Below are positions 1 through 64,000 of a stretch of DNA of 64,000 nt, piece by piece (position 1 is the stretch's first letter; the number at the start of each line of letters is the position of its first letter). The notes beneath the pieces are model-generated. The model was not told the DNA's origin. It did not search any database and worked only from the letters and a program-made list of their open reading frames with translations. The stretch is from Trichodelitschia bisporula. Lineage: Eukaryota. The translations under genes and the position numbers were made by a program. The stretch is from positions 62,001 to 126,000 of the forward strand of contig ML996697.1 of NCBI GenBank assembly GCA_010356995.1. The letters are read 5' to 3'.

Positions 1-922
1 CCGCCATAGGCGTAGCCTCGGGTATCGCCGGCCTGGTTACGGACTTCGTACCGCTCGTCTTTCCAGCCTTGATCCTCGCGCGCTTCCGCCTGCCCTTGCG
101 GAAGCAAGTCGAGCTCATACTCATCCTTCTCTTAAGCCTAATGTACCTCCCCCTCCCCCTCCCCCTCCCAATACCCCCCTAACCAAGGGCAGAATAATCG
201 CCTCAGGCGCATCCCGCCTCGCACTCGCCATCCCCGCCCTCCACGCACCAACCTTCGACCCCGCGGCCGCGCGGAGGAGGCTGATTACCGAAATGTGGGA
301 GTACCACCTCCTCCTCATCTGCGCCTGCGCTCCGCCGCTGCACGCCCTCTGCCGCATCCAGCCGGGCGAAGTAAGCGGCACCTCGTCCTTCGGTCCGCGG
401 GGCGACACGTCGCGGAGCGTGCGCCCACCACCACCGGTGTTCACGCCGCGCTTCCCGTCCGCGGGCGTAACCATCGCCGAAGCCTACGGCGACGCGGAGA
501 AGCCGCCGGCGAGGCGCAGCCACGAGCTGAGGCGTAGTTGGGGGGAGAGTGTGTTGAGTTGGGGGAGTAGTGGGAAGAGGGGATCTAGTGGGAAGAGGGG
601 ATCTAGTGGGAAAAGGACGAGGCCTGTGCCCGGGGAGTTGGTGGATGTGGGCGGGTTGATTACGAGTAGCCCCGGGGAGGAGAAGGCTTGGTGTGCGCTT
701 TGTAGGGTACGGCATACGGGACGGGAGGGGTGTGTGGGGATGAGTGGGGGGGAGTGGTGGGGGGAGGTGCAGAGGGAGTTTTGGGAGGGTGGAAGGGGGA
801 GGAGGGAGGATAGAAGAGCACGTGGCGGGCAGGAGAGAAGAGCAGAGGGGAGGGATGGGAGAAGGTCACAAGGAGAGGCGATGAGAGGAGGGGAGAGAAA
901 GGAGATAGGGGAGGTAATGTAA
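1..922 (+). CDS. 3' part of a Pth11-like (fungal rhodopsin-domain) integral membrane receptor; exons <1..142 and 193..922
   Basis: Frame from base 3 reads AIGVASGIAGLVTDFVPLVFPALILARFRLPLRKQVELILILLLSL. Intron 143..192 (GTACCT..CTAAC..CAG) joins it in frame to ...EMWEYHLLLICACAPPL. The D..P..L..L...K and E....ICAC.P.L motifs are typical of Pth11-type helices 5-7. The 5' end lies outside the window. Confidence 0.75.
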   Translation, partial: RHRRSLGYRRPGYGLRTARLSSLDPRALPPALAEASRAHTHPSLKPNVPPPPPPPPNTPLTKGRIIASGASRLALAIPALHAPTFDPAAARRRLITEMWEYHLLLICACAPPLHALCRIQPGEVSGTSSFGPRGDTSRSVRPPPPVFTPRFPSAGVTIAEAYGDAEKPPARRSHELRRSWGESVLSWGSSGKRGSSGKRGSSGKRTRPVPGELVDVGGLITSSPGEEKAWCALCRVRHTGREGCVGMSGGEWWGEVQREFWEGGRGRREDRRARGGQERRAEGRDGRRSQGEAMRGGERKEIGEVM

Positions 923-1391
923 TAGACGTAATGCATGATGTTATGATGGATTTGCCGTGGCTGGGTAGGCGTGATGAGTACGAGTTCGGAGCAGATGATG
1001 GTCGGCTTCGGATCCTCGGTGCAGTAACCGCGTCTTCGGAAGGTACTCACAATTCGCCAATCCCATGATTCGGCAATCGCCACCACCAGTGAAGCCGCAT
1101 GTCGCGCTGGCTCCCGAACCGGCTGCCACAGATTTTGGTTCCGCTTCACTCTCGCAAGACGCCGTTCAAAGCAAGCTGCACCTCATTCAACATTATGCTA
1201 CTACGTTATGCCGCACTTTTGCAGCGCTCTGCTTTTGGTGATGGTACCAACTAGACGATGGAGCATAGACTTGATACATGTAATGGCTACGGTGTGATAT
1301 AAAAGTTAACAAAATCAAAGAGGTGAGAGAGGAGAGAGACGCTCGATACTGAATACAGGATGTCGCAAATGTCCTCCAATGCTCCTTCCTT

Positions 1392-1995
1392 CTACCATGA
1401 GTACATTACGTCATGCTCATTCCGGAGATGAGTATACTCCTTCTTGACGAAACAGTGCTCAGGCCTCGTGGCTACATCAAGGATGCATAATGGATCGCGC
1501 CCTATCGATCGCTGAATTTGTGATCTCGGCCTGAGCTCCGCACCGGCACGGGCCATCCCGTGAACCATAGCTTGACCACGTGAAATGACCCTCTCCACAG
1601 CCTTGCGGCTCCCCTCGGCTAACAGCAAAGCATCTCTCAGTCATACGGACCTGTCCTCCCAGCCCAAATGGCACTCCGCAATGCGAGCACTTATCTCCTC
1701 CTCGTACACATGCCAGTCTCCCACTCCCATTACTTCAAATTCCGGAATGTAAGCAAATGTCAAACCGAGGCCTCTGGAAAATGCTATGCTCCCAAGAGCG
1801 GCTTCATACCACTGTAAAAGATTCCTCAGCTCTGCTAGGTGGCGCTGGAGTATGTCGCTGTTTAGTAGCTCAGGATTGTGTCTATTGGTGGTAAGTATCA
1901 AACATTCTAAGTCGATCATTTGGATGGCGCGATGGGATAGTTTCTCGGTGGCGCGCCACCTCGCCTTGGGCAGGTGTGAGGGAAGCGGGGGGTAG
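1392..1995 (-). pseudogene. possible degenerate hypothetical gene; two ORFs in the same frame separated by one TGA (1641-1643)
   Basis: ORFs 1641..1919 and 1392..1628 share a frame and read protein-like across a single stop. No intron of usual size removes the stop, and no family is recognisable. Confidence 0.3.
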
Positions 1996-2397
1996 AATTC
2001 AGCTGGAATCTGTTAGCTTTGAACTTGTACGGGTGGAGGGAGTCGAGGGACACATGAGAGATCTAAGGAATTGCACATAATGAAATCTCGAGAGACCCGC
2101 TAAAGCACATATTTGAGTAGATGACGGGAAGACGCTGCTGAGACACAGTGAGGCCTTTATGTTTCTCTGCGGACTTGCCAGTGGGTTATCTTTCTTTGTT
2201 CTCTTCACATGGATCGCCACGTCTTCAATTATTGTACTTTCCTTTGAGTGTGTCTCATTGATCTAAGATAAACCTACAAACAAGACCAGACAAAGAAACC
2301 ATTGTAAATTTAAGCTCATAACCTCATGGATGCGCCAGTGCCCCAACTCCCGCTAAGAACGCATGAAGAAAAAGTCCACCTTTGCATCATGTAGCCC

Positions 2398-3455
2398 CTA
2401 CTTGAAGTCCGGCACAGTCTTGAGCAGCCAGTTCGCGCCCTCCTCCTTTACCATCTTCTCCGCATACGCGGGATTGATCTTGCGCCAAAGTTCCACGGCC
2501 TCCCGGTTCTTTTCTTCCCAGGTCTTGACGCCAGCCTTGCCCAGCTCCGCGGCCAGCTCATCCTCTTCAGCGCGCTCCTTCTCCCGCTTGGCCTGCTCCT
2601 CCTTGTATTTCTTCACCCACGGAAGCTGCTCCTCTACAGCACGCTTCTCAGCCACAACACGCTCATACTCGCGCTGCTTGGCCTGTTGAAGCTTCCATTC
2701 AAGCTGAGCTTGCTCATGCGGGGAGAACTTGACGTCGCGGATGCGCTTGCACGGGCGGCTCGAATCGGTACAGGACGCTTCATCCGTCTCGATGTGCTTC
2801 GGGAACAAACGATTGGGCAGGGGCTTGAAGACGCGCGACCCCGGCGGCGGAGACGGAGGTGCGTTCTCGTTGTTCTCATCATCCGGCTGTGGGGGTCAGT
2901 GAGGCATGTTTAAGGAAGGTATACGTACGCCGCGCTTGCCCAGGATAGACGGAATGGTGGTTGGCTTATTCCGAGGTCCGATGAACGGGGGAGGGGCGTT
3001 TTCAGATCCAGGTGGGCCGTTGTGGAGAGACGAGATGGTGTCGATCATGGTGACATCGTTGTCAAACTGTTGAGGTTAGTGAGGCGAAGTTAAGAGAGGT
3101 ATACATACGCCACGCTGGCCGAACACGGAAGTGACGGGGGCTGGTATGCTACCGGTGCCGAAAATGCGAGGAGGGAAGTTCTCGGACCCGGGTGGGCCGA
3201 CAGGGTGAGACGAGATGGCGTCCATCTTGTAGTCATCAATATCTGACTGTGGCGGGGTTAGTGGGGGCTGGTTAAGAGAGGTATACATACGCCATGCCTG
3301 CCCGGAAAGGAAGAGATGGCGGTGGGATGGTAACGAGGACCGAGGACGCGTGGAGGAATGTTTTCGGATCCGGGTGGGCCTTGAACGGGAGAAGAGATGG
3401 CGGGGGTAGTGCCCGTGAAGGAAGCCATTTCGTTGGAGAAATGGAAGAGCGACAT
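2398..3455 (-). CDS. orphan protein with three GPPGSEN repeats and a C-terminal coiled coil; exons 3455..3291, 3246..3109, 3066..2929, 2886..2398
   Basis: Three phase-0 introns (3247..3290, 3067..3108, 2887..2928) with GTAYGT donors, CTRAC branch sites and CAG acceptors splice into one ORF ending in the 2398..2808 E/K-rich frame. Confidence 0.75.
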
Positions 3456-3680
3456 GATTGAAGACTGATATTGCACCTTAGTGTGTAGTAAAAGAAGCAG
3501 AGGGGGAGAATCACAGGAGAGAAATGGTGGTGGTGGATGGTTGTATTAAGAAGAAGAGTTCAGGTTTTGGAAACTGGTTTGTGGGATATAGGGGGGGGAG
3601 TGTTGACAGCCCAAGACTTTACAACGCGTGAGCGCGAGCACAAGCCTAAACGTTTTTCCAGCTCTTGTGTTGACGTGTTG

Positions 3681-3873
3681 CACTGCCGAGCGTGTACATC
3701 CAGTGGTGGAAGAAGGGTATAGAAGGGTACGGATAAGGGGGACTCGGTGAGAGTCCAAGACTTCCCTTGCCTGCCCACGCGCACCGTGACCACTGCTTTT
3801 CCGGCCTCATCACTGGCGTCCCGCACTGCCAAGCGCGTTTCTCCGGTGGTCATAGAAGGGTATAGATAAGGGG
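3681..3873. repeat. degenerate ~55-bp direct repeat (about 3681-3740 and 3824-3873)
   Basis: cactgccgagcgtgt...ggtgg..agaagggta..gataagggg versus cactgccaagcgcgt...ggtggtcatagaagggtatagataagggg. Confidence 0.55.
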
Positions 3874-4300
3874 TGAATTGCTGCGCTAAGGGTGATATAC
3901 TGCCGAAGATATATGGGATGGGAAGACGACATTCCGTCTGATGTCGTTGACTGGAGGTCATGTGTCAGCCTTGCGGGACCGAATAGGGATACTGCCGCAA
4001 CGACATTTTGCGAGAGACTCTCACATAGCAAATGAGTGCGCAGAAGATGATTGAATGTGCTATCTACCTCGAAAAGCTCCTCCTCTGCTCCGCTTAGACT
4101 ACTATCCGAACTCTTGCTCCGATCACCTCGTGCAACGCACGGTAGGACCACGGCGCTGACGTGTAGAACGGCGCACCCACGGAGCGTCGTCGTCTTCTGG
4201 AACATGCTTAACAGCTGCAGTCCCAGGTGACTTCCCTTGCCCCTGAACGGCCATGCTGCTCATAGAAGTACTGGCGCCCCGCTTCCGCGAGCTCGCAGTG

Positions 4301-7015
4301 TCATCGGAGCTTCAACTCCATCTCCAAGAGGTTGGGGCGCTTGCTCGCCTTCTGAGATGAAGTCTTAGATTTCCCACCCCTGGCGCGTTTAGTCGGTCTC
4401 TCGGCGGGAGTCGCAACTTCCTCGTCCCTGAAGCGCTTTCCTGCCTTCTGAGCCGAAGTCTGAGATTTCTCACCCCTGGCGCGCTTCGTCGGTCTCTCGG
4501 CGGGAGTCGCAGCTTCCTCGTCCCTCGGGCGCTTAGCCGTCTGAATAGGAGCCCCGAGTCGCTCGTTCCGGGAGTGCTTGGCTGATTTCTGAGCAGAAGT
4601 CTCAGCTTTCTCACTGGTAGGCTTGTCACAGGGATCCACGGAGCTCTCCTGAATCGGGCGGGAGCTCTCAGAACCGAGCGACGAGGCCGCAAAACCGAGC
4701 GATGAGGTCGCAGAACCAAGTGTCGAGGCCTCAGAACCGAGCGATGAGGTCTCTACACTGCTCAACCCGTTGTTCGCACCGAACACGCTACCTTTGGAAC
4801 TAGTAGCGCTCTCATTCTCCACGCTCGGAGCGGAGTCGACATCCTTGGAATCCTCAACGCTGGTGAGAGCATTAGGCTGCTGCTTATTCCGCCACTGATT
4901 GAAATGAGCAAGGCTCCTCAGCTTCAGGGCCTTGCCTTTGGCGCGCTTGGGTGCCCGCTCAGTAGGAGTCTTAGTCTCCACACTGCTCAACATAGTGCTC
5001 GCTTTGAACACGCTGTCTTCGGAACCAGTGGCGCTCTCACCCTCCACACCCTGCTCGGGACCGATAAGTGCAGGATTCTCAACGCCAGTGACATCATCAG
5101 GCTGCTGCCCATTCTGTATATGCTTTAGAGAAGCGAGGTCACACATCTCACGATCCAGGAGTTTAGCGCGCTTGGGTGCCCGCTCAGCAGAAATCTCAGC
5201 TTCCTCGTCCCTGGAATGCTTAGCCTCCCTGGACCGGAGTCTCAAATTTTCGGCCGACTTGGGGCCTGTGTCCGTGGCGCTTCCATTGATCGGGCGGGAG
5301 TTCTCAGAACCGAACGATGAGGGCGCGGAGCCGAACGATGAAGGCGCGGAACCGAGCGTCGAGGTCTCAGAACCCAAAGACGAGGCATCCATACTGCTCA
5401 ACCCAGTACTCGCACTGAGCACGTTGGCTTCAGAAGTAGTAGCGTTCCCACTCTCCACACCCGGCGCAGGGTCGACAACTGCGGAATCCTCAACGTTGGC
5501 AACAATATCAGGCTTCTTCCCACTCTCCACAACCGGCTCACGTTCGCCATATGCGTTATACCCAACGCCATAGAAATTATCAGGCCGCCCCCCATTCTGC
5601 AAATGCTTGAGAAGAGCGCGCTCCCGCCTCTTCCGTTTCCAGTCCCTGCCGGGCTTGGGCGGCCGCTGAAAGGGAGTCGAAGCTTCATCGTCGATGAGGA
5701 GCTTGGCTGTCTTTGAAGCAGGAGTCTCAACTTCCTCGCTAGCCGTATGCTTGGTCGGTTTTTGAGCAACAGCCTTAAATTCCGCAGTCAAGGAGCGCTT
5801 GGTCGGCTTCAAGACAATAGTCGGTTCCGGAGCGGGCTTGATCGATTCTGGCGCAGTAGTGGTCGGATTCGGGACAGGCTTGGTCGGCTCTTGAGCGGGC
5901 CCGATCGCCTCTGGCGCAGAATTGGTCGACTCTAGAGCGGGCTTAATGGGCTCTGGAGCGGGCTCAATCGCCTCTGGCATAGGATTGGTTGTCTTTGGGG
6001 CAAGCTCGGCCGGCTCTGGGGCAGGATCGGTCGACTTTAGGACTGGCTTAGTCGGCCCCGTCGCGGCCTCGATCGCCTCTGACGCAGGATCAGTCGTCTT
6101 CGAGGCAGACTCAGTCGGCTGCGGAGCAGGCTCGATCACCTTTGGCACAGGATCCATCGTCTTCTGCGCAGGAACCTTCACTTTCTCGCTGGGACAGTCG
6201 CTGTGAGAGTCCGCGGCCATCGCGAGAAGAAACGCGGCGGCTTCCTCCACGGTGCGCACGCCGGTGCTGGTACTGGTCGCATTGCTCTGGGATAGGGTGT
6301 GGCGCTGATTCCCCATGTCTGAAGCGGGATTGAAGTTTTCCTGATCGTGTACAGCAGTGCTGGTGCTGATAGTGTTGCTCTTAGACCGGGTGCGGCGTTG
6401 ATTCGCCCGGCCCGGCCCGGTGTCGCCATTCACCAGGTCTTCGACGCTGCTGCCAACATCAGGCCGCTCATTGAAATCAGTGAGGAGCTCCATCTCCCGC
6501 TCCAAGAGGTTGGGGCGCAGAGTCGTCGTTTTCGCAGCCATTTTCGCAGCCGTCTTAACTTCCTCATTTTTCGGTCGCTTGTTCGGTCTCTGACTAGCGG
6601 TCTCAATGTCATCGCCTCTGGAGCGCTTCTTCAATTGCTGAGTAGGATTCGGGAGTTCCTTGGCCTCGGTGGGCTTGGTCGCGTTCTCAGCGGGTTTCGC
6701 AGTGTCCGGGGTCGGGTCTTTGGTAGGCTCGGGATGATACCAGGCAGCAAGCCGGGCTTCCTTCGCGAGCCGGTTTGCCTTCTGCTTTGCGATCAGGAAC
6801 TCCTTGCTGTCCAAGACCGAGTGCGGGCCTGCGAGCGTTAGATTTTAATGCTAAGGGGAAGGGGAAGGAGACGAACCATAGCCAGGAGCAAAGCGCAAAG
6901 TGTGCACTGGACCGCCATCATCCGTCGTCACCGCGTCGCCGTCGCGAACAAGAGGCGGCAGATTCTCCGGATCGTATGGCTTGTAATTAGCCGCGAATTT
7001 CTTCGTGCGCGCCAT
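4301..7015 (-). CDS. orphan low-complexity, repeat-built, probably nuclear protein (~888 aa) starting MARTKK; exons 7015..6877 and 6828..4301
   Basis: Intron 6829..6876 (GTTCGT..CTAAC..CAG) joins MARTKKFAANYK... in frame to the 837-codon ORF. It has PAPEPTK-like and SSLGSE heptads, KRxRDEE..TP..RP.KR repeats and LLEREMELLTDFNERP. Confidence 0.75.
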
Positions 7016-7437
7016 CGTGAGATTGTAGAGTTTGTAGCAATGGGAAAGTAGTGGGGGTGAGGGATGTTGGGCGCAAAGTATGGGTAAGGTACAAGAGGGA
7101 GAAAAGGAAGAAATGAACCAGTGGAGAGCTGATTGAGCCATGGGCGGCCTGTGTGCGGTGGTGGAATGAATGTTGGAGCGACGGGCTTGGCGATTGTCTA
7201 GAAATTTCTGTCGGATGTGAGTTTGTGGGGGGGTGGGATGGATGGCCTCCTCCGAGGTGATGCAGAGCGCGCAGAGTCGGGATGAGAAGTAGTGAGCCCA
7301 TCATGTCCCTACTCCAGAACAAGGCAGCGCGAAGCACCCGCACAATAGACGGAAACAGCACCCGCGCAGCAGATCCAGGTACATAACAGCAGGTCCGGAC
7401 ACGCAACAACACTCCTTCAAATCTCCCAACCTCTAAA

Positions 7438-7625
7438 CGCGTTATAAGTCCGTGAATCAGCCGACATATCGATATCCAAGGGTACACATACTCCTCTCAT
7501 CCCCATTGATATTCCCCGCAAGAGCATCCAGAAAACCCCCAACCTGCAAACCCGTTATGAGTCCATGAAGCAGCCGGCATACCGGGTATACATACTCCCG
7601 TCAGCTGCATTGCTATCCTCCCCTC
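7438..7625. repeat. degenerate ~75-bp direct repeat (about 7438-7518 and 7552-7625)
   Basis: cgttataagtccgtgaatcagccgacata...gggtacacatactcc versus cgttatgagtccatgaagcagccggcata..gggtatacatactcc. Confidence 0.6.
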
Positions 7626-7875
7626 CCGAACTCATCCCCCGCTGTCCCGACCCAAGTCGCTGACCCCGTCTGAATATCCTCCTTCCTAAAGCGGTTAACG
7701 CGCCGGCACGGGCCGTGCCTTCGGCCCGCAGACGCCCTGCTCCGCGCCGCTAAACCGAATCCGGTAATCGTGATAGCTATCAAGCTTCACAGAAAACCGG
7801 CGCAACAGAGTGGCCGTGACGCGCTTGGCGGCCGCTAGGTGAATGGTATACCACTCCGCCAGCATTAATACCCCT

Positions 7876-8040
7876 TCACCTCATCCGCAAAACTCCACCA
7901 CATCCGCAAACCTCCACCTCATCCGCAAACCTCCACAGCATCTGCAAAACACCACCTGATCCGGAAAACTTGACTTCATCCACCAAACCACCTCATCCAC
8001 CAAACTCCATATCTGCAAAACTCCACCTCACCCACCAACC
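7876..8040 (+). repeat. ~20-bp minisatellite (consensus about CCACCTCATCCGCAAAACT), ~8 degenerate copies
   Basis: cacctcatccgcaaaactc / caccacatccgcaaacctc / cacctcatccgcaaacctc / cacagcatctgcaaaacac and further copies, ending just 5' of the ATG at 8070. Confidence 0.8.
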
Positions 8041-8069
8041 TTCCTCTTGCCACCGACGCCACAAACAAA

Positions 8070-9430
8070 ATGGCAAAGAGCAAGAGAACCCTCGCCAAAG
8101 CGCCAAAGGGTAGGTCCCCAGAAAGCACATATTCCGTTCAAAGCAAACATAACCACCGCACACAGGCGCCGCGGCCCTTTCGTCCCGCCCCTCCCAGCCC
8201 GCGTCCTTGGACGCCGGCCCAACCGGGCCCATGCCTCGTCTCGCAGCTCGCCATCCGAGCTTGACCATCACCCACCGCGCAGCACAGCGCACCGGGACCA
8301 ATGGCGCTTCGGCGACCGCCCCCTCGGGGCCCGCTTAGGAAGCGGCCCCCCCCCCGTGGAACCGCCGCCCAGGCGTAAAAGGCGTTGCAGCCGGCCGCAT
8401 CTCAAAGAAACGCAAGACCGGGAAAAAGGCCACGGGCCGCGAGGCCGCTCAGGCCGCTAGTGCGCCGGGTGCTAACCAGCTTGAAGGTGACTCTTCCTCG
8501 CCGCCGGCCGAGGGCCTCCCTGCTCCTCCGGACTTTGCGAAGCAGGATCGGCTCGAGCTCGATGGGACGGCCAAGGTGAAGAAGGGCGCGGAGGTCGCGA
8601 CGGCTAGGCCGAGGAGTGACTCGGACGGTGGGGACGTGGATGATTCGCCGCCGGCTGAGGGTCTCCCGGGTCCTCCGTCCTTCGCGAAGAAGGATCGTGT
8701 TGTTTTGCACGAGCTCGGTCAGCACGCCATCACTGGAGTCTCCGCGAACTCGAAGAAGGGCATGGAGCGAGTCGGGTACAACAGCTGGGATATGGTCGAG
8801 GTGTCTCCCGCTTCACTGGCGGGGAATCGCCCTCCTACTCCGGTGCTTGCGAGGAAGCATCGCCCTGCTCAGCCCGAGTTCGGTCAGGCCGCCACCTTGA
8901 AGGTTCCCGTGGAATCGAAGGGCAAGGAGCGCGTCGAGGACAGCCACCAAGAAACTGACGACCTTACTTCGTCTCCGCCGACCGAGGGCTTCCCTCCTCC
9001 TCTGAATTCGAACAAAGGCAAGCAGCGCGCCTCGGACAACCAGGAAATCACCGACCTCACCACCCCACCAACCCCCTCGTCCCTCCCCACCAACTTCCAT
9101 GCGCACACCATCTCCCTCGAGTCCCGCGTCGCACGCCTCGAATCCACGCTCGCCGCTGGCTCTGCCCTGGGCGACGTCGTGTCCAAGATCCGCGCTGGCT
9201 CCGCCCTGGGCGAAGTGGCCTCCAAGCTCGCGTACCTCAATTCACAGAAGTGCATCGACGACATCGATGCCGAGATCAAGTTCAAGAAGGCCAGTCCTCT
9301 TCAAGAGGTTGAGAAGCAGAAGAAGACGGAGGAGGGGGAGAAGGAGGCGAAGCGGATGAAGTTGCGGGATGATAATGAGAGGGAGAGGAAGGAGCGGTGT
9401 AAGAAATATGGCCGTGACGACTTGATCTAG
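8070..9430 (+). pseudogene. orphan gene with one in-frame TAG (8336-8338); exons 8070..8109 and 8166..9430
   Basis: Intron 8110..8165 (GTAGGT..CAG) places MAKSKRTLAKAPKG in the frame of ORF 8576..9430. The only interruption is gct TAG gaa. Internal repeats SSPPAEGLPAPP / DSPPAEGLPGPP / SSPPTEGFPPP all lie in this frame. Confidence 0.6.
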
Positions 9431-9866
9431 GAGGATCGGACGGCTGAGATCGCGCGCGGCAGCATGGTGTACCGTAGCTTCGTGTGAATCTACCAGTGGA
9501 CGGTGTGTGTTGACGAGAAGGATGGCGATGAGATCTCTTGCAAGTGGACTTTGCGGAACGACACCTCGTCGTAGTGCTATTCCGATCTTACATTATTAGA
9601 AAGAAAAATGCAGATGTCGGTCGTCTGTGCATACAGGTATGGATGTACTTACCGAGTGATGTCGTCGAAATGTGGAGATCGCCATCCGCCGATCAGAGGC
9701 TGGCATGTGAGACACCAGCCTCGATGTCTCGTGGCATCCATATATCGGGCTCTAACCGCCCTACGAACCACAAACTGACAAGACCCTTCGACAAAATCCT
9801 GCCAGATCCTGCCAAATCCCTCTTCCTCACATTCCCTTCATTCCTCCCAACCACAAGCCCAAAAAA

Positions 9867-10550
9867 ATGCATCCCTCAATCCTCCTCTTCGCTGCCGCGC
9901 TCCCCCCCCTCTCCCACGCCGCCGCAACCTCAAACTGCTACTGGACCTCACGAATCCAAGAATGGACGCCAGACTGCATGCGGGGCTGTCAAGAAAAGGC
10001 CTACCGTGAGCCGGGTTGCAAATACGAGGACTTCATGTGCCAGTGCAAGCGGCAGAACAAGATGATGGATCTAATGCACGTCTGTATGGAGGACATGAAG
10101 GAGCACCCGTGCAGCAAAGTCGAGATTCGAGGTGCGTGCTGTATATTTCCGACTAGCTGGCTAAGGGCCTTGCTCACTCCCTCAGGCTGGATAGACCTCG
10201 TCGTCCCCCTCTGCGCCCAAATGGCCGGCACGCACGACGCGTGCACGTACGACATCGACCGCCGGGCCGTCAACATCGACCGCCGGCCCACCAACATCAA
10301 CCGCCGGGCTAGCAACACGTCTTCAAGCAGCGGCGACGGAGCATGGGGCGCGCGGATTACGCCTTCGAGTACGGGGACGGTTGCAGTTGTGACCAGTCCG
10401 AGCAGGCCTGGGAATGGGGGTGTGACGGTGGGTACGGTGCCGGCTCCTTCGGATAGCGGGGCGGAGAGGGGAGGGATTAGGTGGACTGTCTTGGTCGGGG
10501 TGGGAGTGGGGGTGGTGATGGGGGGTTTGGGTCTGAATAATAGGGGCTAA
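9867..10550 (+). CDS. secreted CFEM-domain protein, probably GPI-anchored; intron 10132..10185
   Basis: Signal peptide, CFEM-like Cys spacing (PDCMRGC...C...DFMCQC...C...C...C), an S/T/P-rich stalk and a hydrophobic C-terminus. The 54-nt intron GTGCGT..CTCAC..CAG is in frame. Confidence 0.8.
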   Translation: MHPSILLFAAALPPLSHAAATSNCYWTSRIQEWTPDCMRGCQEKAYREPGCKYEDFMCQCKRQNKMMDLMHVCMEDMKEHPCSKVEIRGACCIFPTSWLRALLTPSGWIDLVVPLCAQMAGTHDACTYDIDRRAVNIDRRPTNINRRASNTSSSSGDGAWGARITPSSTGTVAVVTSPSRPGNGGVTVGTVPAPSDSGAERGGIRWTVLVGVGVGVVMGGLGLNNRG

Positions 10551-11142
10551 AGGATGTCTGCATATGCGTAATGGTTTACGATGGATGGGTAGGGCTTGGT
10601 TATGATCTTAATGCGACGGTGATAATCCCCGAGGTGACGCCCGGTGGGCTGTGTAACATGCGGTATGCTGTGCGATGTGATGCTGGTGCTGTGCATCTCT
10701 GCGGTGACGACGCTGGTTGGAGGTGTCAACGAGAATGTCCTCATACCTCCAATAGACATCAAAAAGTCAATGATGAACACAGCCAAAAAGAAGGCGGGCA
10801 AGGCATTTCCGCACAGTCGTCAGCAGGAAGCGGAATGCGCGTAGGATCTCCACATTTGACCGCGCAGTGACGCGTTCTGTCCAGCGTCGTGCATTATTGC
10901 GGAAAACCCAGCCACACGCCAAGACACCGGACGCCCAGCCTCCTGCCCCCCTCTCCGCCCGAATCAACAAAACACCACGACTGGGAGCTTGTCCCCACGG
11001 TGCATCCGCGTCAACAGCACATCGCCATAATTCCACCACACCCCTTCATCTTCGCTCTTTGCCGCCAAACCCCATGCACGTTGTCGGGCTGGGCAATTGA
11101 TTACTCCTTACTCGGTCTTTACTCTCTCCACCACCACCCGCC

Positions 11143-13818
11143 ATGGCTCGCGGTGCCTTCAAAACGCAGAACATCATGCACACGGCAGGCATCTACTCGG
11201 ACATGACCGTCGACGGCCCCGAGATAGGCACGCTCGTCGTCATCGTCGATCGCGCGAAGAACCTGCCCAACCGCCGCACCATGACCAAGCAAGACCCCTA
11301 CTGCGCCATCCGCCTAGGCAAGGAAGCAAAGAAGACAGAGACCGATAAACGCGGCGGGCAGACTCCACGATGGTAAGTCTCCCGACAGCATACCGCATGA
11401 CCATAGCTAACCCCCTCCCCCCCCAGGGACCAAGAACTCCGCTTCACAGTCCACGACTCCCCCGACTACTACAACCTCAAACTCTCCGTCTTCAACGACG
11501 ACAAAAAGACCGAGCTCATCGGCGAAACCTTCATCCAGTTAACCGACGTCGTGACCCCGGGCGGCGGGCAGAGCGATACATGGCACCCCCTTACCTGCCG
11601 CGGCAAGTACGCAGGCGAAGTTCGCATGGAGATGACCTACTACGACTCCCGCCCGAAGGAGGAAGAGCAGCGCGTCGTCGTCCCGGCGGAAGATATACAA
11701 GTCCCTTCCGTGCCTACGACGCGGGCTTCGCCGATTAAGCGCCGCCCGCTGCCGACGGATCCGATGGGTGCGACGCCCCCGCCCAAGGCTACAGTCCCCC
11801 GGTCCTCGCGGCAGCATCACTCCCGGGCCGAGCGCCACACCCCGCGCCGATCGGCGGAGCCGCTGTACGCGGAGCCAGAGGCCTATGCGCCGGATCCATA
11901 TCAGCAAATCGGCAGACAGCAATCCCTCCCCTACGAACACGACGAGGCGCCGCGGGGCCCCGCACCACCCGTCCACGAGCAGCTAGCAGACATCGATCTC
12001 GGCCCGCCGAAACACAGCCGCCACCGGTCGCGCCCGTCAGAGCATTCTGGACATGCGTATCGCGAGGCGCCGCAGCATTCGCACTCAGCGCCGTTGCTCG
12101 CACAAGTGCCACATGAGGAAATGCAGCACAGTCCGAACCCGCACCACAGTCCCAGCCCAGCGTACGCAACGGACCCACAATACATACCCTACTCCCCCCA
12201 AGCCGAAGCCCTCGTCCGGCACGACCCACAACAATTCGACTCCAGCCGTCGCCACTCAGGCTTCGACCCGCACCACTACGCCGAGCACCACGAGCACGCC
12301 GCGCACATGCAGCCAACCGTCGAGGACGAGATGATGGACCTGCCGCCGCCACCCCCCGTACATCGCGAGCCGATCCACAGCCGCACGTACCCGGCCATGG
12401 CCCCGCAGCCGCTGAACATCGCGCGCCGCTCGAGCTACGACCCTTTGCAAGATCCAGCGTACTCGCCGGGGTACGCACCGCAGCCGCAGGCGCTTCGCTC
12501 GCGGGCTTCGTCTGGCGATGCGCTTGTGCGGCCTGCAGTTATGGACGATCCGTACGCGTCGCCTGGCTATGCGCAACCGCCTCCCAGCGTAGCCGAGTAC
12601 TACCCGTCCCAAGGCTACGGGCAACCCCCGCAGCAGCCCGGGCCTGAGAAACTGGTCGCCTACGCACCAGACGACAGACCGATTTACGCCCCTGTCCCAA
12701 TGAGTATTGTCCCGCGCCGTCCCATCGGCGATCGCACGAGTCTGTACCGTGACGAGCCGTCGTCGTCGCCAGCTGAGTCACCATACCACACGCCGACCCG
12801 CGGCCGGCACAGCCAGGCCCCGTCCACCCAGCACACACCGCACCACCCCACACCGCCGAGTCATCGTTCTTCGTACCAGCAGAGCTACCAGGGCACACCG
12901 GCCTACGCCACCCCGCCCGCGAAACCGCATCCGCTTTCGCAAACCGCCGGCGCACCGGGGTACTACGACGCCCCGCTCAAACCCGCCCCCGCCTCCCCCT
13001 CCCCAGCGCCAAGCCCCGACTCGCGCGCGCGCCTCCCGCGCAAATCCGTCTCCCCACGCCCTCCCACCGCAGAGGAAAGGCGGCCTAGCGACGCCGCGCC
13101 GTTTGATCCAGATGCGTTTGACGTGTACAACCCCGCCGCAAAGCGGAGTACGGCATCGCTGGTCAGCGACCGCGGAAGCGGGACGCCGGATCGTGATCCT
13201 GCGGAGCCGATAATCGATTTCCACGGCAAGGTGATTGATCCGTCTGATCGCTTGCCCGAGACGGTCTGGGCGCCTGAACCGGAGCCTAAGGGCGCGGCGC
13301 GGGACAAGCCGGCAAGGGAACGCGAGCGATTAACCGGGGCGAGGGAATTGGGCGCGCGCAGTCCGCGGGACCGGTTCAGTTTGTCCAGTACTTCTGTATC
13401 CGCGTCGCCGGCCCCAAGTCCGCTGACCATCGCTACGAAAGCGCAAATCGCAGCCCAGGACGCAAGTCCCGGGTCCCGGAATAGATTGCAGAAGCGCGCG
13501 CCGGGACAGCGGCACAGCGTCGCTGGCGTGCCGGTTGCCGGGGCGCCGTTGCGGGATATTCCCAATCCACCGGCTTTTAGCGGGCGGGGGAGTTTTGGCC
13601 AGGGGGGCAGCCCGGGTGGAGGGTATGGAAGGGCGCCGCCGATCCCGGCGAAGGTGCCGCTGAGCAGAGAGGATTTGGCCACCGGGCCGGGAGGGGAGGA
13701 TGTCAGTGCTTTGAGCGCGGAGATGATGCGGATTGATCTGGGGCCTGCGCCTAGTACGGCGGGCTCGTCGGCGGAGAGGAGGGTGGGGGGGAGGAGGTTG
13801 TTGGGGTATCGGAGTTAG
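11143..13818 (+). CDS. C2-domain cytokinesis ingression protein (Inn1/Fic1-like) with a long Pro-rich tail; intron 11373..11426
   Basis: N-terminal C2 domain GTLVVIVDRAKNLPNRR..KQDPYC..RLG....T..DKRGGQTPRW|DQELRF, followed by a PxxP-rich tail; canonical intron. Confidence 0.85.
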
Positions 13819-14431
13819 ATGGCATTTCTTGGGCGTTAGACGGGGTGGGCGCATACATAGGCGGTTTCGGTGGGCGGTTGGGTTTTGTAGGTTTCAATGT
13901 CTCTGACGGCCTTTACGGTTGGGTTGGTTTCAGCGTTTATGGCTGCTTTACGGGGATGGGAGGAATGCTCATATGCAGGCAATGGTAACTGTGTACTGAA
14001 GATTGAAGTGGATGGCAAAGAGAGGATGAGGGGAAGAGACTCTCGGGACTTAGATAGACGATTGCCAAGTGGGGTATCCTCCTTCTGCTCCTTGCTTCCA
14101 TCATGCGCTCATTACGGATGTACATCATGACCCGTAACATGTGACCTTCTCGACATAAATCCTCCTTCCATATCCATCACACAGGGCACGTGAGATCTCG
14201 GTTGCAGCTACCGCAGCGGGGGCTAGCTTGGTGCCCGGCTGGGCAAGACAGGGGGCCCTAGGATGTGCAACACGCAATGTTAACGTATCGCTGCGTATTT
14301 ATCAAGTTGCCTAGTTCTAATGCTCAACGCTATGCCGGTCGCCGTGTGATACGGCTTACCGATCGTCTATTTAACCCGTCCCGTACCCCGCATAATTGAA
14401 GCCATTGAAGAGATCGAAGAGAGATTCAAGG

Positions 14432-16065
14432 ATGCCGCGCCCCAAATCCCCGCCCCTAACCGCCGACATCGACGAGGAGACACCGCTGCTTGCACGCGAT
14501 GCCGAGGAGCAAGAGCCAGAGGGCGAGTTCCGGCTGGGACAAATCGTGATTCTGTGCGCCTGCCGCGTGCTTGATCCGATATCGTTCTTTTGTATTATCC
14601 CGTTTGTTAATTTTATGGTTGAGGACACGGGCGTGCGCGAGGAGAATGTTGGGTTTTACACTGGGCTTATCGTGCGTCCCCCCCATTATCCCGTCCTCCT
14701 CCCCACACCCACCCACTGACCCGAGACAGGAGTCCCTCTTCTCCCTCACCCAAATGGCCATGATGATATCCTGGGGCCGAGCCGCAGACCGCTTCGGCCG
14801 CCGCCCCATCACGCTAGTCTGCCTCGCCGGCCTCACGGTCTCCAGCGCGGCCTTCGGGTTCACGCGCACGATCTGGCAAATGGCGCTGACACGCTGCGTC
14901 GCGGGCCTGTTCGCAGGAACTGTAGTCAGCATCCGAGCGATGGTGTACGAGAACGCAACCCCCTCCACCCAGGCCCGCGCGTTCAGCATCTTCGCCTTCG
15001 CAGGCAACATCGGCATCTTTGCCGGGCCGCTGATCGGCGGTCTTGCGAAGCCGGCGGAGCAGTACCCAGGACTCTTCGGGCAGGTCCCGTTCTTCACGGA
15101 CCATCCCTACGCGCTGCCGACGCTCGTCGTCGGCGGGCTCGGGGTGATATCCACGACGGTGGCGTTCTTCAGCATCGAAGAAACGCTGGGCCGGAATAAG
15201 CCGCGCGGGTCCGAGGGCGAGGTGCCGAAGCCGCCGATGAGCACGCTTGAGATTCTGCGCGCGCCGAATGTCCTCTATGTCCTCGTGCTATTCTGCTGGA
15301 TTGCGCTCCTCGCCTTCGGGTTCACGGCCGGTGCGTCCCCCCCCTTTCCCTTCTGACCAAGCTAACAGCCCAGTCGCACCGCTCTTCCTCTTCACATCCC
15401 CGCCGCTGGGCGGTCTCGGCTTTCCCCCACGCCTTATCAGCGCCTTCCTCGCCGGGTGCGGCGCCAGCCAGGCCGCGTGGCTGCTCCTCGGCTTCCCGCC
15501 GCTGCACGCGCGGCTGGGGACGGGCGGCGTGCTGCGCGCGTGTATCTTCGCCCTACCGCTTTTCTACGCCGCGCACCCGCTACTCGCGCTCCTGCGGCGC
15601 AGCGGAGCCGAAGCCGCGTTCTGGGGGCTGGCGGGGCCGGCGCTGGTGCTGGGGAGCGGGGTCGCGATGCAATTCACCGCGGTGCAGTTGGCGATCAATG
15701 ATGTAGCACCGAGTGCTGAGGTGCTGGGGACGGTGAATGGGTTGGCGCTGACGGCGCAGAGTGCGACGCGGGCATTTAGTCCGGCGGTGTTTACTAGTGT
15801 TTATGCGTGGGGGGTTGGGCGGGGTGTGCTTGGGGGGTATTTTGGGTGGGTAGTGTTGATTGTGGGGGCGGTGGGGTTGGGGGGGTATCTTATGTGGTTT
15901 CCTAAGGAGTTGGAGGGGAAGGGGGCGAAGAAGTCGGGCGGGGATGAGGAGGGGGGAGGACGGAATGCAGGGGAGAATGGGCGCGCGGAGTATGGAGGGA
16001 ATGGGAGGGTTGAGGGTGAGGGGAATGAACGCGTTGGAGCGGAGAATGAGGAGGCGTACTCGTAG
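14432..16065 (+). CDS. major facilitator superfamily transporter; introns 14672..14729 and 15331..15373
   Basis: EETPLL N-terminal motif, MFS motif A (WGRAADRFGRRP), motif C-like GIFAGPLIGG and ~12 hydrophobic segments. Both introns restore frame. Confidence 0.9.
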
Positions 16066-16747
16066 GCTGATGCGGCATCTGGCATCGGGCAGAGGATCGC
16101 TGCGAGTTTGGAAACGAACTTAGCTGTACGGCTTCTTGGGCGTTTGGATATGGAACCGCTGGTACGAGGAGCATATATCTGGCGTAGGTAGACAGGCAGG
16201 TAAAAGGTCCTTTCAATGCGCGAGAACTTCTTCAGCCTTGTTCATTGCCTCTTTATTAGCCAACGAGTTATTCATACTTCCCCTCGAGCTGACACGAACA
16301 CTCTAGGACATCGTTACAGAATCCCGTTTGAAAATATATCCTAACTGCGGCGCGACGTCGGCCTCATCGAGGACTCCCTCTTATCCATATCCTTCTGATT
16401 GACGACCGGATTGACCCCCTCGGCGATGTAGGACGTCAACTATGAAGCTGGGAAAACATCCATGGCACTGCTCACCTGCTATACGCCCTGGATCTCCAGC
16501 GCTCTTGCGGTTTCCGCCTTGCCTCGTACAGGCGCACCTTACTATCTTACTCTAGAGAAGGTACATCCCACCCTCACCACCTCTCATCTCAAATATGCAT
16601 TCTCTCTGTATCGCTTTCAGACCAGACTGTGCATCCTTTCTCTCTCTACACAAACCGATACCCAGTAGACATCACTAAGACAGCATCATCAAGTATATCA
16701 ATACAGCAATCATTCCAATAGAGCCAAAGGCGCCCAACAACCTCACA

Positions 16748-18241
16748 ATGGCGCGCACCAAGAAACCAGCGCGCAAATCCGAGAGCGACATCAGCAGCAC
16801 CAACCCCAATAAGCGCACTGGGAGAGACTCTTCATCCTCGTTCGTTCTTGAGAGCTCTCACTCGTTTAGCTCTCCCTCAATTGAGGAGAGCTCCGACTCC
16901 GAGCGCCACCGTACCGGCAAGAACCGCAAAACCTCTATTCGGAGAGTGCCTAAGCCCCCCAGGTTCGCTTTTGATAGCTCTTCCCGGCCGAGCGCCCCCC
17001 CGATTGACGAGAGCTCCGACGACTCTGAGTGCGACCCTACCGACGAGAGAGTTGAAAACTCTGCTCGGAGGGCGACTAACCGCCCTAGATTCGTTGCTGA
17101 GAGCTCCGAGGACTCCGAGCGCCACCCTGCTGGCAAGAATGGTAAACATTCTGCTCGGGGGGCGACTAAGCGCCCCAGGTCCGTTCTTGAGAGCTCTCCT
17201 TCAGCAAACTCCCCCCCGATTAAGGAGAACTCCGAGGACTCTGAGCGCCACCCTACCAACAAGAAAGGTAAAACATCCGTTCAGAGGGCGACTAAGCGCC
17301 CCAGGCTCGTCGCTGAGAGCTCTCCTTCGCCAAATTCCCCCCCAATTGAGAAGAGCTTCCACCGCCCGAGCCCCAGCCCGATTGAGAGGGGCTTCCCCCG
17401 CCCGAGCCCCAGCCCAATTGAGAGGGGCTTCCCCCGCCCGAGCCCCCGCCCGATTGAGAGGAGCTTCTCCCGCCCGGGCCCCCGTCCCATTGAGAATAGG
17501 CCTTCCCGCCCAAACCCCCGCCCGAGCCCCCGCCCGACTGAGGAGAGCTCCGAGGACTCTGAGTGCCACCCTACCGGCAATAAAGTCAAAGCCTCTGCTG
17601 GCAAGGCGACTAAGCGCCCCACGTTCGTACCTGAGAGCTCTCCCCCGCCGAGCTCCGAGGACACTGAGCGCCACCCTACCGACAAGAAATTCAACCCCTC
17701 TGCCCGGAGGGTGACTAAGCGCCGCAGGGACGAAGAAGATGGGACTCCCGATAAGAAGGCGAGCAAGCGATCCAGACTGGCCCGAGAGATGGAGAACTTG
17801 GCGGATTTCAATGAGTGGCCGGAGGGACAGGGGCCCAATGCTATCGACAGTGTTGAGGATTCTCCCCCGCCGAACTCCTCGGACTCTGAGCCCCGCCCTC
17901 CCAGCAAGAAAGCCAAACCCTCTGCCCGGAGGGCAACTAAACGCCGCAGGGACGAAGAAAATGGGACTCCCGCTAAGAAGGCGAGCAGGCGATCCAGATT
18001 AGCGCGAGAGATGAACAACCTCGCGGATTTCAATGAGTGGCCGGAGGGGCACGGGTCCAATGTTATCGGGAGTGTTGAGGATCCCATAGCCGTCGACAAT
18101 GCTCCGGACGGAGGGAGGCGGCACACTACCAGCACGGCCGGTCGTGATCCCAGCACGTCACCTCTGACTGCGGCGGTTATACGTGCTTTGGTGGATGAGT
18201 CTCGGGGACTGCGCAGCTCTAGACGCTCGCGTCGCGACTGA
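16748..18241 (+). CDS. orphan repeat-built Ser/Pro/Arg-rich protein (497 aa) starting MARTKKPARKS; paralog of the 4301..7015 gene
   Basis: Single ORF with ~40-aa ESSEDSERHP..K....SAR.ATKRPR units, 36-bp PIERGFPRPSPS tandem units and two copies of LAREM.NLADFNEWPEG. Confidence 0.75.
   Translation: MARTKKPARKSESDISSTNPNKRTGRDSSSSFVLESSHSFSSPSIEESSDSERHRTGKNRKTSIRRVPKPPRFAFDSSSRPSAPPIDESSDDSECDPTDERVENSARRATNRPRFVAESSEDSERHPAGKNGKHSARGATKRPRSVLESSPSANSPPIKENSEDSERHPTNKKGKTSVQRATKRPRLVAESSPSPNSPPIEKSFHRPSPSPIERGFPRPSPSPIERGFPRPSPRPIERSFSRPGPRPIENRPSRPNPRPSPRPTEESSEDSECHPTGNKVKASAGKATKRPTFVPESSPPPSSEDTERHPTDKKFNPSARRVTKRRRDEEDGTPDKKASKRSRLAREMENLADFNEWPEGQGPNAIDSVEDSPPPNSSDSEPRPPSKKAKPSARRATKRRRDEENGTPAKKASRRSRLAREMNNLADFNEWPEGHGSNVIGSVEDPIAVDNAPDGGRRHTTSTAGRDPSTSPLTAAVIRALVDESRGLRSSRRSRRD
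17340..17550 (+). repeat. 36-bp coding tandem repeat (PIERGFPRPSPS), ~6 copies
   Basis: gattgagaggggcttcccccgcccgagcccc repeated with few changes. Confidence 0.85.
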
Positions 18242-18431
18242 GCATTCTCCTAGAGCTGATCGGAAGAACAGCTCGGATGGGGCCTAGACGGAGAATGAGG
18301 GGTAGCCTTTGGGTGTGGAGAGCGAATTCAGTTATCTTTTGCTCGCCCATCTGCCAGGTGAGGGTTTCCGACAAAATGCGCGCCTCCGCCTCTACATGCC
18401 CAGTGATGAAGACTAGATGACGCCTTCATTG

Positions 18432-18625
18432 TTGTAGCACAGGCTCACTGGCACGTGTATACATTATGATGATTGTGAAAGAGTTGATAAAAGACGAGGA
18501 GATGACGAGAGACGGAGGTTCTCGAGGTTTAAATACACCATGTCCTTGAACACTCCTTCCCTCAATACTTGCATTACATCATAACCTTGCTTACATAAGA
18601 ATGCTCCTTCCATATCCACATCATT
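18432..18625. repeat. dispersed ~200-bp repeat, copy C (others near 1262-1390, 14001-14178 and, inverted, 63263-63465)
   Basis: Its reverse complement aligns with 63263-63465 over blocks such as tatggaaggagcattcttatgtaagca, tgtatttaaacctcgaga, tcatctcctcgtctt and gtgagcctgt. Confidence 0.8.
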
Positions 18626-19326
18626 CATGCTGGAACGTGCAGTGAAAATAGAACATTGTAATTGCGCGCCGGGGCATTCGATGTGACGACGACACCAAGG
18701 AACTAACTAGTTCTAACCATTCCAAACATCGCCAACCTTACTCCCTTTCCCTTCCCGCACCATCGTGACATAAGGTAGACAAGCATCATAGTTGGATGGA
18801 GTATTCTTATCTCGGGAAGTCATACCCAACATCAGAAGGAAAGGACCGGTGGACACTTGTGTGTATATCCGCACGACCTCGCCGCTCCCTCTCCTCCTCT
18901 CCTCCTCTTCTCGTCTTCCACTTTGCCCTCGTTGCTCTGCGCGTTCTAAGGCACACTCCATTGGCCTTTCTAGCGGCGACACGAAATCCATTCAAGATTC
19001 CTCGGAATCCCCAAGCTAGACACTGAACATTTCTCCCATTTACGCCACCTGGCGGCCGTCACCGGACCATTCCTCAGCTCCTCCGCTATGCTTTCCCGGG
19101 ACGGCAGTAAAACGACGCTGCCTTTCCAGTCGGAAGAAACGGCAGCCAGACTCCATGGAATATCGGTACTCCATAACTCCCGCCACAGCTTGTTGCATAT
19201 CCTCGACCGACCCCCGCCCCTCGAAGAACCCATCTACGGCGGCGCACTAAGCGGCGCCCGCCCCGGCTTTACCCTACGCCCCATCAGCATCCATCCTCAA
19301 ACCCATCCCTCCACCAAAGGCAAAAC

Positions 19327-19602
19327 TCACCCATGGCTCCCCCCCCCACGCTTAGCACAACACTTCGCAAACTGGCCATGATCGACAGTATTATCCAGCG
19401 GGCCAGCATAACCCTGGCATAGCTTAGTCAACTCATTTTAATACGCCTTTTGCCTAACCGCCGCGCAGCAGTCCTTGGTGATCTGGTGGTTGGCACCACC
19501 GTGGCCGGACGTTTGGTACGTGCACCAGGCTGGGCCGCTGAGGAGGGCGGTGGGACCGGCGAGGGCGAGGGTAAAGAAGAGGAGGATGTAGGCGAAAAAC
19601 AT
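19327..19602 (-). pseudogene. small secreted six-cysteine protein gene with an in-frame TAA (19438-19440); tandem paralog of 19946..20287
   Basis: MFFAYILLFFTLALAGPTALLSGPAWC...TKDCCAAVRQKAY*NELTKLC...DHGQFAKCCAKRGGGSHG aligns end to end with the neighbour. Confidence 0.8.
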
Positions 19603-19945
19603 GTTTGGAGGTCCGGTAAGGAGATGTGGCCGTAGGTGATGATGATGATTTTACTGGTGGAGTCTGGCGGCCTTTATCCACTCCTTCGCTTCACAGCATC
19701 CCTTCACAGACACTCTTCACAGCCTGCGCGTAAAGTGCAGCCCGCACGCGTTACCGCGCACAAGATATCGCAGCTCTCAGATCCGTCAACCCTTCCGAGA
19801 ATGTGCTTTCGATTCCATGGGATATCAATACTCACACCGCCCATCCCAGCTCGTCAAGTATCCCAAGCCCCCTCCGCCTTCCCGCGCACCCATTTCCATC
19901 ACCGCGATACGCAGCCCCCATCCCAGTCCCGTCTCAAAGTCCCCA

Positions 19946-20287
19946 TCATCCACCGCCCGTCACACTCCCATCACTCCAAACAACTGTCCCACCGCTCCCC
20001 CCGTCTTTCTTGCAGCACTTAGCGAAGCCGACGTAGTCGATATCCTTGGTCCCGGACCCGAGACCCTCGTGGCCCATGCACTCCACATATGTCGAGTTAT
20101 AGTGCGCCTTGCGCTTCACCGTTGTACAACAATGTTTGGTTTTCTGGCGGTTGGGTCTGTACAGCCCGGCTTTGTCGTCGGTGCACCAGGCTGGGCTGCC
20201 GCCGATGGTGGTGGGCTTTGGTTTCGCTGACTTGGCGGGTCTCGCGAGCGCGACGGTGGCGAAGAGGAGGATGTAGGCGAAATGCAT
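19946..20287 (-). CDS. small secreted cysteine-rich protein (C-CC-C-CC pattern), effector/killer-toxin-like candidate
   Basis: Signal peptide MHFAYILLFATVALA, 113 aa, motif PAWC...TKHCC...C...FAKCC. Confidence 0.85.
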   Translation of the reverse strand: MHFAYILLFATVALARPAKSAKPKPTTIGGSPAWCTDDKAGLYRPNRQKTKHCCTTVKRKAHYNSTYVECMGHEGLGSGTKDIDYVGFAKCCKKDGGSGGTVVWSDGSVTGGG

Positions 20288-21317
20288 CGTTAGAGGTAAG
20301 GGAGACGTGATTGTTGGTGATGATGATTCTACCCGCGGAACTGGCGGCTTTATCCACCCCTCCGCTTCACAGCATACTCTTCACAGCCCGCGCGCAAAGT
20401 GAACCTTACACATATCGCTGCGTTTGAGATATTGTAGCCCAGAGGCGCTATCTCCACGATGTCAGCGAAAAACAGTATCAAACCCTCCAAATTCAGCATC
20501 GCCATCAATCCGTAGAGTAGAAGAATGGGCGGACCGCTCATGATCTCCACCTGCATACTCTGTACGCGTCACCAGATTCAGAGCCGACCCACAAAGCGAC
20601 CTGCAAGGTCCGCGACAATTCATGGACCAGGTCAGCCTCGGCCCATCTGGAAGCCGCGCATCGGCCCGCGCCGAGCACTTACGGGTAGCCGAAAAAGGTG
20701 CGCGAGTGGCGCCCTGAAATCCGGGGTTGGAGGGGTGGAGAATTGTTGTTCCGCGCAAGGCGACGAAACACCAGATCGCGCCTCACAAATGTCGACCAAG
20801 ACGGTCCACGAAGCCGCTCATGATGCCGCATGCCAGCGCCCGAGATCCCGAGCCCATACCGCGTAGGCCGATCCTTCGCGACCGGCCAGCCCGCCTCCTG
20901 TCCTAGCAAAGATGCGTCATGAAAACGCGCGCCGTCGTCGCGGCCCGCCAAGCCGCGCACAGGAAGCGACTCCTAACCGGCCATCGTGAAACATCAAGAC
21001 CCCAATGAGCAGTCCCGCGTAGCAAACGGGCCGAAAAAAATGATCTCGCCAGTTTCCTTCGGGCAGAGCCGCTTCGGCGCGCTGAATCGCGCCCAGGCCG
21101 AGCGACCGGGATACCCCCTCCAGAGCACTTAACCCGCGACACCTATACCAAGCGCGTCACGACGAAGGATTGCGACCCTGCTCTTGTACCGCCGAGACTC
21201 GAACCGCCGAGATGGCTCGAGCCAAGCAAGTATGATGTTTGCCTAACGTCTCCCAACGTCGCCTCGTCCACCTCCACCTCACCCTCTCCTGCACCATCAC
21301 TACCACGCGGGCCCATC

Positions 21318-22640
21318 ATGCTCCTCCCTGGTAGTAGCCCGGCGCTGCATACCCTCCTCACCACCACCCTCCTCCTCACCCTCCTCACCCTCTACGGCAC
21401 ACGGTCCTTCTACCGCGACCCAGGGAGCATATTCTTCGACCCAGCCCGCGCCCTCGAGCGCCGCTACAGCATGCTGCGCGAAGCCGAAGCGCTGTTCTTC
21501 CACACCGCCATGCTCGCCAACGCCACTGCACACCCACACGCCGGCCCGAAGCCCCTCCTCTGCGGCACCCTCCTAACCGTCGCGCGGGACGCGGAAATCC
21601 ACCCGCTTGAAGTAGGGCCTCCGCTCCCCCTCAAGCAAAGCTAACCTAGCTAGCTAGCGCTCGCATCTGCCCTGCACCCGTTCTACCCCGCCGAGCGCGC
21701 GGCATTGCATTTGGGGATCTACTTCGCCGACACGAACCCAAGTCAGCACCCAACCTCGCACTCGCCCCTCCTCGCCCTCACCGACGCGCACACAACCCCC
21801 GTCTCCTTTCTTGAGCCCGCCGCGCTCGACGCCCAGCGCGCCCTCGAGGCAGAGGGCAAGTTAGGCACGAAGGTCGGGCATGACTTTGCCGCTGCGCTGC
21901 GTTGGACGCTGCAGGTGTGTGATGCGCCGTATGTCGCGCTGTTTGAGGGAGATGTTCTCTTCGCCGAGGGGTGGATGGCGCGGACCGCTGTGGCGTTGCG
22001 GGATATTGAGGCTCGAAGGAAGACGCGGGCCGAAGGGGGAGGGTGGTTGGATTTGCGGCTGTTTAATGATGAGGGGAATATTGGCTGGGAAAGGCAGGGG
22101 TGGTTGGATAACCACGTCCCGCTTATCGCGGGGGGCATCAGCATTGGCTTATGGGTCGTGCTGCGAATCGTGAGGATTAAAGGACGGAAGGTGGCTCCTG
22201 GTGTGACGGCTGTGCTGTGTCTTGTCACCATCCCCGCGCTCGTAATATTCTTCTTTCAAGCCGGCAAGTCCAGCCTCATCCCCCGCCCCGCCGGCGTAAG
22301 TGTGCAAAATTGGGGGTGCTGCACCCAAGGCGAGGTCATGCCGCGCGCAGCCGTGGCGGGATTGGCGGATGAGCTTGAGCGGAGAGCGGGTGCGCCGCCT
22401 GACGTTGTGTTCCTCGAGTATGCGGCCCGGCTTGGCTGGGTTAGGTATGCTCTTGATCCCGTGGTGATGCAGCATGTTGGGTGGAGGTCTAGGTTGGATC
22501 CGGGGCGGGGGATGGGGGCGGAGAGGGGGCCAGGGGGGGCGGTGTGGAGTATGGGTTTTGAAGATTTGAAGATGAGCAGGCTGGGGAGAGAGCATAGAGA
22601 TATGGCAGGGATGATATGGGGCAAGGAAGCGGTGGGGTAG
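21318..22640 (+). CDS. membrane-bound GT-A-like glycosyltransferase (PGAP4/TMEM246-like); intron 21612..21653
   Basis: N-terminal TM, YRDPGSIFFDP, YVALFEGDVL (DxD-like), LRLF...GW followed by two TM helices, GCCTQG and MQHVG..S. Confidence 0.65.
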
Positions 22641-23015
22641 GAGATGGACCGCATTGCTAGGTGGAGTTTGTGGGAGCGTTATTTTTACAAGTATTCATGG
22701 TCTGAAGGCGTTAGGAGAAAGCATGGGCATATGGAGGCTTACCTACTAACGGTTCGATGACGACTCGTACATCCCTAATCCGCGTAATGACAAAATAGAT
22801 GGACTGGGCTTGAGCAATCCTCACGTTAACATGCCTGTCTACCCGCGCCAAAGAGCATGCTCTTCGTACCAGCGGTTAAAGATCCGAATGCCAGAGGAGC
22901 CGCACAGCCAGGTTGTTAGGAGCGGCGATCGTCAGCCCACGGATGCATGCGTAAAGGAGTGTAAAGCCTACTGCAGGAACATAAGCGGCGAATGGAGCAC
23001 GAGCCAAAAGGCAAA

Positions 23016-23134
23016 AACATACAGCAGTTGGGATTCGCTGCTGGTCACCCACGCAACTACTAATCAACCGGTTCGCTGTTTAACTTCAGTGAGCAGACGG
23101 GGACTGGTGTTCTCAGCGACCTGTGGCCGTATGT
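23016..23134 (-). rRNA. dispersed 5S rRNA gene
   Basis: Reverse strand reads ACATACGGCCACAGG...TAGTAGTTGCGTGGGTGACCAGCAGCGAATCCCAACTGCTGTATGTT (119 nt) into a T-run terminator. It has typical ascomycete 5S ends and box C. Confidence 0.95.
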
Positions 23135-24728
23135 GCTTGATGGTGTGGGAGACAAGTACTTGATGCTGAAGGTAGAATGTGAGTTATGCTCTTCGTGGCG
23201 ACCGATTGAGAGGGCTTGCCAGTAAGATCGCAGAGTGATATTGGTACGAATGTTTCCGGGGCGAACTGATGTTCCTCTTCTGTGTCGCTCCGTCCGTGGG
23301 CTATTTGTATGTCGTTTGAGCTCACACGCTTGGTGACTATCGCACGATTGTAGGGCTTCAACTAGAGGGGCAAATAGCAGATATGACAGAAGATGCAGTT
23401 GTCTCGCAAAGACCGAAGAGCACCCACTTGCTTTGTGAAGCCTTCATACTGAAGTTGACACCTCAGCGAGTCTTCGATTTGTTGGCCACAATAGTTGGCC
23501 GGTTGGGTCCAGCTCGCTCGAAGCATCTCCAAGTCTCCTGTGCTCGGGATTAAGAAGCCGAGCAACGAATATACCGACACCCTTCTTCTGTCCAAGGGCA
23601 GATAGAACTCGAGGGAGACTGCTCAAGCCGCAAACATCTGTTAAGTCTCGAGTTCATGATTTCCGTAAGGTAGATGTCGATGGGGGGAAGGCCAGAGATC
23701 GACTTTCGGACTGTCAGCCAGAAATCAATGGTCAAGTCTCAACACAAACTCATACCCCATGCTCGACCTGAATAGGAGCACCCTCCCAAGTCCCTTCCAC
23801 CGTTAAATCAACAGTTTCAGAGTGTTCCGGTTCCGCTAGAAGCCGAATATGCACTTGAAAGAATAGCAGCAAATCCTCATCACTCCGAGTGTCGCCTTCC
23901 GGTGAGGTCGAGAACGACTCGGTCCCAGATCACATACGTCTAACAACAGCGTCAGTACGTCTGAGCAACAAGGAAGACGGGAACCTTTAAACTTAACCGT
24001 GCACCATTGTCAGTCGAGAGAGGTTGAGGTTCTGGGATGGCGAGCGACTCGAGGATGGTGGCAGAGAACAGCCATAAGTGAAAGAACGAACCAAGTGTCT
24101 CACCCAACGGTTCCGAACCAGAAGCCGTTGAAGCCCACGTCATACACCGATCCTGAGGCATCGGCCGCTGTATAGTCCTAACCCACGATCCACATCCCCT
24201 CAAACCATACACCGGAACAGATGCATTGTAGAAAGAAAACGCCGAGGATTCGATTTACTGACTGGCGGAGATGCCATTCCCGAGCACAGGCTCCCTAATT
24301 CTCCCATCCACATTATTAGCACGAGACATGACACACGCGGAACCCCATATAGAGCAGAAACAGTAGAGACAAAAAAGATTCTTTGAGCAAATCAGCCAGT
24401 AAGCCCCTTCCGTCGTAACTAGAAGCGGAGCCACCGAGTTCCAAGTTGCCAAAGATAAGGAAATCGCACCCGCCGCCTCCCAGTTGCCCATGATGTGTGA
24501 TACCCGCCTATAGATCCCATGCTCTCGACAAGCGCGAAAGAAAAATGCCCCGCACGTAAAAACCCTCAAAGGCAAGGCATAGAAGCTCAAGTAATAGCCA
24601 TGTCACTCGTAAGGTAATCGCCGCCCGTAAGGAAAACAGAAGCGCACACATGCCGACCACCACAACAACCACGCACGATAGCCCCTTCTAGCCTCCTCAC
24701 AAGTCCCAAGCCGAACAAGCCAGCCACC

Positions 24729-25175
24729 CTAGAGGCCCATCTCCTTATCGACCTTCTTGACCGTGAAGACAGCGTCCTGGCCCACCATGCGACGCGCAAG
24801 CGCCCGCTCCAGCTTCGCACCCAGCGCCAGCTTGCTCAGTTCCTCAGCCTTCATCTCGCTGGTGGTGTAGCGCTGCTTCTGCAGCCGGGCGTCGTCGAGG
24901 CGCGCCAGGCCCTGCGACAGCTGCCGGATGTCCTGCGCGAGCGGGCTGGCCTTCTCCGAGGGCGTCAGCGACGGCGACGAGCTGATGTGCGAGGGCGCGA
25001 TCGAGGGCGTGATGGTCGGCGTGGTGCTGTAGGTGGACAGGCGCGTCGAGACCCGCGTGCCGGCCTGAGCGGGCGGTGTCAGATTTTGCGGGCGGAGGGA
25101 CACGGATGTGGTTGCAGCACTCGTTCTAGGACTTACGGGGTTGTAGGGGGCGCGGTGGGGGATTTCGGCCATCAT
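24729..25175 (-). CDS. small hypothetical protein (148 aa), S/T/P-rich N-terminus and ordered C-terminal motif
   Basis: ATG-initiated ORF with strong coding codon bias. The C-terminal RLQKQRY...ELSKLALGAKLERALARRMVGQDAVF resembles a conserved fungal uncharacterised motif (from memory). Confidence 0.75.
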   Translation of the reverse strand: MMAEIPHRAPYNPVSPRTSAATTSVSLRPQNLTPPAQAGTRVSTRLSTYSTTPTITPSIAPSHISSSPSLTPSEKASPLAQDIRQLSQGLARLDDARLQKQRYTTSEMKAEELSKLALGAKLERALARRMVGQDAVFTVKKVDKEMGL

Positions 25176-28100
25176 GGTGAAGGAGGTGATGATGGGGTTG
25201 TTTGTGGGTGGGTGTTTTGGAGTTTGTAGTGCGGATGAGGCGTGGTGCGACGGGAGGGAGATCCGCGTGTTGACGATTTGGGGGGGCGATCGCGCGTGGA
25301 CAGGAAAAGGGCTAGGTGCTGAGGTGACGGGGGTGGCCCAAGGACGTTGATTTGAGATCGGCGCGAGTGAGATTGGGTGGTGTTAGGGTCAGGGTTGGGG
25401 AGTGTTCAGCAGGATGATGATGAAGAACGAGAGAGAAGATCGGCGGAGTGTGGAGAAGATGGTGTTGCTAGGGACGTGTCGGCAACGGTCTTGGAGGCGT
25501 GAGGTGAGTTTCACTGCGTGTGTAAGGAGCCGGATCGGGGAGGGGGCGAGGGCTGAGGAAGCGGCGCTCGGACTACCGGGGCTAAGGAGTAATGAAGATT
25601 TTAACAAAGGGAGGAGAGCGACGAATGGACAAGATTGACGAAAGTAGGGGGCACAGCTGCAGTTTATATTGCTTTCCTCGTCAGGTAGCTGCAGTGTGAA
25701 GTGGACCGCAGCTGGTGCAGAAATCGTATCCCCTAAGTGAGGGGAGGGATAGATAGGGAGACACGGGAGAGACACTTCGATAGCAACACTACCGTGGACT
25801 TTCAACCCCCGGATAAGCACTCTCCTTCACGGCTTCGCCTCCCAATTCCCAGTCCTTTACCTTGTAACCTCTTCCCTCCCCTCGTATATCCCCAGTTCCC
25901 CTCCTATGGATGCCCATTCCCACGTTCCCCCCCATGCTCCCACGCTTCCCACCGCCCCAGCCCGCAGCATCCCATCGCCTCCGCACCAGACAAGCACCCG
26001 CCATTGGCGCCTAGCCCTCTCCACCGCACGTGGCGCGCTCGATGTGCCGCCTCCAGGATCCCACGTGGAGGGCCTGGCCGACCGAAAAGCTCCACCTCAT
26101 TCGTCACCATCGCCTCGCCGATTGGATGTGATACACGGTCCGTCGTTGGACGTGCAGGAGGTTGCGCTTTTCTGGCTGCCGGCCGGACCGCTGTTGTGAG
26201 ACGCGGGCGCACTTGGAGCACGCGAGGAGAGCTGGAATGGTCCTTGGTCCGTCTGCCCTTGGGGAATGCCAGGGAGTGGGATCCCGTTGCCATGTGCTTT
26301 TTTACCGCGGACCTGCGACACTGGGCGTCAATTGGCTTTCTGCGTGCTTGTTGGCCATCATTACCAGTAAACCGCCCTGTCTGTCCGCTTTCTCGGCTCT
26401 GCATCTCCTGGCGTGCATCACGCTGAGGCAGCTGTAGCCGCGCTGCCCATGAAGTGAGGTGTGCGACAGCAGTTTGACATACGCCACCGCTGCAGGATAG
26501 GCCTGGTCGATTTGAAATCTGCGTTTAGGTTTATTGATTGCCTTTTCTCCTCTTTCAACTCTCTGGTGCTCGTTCCTGCTGACAGCTTTCAATTGGGATT
26601 GATAGGGCTTATTGTTGTTGTTGCATCGCTGATGTTCGCCCCTCGCCAACGTCATCACTCCTTGCCTCGTCACCGCTCTGTGAGACAAGAACGTTCAGGA
26701 CCTGAACAATGCCATCAATATCAGTCTTGGCGCTTTGATCTGCGAGTGGAGATCCGGCGAGCCGAGTCGCGCGACACTTCACCGCAGAAACTCCCCTCTC
26801 GGATCGGCAGTTTTCAGACACCGGTAAGACCCACCGGGTCTGGGTTCTATGGCATTTGACAATTCCGATGAAGTAAATGCGATGAACGAGGTGCGGGACA
26901 TCAAATATCGTACGGTAGACGGTGACTTGGAGATATCGAAGCTTGGGCAACTGTGTTGGGCTGGTAAAGTTGAAGACGCTATTGAATTTTGGCATTGCGC
27001 TGACTCTCGGTGGATCCCATAACTCGAGACGACATGCCCGACGCATCGGCATACTTTGCATGAGCAACCTTCACATGTACACCTATCCGTTGGAGTAGAC
27101 AGGGCACTTTGGAGACGGTCACAACGCCGACAAGTAGACCATATGTCGTGCGGAACAGGAGATATCGTGTCCTCGACAAGTACAAGACCGGAAGCGTGGA
27201 ATATACGGCTTAATCGCCTACGGTTCCATCGAGCTCTAGTCTGTCAAGGCATCCGCTTACGGCCACCTTTCACTTCCAACGTAGTTACTCAGGACAAAGA
27301 TACGGAGTTACAACAGAGCTCGCCAATCGGCAAGTATCAGCGTGTCGAGTATCATGACACCATCGCAAAATCGTACTCGGCAATCACAGTCACAAAGCCG
27401 CAGTTGGCCTTCGCACCCTCAACGGCTAAGTCGCTCCATTGCCGCCAACCCCTCCGGCGCATCCTACCCATACCATCCTCCGACTCTAACCCGAAAACCC
27501 TTCTCCGGTCTCCCCGCAAGGATTTCCCTCGCCCGGGCACTAGCACACCACATGCCGCGTCCGGCCCGGCTCGCGCTCAGTCATTTTGCTTACCATGCCA
27601 CCATGCACCTTATGCACAGTTTCATCTGTGGTGGGAGCGGTATGGTGATCGCAGTTGACCTCGTAGTGGGCGTGTGAACCGAACGGGGTGCGTACGAACA
27701 TGACGTCGTTGGTACTCGGATTTATGTGGTATATCGCGAAGCGCCAAGAGGGAATGGACGTACTTCTAGTGTGAAAGCAGCGCGAACACGATTAGAGCAA
27801 GCCCTGTGATGTTTGGTGTGAGCGAGCTGGACATATGCAAAGGCCTGGGAGTCATTTGGAGTGTAACAGTGCATGGCTTTGGGCACCTTCGTTTGATTGT
27901 GGCTTCAGAGCGAGAATGAGGACGAGTCTGGCGGCGAATAGAACGGTAAAGGGCCTTATTGACTTTGAACTGCCATCTTGGCCTCTCGAATATCATGTCG
28001 CTGCTTTCGTTTAAGAGCTCAGTGTCCTGGTGTTGAACCGAGGCCCGCTTGAAACTTACGAGCGTATGGATCCGCTTCTTACGCCATCCCGGAATACAGC

Positions 28101-29467
28101 ATCAGAGGAAAGAGAAAGACATCATTGTCCAAGTACGGCCCATCACGAAGCAGCCTCATTCCCGTGACCGGTCAGCCTTGTGGTCAAATGAGGAAATCAT
28201 CGGCACTGCGCGCCAGAGACTTGCATCGAGGCAAAGACAGCAAACTAGGCGCACGCGCAGCACTTAAGAATGATATTCCGGTACCACGTATTGGAATAGT
28301 GCTGGTGCTTGGATGTGCAGTAAGAAGTGAAGTCGAAGGGGGGCCGGCATTACACGGCGATTTCGAGCCGAGATTCCAAGGCCCTGGAGCACCTCGTGGG
28401 CCGGCAAGACGCGGCACAACCTTGTCTCTGCCGAGCCGGCAATGTCCAGTCGAGGCTTCTGGAAGTGATGGACCAGTTACCCCACCCCAAAAACAATCAA
28501 ATGATGAACCGGGGCGCTACGAAGCATTCGAAGGGAAGGATTGCGGTCCGCAAGCTTCACGCAAAGTTCGACTACGCAGCCGGAGAATTGAGCGCTTTGA
28601 CCGAGAACGGTAGAGACTGGAAGAAGGATTAGCACGGTTGCTGACCTCATGGAGAAGTGTGGCGCGAAGCTCCAAACAGTGCGCCCAGTCTGGGGAAATG
28701 GGGAAGCTTGAGTGTGAACAAAGTCAGCGAGTTGGACAAATACAATTTACCAGAGAAGCAGACGGGAAGATGGAGCAGATAACTGTCTTGGTATGGTATA
28801 GATGAAGTCTTGTCACTTGATTCCACATGGATGGAGAGGATTAGCAGTGGCACGAGGTGGAAAGAAGGAACTCGAAGGAGGAGATGGAGGAACGGGGCTT
28901 GGCAGATAATGCTCGGTTCAAGGCTTTTTCGCACAAGCACGCGTCAGGCCTAGCGCCTTTTCTGCCTGTCTTCCTCGCTCTGCCAAAATTCTTCCTTCTT
29001 TCCCCGTTCACCAACCTCTCTCTTCATCACCTCTCCCGCTTCACAACCATCCTCGAATCCAGAAAGCCACTTCTTTCTCACACTCCCAGCACTCCATCAA
29101 TCGCGCATCCACAATCTCCCCTCGCAAAAGTTTCATTCCCCATCCTCGTCGCAGTCTGCTATCACCAACCCTTCCTGCCAAACCTCTCACTGCTGGCACC
29201 CCATCCACTTCCTCCCACCCGACTCAAAAGCTCAAAACTCTGCACCCCGCTTCATACTCTCTTCTACCCTCTATCACCCGCACCTGCCTCCATTCCCCAT
29301 CACTTGCTCCTGCACCGTCGAACTCACCCTCAGTTCTTTGCTGCTCTCCCTGTCCACCTATCCTCATTACTGCATCAGCATCCTTCACGAGTATCTGCTC
29401 ATCCAATCGCGAAACTTCCATCCTCATTCACACTTAATTACACGTTCACCTCCGTCTGTCGTCCAAG

Positions 29468-31229
29468 ATGGCCACTGAGCAGTCCACCATGCCCGTCAAC
29501 GGCAACTATCCCCCTCACCAACCCGGCCCCTACGCTGCCACGGACAACTCCACCGCGTCTCAGCAACAGAACAATGGTGCCGGCTACACGCCCGCTACCC
29601 AAGCCTCCACCAGCAGCGCTGATAAGATCCCGAAGGAGGAAGTTGCGTGGTACTTCGTGGAACAATACTACACGACGCTGAGCCGTAGCCCGGAAAAACT
29701 CTGGGTGCGTTTGTCTGCCATTCACTGCGCGTAGTTGCTAACTTTGGTATAGCTCTTCTTCAACAAGCGCTCTACCTTTGTCACCGGTGTTGAGGAGGAG
29801 AAGTCCACCGTCGCCGTCGGTCAAAAGGTTGGTCACGTCATGGAACAATTTTGTAGCATTTACTAATGACATGAAGGCCATCAACCAGAAGATCAAGGAG
29901 CTCGATTACCAGGACTGTAAAGTTCGCGTCACGAACGTGGATTCGCAGGGTTCTGGAGAGAACATTGTCATTCAGGTCATTGGCGAGATGTCAAACAAGG
30001 CTTCTCGCACGCGCAAGTTCGTTCAAACTTTCGTCCTCGCCGAGCAGGTGCAACCCAGCGGATACTTTGTGCTGAACGATATCTTCCGGTACCTTCGCGA
30101 GGAAGATAGTGACCGCGAAGAGGAGCTCGAGGCTTCGGCTGCGTCTAGCGGCCACCAGGAGCCAGTTCCTACGGCCGCCGATTCCGCTGCCGCTTCCACG
30201 GAGACCGTTGCCCAGGAGCCTGAGGCGGTCGAGATCACCAAGAAGCTCGACGAGGTCGCCCAGGAGGATAATGCTGCTGAGGAAGCCACTCCCGAGGTCA
30301 ACGGCACGCCTGCTGAGGAGCCTGCTGCCGCCCCTGCTGAGGAGCCCGCTGCCCCTGCCGAGACTCCCGCTCCGAAGGAGTCCAAGGCCGCTGAGGCGGA
30401 GACTGCCACCCCCGAGGCTCCCGCTGAGAAGGCGGCACCTGCTCCTACTCCGGCTCCGGCTCCCAAGGCGTCGCCGAAGCCTCCTAAGCCGGCTGTCCCC
30501 AAGACCTGGGCCCAGCTTGCTAGCGCCAACCGCGCCGCTGCCGCCGCTGCCACTCCCGCAACGCCTGCTGCGCCCGCTGCTGCTCAGCCCAAGGCCGCTG
30601 CCCCGGCTCCTGCTGCTCCCGCTGCCCCGGCTGCTACCCAGACGCCCCCCGCTCGCGAACCCTCCCCCACTGGTAGCCAGCAGGATGCTGGTTGGCAGAC
30701 TGCCGGTGCCGACCACAGCCGCAAGCAGTCGCGTGCGCAGGCCCAGCCTGCCGTCGGTGAGAATGGGCGTGTCCGCGCCTACGTCAAGAACGTGTACCCG
30801 TCTGTCGACGCCGATGAGCTGAAGGCTCACCTTGCCAAATTCGGCGAGCTGTTCTACTTCGACGTCAGCCGCCAGAAGGTGTGTTTGCCATGATCCATTG
30901 CTTTATATTTTCTAATTCCGGTTTAGAACAGCGCGTTTGTCGAGTTCTCTAACATTGCCGGCTTCAACGCCGCTGTTGCCGCCAACCCCCATAAGTTCGG
31001 CAACGACAATGTCTACGTCGAGGAGCGCCGCACTCCTGGTGGCTTCGCCCCCCGCGGTGGTGCCCGTGGCGGTCGTGGTGGTTTTGAGGGCCGTGGCCAG
31101 GCTCCCCGCACCTTCGGCGGTGGCAAGGAGGGCCCCCGTGGAGGTGGCTTCAACGCCCCGGCCGGCCGCGGTGCTCGCGGTAGTGGAGTGGGTGCGCGTG
31201 GTGGTCGTGGCGCTCCGCAGGCCGCCTAA
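29468..31229 (+). CDS. NTF2 + RRM + RGG protein (Bre5/Nxt3/G3BP-like); introns 29705..29752, 29828..29876, 30879..30926
   Basis: NTF2 domain VAWYFVEQYYTTL...FVQTFVLAEQ...GYFVLNDIFRY, PKTWA motif, RRM (AYVKNV..AFVEF..VEERR) and an RGG tail. Three canonical introns keep frame. Confidence 0.93.
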
Positions 31230-32177
31230 ATGGTGGTTTCCTTCAACACATGCGGGAAGCTATATAATACCCCTTTATATAGCTAACTGAGCCGTGTAGC
31301 GGGTAAAAGTTTTGAGTGTCTCTTATTGGTTGTATCGGTGGGGACGGGATGGGATGGAATGGAATGGGTCTACGGTATGGAGTGTTTAAGGGGTACTTGT
31401 GTCTCGATGCATAGCGCTGCTTTCTCCGGTTTGCACAAGGCATGACTATAGTCGTATTTTCCTTTGAGTTTTCGATGCGGCTGGTGGAGTGCTGTGTGGG
31501 TGGGGCTTGAGGGGCAAGTGGGGTGGGTAAAGTGGTTGTGAGGATGGTTTTTCTGGGACGCGGGAATGGGCGGGGGGGGTTCTCTCGCTTCTCGCTGTAT
31601 ATCCTGGGTTTCTTGCTGAGGGGATGTGTGCAGTGGTTAAGGGGAGGGAGTGGGGACGGGAAGGGAAGGGACGAGAGGTTCAAGTGGTTTTTCCATGTGA
31701 GATTCGGTTGTCGTGTCGTCGCTTTCGATCGGCTTTTTTGTCATGCGTGGGTGTCTCTTTCGCCTGGGGCATGCTTTTGTGTGTAAAATAGCATGGTGTG
31801 GTTGTACGATAGACACGGACGGGCGGGAATTATGAGATGGGAGATATGGAATTTTCGAACCGACTTCTGCAGTGTACGTGGACGGTAAGTTGGGAGCGGG
31901 AATGCTCTTCCCTCGAGATGGCATGGCGGCACAAAGGCATAATCGGATCATGATCAACCAGTAGGTAGAAAGGCATCACAAAGTAAAGCCAACATCTCCA
32001 CAAACACCAGAGTATCTAATCCCATGCATTATCCCGCCAACACACCACTAACTAAGCCCCCAAAACGAAGTTACCCTACCCTCCTATCCCAAATCAGAAA
32101 TCCAAGCCCACAGGACCCCCCTGCCCTCTTGTATACCCAACAAACCCCCTAGAAAAACCAAAACTACCTAACACCTA

Positions 32178-35100
32178 CTACAACCACCGCCGCTTCCACC
32201 CGCCTGGAATCCCCACTCCACCACCACCTTCACTGGTCGACGTCGACGCGCTGCTGCCGCTCGACCTGGACGGCGGATCCACCGTCACTGTCACTGTAAC
32301 TGGCGTCGGGCAATTCGATGGGAGCGAGAAGGTATCCGACGCTGATGAGGATGTCGTGTCGGACGCAGTGTCAGACGCCGAAGTGCTGGTGGCCGTGTCC
32401 GATGCCGATGTGCTGGTGGCTGTGTCCGAGGCCGTGTCCGTCGCCGATGTGCTCGTCGGCGTGGCGGTGGGGTTGCTAACCGTGCTCGCCGGCGACGCGG
32501 TGTCGCCCGAGCTCGTGGCGGATGAGCTATCGGTGGCGCTGCTGTCGGAGGCCGTGGTGGTGGTGGTCGTGGCGCTGTCCGTTGCAGAGGAGGAGTCCGT
32601 TGCAGACGAGCCCGTTGCAGACGAATCCGTTGCAGAGGAGGAGTCCGTTGCAGACGAGCCTGTTGCAGACGAGGAGTCCGTTGCAGAGGAGGAGTCCGTT
32701 GCAGACGAGCCTGTTGCAGACGAGGAGTCCATCACAGAGGAGGAGTCCGTTGCAGACGAGCCCGTTGCAGACGAGGAGTCTGTAGCAGACGATGAGCTCT
32801 GCTCAGACGCGGTACTATCCGAGCTTGTCGAGCTCGAAGCGCTTGAAGCTACAGACGACGAGGATGTACTTGCTGAGCTAGTCGCAGAGTCCGAGGAGCT
32901 AGCTGATGAGCTCTCCGACGAGCTTGCCGAGGAACTGGTCGAAGAGCTGGTTGGGGCGGACGAGATGCTCGAGGAGCTCGTCGATGCCGATGAACTTGCC
33001 GAGCTGCTTGAATTGGTTGACGAATCGACTGACGAGCTTTGCGAACTTGAGGTACTCGAAGCTGCCGACGAGAACGTGGTGGCAGAGGGGCTCTCCGACG
33101 AGCTCGCCGACGAGCTGATTGAGCTGGCCGACGAGCTGATCGAGGAGCTTGCGGACGAGCCGGTCGAGGAGCTTACGGACGAGCTTTCCGAGGAACTGGT
33201 AGAGCTAGACGGGGCGGACAACCTAGCCGACGAGCTTCGTGGAGGAGCCAGCAGAAGAGCTAGGAGAAGAGCTGGCCGACGAGGTATCGCTGGAACCCGC
33301 TGAAGAACTCGTGGACGAGCTAGCAGGAGTGCGGGTCGATGAGCTTGCCGCGGAGCTAGTGGATGAGCTGGCCGAGGAACTGGCGGATGAGCTCGTCGAC
33401 GAACTGGCGGACACGGTATCTGAGGAGCTCGCCGAAGAACTCGTGGAGGAGCTTTCAGAGGAGCTAGTGGATGAGGTTGGGGGGGGGGTGGCTGACGAGC
33501 TGGAAGAAGAGCTGGTCGACAAGCTGACCGAAGAGCTCGAGGATAAGCTTGTCGACGAACTAGCTAACGCAGTATCGGAAGAGCTCGCCGAAGAACTCGT
33601 GGAGGAGCTAGCTGATGAGCTGGTCGACGATCTGGCAGGTGAGCTGGTCGACGAGCTAGCAGAAGAGCTGGTCGACGAGCTGGCAGATGAGCTTGAAGGT
33701 GAGCTTGTCGACGAACTAGCGGACGCAGTATCGGAAGAGCTCGCCGAAGAACTCGTGAAAGAGCTAGCAGACGAGTTGGTCGAAGAGCTCGCGGATGAGC
33801 TGCTCGAGGTGCTTGCAGATGAACTGACAGACGAGCTTATGGAGGAGCTGGCAGACGAGCTTGTGGAGGAGCTAGTCGACGAAATGGCAGAGGCGGTATC
33901 CGAAGAACTGGCCGAGGAGCTGGTCGAGGAGCTTGCTGACGAGCTCGTGAATGAGCTAGCGGATGAACTCGTGAATGAGCTAGCGGATGAACTCGTCGAA
34001 GAGCTTGCAGATGAACCGGCAGACGAGCTGGTCGGCGAGCTGGTCGACAAACTTGCGGACGAGCTCGTTGACGAACTAGCGGACGCGGTATCTGAGGAAC
34101 TTGTGGAGGAGCTAGCAAATGAGCTCGTGGAACTCGCCAAGGAGCTGGTCGAGGAGCTGGTCGACGAACTTGCTGGCGAACTGGTTGACAAACTAGCGGA
34201 TGAGCTCGTGGAACTCGCCGATGAACTGGCCGAGGAGCCGGTCGAGGAGCTAGCAGAAGAGCTTGTAGATGAGCTTGTAGACGAGCTGATCGAAGCGCTG
34301 GTCGAGGAGCTGGTGGAAGAACTTGTAGGCGAGCTTGTTGACGAGCTTGCGGAAGCACTGGTTGAGGAGCTGGTAGAAGAACTTGTAGGCGAGCTTGTGG
34401 ACGAGCTGGTCGAAGAGCTGGCCGAGGAACTTGTTGACGAGCTCGTCGATGAACTGGTCGAGGAACTTGCTGACGAGCTTGTCGACGAACTTGAAGATGT
34501 TGGAGACGATGTCGAAGATGACGAGGATGATGAAGTCGAAATAGATGAAGAAATTGGAGAAGACGTCGAAGATGATGAAGACGAAGATGAAGATGAAGAT
34601 GAAGAAGACGACAATGAAGACGAAGAAGATGAGGACGAGGAGGACGACGAAGAAGATGAAGACGACGAGGCCGAAGACGCAGTTGTCGATAACGGGTTGT
34701 CACTAACGTTGCCGATAAGCCACCCACTGTGTACATTGGCCGCCGCCTTCGGCAGCCCGCTGCCCCCCTTCTAGAAGCACGAGGCACCCGACGCCACGGA
34801 CGATGAATAGACAGCAACACTGCAGCCCGTCAAGGTGTAATTAGCCGAGCAGCGCTCCATGCACGTCGTCAAGTTGGTCGACGGGAAAGTCGTCGACAAT
34901 CCCTGGTACTGCAGCGCGGGAAGCGTACTGTCGACCGAGTATTTGACCTGGAAGATCTGGTTGTCGGACGTCGTATAGTAACTCGAGTTCGAGTAACCCC
35001 AGCATGTTGTCGTTTGCCGTACCCCCTTGTTGCTGACGTGTCCAAGGAGCCGAACTTGTTTTCGATCTCCGCCCGCTTTTGGGGCGTGATGCCCAGTTCT

Positions 35101-35207
35101 ACGGGATCGACGGCCTTGGGCCATTTTGGTACGGCGGCAACGAGAGACGAAAAGATGAGAAGGGCCCATAGCCAAAAGCTGGCTCGCCGGGAATCAAGGC
35201 CTACCAT
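32178..35207 (-). pseudogene. disrupted secreted Ser/Thr-rich mucin-like gene with an N-terminal Cys-containing (PAN/apple-like) domain
   Basis: Signal peptide ORF from 35207, a 1-nt frameshift near 35007, an in-frame TAG at 34771-34773, ~500 Ser-rich codons, a second 1-nt frameshift near 33237, then an S/T/D-rich ORF to 32178. Confidence 0.7.
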
Positions 35208-35690
35208 GGTGGCCGCTGAGAAAATGGCCTAAAAAGAAAGACAAGACACAGTCACTATGCTAAGGGAAATACAAATGCCAAAAACGAGTGGCGGCGTGGT
35301 GTCAGGATTTGGCGGGAGGAATCAGGGATGGATTTAGGCAGGAACGGTTGACAGATGAGCCTCGCCCCGACAAGCCTTTTACATGCGATCCTACGACAGC
35401 ATAGCTTGTTTACACGCGTTAGCATGTTGCGGTGCGTTGGTGGAATGGAGTTGCGGTGCGGAATGGGCGCCCTGCCGCGCCTACACGCCACCCCTATCAG
35501 CCAAGTTAGCGGAGATCAAGCCATATCCACGGCAACGCGGCATTCTCAAGGTCGCTGATCAGCACAAGCATGCGGGAGAAGAAATGAATTGCTGTAGTAA
35601 CAGAGGGGACTTCGAACGCGCTTGCTAAGCGGCCGCGAGGCTGCCATTGCAGGGAGACCTCCTTGCCGCGGCCGCGTTTATCCCACCTGC

Positions 35691-36811
35691 TCAGATCTTT
35701 GCCGCGCGCAATTTTGAACTATCCATGCGGCGGCCTTCGTCGTCTTGCTCAGCTACCCTCAAATCTGGGAGCTGCGCTGGCATGATCCGTCGCGGTTCGG
35801 CGCCCTCAACAAGGGAGTACTTGGAAAAGTCGGTGACACCAACTGTGCGCAAAAAGTCTTCATCAAGCTCTAGTGAGCCGTTCACTTGGGACGTCGGGGC
35901 GCGTATCATGGCCAGGATGGCATCGGAAAAAATGGTCTGATGGCTATTAGTTGCCGCATCCTGCGCGAAGATGAAAACTTGCCGGTTTCCGAAGCTCCCG
36001 CCTATCGGTTTGGGGATTCTGAGTTGCCGCAGACTCGATGGCGGCTGCAGGCCAGATACTTGTAATCGCCATTCCCGTTTTGCCTTCGCGCTCCCAGTCC
36101 ATGGCCAGCCCCTTTGTCAAAACTGACATGCCGACTTTGCCCATGGCATACGCAGTTTTACCACGGAAGAAGCGCGAATAGATTGGCGGGCTGACGACGA
36201 TTATGCGGCCGACCCAGTTGTTCTTTTCGAAGTGCGGCAGGGCAGCCTGAACCGTCCCGTATAGCCCTAAAAGTATGTTAGCACCATCGGCGCCACCTTT
36301 CACTTTCACCGTACCTTCGATATTGACTTTCTGCATGAGCTGAAACCGCTTCATCGGCGAGTTTTGCACTGACGCCCACCAAATGGCTCCAGGATTGTAA
36401 ATCAGCACATCCAGCCGGCCGTACTTCTTCACAGTCCCATCAACCATACGAATGATGCTCTCATAATCACGCGTATCTACGGGGATGGCGGTCGCTTCGC
36501 CGCCGGCTTCCTTAATCTCGCGCACGACGGTGCTGATTGTGGACTGGGACGAGTTCGGGTTTGGGGGGAAAGGATTGGCCTTGGATGCATCGGACACGGT
36601 TTTGGCGGCGACGACAACTGAGAGGTGAGTTAGTCGGCGGTTTGGAGGCTTTTTGGCTTTGATGTACCTGCATAGCCGTTCCTGTGCCGCACGTTAGCTT
36701 TCGATGTTGAGCTCGAGGTTGAGCAGGAACAAACCTTGCAAGGTCGATGGCAATCTGTCTGCCGATGCCCCTCGACGCACCAACAACAAGTGCAACCTGT
36801 ATAGGTGCCAT
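35691..36811 (-). CDS. short-chain dehydrogenase/reductase, HSDL2-like, C-terminal AKI (PTS1-like); four introns, the last (35937..35982) GC-AG
   Basis: VGASRGIG Rossmann motif, VVVAAKT, GRLDVLIYNPGAI, catalytic YAMGK, SIWPA..IES.A and RKP|TIFSDAI. Confidence 0.9.
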
Positions 36812-37628
36812 TTGAATGTAGCACTGAGCTCTTCGAACCGTGGGAGATGCTGTTGGGAGACTGAAGCTGCAGAACTGGATACAGACGGAGTGGTTGGGTC
36901 AAACTTGTTGAAAGGGAAGGGAACTGCTCAGGTAGGATCTGACAAAGGTTCAGGCCGACTATTATGAAGCACACTCGTCTCGGGAAAGCACCGTGTGAGC
37001 TTCATCGCAGTCGGCTCACTCTCACGAGCGATTACTGAGCGACTTGACGTTCAAGGGTTCCTCGGGCCAAGATTAGAACTAGATGCGGAGGTGGCTTGCG
37101 ACAAGATCCCCAGTTCTGCCCCACAATCCCAGGCGCCACCGAACCGCATACCCGTGATGCCGCATCGGATTGTGCTCCGGTCTGACGGGTTTATCGGCAC
37201 TTTGCGCTGCAGTCTTACTTTGCCTGTTGAATCCGCTAAAGCATAGTAAATTTTTTGAGCAAACCGAGCTTCAGGACGGTGCAATGGCGTCCTGATCAGT
37301 CTGCATGACTCTCCGGTGTAATAAAAGACGGGTGATTACTGATCGACATCCTCGGCCAAAGCTCCACATGCTAGCGCCCCCCCCCCACCAACGACATCCA
37401 AGGCTGGCCGGCCTACCATCGCAACTTAATAATTCCCCAGCCTCGAAACTGAGTTCGCAATTGAATCTTTTGCCAAGTTTATGGTGCCATACTTCCTATA
37501 GCGAACGAACAGCCTTGACCAACTCAGTGAGTGGATCGTGTCTAATCCCGGGCGTCAAACAGCCAGCCAACTGATGCATGCCATGCAGACGCCAAAGACT
37601 CCAGATCTACCCTGTGGCGCTCCTGAAG

Positions 37629-38630
37629 ATGGGTGGGAAAATTGATTGTTATGTCGACTGCGTGCGTCCCTGAGTTCCCGGATTGGCGGGCCCCTAACCT
37701 TATGGCATCCACGTGCTTGCATCGCTCATGTTCGCTAGAACTCGCCGTATTCGCTGTACGCCGTTATCTATCTTCGGAAGAACCGCAAGGCACTCGAATC
37801 ATATGGCGTAGAGGTTGAGTAGGTTCGACTACCCTCTGGGCTGTATAGACTGACAAAGCTTGCTAGATTCTTCCCTGTCTTCCTGTAAGTCGACACCTTA
37901 AAGGTATCGTCGCAAACGGATGCTTATTCTTGGCCAATCAAGGGGGGGTATCATGCAAAACAGCGGTAAGTTAGCTAAATGGGCCACTTGAGCACGTCTG
38001 ACGGATCTCAAGGGAATACTCCGCCATGGAAGCTTCCCGCCAAAGCGAAGCACGGGCAACTTGATGGGAAGCGCGCCCAGAAATACTTTGGTGTCGAGCT
38101 CACTCCGCCCAAATTCTTCCCCATCATGACATTGCTCGTAAGATCCCCGCACTAAAGCCTTGAACGAATTCTGAACCTAGCTTGCTAGCCGCTCCGCAGC
38201 ATGGTGTACATCAAGGAGAAATATCCCCGCGACCAGTACGAGACCATGCTGCAGGAACTCTGGACGGGCTACTGGGGAGATCACCTGGACCTTAGCAAGC
38301 CCGACATAATGTCGAAAGTCTTCGCCAGGCACTTCAAGCCCGAGGAGGTCGAGCAAATCATGAAAGCGGGAACGTCGCCGGAGTACAAACAAAAGCTGTC
38401 CAAGATAACCGGCCGGCTGGTTGAATCCGGAGCCTACGGCTGCCCGTGGTTTGAAGTAACCAACAGCAAAGGGAAGACGGAACCGTTCTTCGGCAGCGAT
38501 AGGTGAGCTTCCCCCCGTCGCCATTTAAGTCCACAACTCACCGCACGACAGGTGGCATTACATGTACCAATTCCTCGACCTCCCATTCCAGGACATCGCG
38601 CTGCCCGAGAAGCCGCAAACAAAGCTGTAG
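37629..38630 (+). CDS. glutathione S-transferase kappa / HCCA isomerase (DsbA-like); exons 37629-37661, 37739-37818, 37867-37884, 37943-37965, 38013-38137, 38189-38502, 38552-38630
   Basis: The spliced product has IDCYVDCNSPYS, PVFLGGIM..SGNTPP, GAYGCPWF and FFGSDRW, and ends in TKL. Confidence 0.9.
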
Positions 38631-41481
38631 ATATCACCCGTAGTATTATCCCCCCCATTATTCCAATACCATCACCATTAGCATCCACACATACCGCAAT
38701 GTATCCTCACATTTCCCCACCTCAAAACCATAAACACCCCACCCGCGCAGGCTATCCCAGTCACTCCACCCCTCCCCCCCCCTACCCCCCAGTCCATCAA
38801 ATCGCCCCACCCGCAGCCCACCACCGCCACCCCGCGGGCACGCACGTCTCGCCCACCCACCCGCCGCACGCACGTCGCACGCGCACCACACACCCGCCTC
38901 CCCGATCCGCCGCCGCCCACCCTAGTTCGCTACGTTCCAGCGGTCGCGGCCACGGACACAGCGCATCCGGCCGATCTTTGACAGCGGGAGGCGGGGTGCA
39001 ATCGGTGTGGGGTGGATGGTCGAGGTGGATGGATGCTGCAACTAGGTTCAGAGGTAAGAAGAGGGTGCAGCGTGCGAAGATAAGATGTGATTGTTGTTCA
39101 TGTTCGCTCCACGGCGATGCGCTTTTGATCGCGCTCGAGGAGGGCACCTGTTGCTGTCAAGAGGGGTGGTGGGCAGGGCTTTTCGACGGTCTAATGGGGG
39201 TGGCGTGTGCGGTGCTGGTCTGAGCTGTGCGACGTGGAACGTGGAAGGGGCCGCAATTGTGGGGAAGCGTGCGACTGGGTTGTGGGATGGGATGGGTGCA
39301 ATTGCCGGGTGTTAGGAGTTGGATGGCTAGCTGTTGGCAAACCGGCGAAGAAGTTGCCCGTTGCCAGTGCCGTGGGGCTTTGCTAAGTATATGTACGGAG
39401 TCAGAGAGCGAATGGTTAAGAGTCCATGGTTCGTGATGACTGGCGAGCCGTTGGGCTTTTGTTTGAATCCGTGGCGTTTGAACGGGATTTTGTATATTCA
39501 TGGTAGCTTAATGCTTTCGCATCGATGTTGTCAGGCTGTATCCCGGGAAAAGCAACGCTTTGGTAGTGAAGAGGCCGCCAGGGATTTTTTTGCAACTCAC
39601 GTTCCCACATCTGACTACTCACAATATCTGAACTCCCAAACTTCCGAGGAGGATTACGGTAGTGGATGAAGTGGAACTGGCCGTTACGAGAGGATAGAAC
39701 AAGCTTTAACTGAGGACACCCATCCACCACTAGGATCCCATGCTAGCGGCAGACCTGACAGGACTTTTGACCGAAAAGGGCCTCCACCAACCAGTGGCCG
39801 TAAATGGCATCATATGGCCGCCATGTACAGCTACGACGGCAGCAAAACGACCAGGGTAAGTGCGTCCGCGGCTCCGCAGGTTCGCCAGCGAACGTTGGCG
39901 TCGCCATCGAATCAAATCGCTCCGTCCCCGCAAGTCTCAAGCGCATGCGCACCCAAGCTCAGGTACAGGTACATGTGCGAAATGTGGGAGCAAACAAATC
40001 TGACTCTGAGCCAACGTCCATGGCCCGCGCGGCAGGGATTGCAACGTGGGCGTTAGGAAGCAGTTGCCAAGCGCGGTTGTCGATGTCAGAATACTGCACG
40101 CTGCCGCCCATCGCTTACTAGGTCTGGCCGTTCAGAGTGCTAAAGTTTTGCAGATTCTTGGGTGTGGATAGGGAAGGGGTGGTGACGGCGAAGTGTGCTC
40201 CGCTGGCTGTGTCGGGGTTGTGACTCGTACAATACGAGCAGGCCCAGCGCCGCCATGGCAGCGTCCGACGGTGGTACAAAAGAGCCTCAGATCGCGCATC
40301 AGAGATCTATTGAGTTCAATTGGTGCTCAAGCAGAGTTTTCCTTCTAGATGCCCAAATTCTCCATCGTGAAAGCCACCACCGCGGAGAGGGCCGAGGGCG
40401 AGCGTGCATGGAGAGTACAGCAGAATCGTAACCCGAGACCTTCTGCACTCTACTCTCTTTGACATGCTCTGAGCTTCATCCTCTTGAGACATCATTTCCC
40501 TTGTTAACCGCAACGTCGCAGTGGTCGAGATCCGGGGTTGCTGGCATGCCCTTCTACGGGAGCAAAGGCAATTTTCTCTTGCCGCGGCCCGCATCCGAGA
40601 CTTTTGATATGCTTCGTCCAATGGGTAGTCCCCGCGTCTGGAGAAGGAATGAGATATGTTGGCCGAATTCGGAGAGTTGGGGATACCAGACTGTGTGGAA
40701 TCGATATTAGCACTCCTGAGAATCTAGCTTTCGTCAGTATAAGTCATGAGACATTGTCATGAAGCTTGTGAAACCGCTCTTTGATTCTTTCCATCTCTCG
40801 CGTCAAACTGCACCTGCCACCTGCTGCGATTAGCCTGTCAGCTACGACCATTCAACCAGGCGGGTTTGCAAACCTCAACACCTTCCCCGCCTATCGCTCC
40901 GCGAGACAGACCCTCAGTCTCTACGAGCCACATCATCCCCGCAAATAGTCAGTGGCAAACTTTTCACCGGGTAAGCCTATGGCCCCCGCTGCCTTCCTCA
41001 TGCACACATATACGGCTAGGTAATGACGAAATGCATAATCAGAGCTTCTAGCCGTCAAAACTGCACATCCCCGAATCGGAAAGCGTGGTCAGATCGCCAA
41101 GCATTTGCTTTTGATAAATCGATTCAGTTCCACCAACGCCCACTTACTCTCGCTTCCAACTGCATTGGCAAGTGTCGCAAAGTAATACGAAACATTGCTC
41201 GACGGTCGAATATCGTCGGTAAGATCCCTCAAGGCCGAGAGAGTCAAGCGAGAGCGCGTCTCCGGCGGCTAACTGCTGCACATAGCCTGGAGCTACCGCT
41301 CTTCCGCTGCAGAGCGAATACCTGCATTTCAATCGTTGCAGAATAACCTGAAGGCGCTTAGCGGCATACTCAAAATCCTTCGGTCAATCGGGGCGGTGAA
41401 CGTCATCCAGGGAGCGGTGCCACCGGCCCCTCAGCGCTTTGCGTCGGTTGCGAAGGAGGGGAAGCGCTGTCGCGCTCCGAC

Positions 41482-42917
41482 ATGATGCCTGCGCAGTATC
41501 AGTTCGCAAAACCTGAAGCGGACGAAGGACTCACTACGCGCACATTTGCATACATACAAGATGTGTTCAACCACGCGCACCTTGGCGGCATCGGAAGCCA
41601 GTTTCCCATAAACGCGGCTCCTGAATATAATGTCAGTGAGCCGAATCGAGGTATGCTGCAATGCTGACGATGTAAGTACCACATTTCGTATGCTGATGGT
41701 CGTACCGCCACAGATGAACCCAGTCTGAGCCATACATACATCGAGGAAATGGAACTGATGATGGGGACCGACTCGTTTGATGCCGGCAATGGCACTCTCA
41801 GCCATCTCATGCATAACGATGTCTCCATGGGAAACAGCGTCAATCATGTGGATCAAGCCATTGCAGACTGGCCAGTGCCTTGTCAGGGCCAAGGAGGACA
41901 TCAAGCTAGCCCGCGACCGGATAATGGTCACCCGGGTTGGAATTGGTCTCCGAAGAACGACGGGACAACTGGAATGTCTGTCGAGCACGGATTCGCCGGT
42001 CACTCCGCTCTCGTCTCCGAACCACCCGACCTTGTCAATACGCCATGTGGATTCTCTAGCTCGTTTGAGTCCAACCAGTACCCTCACAGCTCTGCACATG
42101 CCCCTGAATCATCGTACCGCGCTGTCACGTCGGTGCCCCAGGAATTCCAAACATTCCAGGATATTCACAAGGACGACATGCCGGGAGCGTGGCCTAATGG
42201 CCAGCATGTGGTATGGCCATACGAACACGTCCACGATTTGTTCCATTCTGGGCATCCTATGGATATTGATCCCCTGGGAACCGACGTCGGGACCATGGCG
42301 CCTGAGTACATCCTGCCGTCACAGTTGACTCCTGGGATGTTCGGAGAGCCGCAAGTCGCACATCCCATTTCTCCTGGAGTTCCCATCGTCGAACAGGCTT
42401 GGGAACCATTTGCGGGGCCATTTGAGGATCACATGGAGTCCTCTCCAACTACAGAGCAGGCTGGTGAAGACAGCCCGGCCAGTTTAGAGGGCGATAAAAA
42501 GGCCCTTCGTGATCAATTTCTTGTCGACTCGCGGCGTCGCGGCCTCTCGTATAGAGAGATCAAGGAGCTCGGGGGTTTCAGTGAGGCTGAATCAACGCTC
42601 CGTGGTCGGTACCGGACGTTGACGAAGGAGAAGCAAGACCGAGTGCGCAAGCCGGTCTGGGAACCAGAAGATGTAAGTTCGCATGGTGCTATCTGCCGTG
42701 AGATATGTTAATGATGCAGATTCGTCTGCTGAACCAAGCCGTCAACGAGCTTATGGGGTACGGCCGGTCTCGCAAGTCGCACCACCATGCCGATGGAGCC
42801 AGCATTCCGTGGAAGGACGTCGCTCAGTACATCGTCGACAACGGCGGTTCATACCACTTCGGCAATTCCACCTGCAAAAAGAAGTGGATGGAGATTCGAC
42901 AGAAGCGGAAGAAGTGA
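41482..42917 (+). CDS. putative Myb/SANT-like DNA-binding protein; introns 41651..41713 and 42673..42719
   Basis: C-terminal FLV..R..GLSYREIK..GGF.EAESTLRGRYRTLTK...RVRKPVW..ED|IRLL...IPWKDVAQYI...GGSYHFGNSTCKKKW; both introns keep frame. Confidence 0.8.
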
Positions 42918-43491
42918 GATGGAAATGGGCGTTACGGTTCGGGAGTTCGGTCTGGGTCGGCTGGTTCGGGAAGGTCTGCTGCTGCATGATTTAGCTGGGT
43001 ACCTAGGCGTCTGTTTTTAGTCAAAGGTGCTCCATAGCTTCGTATGTCGACTATGTACTTAGGAAGGGGGAATAGGGGCGGTGGTTGAGGTTGAGAACTG
43101 TCAATGGAATAGGTAGCTGGATGACAAGACACGAGATTCATGGCTCTCAACACATGAGATCCATTTTGGTGAACGGGCACTAGAGGCTCAAGATCTAGTG
43201 GCTAATTGCATGCTGAAGAGGCAAACCGGCGTGTTAGCTTACAATGATATTCCAATGATCAGGCAGACGAAGTGATGGTCGTGGTCCTTGGAGGGAGCGG
43301 ATGCCGAGATATCCCGGAAGCAAGAGCGGGGCGCCACATCTCCAGCCCCGGCCGCCACAGTTGGACTTCCGTCAAACAATCCAGGGACGACGGCAAGTCT
43401 TTACAGCGGTCATCCGTCCCACAATCAAGATACCTGGTTAATCAAACGCTCGTACCGACACTGCTCACTATCCGCATTTCGCTCTGCGAAG

Positions 43492-44642
43492 ATGGCGAGC
43501 TTACGGCTTGGCCTTACTCAACCACTTCCCGTGCTCGTGGAAGCAAGGTACCGCGCAGCAAAATCAGCATCCAGCCTGATATTCTCGCCCACGGAGCTGA
43601 CTGCAATACGTACAAACTCTGGCGTACCGGTTGGTGCTCCACATAATGACAGTGGCCTGGTGTTAAACTCGAAATAGTTTCAGCTGCGATACTGCCCGGC
43701 GCTGGGCAAAAAGCCGACTCCGCAAAGTGACAGTTCTCCCAAGAAGATCGATCCGTTTGAAAATCCGGACAAAGATCTCTTCATTACCGACGTCCCAAAG
43801 GCTGATCCAACTCATTTTCTCATCTTGAACAAGTTTCCTGTTATCGCCCAGCACTTCATCATTGCCACAAAACTAAATAAGCCTCAGACGCGCGTGCTTG
43901 AGGAGGATGACCTCGATCTTACCTACGCCTGCCTGCAGGCCTGGTCGGAGCAGGAAGCCGAAGGGAAGTCAGGGAAGTTATTCGCATTTTTCAACTCCGG
44001 AGAGCACAGTGGTGCTAGCCAGCCGCATCGGCATATCCAGTTTCTCCCCGTTGAGCGCATGGTAGGCAGTGAAGCTGCCCCTAAGTGGCAGCCGTTGCTC
44101 GACATGATAGCGGCATCTAAAGGTTCGTGCCTTCTGATTTCAACCATGAGGCTCTCCGGGCGGGGCACCCGAGCTGCACCGCATGCCATTCGTATATGTG
44201 GCTTATTCACAATCATCTAGATCCCAGTGAACTGAAACTCCCCTTCTTCTACGCCTGGCAACCGATACCGCCAGACCCAACTCCAGAAGAACTGCATGAT
44301 CTCTACCTCTGTCTATACGCCGAATCCGCAGCAGCTGTACGTAAATACATTCGCAGCAACCCCGGAGATCTTTCTCTGCATGACTCAGAGGACGGCGCGT
44401 CGCCTTTCAGCTACAATCTCGGCATGACGACGGATGCCATGATCATGTGCCCACGAAGAAGGGAAGGGAAAGTTCTACAAAGTGATAACGGTGCTGAGTT
44501 GGGTTTTGCGGGGCTCAACGGCACGCTTCTGGCGGGTACGCTGATGGTGAAGTGGCAAGAGGAGTGGGAACTGCTGAAGAGCAAACCTAGCGTACTGGAC
44601 GACGTGCTGGAGGCAATCGGGGTTCCCACAGCGGGAATCTGA
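43492..44642 (+). CDS. APA2: Ap4A phosphorylase / ATP adenylyltransferase (HIT-like); introns 43630..43677 and 44123..44220
   Basis: DPFENP, LNKFPV...HF, FFNSG..SGASQPHRHIQF, SYNL.MT...M..CPR and LNGT.LAGTLMVK. Confidence 0.9.
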
Positions 44643-45026
44643 GGGTCTAAAGGGGAGCTGCTCATGACTGTGGTTGCTGCAAGGTAATACTGTTTGAACA
44701 TGTCTGTAGAAACCTGGTAGCTTTAGAGCCAGAGCTTCTCGATATTCTCTTCATAAGGCTCCCCGATATCATGAATCGTGGTCAATGAACACGACAGTCA
44801 TGCTTGCTTCGTCCTATGTCCGAAATCCTGCCTTTCGTAATCTTCCAGTGTCTGACAGCGTACTCCTCTCTTCACCTTCAAGAATATTGGTCTTCTTAAC
44901 AACGTGGCCTTGCACCTTCCCGTTCTCGTTTTCTTCCCTAGTATGCCGTAGAAATCTCGAAGGCTTGAATTTACAAAAAAAGCTACATATGTATTTAAAA
45001 GTATGTCGACTAACCATCAAATCAAT

Positions 45027-45114
45027 GGCCCAATGGTCTAGTGGTATGATTCTCGCTTTGGGTTGCTCAATCCAAGCATGCGAGAGGCCCCGCGTTCGAA
45101 TCGCGGTTGGGCCC
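45027..45114 (+). tRNA. tRNA-Pro(TGG) with a 16-nt intron (45063..45078)
   Basis: Acceptor stem GGCCCAA/TTGGGCC, A box TGGTCTAGTGG, anticodon stem CTCGC/GCGAG with TGG, B box GTTCGAATC and a downstream T-run. Confidence 0.95.
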
Positions 45115-48100
45115 CATTGTCTTTTTGGAAGTTTTTCTCAATATCCAGCAGTGATGGACATGAGGTATCCGGCAATTTGGCCTTTCGCCTGATGTTGATG
45201 CGAGTTTCCTCTCACCTCTTTTTTTTTCTTGACATGGGTGAGGAGCGCCGCAACTCTTGGCAGGACTGGAAGCCAGTGAAGCTTTCGTATCTCTTCTGGC
45301 AGTCCTTACTCCCTTCGGCAACTCCAACCTTCTACCTCCGTACATCCGTATTTTCCCAACTCCGAGGTGCGCATTGCGAGCATGGCCCCTGGAGACATCT
45401 TCTCCTGCTCCGGGAGCGAGAGACAACATGAGATTTACAGCCGGCATCTGATCTCTGCAGAGTACCGGTACAAGGGCAAGGTTGAAGAATGCTGGCGAGG
45501 ACGGCATGCTCCAGCTATTGATAATATTCCTTGTCACGATCTACTCTCTGCACTTCCCAAGTCATTCCCGTCCAGTCCCTGCGCGAGCATCCAACGCTCC
45601 ACACGGCCCGCATGGTGAAAAAAAACCCGCGTCAACCAAAAGAATTGGACAGTTGTCTCCGGCAAGCGCGCCAACGCACGCGGGGTCGCGAGGCGAGCTG
45701 TTCTTTGCAGGCTCGCCACGCCTCCCGGTCATGATCTTCCTATCTTCTTGCTCCGCGAGGTGACAACGGCACCTGCGTACATCTGTACGCGTCGTCCGTA
45801 CATGAGCTATCGGGTGGCATGGCACGGCAGGTAGCCTATGACCAGCCAGCCGACGGCGATGCGGCATGTCCCGCAGGTCCAGATGGCCCTTCAGCAAGCA
45901 GCGGGCGCAGAAAACGACAGACGATAGAAAGCCCCAGCGCGTGCGCACCGCACGCGTCGCCCCGCGACCCCGACAAGCTTTTCCAAAGAGCCTGATACCC
46001 TGGAGCGCAGAGCGTCGTGCGGGTCCATGATCCCATGCTGATTGCCTGCGCAGCTCTCACGACGCTGCCGTCCCGGCCGATGTTAACCTTGCTGTTTCGC
46101 TTAGCCTGGCTATTGACGGGCTTCAAAGACCCGATACTAGCGTTCAGGCCTGACGATGAGCAGATAACCTGGGCGTTATACCCCGGGCATGTTGCTCGGG
46201 CGCTGAAGGGGTCCGCAGGTCGGGTTGTTGATTGCTCGTCGTCCTTGTCCCGCAGTTTTCCCCACCCTCCGGCCCCCGACGCCCGGTCCCGAAAGGACTT
46301 GGCCTGGGGTACCCTATGCCATACCCCAATGCGGGTGCTAGATGGACCGGTCAAGATCCAGAAATTGGCCACTGTGGCTGGAAATGGGCACAGGATCAAG
46401 GAAGACTCAGGAGAAGACGGGTGTTGCCGGCGGCGGCTGCACCCCTCCCCAGCCATTATTCAAGACGTCTCGTCGCAGAGTACAAAGCAACGTGCGTAAT
46501 CAGTGACCTGGGGACTTGCGGGGTAATGATATGGTAGGAGCTGAGGGGCGGGAAGATGGCCAAGCGAGCGGTCCAGAACACATGCAAGGGATCCGCAAAA
46601 GGGAAACGGTCGAGCGAGGGACGCACGCTGCCGCATCGAAGCGGCTCAACCGCCTGCTACGTAGTACTCTTCCCTTCATGGTGTTCAGACGAATGAAGTG
46701 GCTTGTGCTTGTTCGTCTACCATAGCAATCAATCAGTGCACCCGCCTACTGGGGATCCCGCTGCTGGAGGCAGGGAGGTGTAAGAGAAGCGAGGGCGTGT
46801 TTCCGACTGCCTGGGAATGGCTCCCTTGCGATATGTACATATCACATTATTTGGCACAGCATTTCATTAACCGCACTCACTTCGGATGCTCGAAGCGACT
46901 GTATGGGAAAGGCATACAAGGACTGCTTGCTCATAAGCAATGGGCCAGGTACCCAAAGACTATATCATCGGTTACTCCGTGCTATCATTTAATCTCTTCA
47001 GGCATACACAGCCAAATACCGTGTTTTAAAGTATAACGTTAGCTATCTTCACCCAAGCACGATTAGAACTAATTGATGGGCGACTGCTCTTTTGTGCTAA
47101 GATTAATGCTTGCAAACTCAAATCAGGAATGATACAGTTGGTGCTCTGCAGAAGATTCGTCATCTTTTATGCTCAAGCCTCTGGTCAACCAGACTGTTGA
47201 AAAGAAATAACGGTTGGAATAGCCGAGTTTAGCCCTGCGAGTGCAAGTGCCCTGTAATGCAACCAGCCGTTTCTGTTGCTATTCGTTAACATAGTGTTGA
47301 CAGCTGACTGGATATCTTGAACTTTATCGAGATCAGAAGGCGAAAATTGGATGCGATGACTAGTAACGGACGCTAAAGATCCACCTAACCGTGGACAAAG
47401 GAGTGTTGACGTTGTATAGAGTAGATGCTTGCTGGTCGGGTCGCAACTGCCGCAGTCGGGAGTAATGGCGTCATGGACTCTCTTTCAGAAAATTATATCT
47501 CAACAACTGTCCTCCACTCTTCAAAACACTCAATCAATCAACATCTGCACGTAGAGCATAATACCCGTCGTCGACAGTAAGACCGCCTCTTCGCCTTGAA
47601 TCACCTCAAGCTTGCGGCTTGACCCAATCCCGCAAATCGAAGCACGTTGTCCACCCAGTGCGCCCGGTTGGTGTCTTCTAGGTCAACTGCGGCTCTTCAA
47701 AGGTCGGACAGAAGATGGCAAGCATGGCCCGATAACGTACGTCTGCACGTACGGTTGTTGCATTATTGATAACTCAATGCGACAGCACGTCGGCACGTCG
47801 GCACGACCATCAAGACCGCCACAACTCTACAGGTATCCAAGACAGTTCGGGAGGCTGCATGACGTATATCAGCCGAGCCGATGCAGTTCCAGACTTCTTG
47901 CCACTTGGCCACGACAGCCGACGATTCAGACACTGTGCCGCACCGCCACCTCTGGCCAGCGTGTGGAAACGAGGCCGTTGTCTAGAGATTGATCGCTTCT
48001 CATCGTGGGAAGGTCAATGGCCCTGACTTCTGGCTGCCAGCGATTGAGGTAACAGTGATCGATATCGAGTCGAAAGCAGCTGTGAACCCCGGCCTGAGCC

Positions 48101-51100
48101 TCGCGCTGCGCTTCGGACTGTGGTTCAAGCCGACCTGGAGCTTCGTACCTCCAATGGCTCCTGTAGTTCTCTAACTTCGGGATGATATGCTGTCGATTGC
48201 ACTTCGTCTGTCAGCTACTAGGGCATATCCAGTCGGTCTATCGCTAGCATGAGGTTAACAAACTCACAGGATCACAATATACGACTATCATTAGCATCAC
48301 CGAAAGGCAGTGGGCCTACGGATGTATTCCTTCGTTCGATAAACTGGACCACAGTGGACTGAGCACCATCGGACCATTGTGAGGGACAGTGACAGGCGCC
48401 CTACACCATGTCAGATGAGCCTGCAGCTTCAAAATCTGTTGTTGTTGAGTCGTTACGGGAGACTGTGCAGAAGCACCCGATATGCGCTTGGTCAACCGAG
48501 GCCAGCCAAAGGCAAAAACCGGGTGTGCAGAACAACCGGAAAGGTTGAATGATATCTAATTTCATCCCATAAGTCCGGCAATCCTCCAATAACCCGCGGA
48601 AGTCCAACGAAAACACGACAGATGTCGTATTTCGACCTCGTAGCTAAGCTTTGCTAGTGAAGATCGCAGGATCGAACCACCTGAATCCCGTTAGACTTCC
48701 CGAGCGGAAACACCTCCGTGGGTTTGGGAAATTGCCCAATAATCGACGGCGGCTCCCAGCTTTGGACCAGTCAGTCCTGTCATCGTTCGTGCGGGGGGCG
48801 GCAGCCAATCACTGAGCTAGGACAGACAGTTCGCCTGGCCACCTCAAACAGAATGACGATGAAGTTTACCGTACGTGGACTTGTCGCTGACGGCCATCTT
48901 CGATTGGACGCTCAAGCAAAATGCGTTCCAGCCCAAGGCTCAAACAGAGGACCTCCGTCGTTTCGGCTGGAATGACGATGCTGGAATCGAAGCGATCGGA
49001 TTCTAAGGAGATCCAAACATAGGCCAATCCGTGACCAGTGTGCGGGAGTCGCGGAGCCTCTCGGATGAGCCTCAGGAGCTTTGGCCTTGGTGGCGCCTTG
49101 CAACTTGGAGAACGGAACCGAATCAGCAAGAGTGATGGCTGATTTTGCACACTTGACCATTTATCATCGGGGGATCCGGCCCCCAACTCGTGTTAACAAC
49201 ATTTAACGGAGCAGGCCTGCACCATGTTCAATAAAATGAAGAAAATGAAGAGCGGCACCTTCCGTTGGACTATTGTATCAACCGCAAGGCTTCCCAATCA
49301 AGCCCCAAGAAGCTAGGGAAGGGAACATTGCGCCCAATAACTCACGCACCAGGCGAAAAGAGATTGGACCACTAGGAGAAGGACCGGGCGGGAGATTTGC
49401 CCAATAATGTCTCGTAAGTGGGCGTATTTGCAACTGTGGCGGTGCAATATCGGTGTGGGATGAGGCTCGTGGCCTTATACGCTGTTTGATTGGAGTTAGA
49501 GGTCGCACAGCCTCGATTTGCGCCCCGGTGGCTCGGTCAGCCCTCCGGCCCGTCGGCGTTGCGGTTGGCCTCTTGAGCATCATCATGTTCGGCGATCCCA
49601 AATTAGCTCCAAAGACATCGTCATTACCCTCTCTTTGCGATGAGGGTACGGCCAGCAGGGTCGTGAGCTTCGCCTCCCTACGACGGCATAATATTTGCAG
49701 ACTATCGGCATGGGATATATCCGGGACAGGCTGCTCCGCAAAGGCTCCCACGACAAGCCGACTGGAAAGGGAAATGCTCTCGGGTTCGCCGTCGAACCGT
49801 TGCTTTGTGACACCGCGCGAAGAGGAATGTGGAGAATGCGTTGCGACGGTTCCCATGTCCTGACACCTTATCCGACCCTAGCCTGGTTTCCTCTCCTCCT
49901 TGCGGATTCTGAGTGGGATGGGCACCGGCATTGTGCACGCCGACGTCGAACCCCCGCCTACCTAGTTCTTCTAAAGATAGCTCCCCACGGAAGGTGCCCA
50001 TGTCGGACAACCGTACTTCAAGATGCTACGATGCTACGATCCTACAGCGAGTACGACTTCCTCGTCCGCTTCCCGTAGGTTAAACTTACCGTTATCCCAC
50101 GCCGGCGACCCCGCACCCGCTAACCGCACCGTCTTCGCGTGGTCTGCGGGGTTGCCCTGCGAGCGGGGCACGTTGGCGACTGGGGCGCGGTCGCTGACCC
50201 ACAACACACGACGGCAGAGCGGTAATGTGTCGCTGCTACTGTCATACTAACACTAGCCGACAGCGTGATGCGCTGCTTAATATAATCTATCCATTGTGGG
50301 AATATTCCCCCGCGCGCTAGTGAGCGCGCCGACGGCATAACTGTCGTGCAAACGGCTTTGCCTGCCGCGTCCACTACGGTATGAGTTCAAGGCCCGATAC
50401 GGCGGCCCGGGAGTTAGGGAACTGCGGCCGAAATGCGGCCGTTCTGGATGACAGAGGGGTGTGACGGGCAGTGTGCCAAGCGATACTAAGGCGCGCTGCG
50501 GATCTGGTTACTCCGATGCATATCGCGGGACTAACGCATGGCAGGAACAAAGAATTCCAACACGACGTTTCGCGTGGGGAGCTCGTAAACGCCGCGGAGA
50601 CCCGGCTGGCATGACTAAAAGACGGGAAGGATCAAAGGAGGCTGGGGGGCTGGCTCTCAATATGGCACGCTGTCGCTTCGCGTTTCCCGCGCAAAGGCTC
50701 AGAGCGAGATTGCAGCAAGATGTGACCCCTCAAGACCCCTCGCCGCACGCGGGACGCGGAGGAGGAACGTTGGGCGTGGAGACGGTGCATATGCGTGCCT
50801 CTTTGGGCCTGCGGTTGAAAGCTCCCGCATCTCTGCTCCCCGCCTTTCTTCCCTCGTCAGCCCTACAAGACAGTGACGGGAGGGAAGCGATGCGGCGGTC
50901 TCGACAGAGCCACTTGGCGCCGCCTCGCAGACTTGGCTTGCTGTGGCACTGTGCAGGGTACCAAAAGCAGACCAAGCGCCCAGCATCGCCATTTGGCGGC
51001 GCGAGTGACGCGACAGGGCTGGGCCGTTCTCTAGCCTGCTGGTAGCGTTTGGCGAGGGCGCATTTGCCTGCATCTCTGCGCGGGATTCTGTCGCCGAATG

Positions 51101-53796
51101 CATGCTGCGGGAGTTGAGGGGTTAGGAGGGATAAGGAGATGGAAGTTGAGATTGGAGATTTTTTTTGTCTTTTCGCGTTTCCGATGACGAGGCTGCGACG
51201 ACCAGAGGTTGAGGGGTAGGCGAAAAGGAAACGCCGTCCCGCGGTAAGCTCTCCAAACGATCGGATGAGGGACGGCGCGCACAGAGCGCGTCGTGCCCTT
51301 GGGCCCGCTGCGCGCAAACTGTTCGACGGGCCAGGGCCCCGGTCACGCTACGGCGATCCCGAGCGCAGGGGTCGAGGCGACGCGCGAGGGGTTGAGCCCC
51401 CCCAGCACGACAACTGTTCCACCAGCCCCCCGAGGGATGGAGAGGGGGAGGCCCAAGAGAGGGGCAGGAGCAGAAACATTAACAAGACGAATCACCATCA
51501 CGGAGCGCCCGCTTTGTCATCGCGTGAAGCAAGGGAAAGACTCCTTCTATGACGACGATGAGGGGATGCCGCGCTTCCGCATCGGTAAATTAACTGCAAA
51601 GACGTGGTACGCGGAGGGCGAACCGGGGAGACGATGCTAATTCGGGCGCGGCTTCTACCATTTGTGCACTCCCTTCGGCTCTACCTCCGTCTCTCGCCCG
51701 TCCTCTCGTTCTTCTACGACCAGCAACAGCATGAGGCCAAAGATGTCAACCAATGGAGGGCATATGCTCGCGCGCACACTGGATCCAGACGTCATTGGCT
51801 CGAGCCGGCGCGACCGCGTCAGGAGGTATGAAAGACATTCCCTATGCAAGCGATTGGTGTCGCAGCGGGATTCACACTGCAGGTGGCAGATCTCACGAGG
51901 GGTCCTCGGGGACGCGGAATATATTTCTTTGTGCGGGAGTGAGTGCGCAAGAAACTACCATACTGCTCTAGGTGTACCGTATCGGCAGGGGAGAGCGGCT
52001 TGCCGCGGCCGCCGGAACGCCGACGGCGCGCCCAACGTGATAGGGCTTGGTTCTACGGTACGTGTCTTGCGCCGGTGTCGGCAGCGAGGCAGACAGGACC
52101 GGCCATGCGAAAGCTGTTTCTCTGGGCCGTGGCGCCAAACGCGCGATGACTGCACACTCGTCACGATGGGCGTCAACTTTCGCTGCCGAGATATGCCATC
52201 ATGATGCCACCGCCGCGCACGGTAGCCGAGTGCACGGGAGGCAGCACGCGCCGGGCTTGCATGGCCACGCTGTTGCGATTCGGCGTGCCGCGGGGGAGGG
52301 GTAGGCGGTGGGGCTTGCGGTCCATGGCTTCTGGAACCTGGGCCGCTGGGGGTTGGAAAGAGCCTCGTCTGCTGGGTGAGTGAGCGCGGGCGCTGGGTGC
52401 GGGCGGGGAGGTGGGGTGTGTGCTGAGGGGGTTTTCCCGCATGCGTCAGCGATGCGTTGACGACGGGTCGCGCGTTGCGCGAAGGGTGCAGACCACTGGG
52501 GACCGGTTGTTTTGTTCGTCATCGCTTCGACATGCTCCTGGCCGACAGAGCCTCCAACGAGGGACGGTGGGTGCAAGAGGAGCTCAACTTGTGACAAAAC
52601 AGCCGGTGTAAAATTAGGCTGGGCGGGGGGGGGGTTGGAGGGGTGGTCGGGGGTTACGGCATTTGCCGGGCATGATGTGAGCAACGATGAACAGCGGACA
52701 CAGCCACTTTATGGGGGCGTTGGGCGAATCACTGGGCGCAAGAGTTGATTGTGGCGGTCGGGCCGGGGACTACTGGATTTTGCTGGGGTGGCAGGGCTAC
52801 GATGGGGCGCAGCGAATCATACCAAAGAGGGGAATCCGGCGGCGTGGGGTGCAGGCCCTGCCCTACCGTTAACGAAGAGCACGCACTATGGAGAAAGGGT
52901 TTTGAGGGGATAGGAGTGGAGAAGTGGAGAAGTGAAGAGCAAGGGAAGGAAGAGAGAGAGCAGCATGATATGCGGTAGGGGGGGATATGCGTGAGTACGA
53001 CGCGAGTACTGGGGGCGAGGGGAGCAGCGACGGAGTTTGGGAGAGGAGCAGTATGAAAGAGTAGCGATGTTGCAGAGAAGCGGAGAGAGGAAGGGAAAGA
53101 AGCGGAAAGGAGCGCCACGATAGCCCAAAAGGGATGGCGGACATGATATGGAGGCCATGCAGGGCGCAGGACTAGGCCGCGTCGGATGGACTGGGGCACT
53201 GGAAGAGGCTTAGGGGCTGGCAAGGGGATTAAGGTATTGGGCGATGCTGCTTGGGGATGCAGAAAGGCAGAGTTGTGGCTTGCTTCTCTGGCTTGATGGC
53301 CACACCGACACGTCCGGGGGTTGCTTTGGTGAGTTTGCGCGTCGGAGAGGGCGATCAAGGCGGGAGAATGGCGGAGTTGGCGTGTCAAGGGCTTTTTAAT
53401 TTTGTGGTGCAACTTACGGTACGCATGCCGAACTGTGGACCCATCTTCTTTGAGCCCCGTCACCATGTGCGATGCATGCAACTTGCTCTTTGAGGGGCTT
53501 TAACGAGTTGTTGATATTGTGTCTTCCTTGGTGAGCAGTACGCGACGTACATCACCACAGCCCCAGTAATGCCCTTGCCCCTCCCATACTGCCCATCCTC
53601 TCCTTCCCTGCCTATTCTGTCCATGCCTAGAACTGTAGTCCTTGCCTATTCTCCCTGTCAAGCCACATCAATTCCCCAATCGTCATTATTATCCACCCCA
53701 TAATCCTAGGCAAGGCAACGCCGATGTGTGTGCGCCGCGTGAGTTGTGTGGCATATACCGTACTCTTTTCCCTCTCTATGGCCCACTACTGTAAGG

Positions 53797-53841
53797 CTAC
53801 TACGGACACTACGGGGACTACGGGGACTACGGGGACTATGG
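53797..53841 (+). repeat. 9-bp tandem repeat (ACTACGGGG), ~4-5 copies
   Basis: ctactacggac actacgggg actacgggg actacgggg actatgg. Confidence 0.8.
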
Positions 53842-54840
53842 TGACGACGGTGAGTACGGTCTATCATCCATGCCCCATGTCCATGATGCCATTGGAATGG
53901 CATTGCTTCAATCATCCATGGGTTGCGCGCTCGACTGCCCGCCATTCCCGCCCATCAATTCAACCCCCCGCCTTGCTATTCACACCGGCTTTGGAGGTGA
54001 AGGTTACTATCGGAGCCTACAGCAGACATGCTACAGCAGACATCATACAGAGGCTCCCTATCCACACACGGTCCAAGGAAAGCACCCGCCTGCGCCATCA
54101 AAGCAAAGGGGATGCGACCGTCGACGCCGCCATCGTTTGCTGGAAGCCTGGAAGCATCTCTTGCCGCGCCTCTTTTTCAGTCGTGTCCATGAATCTCTTT
54201 TTTGCTTGCGTCCACTCCCATTCGACCACCCACCATCGCTCCATCGCTCCACACACATCCCCACCCCTCTTTAATCCATGTCATGGTAAACTGAGTTATG
54301 TCTGCTTGTCACTGAGCATTGTTCATGCCTCATAAGTTTGGGGGCCGCGAGATATCCCACCAACTATACATAGACCCAACTTCGCCTCCCTTCCCCCTCC
54401 CCCAATCCCAACCCACCATCACCTCCACATTCATCACCACAGTCCCAAACATCGAGGAATACTTGGACCACTTGTAGGACTACACAAAAGACATCACAAT
54501 TCCCCATCGCCATCTGGAACCGCCTTCAAACAAAAATCTTCCGGGTCTGGACTCTCTCTGGCGCATCCCCCCCCTCACTCTCCCCTCCACCCCCACCAAC
54601 ATCCGCGTTCGGTAAAAGTATCTGGCGATCTCTTTCCCGTGTGTTCACGCCGAAGTCACCTAAACAAGAATCCTGCCTGGTCGGAAGCAGCCATCCCTTC
54701 GCCCATCTCGAACCATATCCCTCCACCATCCAATCCTCGCGCCCAAGACACCTCCCCCGCGTGATTTTAACTCGCTGAAAACGCTTTCGCTTCCCACCCC
54801 ATCGATCGTTGAACAGGAAAAACGCCTCTTCGGTTGTTTT

Positions 54841-55082
54841 GTATGTACGTGCATGTAAGTGTCCACCCCGTGCAAAAGCCATCTCCCCTTTCTCCGCTGC
54901 CCTCTCCACCACTCCCACACCTCCGTTCCCCTCTACATGACCACCGATGCTTGTTGGCCAATCATGCCTTGGGCGGCAACTATCCCTCCATCCTGGCCCC
55001 CAACCTCTGTTTTTATATTACTTTGTTACTCCGCCCACTCGGAATTACAACACCAAAAGCCCTCTTGCTGATGTTAGCTTAG
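54841..55082 (+). other. probable 5'-UTR intron of the C2H2 gene
   Basis: Clustered donors (GTATGT at 54841, then GTACGT and GTAAGT), a GCTGAT branch-like site and TTAG acceptors just upstream of the ATG. Confidence 0.45.
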
Positions 55083-55144
55083 AAAGAGGATTGCCTCACG
55101 GTGCTACCACCGTTTTCCTGTGACGAGATAAATACCTGTCCGGC

Positions 55145-57106
55145 ATGACATCGTTCGCCTTCCCACCCACCATGGCTACCCACCACTTCGACCCGTACTC
55201 GTCCCACGACGCCTTTACAGACTACTCCGCTACGTCACAACCATTCCCTCCCGCAACATCCTACCAGGAGAGCCAATTCCTAACCGCCTTGTCCTCCATC
55301 GACTCCTATGCCCCCCTCACTGCCTACTCGGACATCTCCCGTTCCCAGGACTCCTTCACCGTCGACCCCCAAACTCACATGAAGCCCCACACCTACAGTC
55401 CCGACCTCTCCGAAGCAGGCCGCATGGCACCTCCCAACCTCTCCACCTCCTCCGAGTCCGGCACCTCGGCGCGAAGCACGTCGTCCTCGGCCATGGCCTC
55501 ACCGCACCTGCAGCCACAGTACCCCGCCGATCCATGGAACCGGTTGCTCCCCGGCGGCCAGGGCCTGGGTCTGGCGACGGACATGGCGGCGCAGGACGTG
55601 TTTGCGCGCGAGCCGTACTTTGTGTCGAGCGTCGAGCAGCATAACGGCTTGGTGGCTGCCGACAAGCTTCCCGGGTTCGTGGGTGAGTCTCCAGCTTCCG
55701 TACCGTACGACTCTTCACCACTCTTTTCTCCGCGCTTTTCTCCTGCTACTCCTCGCCCTTCTGTTTCTTCTCTGCGTGTTGGTGATCGCGTCCTCCCTGT
55801 TCCGCCGGTCTTGCCTTCTCAACGGGATGGCCGCAGTCCACGCCCACTTGATGAGGCGTTCAAATCGCCTGGGTTGCCGGCCAGTCGACTGTCAGTACCC
55901 AAATCACCAGGCCACAGATACCACCCCTACAGTGCGAGGCCTGGGTCGCGGAGGAATTCTCTTTTATCGCAGCAAGTTTATCCTGCTGCTCCCGATTCTG
56001 CTTCTCCTGTTTCCAGTCAGCAGAAGTCTCCATGTTCGTCGTTTCCTGCGCCTGCTTCATTCTCTTTGCCGCCACTGCTATCTGAAGCGCCGAAGCTGAC
56101 CAGCCTTGCTACAGACCCGTCCATCCTGAATCCCTTCCCCTCGCCCCTTCCCTACCCTGGATACGCCGACCTCAACGCCTCTTCTCCCCAGCTCTTCAAG
56201 CAACCTCCCTCTCCCACCCCCTCCAACGCCTCCGCCCGCAGCCAAACCGGAAAAGTCAAGCCCTCTCCTCACCAATCCCCCTACCTGCACACCCAGTCCT
56301 TCCAACCCTACTACCCCCAGGGCCGGCGATCATCCGTCTCGTCCCTCCACTCGCGGCACTCGCAACACAGCGGCAGCTTCGAACCCACTGACGAAGAACG
56401 CGAGAAAGGCCTCTGCCCGATCCCCGATTGTGGCCGCGTATTCAAGGACCTAAAAGCCCACCTCCTCACCCACCAGGACGAGCGGCCCGAGAAATGCCCC
56501 ATCCAGAGCTGCGAATACCACGGCAAGGGCTTCGCGCGGAAGTACGACAAGAACCGGCACACGTTGACGCACTACAAGGGGACCATGGTGTGCGGCTTCT
56601 GCCCCGGCAGCGGGAGCGCGGCGGAGAAATCCTTCAACCGCGCCGACGTGTTCAAGCGCCACCTCACCTCCGTGCACGGCGTCGAGCAGGCGCCCCCTAA
56701 TAGCCGGCGCAAGTCGCCGACGGTCAAGAAGCCCGGCTTCGCGATGACATCGTCGGCCGGCACGTGCTCCACCTGCAGCGTCACCTTCGCCAACGCGCAG
56801 GACTTCTACGAGCATCTCGACGACTGCGTGCTGCGCGTCGTGCAGCAGATCGACCCCGCCGAGGGCATCAACCACAAGAACCTGTCGTCCATCGCCGAGG
56901 ACGCGGGCGTCAAGGCCACGCTCGACCGGCACAACTTGTCTGGCGAGGAGGGCGCGCCCGTCGAGCCCGCGGACGAGGACGACGACGAGGACGAGGAGGA
57001 GCTGGAGGCGGACGATGCCGCGGATGGCACGTATGTTGGGCGTGGATCCCGCAAGGCCGGCTCGGCTGCTAAGCGTCGCTCCGCCGGCTCCGCGAGTTCG
57101 AGTTGA
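55145..57106 (+). CDS. C2H2 zinc-finger transcription factor (short form ending at the UGA)
   Basis: CPIPDCGRVFKDLKAHLLTH, CPIQSCEYHGKGFARKYDKNRHTLTH, CGFC...FNRADVFKRHLTSVH and CSTC..TF......YEHLDDC, with an S/P-rich N-terminus and an acidic tail. Confidence 0.92.
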   Translation: MTSFAFPPTMATHHFDPYSSHDAFTDYSATSQPFPPATSYQESQFLTALSSIDSYAPLTAYSDISRSQDSFTVDPQTHMKPHTYSPDLSEAGRMAPPNLSTSSESGTSARSTSSSAMASPHLQPQYPADPWNRLLPGGQGLGLATDMAAQDVFAREPYFVSSVEQHNGLVAADKLPGFVGESPASVPYDSSPLFSPRFSPATPRPSVSSLRVGDRVLPVPPVLPSQRDGRSPRPLDEAFKSPGLPASRLSVPKSPGHRYHPYSARPGSRRNSLLSQQVYPAAPDSASPVSSQQKSPCSSFPAPASFSLPPLLSEAPKLTSLATDPSILNPFPSPLPYPGYADLNASSPQLFKQPPSPTPSNASARSQTGKVKPSPHQSPYLHTQSFQPYYPQGRRSSVSSLHSRHSQHSGSFEPTDEEREKGLCPIPDCGRVFKDLKAHLLTHQDERPEKCPIQSCEYHGKGFARKYDKNRHTLTHYKGTMVCGFCPGSGSAAEKSFNRADVFKRHLTSVHGVEQAPPNSRRKSPTVKKPGFAMTSSAGTCSTCSVTFANAQDFYEHLDDCVLRVVQQIDPAEGINHKNLSSIAEDAGVKATLDRHNLSGEEGAPVEPADEDDDEDEEELEADDAADGTYVGRGSRKAGSAAKRRSAGSASSS

Positions 57107-57589
57107 CAATTAGCACACCTCGCGCGTGGCGGTGACAACATGCACGCGCAGGGTGGGCGATCGGAAACCAAGTCTGCGAGCGGTGGGTCCGGCGGTGCAG
57201 GTGGTCCCGGGAATCGCGTGGCGAAGCGGCCGCGCACGGGGCTTACGCTGAGCAAGGGCGGAGTGACGTTACACGGTCCCGCGATGAGCGGGCGCAAGAA
57301 GCGGCGCAATTATCCCGCGAGCTGGGGCAGCAGTGCCGAGAAGATGAAGATGAAGAAGAGGGTGCTGTGTGTGTATGATGGGCCCCGCCGCTTGTGGAAG
57401 GATGATATGATGATGGATGGGGAGTATGAGGTGCGGGTTGCGTTGCCGGGGGGTGATGGGCGCGCGTATGTGACCGATCTTGATGTACGCACGCTTGAGA
57501 GGGCGGTTGCGCTGCATGGTGCTACGGAGGAGGAGCGCGGGCCGTGGGTGCCGGATAATGTGCTCTGGGATGAGGGCGAGGGGTGGTGA
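57107..57589 (+). CDS. in-frame C-terminal extension (160 codons) of the C2H2 factor, reachable by UGA readthrough
   Basis: Same frame as the upstream ORF and stop-free. It is ordered and protein-like (RKKRRNYPASWG...KKRVLCVYDGPRRLWKDDMM...AYVTDLDVRTL...EEERGPW). The stop context is TGA CAA TTA plus a hairpin. Confidence 0.7.
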   Translation, partial: QLAHLARGGDNMHAQGGRSETKSASGGSGGAGGPGNRVAKRPRTGLTLSKGGVTLHGPAMSGRKKRRNYPASWGSSAEKMKMKKRVLCVYDGPRRLWKDDMMMDGEYEVRVALPGGDGRAYVTDLDVRTLERAVALHGATEEERGPWVPDNVLWDEGEGW

Positions 57590-60512
57590 TTTGTACTTGT
57601 ACCCTGATGTTGACGGCTCTTTAAGCGTATTTACGGCCTTGGATGGGAGGGGCAGGGAAGGTTGTAACCTTTGTCCTCTTGGGTTTTTAGGCGCATTGCG
57701 AGGGGATTTGAGCGTTTTTTCCTCTGGAGGATTTGGGGAAAATGGGATGGCACGAATGTGTGGGTCACGTACGTATCGATGAATTCGGACGTCTACTTTT
57801 TTTGATTGCTAGGCGCTCGTTTTGCTGGGGGTGCATGGGATATTCACCGGCCTCATCGCTCGGTACAGTGGGAACTCGATTTAACTCCGTCGGGTACAAT
57901 GACGGGGTAGCCTTGTGCCTTTGTCGTCCCTATCAGTCGTCTGTGGATCGCATCTCTTCATGCGCAGGATTAAGGCGATCGGAGGACGACTGACGGTGGC
58001 CATGCAGGCGTAAGGTCATCTGGCCATTGTACCTGGTGGGGACACAGTCATGAATAATGAGTTTTAATCAAGGTTTTGCTGTGACTGAGTGTGAGGTCTT
58101 TGAATGTGGGCAGTGAGGCTGTGCCCAGCAATTCCCGTTTTGTGGAGTGGTGAGGCACGTGATTCAGCCTGCTGCGACGCCGAGTCTACGGCTTCAATGA
58201 GGAATCGCCCAGCGAGTGTTACATCCGACGGAGGGACAACGGACGGGGCTTTCTCTGCTCTTAACTTAAGTTTGGAAGGCAGCTGGAGGAGCGCGCGCTT
58301 ATGAGGTTCTGCTTCTGTCTGGGGGAAGGGAGGTGGCTGGGGTGGGTGATGTTCCGTGTCTGGATTCGAATGTTGCTCTTGTGATCTGTCCCATGTCATC
58401 TGTCGCCGGTCATGGATAGTCCATTGCGGATAAAGATGTCTGGCTGTCTACCTGCCCTTGCCGCAGTGGGAGGTGCCGCGGAGGCCCCTGCCCGAGATCC
58501 CGCTGTTGCCATTCGGGCCGCGGGGAAGGACTGCTGCGAGGCTTGCGGACATCGGATGTTGGCAGGTCAGTTGAGAAATGGTGCTTGAGGTAGGAGAATG
58601 CAATTATTGCTGATAACCAGGCCCGACTGCGGTAGTGGCAGTGATGTCTGCTTTGGTAGTGGGCGGGATGAGGGAACGCGAGTGAGAACCAGTACCAGGA
58701 AACTGAAATGAAGAACAAAAAGGGCTCATCCTCCCTTTGGAGGTTCAGTTTTCGATGGAGCATACATACTGTAGACAGTTTTCGGTATGCCCCATGTGTG
58801 TAGGCTCAGCTCAGATGCTGCCCCGATCTCCTTCCTAGAGAGCGTTACCGACAGCCAGTGCCGCACGCTTTATTGGCTCCTCCCACGCGAGGATATTGGC
58901 TCTCCCTCACAGGACTCGCAAAACCACTTCGAATTCAAATCTCAGAGTCATCTGACGCCGGTGACAATGCCGAAGATGAGCTAGCAGCTTCCGCAAACGT
59001 CTGAACGCACTGTGAGCTGTGAAAAATATGATCAACAAATGTTGTGCAGCTTGCCGATGGTCTCTAGCGGCGCCATTCGCAATGCTTTGCTTGGTGCTCC
59101 TTGATAATCCCCTCGGAGTGCTGATACAGAGAGCATCAAGCAAAGCTTCGCAAATGGCGCCGCCAGGGACCTATCGGAAAGTTACACAAATCGTGGATCA
59201 TATTTTTCATAGCACACAGCGCATCCAGACGGTTGCAGAGCGTTTGCAGACAGACGAACTGTCGGCCATGTCTGTCTACCGTCTTATTATCAACGGCGGT
59301 GTTCAATGGAATTCCACGGTGACGGAAGATGTCGGGCTTCCTTCAGCATTCGCTGCAGTTTAGTGGCCGTCGGGAAAGTTTGCTCGAGATGGCAAGAGAT
59401 CTGTAGCGAAATAGCCCAACGATGGGTTTATCGTTTTCATGTGAGCGGGATGGATCGATATGCTCGATGTCCCTTTCCGAGGCTCAGGGCGTATCTGTCG
59501 CTCGTGGTCAGTGAGTAAACGGAACTTGAGCAGAATGACGTACTGTTATGTGATGAAGTGGCAGAGACCTGATGCCAAAAGGTGTCGTCTCTCGGCGAAT
59601 CTCCCATCTGAGAGCCAGTGGGTAATATGAGGTGGAGTTGGTGCTGTGAGATGGCTGAGGAATGATGGAGCCCTCAGGACAGATAAAGTGGAGAGGGGTA
59701 CATAAGAAAGTCGCTGCATGCTAATGGGTGGAGTATGGCGAGGCCGGCGGCAACTATATCTACGGATAAACAGTCTCTCCTTACCCCGGTCGACGCGGGA
59801 TGAGGGCCAGCTGTACATTCACCCAACTGGCAGCTGACGCCGTACTCCGAAGCATGACTTGACTACATCAAACAGCCTTTCTGTTCGTCTTCCCGCCGAA
59901 CAGTCCAACAAGTAGACGAGATAAAAGCTCCTCCCTTTTATTCCGTCTCTCGTCCCCTCCCTCAAGTCCTCCCAGCATCGCATCCTCCGCGTCCCGAGCT
60001 TCTCCCCTCACGACGCCTGCAAGCGCCGCGCCATCTGCCCTATCCTCCCCCGTCCTGCCCCGCTCAAGAGTGGGGGTGTAGTTCTAGACGAAGGCGCGCC
60101 CAGCTCCCACCCCAAACCTGACGCCTGCGCGAGTACAACATCCCGACGGCTGTAACAACAACGCATGAGCTCGTTGGGTGTGTGAGATATACGGGAACGG
60201 GTTGCAGCAGCGCACTCTCCTCGGGTCTCCCTCAAGACACCACCCCCACGGTTCGCGGCCCCTCGACCCCCAACTTCACACAGCGGAGCGCATTACGTGC
60301 CGCGTCCAAGAGGGTGTCGCTCTAGGTCGACGGGCTGAGGAAGACGTATCTGAGTGCGAGACGGGAGATACGTGTCGCTTCAGTTCCTCGTCGGCGTGGT
60401 ACTCCAACTTGTTCCACGCGAAACAGGCACTCGGACGCTCGCCGACCCCGCTCTTGAGGGAGTAGGCCTCACCATCCACATCTGTTCTACGCTCGCTACG
60501 TTCCCACTCAGC

Positions 60513-62907
60513 ATGCCTCGTTCGGCCGACATCACTGCCGCCCCGCGCGAGCGTGAACGCAAGGGCAGCGTTGCGGATCCTATTGATCCGAACCCAACCC
60601 CGCTCGCAAGTGCGCAGCCGACTGTGTTCTTCCTCGCGAGAGAAGGCGACGTGGAGAGGGCGTTGATGGGGGAGGAGCATGAAGACGAGAAGAAGCGGCG
60701 GAGAGCTGATGGGAATCCTACTGCCGAGGAACGTGTAGAAGGGACGGGACATACGGGCCCGGCTTATGGTGTTGGCTCTGTTCACACCACGCATGCTTTC
60801 TCCCAACAGCGCCGTCCCTCCAGGGCGAATACTATTTCCCGCCCGCTCACGCCGCTGCAGCTCGCCAGTCCCGGGCCTGAATCTGTAGTCCCGAGCACGC
60901 CCAAGTCCGGCAGTTTCCGGAGCTTGCGGCTGAGTGACGGAGAGGAAGCTGATGCTGCGAGCCAGGCGATCGAGTCAAGCGATGAGGAAGATGTCGCACC
61001 ACCACACTTCGGATTGCGTGGTAATGCGCCCGAGCTCGTAATGCCGAGTCTGGCCATGCCGACCCGCCGGCCGTTTACCGAACGCGGCCGGTTGATGGGT
61101 AGGGTGAAGGTTTGCGTCGTTGGGCCTCCTGGTGCGCCTCTCGTTCTCGCGTTAAAGCCGAGCTAACAGATGCAGGCTCCGGAAAAACTAGCTTCATCCG
61201 CGCCCTCGTGCAGTCATGCGAGGACATCGTGCATTTGGACCCGATCTCAACGAGTGGGCCGACTTTCCATGCGTCACCGGCGTCCAAGAAGACTCGGAGG
61301 AAGCGCGGGACGGAGACGGCGCAGATCACAGAGATTTATGCCAGCACTAGAGCATATCCTGGCTGGTGGTCGGACCTGGAGGAGAGCAGAATACTGCGGC
61401 GGCGTAAGAGTATGGGCGATACGGTTCTGGAACGCAACGTTTGCTTCATTGATACCCCCGGATGCAACTACACTCATTCCACGTCGGATGGTCCGGATCC
61501 CGTTGTGCGCTACTTGGAGGAGCTCCTGCATAAGAATGCGTCTATCTCAACAATGCAGGATAGCGAGCTCCTCGGCTTGTTGACTGGTGATGGAGGCGTT
61601 CAGGTCGATGTTGTGCTTTACGTTTTCTCTCACAGTATGTGCCCCCTTTGTCTGAAGGTGCAAGGCTGACGTTCCCAGAAATGAGCTGCTTGCAAGACAT
61701 TGATTACTTCAAGCGCCTATCTGAACTTACCAACGTTATACCCGTCATCGGAAAGGCTGATCTGCTGAGCCCGCAGGCGATGGCCGATCTCAAGACCTCA
61801 ATACTGAACCAACTTCATACGTATTCTGCGAGACCGTTCCTCTTCGGGAAATCCGCCGAGGACATCATGCAAGTAACAGCAACCACTCTCCCAGCATCGG
61901 CGCCATCTCAGTCACCTGCCTCCGAAGCAGTTGCAACATCTCCGCCACCTCCGGAGCATCGTCCAACTTCCACCGAACCTCCATCTTACTCCGACATTCT
62001 ACCTCCCTTTGCCATTTCCACCCTCCACGGCTCCGACGATCTGGAAATGGACGCCTCCCTCCTCATGTCGTCCACCTACACGCCCCCACTAATGGGCTCC
62101 GACCTCTCACATTTCGTAGAATTACTCCTCGATCCCTCAACAATCGCCTGGCTGCGCCATACCGCGGCCCGGAAGTTCCTCACCTGGCGCTCCCGCAAGC
62201 CATCATCCCTGGACAGCAGCACGGCAGGTCCCAGGTCAAATCGCCTCGTCACCCGCGGCTCAAGCATGAGCCTCGGATCCCCGACTCTCAACACAGGACA
62301 CGGGCTCGCATCGCCCATGACCGACTCACCCGCCCTATTCACCTCACACACAATGATGGAGCGCATCTCACCCTTCAATCTCTCCAGCAGCGCACACCTC
62401 AGTGACTTCACCCGCGCCAGCCTGCGCGACCACGCCGCGCAGGAGGAACGTCTGGCGCAGATGCAACTCGCGCGGTGGGCGGCTGAAGTCCAGCGCGCGC
62501 TGCGCGCCGAGCGCGAACGCTTCGAGATGGTGGCAAAGGGGGAGAGGGCGCGGTGGTTGCTGGAGCGGATTGGCGAGGAGGTCAAGGCGGGGGGGGTGGG
62601 GGTTGTTGAGGGGGGGAAGCTGGAGTTGCCGAGGTGGGCGAGTAAGAAGGAGAAGAAAGTGGCTAAGGGGAGGGGGTTTGTTGGTGAGTTACCGGCGTGG
62701 GCGAGGAGGAGTGAGGAGAGGAAGAGGGTGTTTGATCCGGCTGATCCGCTTGGGCTGCTGGAGTGGGGGGATGGGGCGAGGAGGGCGGTGGGTGTTGTTG
62801 TTAGGGTTTTGGAGGGGGGGGTGGTTGTGGGTGCGGTTTGGTGGGCTGTGGCGCGGATTTTGGGGTGGGATCAGGAGAGGGGGGGGTGGTTGCCTGTGTG
62901 GTGGTGA
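60513..62907 (+). CDS. septin-like P-loop GTPase-domain protein with a C-terminal transmembrane segment; introns 61132..61175 and 61635..61678
   Basis: KVCVVGPP|GSGKTS (G1), FIDTPG (G3), VDVVLYVF and NVIPVIGKADLL (septin G4), then a coiled coil and a hydrophobic C-terminus. Confidence 0.85.
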
Positions 62908-63262
62908 GCTGGGGTTGTCTCTTCTACCTCTACGGGTACATTTTGTGGCCCAAGGTGGAGTGTGGAAGATGGTTGCTGAGCGGGCGTTTTTGGGCAGGTC
63001 ATCATGAGGGATGGGGACTGGGTGTAGTGTAGTTACTCTCCGATCTGGGGGTACTCTCCAATCCGGTGGGAGTTTTGGGGCTGCTGGTTTGGCGAGATGG
63101 TGCGAAATGCATCGTGAGCCTTTAGTCATATCCTTTCCACTTTCCACTTTTCTCTATAACTCTATGAGTATGAGCATCGTATGCTCTTCAACTGAGATAT
63201 CACCAACCAAGCGTGGGGAATTACTATGTTCCTTGTTCATTCCTTGTCTCTTCCGTACACTC

Positions 63263-63465
63263 TGATGTGGTTAACCCTTATGGAAGGAGCATTCTTATGT
63301 AAGCAGGGACATGATGTAACGCGAGTATGATGGAAGGAGGGAGTAAAGGAGGATACCTGGCATCGTGTATTTAAACCTCGAGAGTCTCCGACTCCCTTCA
63401 TCTCCTCGTCTTCCAATTCAACTTCACAATTACCATATTGTATGCACGTACCGTGAGCCTGTCAG
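63263..63465. repeat. dispersed ~200-bp repeat, copy D (inverted relative to copies A-C)
   Basis: Direct alignment with the reverse complements of 18432-18625 and 14001-14178. Confidence 0.8.
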
Positions 63466-64000
63466 TACACACACTCAGCTGCGCCTCTGAGCTTCTTGAC
63501 ACCATGTCATCAAAAGCTCTTGCATCCATCGCCGCAACATCAACCAGTCTATGCATCAAAGAGCGGACGCTCCCGTTCCCGTCCGCATTCGTCAAGTCTT
63601 CGGAGCAGTACCTATGTTAGACAACGTTTTGATATCCTCGGAACCCTGGATACCGCCAAGTGGCAGATGAAAGGAATCTCATCTCCCCTACAAAAAAATC
63701 TCCGAAGTCGAACTCCCTGTGGGGCGTCCCGGGGAACAACAAGTTAACGTACCTCGAGTAGCAATTCAGCGGCCTCGGGCAACCACCCTACGCATATTCT
63801 TCCCGCCGCTAACGCGGCCGTTGCAGGCCCGAGATCCGGGATAGGGGGAGGGTAAGATTGCGGATTTGCGCGTCCTGATTTACGAGGCCTGCTGGGTGTT
63901 GGCCGCGGAAATTTGCTAGAGAAGGGCGAGCTTCCGATGCGGGATGGGAATGCGTTTTCGGTGGTCTTTGAGGTCCTGGGAACCTTTCGAGGACGGGACC

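Follow-up and report, generated by a model that had tools for sequence, protein, structure and literature searches.

An in-frame UGA codon at positions 57104-57106 of the Trichodelitschia bisporula DNA analyzed here (a stretch of 64,000 nucleotides, hereafter the window) is very probably a site of programmed translational readthrough, and most likely two proteins are made from one mRNA of this zinc-finger gene, the longer of them carrying an additional conserved domain. We infer that ribosomes would pass the UGA from the conservation of the stop, of the hexamer that follows it and of a downstream stem, from selection acting on the sequence beyond the stop, and from the spliced RNA. Readthrough had been proposed in the original prediction, which was made from the letters of the window; the proposal is now strongly supported, with computational checks of conservation, covariation, dN/dS and RNA-derived contigs all favorable. 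Judged by conservation, covariation and coding signature, the case appears to be a well-supported example of a rare kind, namely programmed readthrough in a cellular gene outside animals and viruses.

The gene is organized as follows, X1 and X2 being two runs of RNA-derived contigs.

53951 to 54854, + strand: first exon (5' UTR), from record 2 of X1 (53951-54854), which extends up to the GT..AG joint 54854>55083.
54855 to 55082, + strand: 5' UTR intron, 228 nt, GT..AG, its joint seen in both runs.
55145 to 57103, + strand: coding sequence of the short form, from the ATG to the codon preceding the UGA, based on contig joints; the N-terminus, MTSFAFPP, matches relatives.
55683 to 56114, + strand: alternative in-frame intron, 432 nt (contig joint 55681>56114).
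56034 to 56114, + strand: alternative in-frame intron, 81 nt (contig joint 56033>56115).
56414 to 56827, + strand: zinc-finger region of three C2H2-like fingers and one C2HC finger (residues 424-561 of protein P0001), a nearly invariant block in the alignment.
57104 to 57106, + strand: in-frame UGA, the proposed leaky stop, from the sequence; kept in record 5 of X1.
57107 to 57112, + strand: CAA UUA hexamer, a tobamovirus-type CAR-YYA readthrough context; wherever the stop is present, CAA is invariant and is followed by TTA, TCA, CTA or CCA.
57107 to 57586, + strand: predicted readthrough extension of 160 codons, with a variable linker (57107-57238) and, from GLTLSKGGV (57239) onward, a conserved C-terminal domain.
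57113 to 57158, + strand: predicted stem-loop, from RNA folding and family-level covariation.
57587 to 57589, + strand: second stop, TGA, the end of the long form, from the window sequence.
57590 to 57872, + strand: 3' UTR; record 5 of X1 reaches 57872, and the depth of that run is 0 over 57874-58407.

The frame that encodes the zinc fingers, starting with ATG 55145, ends in agt TGA CAA TTA. Past this TGA the same frame stays open for the 160 further codons, in which two basic patches, GRKKRRNYP and KMKMKKR, are encoded. The stop, the hexamer, the open frame to 57589 and the basic, NLS-like patches had all been described in the original prediction, and each is present in the sequence as described.

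The first line of evidence for the significance of this arrangement is its conservation. Eighty related environmental loci were considered, 77 of which reach the site, and an in-frame TGA-CAA-(TTA, TCA, CTA or CCA) is found in 72 of the 77. Because TGA-CAA-YYA recurs at the homologous place in so many loci, the feature lies far beyond chance. After clustering at 95% nucleotide identity with the window included, the motif is present in frame in 51 of 54 clusters. The internal stop is TGA in every one of the 51 representatives that have it (51/51), and in all 72 loci that carry the stop, as in the window, the hexamer CAA-YYA accompanies it. Elsewhere in the same segments, CAA accounts for 36.6% of glutamine codons, TTA and CTA together for 8.8% of leucine codons, and codons ending in A for 13.1%; the terminal stop of relatives is variable (35 TGA, 9 TAA and 2 TAG among the 46 read). 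By both measures, codon usage and the variable terminal stop, the internal stop codon and its context are kept across species beyond the need of the encoded residues. Where the stop was lost in locus L007, the hexamer has decayed to CAA GTC. The two parts of the gene share one frame in all 50 sequences having both anchors; the 45 of them that also carry the stop, 44 loci plus the window, each contain exactly one stop. The UGA-CAA-YYA site is an ancient, family-wide feature, not peculiar to the gene copy in the window.

Relatives that keep an in-frame stop followed by CAA-YYA had been named in advance as evidence for readthrough, and orthologs with a sense codon as evidence against it; the former is what was found, always with TGA and CAA, and the exceptions are the five of the 77 loci from which the stop is absent. 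Sense codons at the site encode tryptophan in proteins P0041 and P0033 and glycine in P0015, and proteins of Chaetothyriales apparently lack the stop too. Since the stop is missing from these five loci, and apparently from the Chaetothyriales proteins, some lineages can do without the short form.

Public gene models of the family disagree with each other at the site and err in two ways. Among 85 newly found annotated proteins, 69 end at the UGA and lose the domain, and the site is the exact end of proteins annotated in Parastagonospora, Bipolaris, Exserohilum, Alternaria and Ascochyta. Other public models reach the domain through invented introns at differing places.

The second line of evidence is an RNA hairpin immediately downstream of the hexamer. 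The minimum free energy fold of 57104-57166 pairs 57113-57114 with 57157-57158, 57116-57120 with 57151-57155, and 57122-57128 with 57143-57149, at -26.5 kcal/mol (z = -3.1; equalled by 3 of 200 shuffles). This fold recovers the pairing of 57113-57128 with 57143-57158 that had been proposed in the original prediction. The part conserved in the family is a 9-bp stem, which in the window joins 57116-57124 to 57147-57155 and begins 9 nt after the stop; the hairpin of the window, in the same register as that of the family, is extended by the pairs 57113-57114/57157-57158 and by an inner helix up to 57128/57143. RNAalifold predicts the 9-bp stem unaided from the family alignment. In the proper register 86.7% of the cells are paired, compared with 43-56% when the stem is slid. 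Compensatory changes, in sequences that are phylogenetically non-independent, occur at 8 of the 9 pairs, so that the suggested covariation check came out in favor of the hairpin, and the covariation score of the stem was reached by 0 of 500 shuffles. The stem begins at nucleotide 13 counted from the U of UGA, even among groups with unrelated sequence; structures that stimulate readthrough are described as starting around 8 nt 3' of the stop (PMC3542737).

The third line of evidence is the protein encoded beyond the stop, which is the conserved C-terminal domain of a C2H2/C2HC family. It has 403 relatives at E <= 1e-3 (best 1.9e-54), all of them fused to zinc fingers. The window carries both the finger block (KGFARKYDKNRHTLTHYKGTMVCGFCPG...) and the C-terminal domain RVLCVYDGxRRLWKDDMM, as do the Pezizomycotina C2H2/C2HC factors with the PF28332 domain. 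Only those relatives whose sequence reaches into the C-terminal domain are listed with PF28332, and assignment of this accession to the window would go through them; a Pfam search of the extension with a set that did not contain PF28332 gave no match. The alignment of the extension has 27 invariant columns, and the window is intact at all invariant residues downstream of the stop. Median dN/dS over 111 pairs, which are phylogenetically non-independent, is 0.14 upstream of the stop, 0.41 in the linker and 0.14 in the C-terminal domain. Values below 1 past the stop had been anticipated; by this coding measure, purifying selection acts on the extension just as it does upstream of the stop (dN/dS 0.14). 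Both the alignment and a structure model place the stop site in a linker that is variable and disordered. This AlphaFold2 model, built for the extension with 45 sequences, has a mean pLDDT of 57.9, and only residues 80-150 of the extension are at 70-84. A fold search with this model among 48,161 PDB representatives gave a best Z of 3.0 and no assignable fold, and a search of the ESM Atlas with the extension returned no usable match.

The fourth line of evidence comes from mature RNA. Runs X1 and X2 represent one sample of one study, and their RNA origin is judged from canonical splice joints. Record 10 of X2 (53665-54854) begins further upstream than the first exon of X1 and has the same joint, 54854>55083; where this 5' UTR intron lies, relatives carry one of about 107-111 nt. 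Record 5 of X1 spans 56115-57872 with no gap and 0 differences and keeps the UGA. By contrast, three GT..AG introns elsewhere in the gene are spliced out. The TGA is likewise kept in the intron-less, cDNA-like sequences L004, L012, L014 and L015 (compared with genomic L005 and L011), and in cDNA-like L052, which is 99.8-100% identical to genomic L050 and L051 and gap-free over 2065 nt, with the introns gone. Thus, mature RNA of three lineages, the window's organism and two others, retains the stop, with neither a junction nor a base change there, as the original prediction had foreseen; contigs drop rare variants, and this retention is shown at the contig level, minor spliced or edited forms aside. 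As a separate observation, contig joints show alternative in-frame introns in use elsewhere in the gene, and the short form has 509 or 626 residues depending on which of them is spliced.

These RNA data bear most directly on the possibility that a weak in-frame intron, mostly retained, removes the stop, so that the long form would come from a minor spliced mRNA. The window offers a GC-AG candidate at 57092-57151 (57092 GCGAGT to 57151 CAG), which is 60 nt long, in frame and provided with a branch-like GTGAC 15 nt before the CAG; L059 and L061 have a comparable 60-nt GCAAGT..CAG candidate, and the gene does use alternative in-frame introns elsewhere. In addition, among the X2 contigs listed, one stops at 57094 and the next restarts at 57155, which leaves exactly 60 nt around the stop uncovered, with no joint reported; this break, however, misfits the GC-AG junction, for which ends at 57092 and 57152 would be expected. 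Nevertheless, we regard such an intron as unlikely. A strict in-frame intron candidate spanning the stop exists in just 6 of 51 representatives and a loose one in 8 more, at non-homologous places; no intron across the stop is conserved among the 51 representatives, and among the contigs listed no cDNA lacks the segment, which spliced contigs of all three lineages retain. Moreover, an intron would not demand the same frame on both sides, exactly one stop, a linker dN/dS of 0.41 or an invariant TGA-CAA-YYA.

The original prediction had dismissed a canonical intron on the grounds that the only strong donor nearby, GTATGT at 57031, does not restore the frame with the acceptors at 57113, 57151, 57172 or 57200. 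This holds for that donor, but the weak in-frame GC-AG pair at 57092-57151 had been overlooked. GTATGT 57031 is in frame only with the poor GAG acceptors at 57180, 57252, 57288 and 57321, and it was rejected as a donor, lying as it does inside the conserved coding motif TY..R..RSGKG. A 105-nt candidate, GTTCGA 57096..57200, was rejected as well, having neither a branch site nor conservation.

It is somewhat less probable still that the stop is removed by stage-specific A-to-I editing of UGA to UGG (Trp), by analogy with the stop-loss editing of Sordariomycetes, which also extends fungal proteins past a stop and is described as frequent when Fusarium and Neurospora develop sexually (PMC13123824). 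Tryptophan at the site in relatives and the nearby hairpin would agree with this explanation. However, according to the same source, fungal editing favors UAG stops whose edited A sits in the loop of a hairpin, and belongs to the sexual stage (PMC13123824), whereas here the stop is always UGA, in a readthrough context, with its A placed 10 nt before the stem. Editing also leaves the invariant CAA-YYA unexplained. No G is seen at the site in contigs of the three lineages, the samples being possibly vegetative and contigs being prone to drop rare variants.

A further explanation, which we consider very improbable, is that termination always occurs at the UGA and that the C-terminal domain is produced separately, by reinitiation, by internal initiation or from a transcript of its own, in the window from ATG 57140. 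This in-frame ATG is 11 codons past the stop, and contigs cannot reveal transcript starts. A separate transcript starting before ATG 57140 had been raised beforehand as an alternative, but this ATG is not conserved, nor was any other conserved AUG found among relatives: in 43 of the 49 representatives where YPxxWG could be located, this conserved motif precedes the first in-frame Met. A separate start would leave the conserved GLTxSKGGV and GRKKRKNYP untranslated although they are under selection. Also against it are the frame shared by both parts in all 50 sequences with both anchors and the fused proteins that result where the stop is lost.

A base-call error, a nonsense mutation confined to one strain or a pseudogene in decay, together the most frequent source of patterns like this in single assemblies, is already refuted by the stop in 72 of 77 related loci, by the 69 of 85 annotated proteins, many from named species, that end at the site, by the same base in RNA-derived contigs and by the intact invariant residues downstream. 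Equally negligible is decoding of the UGA as selenocysteine, which a conserved in-frame UGA with conserved coding sequence beyond it might suggest: neither a SECIS element nor any Rfam match at all was found in 56800-58100, relatives replace the UGA by Gly or Trp and not by Cys, and the codon sits in the variable, disordered linker. Ascomycota are not known to possess the selenocysteine machinery. Frameshifting was rejected, both parts being in the same frame.

With programmed readthrough, the mature mRNA would hold an in-frame UGA between the DNA-binding part and the conserved C-terminal domain. Most ribosomes would terminate there, giving a short factor with the zinc fingers and the acidic tract only, while a fraction would decode the UGA by a near-cognate tRNA and add the 160 codons, which contain the basic GRKKR(K/R)NYPxSWG patch and a presumably folded domain of about 70 residues. 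In yeast, UGA is reported to be decoded as Trp (82%), Cys (14%) and, for the remainder, Arg (PMC4150775). Leakiness would be set by a two-part signal, consisting of the CAA-YYA hexamer directly after the stop and the stem-loop, whose first pair lies 9 nt after it. CAA-UUA is given as the strongest hexamer tested in yeast, where BSC4 has CAA-CUA (PMC4446449), and the UAG_CAR_YYA context is described as active on UGA as well (PMC3542737). Since lineages without the stop make only the long form, it is suggested that the long form has the basic function and that the short form is a regulatory addition; the short form might act as an effector-less competitor of the long one. A broader scenario, possible but on balance doubtful in our opinion, is that UGA-CAA-YYA, the 9-nt spacer and the stem predate the split between Dothideomycetes and the lichen-forming Lecanoromycetes, and that they serve as a rheostat for the ratio of effector-less to full-length factor, with a leak rate responsive to growth conditions such as the supply of release factor or tRNA-Trp; replacement of the stop by Trp or Gly, or its deletion, would then lock the gene in the long form.

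The signal resembles several known readthrough systems. With tobamovirus-type (type I, stop-CAR-YYA) readthrough it shares the CAA-YYA directly after the stop in every stop-bearing sequence. It differs in that the stop is UGA and not UAG, in that the gene is a cellular transcription-factor gene of filamentous ascomycetes, in that the extension is a conserved domain of 160 residues and not a replicase or a short tail, and in the added, covarying stem-loop. That stem-loop, stable, 9 nt after the stop and with compensatory changes, recalls readthrough stimulated by 3' stem-loops in alphaviruses, other type II/III cases and Drosophila hdc (Firth et al. 2011, cited in PMC3542737). Such sites mostly have UGA-CGG/CUA or UAG-G, whereas here the stem, with a putative stimulating role, is joined to a perfect type I hexamer. 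The fungal and animal UGA-CUA readthrough that yields cryptic peroxisomal PTS1 tails likewise involves, in fungi, a cellular UGA and two isoforms per mRNA, but its context is CUA(G) and not CAA-YYA, and it concerns metabolic enzymes and not a DNA-binding factor (PMC4207609). Readthrough-extended Drosophila factors, e.g., POU/Oct (PMC8417969), also have an altered transcription-factor C-terminus and were also detected by coding conservation past the stop; they belong to another kingdom and use another signal, whereas in the present gene the added domain is ancient, and some relatives have it constitutively fused. In the window, the context is CAA UUA and the 160-residue extension ends in ...EGEGW, with no PTS1-like tripeptide.

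In the literature outside subscription journals, no description of readthrough in this C2H2/C2HC family was found. We are not aware of a comparable case among the transcription factors of filamentous ascomycetes. Relatives nearest to many studied plant-associated fungi have the site, and recognizing readthrough would correct hundreds of gene models that are now cut at the UGA or carry invented introns. It would also offer fungal geneticists who study termination control a readthrough cassette that is natural and, at about 55 nt, compact.

The finger block itself has 1661 related proteins at E <= 1e-20. In the window, the C2HC finger has the spacing C-X2-C-X12-H-X3-C and the others C-X4-C-X9-H-X3-H, C-X4-C-X15-H-X3-H and C-X2-C-X19-H-X4-H; the Pfam search placed PF00096 (zf-C2H2) at residues 424-443, under the Pfam cut-off. 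No match named NsdC occurs among the relatives of either the extension or the finger block. NsdC of Aspergillus and Nsd3 of Trichoderma are described as having two C-X2-C-X12-H-X3-H fingers and a C2HC finger (PMC13599534); set beside that description, the protein of the window has a C2HC finger but, in its other fingers, the spacings given above, and it is at most a candidate for NsdC identity.

The zinc-finger frame that opens at ATG 55145 closes with GCG AGT TCG AGT TGA CAA TTA, and direct reading of the sequence confirms the original prediction both in this ending and in the 160 codons that stay open after it. The basic patches claimed for the extension are present as GRKKRRNYP and KMKMKKR. 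The two stops are as follows.

57104-57106, plus strand: candidate readthrough stop TGA, in frame with ATG 55145
57587-57589, plus strand: second stop TGA, terminating the 160-codon open frame

A GAC/GAG-rich acidic tract (DEDDDEDEEELE) lies upstream of the first stop, at 56961-57014, and was skipped as a repeat in read mapping; an acidic tract occupies this place in all relatives.

A scan of metagenome contigs gave 322 relatives, the best 80 of which were kept for site analysis; 3 of these loci end short of the stop site and 77 reach it. Among the best 80 of 322, an in-frame TGA stands at the homologous place, 86-96 codons past the CVLRVVQQ anchor, in 72 of the 77 loci, and in all 72 it is followed by CAA and then by TTA, TCA, CTA or CCA. 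Grouped at 95% nucleotide identity, the loci and the window fall into 54 clusters (36 at 85%), and the motif is found in 51 of the 54, window counted. The TGA in 72/77 loci and 51/54 clusters excludes a strain-specific nonsense mutation. The parts upstream and downstream share one frame in all 50 sequences with both strict anchors, with exactly one stop in 45 (44 loci and the window) and none in 5. By approximate placement, the nearest named proteins of stop-bearing loci belong to Pleosporales (as much as 90% identical to proteins of Pyrenophora and Alternaria), for other loci to Teratosphaeriaceae-like fungi, and for others again to lichen-forming Lecanoromycetes (76% identical to a protein of Pleopsidium flavum); the closest named relative of the window protein, placed equally approximately, is Tothia fuscella (Venturiales).

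The stop is absent from five of the 77 metagenome loci: L007 and L009 have the sense codon GGT instead, L058 and L063 have about 9 codons deleted at the site, and L067 is without a stop. Three database proteins likewise have an amino acid at this position, Trp in P0041 and P0033 and Gly in P0015. The losses in L007/L009, L058/L063, L067, P0015, P0033 and P0041 are independent, and proceeded via a Gly or Trp sense codon or a small deletion. In another locus, L018 (L018:1347-1485), the TGA-CAATTA site is present, yet the frame is broken 45 codons on, ahead of the C-domain; the gene may truly be decaying, or this short contig may contain a frameshift error.

Public gene models handle the site in several ways. 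The finger region retrieved 85 further proteins, and 69 of these terminate 84-100 residues past the anchor, at the conserved stop (for example ...GGIKSTKSH), including models from Parastagonospora nodorum, Bipolaris sorokiniana, Exserohilum turcicum, Alternaria atra, Periconia digitata and Ascochyta lentis. Models that reach the C-domain bypass the site at places that vary between species, as seen at the protein level (examples are P0010, P0011, P0021, P0023, P0027, P0029, P0075, P0077, P0082 and P0099). Proteins of Chaetothyriales (e.g., P0086 to P0093) appear to run through without the motif or the site.

Every one of the 51 representatives has TGA as internal stop, while their terminal stops, read in 46, divide into 35 TGA, 9 TAA and 2 TAG. 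The two codons 3′ of the internal stop are solely CAA and then YYA. In the remainder of the same segments, CAA makes up 36.6% of Gln codons, TTA and CTA 8.8% of Leu codons, TCA 11.9% of Ser codons and CCA 16.2% of Pro codons, and A-ending codons account for 13.1% of all codons. In a DNA alignment of the 51 sequences around the stop (A2), no column is invariant except T, G, A, C, A, A and the last A of the hexamer. L007, which lost the stop, now reads CAA GTC at the hexamer. Judging from these comparisons, the constraint on the stop and hexamer is evidently one on nucleotides rather than on residues.

The hairpin placed 3′ of the stop by the original prediction is borne out: the RNA from 57104 to 57166 folds at -26.5 kcal/mol, whereas shuffled versions average -18.8 (z -3.1) and 3 of 200 are equally stable. 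RNAalifold, unaided, pairs A2 columns 22-30 with 56-64, and the window hairpin is in register with this family stem.

57116-57124 paired with 57147-57155, plus strand: family stem in the window

The full 9-bp stem is paired in 86.7% of 458 cells, and shifting the 3′ arm by 1-3 columns lowers this share to 42.7-55.6% (kinship ignored). Compensatory changes occur in 8 of 9 pairs, in counts that ignore phylogeny, and the covariation score, which likewise ignores it, is 0.323 versus 0.169 for shuffled alignments, with 0 of 500 shuffles as high. In the protein alignment, the four representatives with HSR for HPR (TCC for CCC) carry GSG or GDG for GGG on the opposite arm; these paired substitutions thus represent a compensating change in the RNA. 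The conserved stem begins 9 nt past the stop. Folded one sequence at a time, ten divergent members start their stems between nt 10 and nt 20 counted from the U of UGA; six of the ten, among them groups unalignable in this region such as L017, L024 and L046, start at nt 13.

Used as a protein query (residues 655-814; E <= 1e-3), the extension matched 403 proteins (best E 1.9e-54, 71% identity), all of them Pezizomycotina zinc-finger proteins of 448-1427 aa with the extension sequence as C-terminus. Aligning 14 proteins (A1) places the stop within a linker of variable sequence, between an acidic tract with a TY..R..RSGKG motif upstream and a conserved block downstream (GLTxSKGGV...GRKKRKNYPxSWG...KKRVLCVYDGxRRLWKDDMM...YVTDLDV). 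Median dN/dS (Nei-Gojobori; 111 of 1128 representative pairs, dS 0.15-1.2) is 0.14 from anchor to stop, 0.41 in the linker past the stop and 0.14 in the C-domain; in comparisons that involve the window, silent sites are saturated. No start codon for the extension is conserved across the representatives: the first in-frame Met past the stop is downstream of YPxxWG in 43 of the 49 with that motif, ATG 57140 of the window being one of the six exceptions. From these comparisons we infer that the extension is translated. Its AlphaFold2 model is confident for residues 80-150 only, and a PDB fold search with the model gave no match (best Z 3.0).

Contigs of two runs (X1 and X2) from a single T. bisporula sample, with no RNA label on record, were placed on window 52000-60000. 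The following introns appear as joints in them.

54855-55082, plus strand: 5′ UTR intron, 228 nt
55683-56114, plus strand: intron, 432 nt, GTGAGT donor
56034-56114, plus strand: intron, 81 nt, GTTCGT donor
59495-59543, minus strand: intron of the convergent neighbour gene, 49 nt, CT..AC joint

Since these joints are canonical, we take the X1 and X2 contigs to be RNA-derived. The counterpart of the 5′ UTR intron in relatives (L005, L050) is at the same place and ~107-111 nt long. The introns 55683-56114 and 56034-56114 are alternatives with a common acceptor. Both lengths are divisible by three and no stop interrupts the entire stretch; the genome therefore shows a single continuous ORF. The optional 351 nt (55683-56033) have a homologous counterpart at the protein level in some relatives (A1), and the choice recurs in a second lineage, where 435 nt are absent from L012 and L015 and kept in L004 and L014.

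X1 record 5 starts exactly at the exon start 56115 and reaches 57872 with no difference and no gap, so the dominant mRNA retains the TGA; at contig level, no variant letter is reported within this stretch. The X2 contigs listed stop at 57094 and resume at 57155, 60 nt apart and in frame, a break that takes in the stop together with the hairpin's 5′ half. It matches no canonical intron, nor the sole intron-like candidate (60-nt GC-AG, 57092 GCGAGT to 57151 CAG) among all GT/GC..AG pairs over the stop with lengths divisible by three. No joint or variant letter is found at the break among the records listed; the break may come from a pair of variant sites or from low cover at the hairpin. The donor GTATGT at 57031, as the splice arithmetic of the original prediction had it, finds no TAG, CAG or AAG partner, pairing in frame with GAG acceptors alone; it was rejected as a donor, and encodes T-Y-V inside conserved coding sequence (A1).

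The 51 representatives were also screened for in-frame introns of 45-250 nt over the stop with a consensus-like donor, branch motif and YAG acceptor: six have a strict candidate and eight more one with a loose donor only, at non-homologous positions. Relative to genomic contigs L005 and L011 (~94% identical), contigs L004, L012, L014 and L015 have two introns cleanly removed (a 5′ UTR intron of ~107 nt and a coding intron of 110 nt or 542 nt) and are collinear over the TGA. Similarly, L052 matches genomic L050 and L051 at 99.8-100% identity once two removed introns are set aside, and runs gap-free for 2065 nt over the TGA. The scarce, non-homologous candidates and the spliced contigs of these two further lineages, which retain the TGA, argue strongly against an intron spanning the stop.

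A-to-I stop-loss editing of the UGA could also be the source of a long form. Such editing in fungi is described as favouring UAG, with the A within a hairpin loop (PMC13123824), whereas here the codon is invariably UGA and its A stands 5′ of the stem; editing would also leave CAA-YYA unexplained. Decoding of UGA as selenocysteine fits poorly, as no SECIS or other Rfam family matches in 56800-58100 and the codon is replaced in nature by Gly or Trp rather than by Cys.

We conclude, with considerable confidence, that a single mRNA yields both the short and the long factor by UGA readthrough. The short factor would comprise 509 or 626 aa, depending on upstream splicing, and the long one 161 residues more; the short form may rival the long form for DNA sites. 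The signal kinds themselves are already known. UAG_CAR_YYA is described as the type I viral signal, which acts on UGA too, and 3′ readthrough structures as typically starting ~8 nt past the stop (PMC3542737); CAA-UUA is reported as the strongest hexamer in yeast reporters, and the BSC4 hexamer as CAA-CUA (PMC4446449). Yeast decoding of UGA is given as Trp 82%, Cys 14% and the rest Arg (PMC4150775). The present site differs from the viral signal in that the stop is UGA and a covarying stem is added. That a perfect type I hexamer should follow UGA and be joined by a covarying stem is, in our opinion, unusual, as is the depth of conservation; full-text literature searches found no description of readthrough in this gene family.

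An X2 contig runs unbroken from 57155 to 59683: it begins within the gene, crosses the intergenic stretch and enters the convergent neighbour on the minus strand, with 59495-59543 spliced out. X1 cover ends at 57872, and in certain conditions the convergent transcripts may overlap at their 3′ ends.
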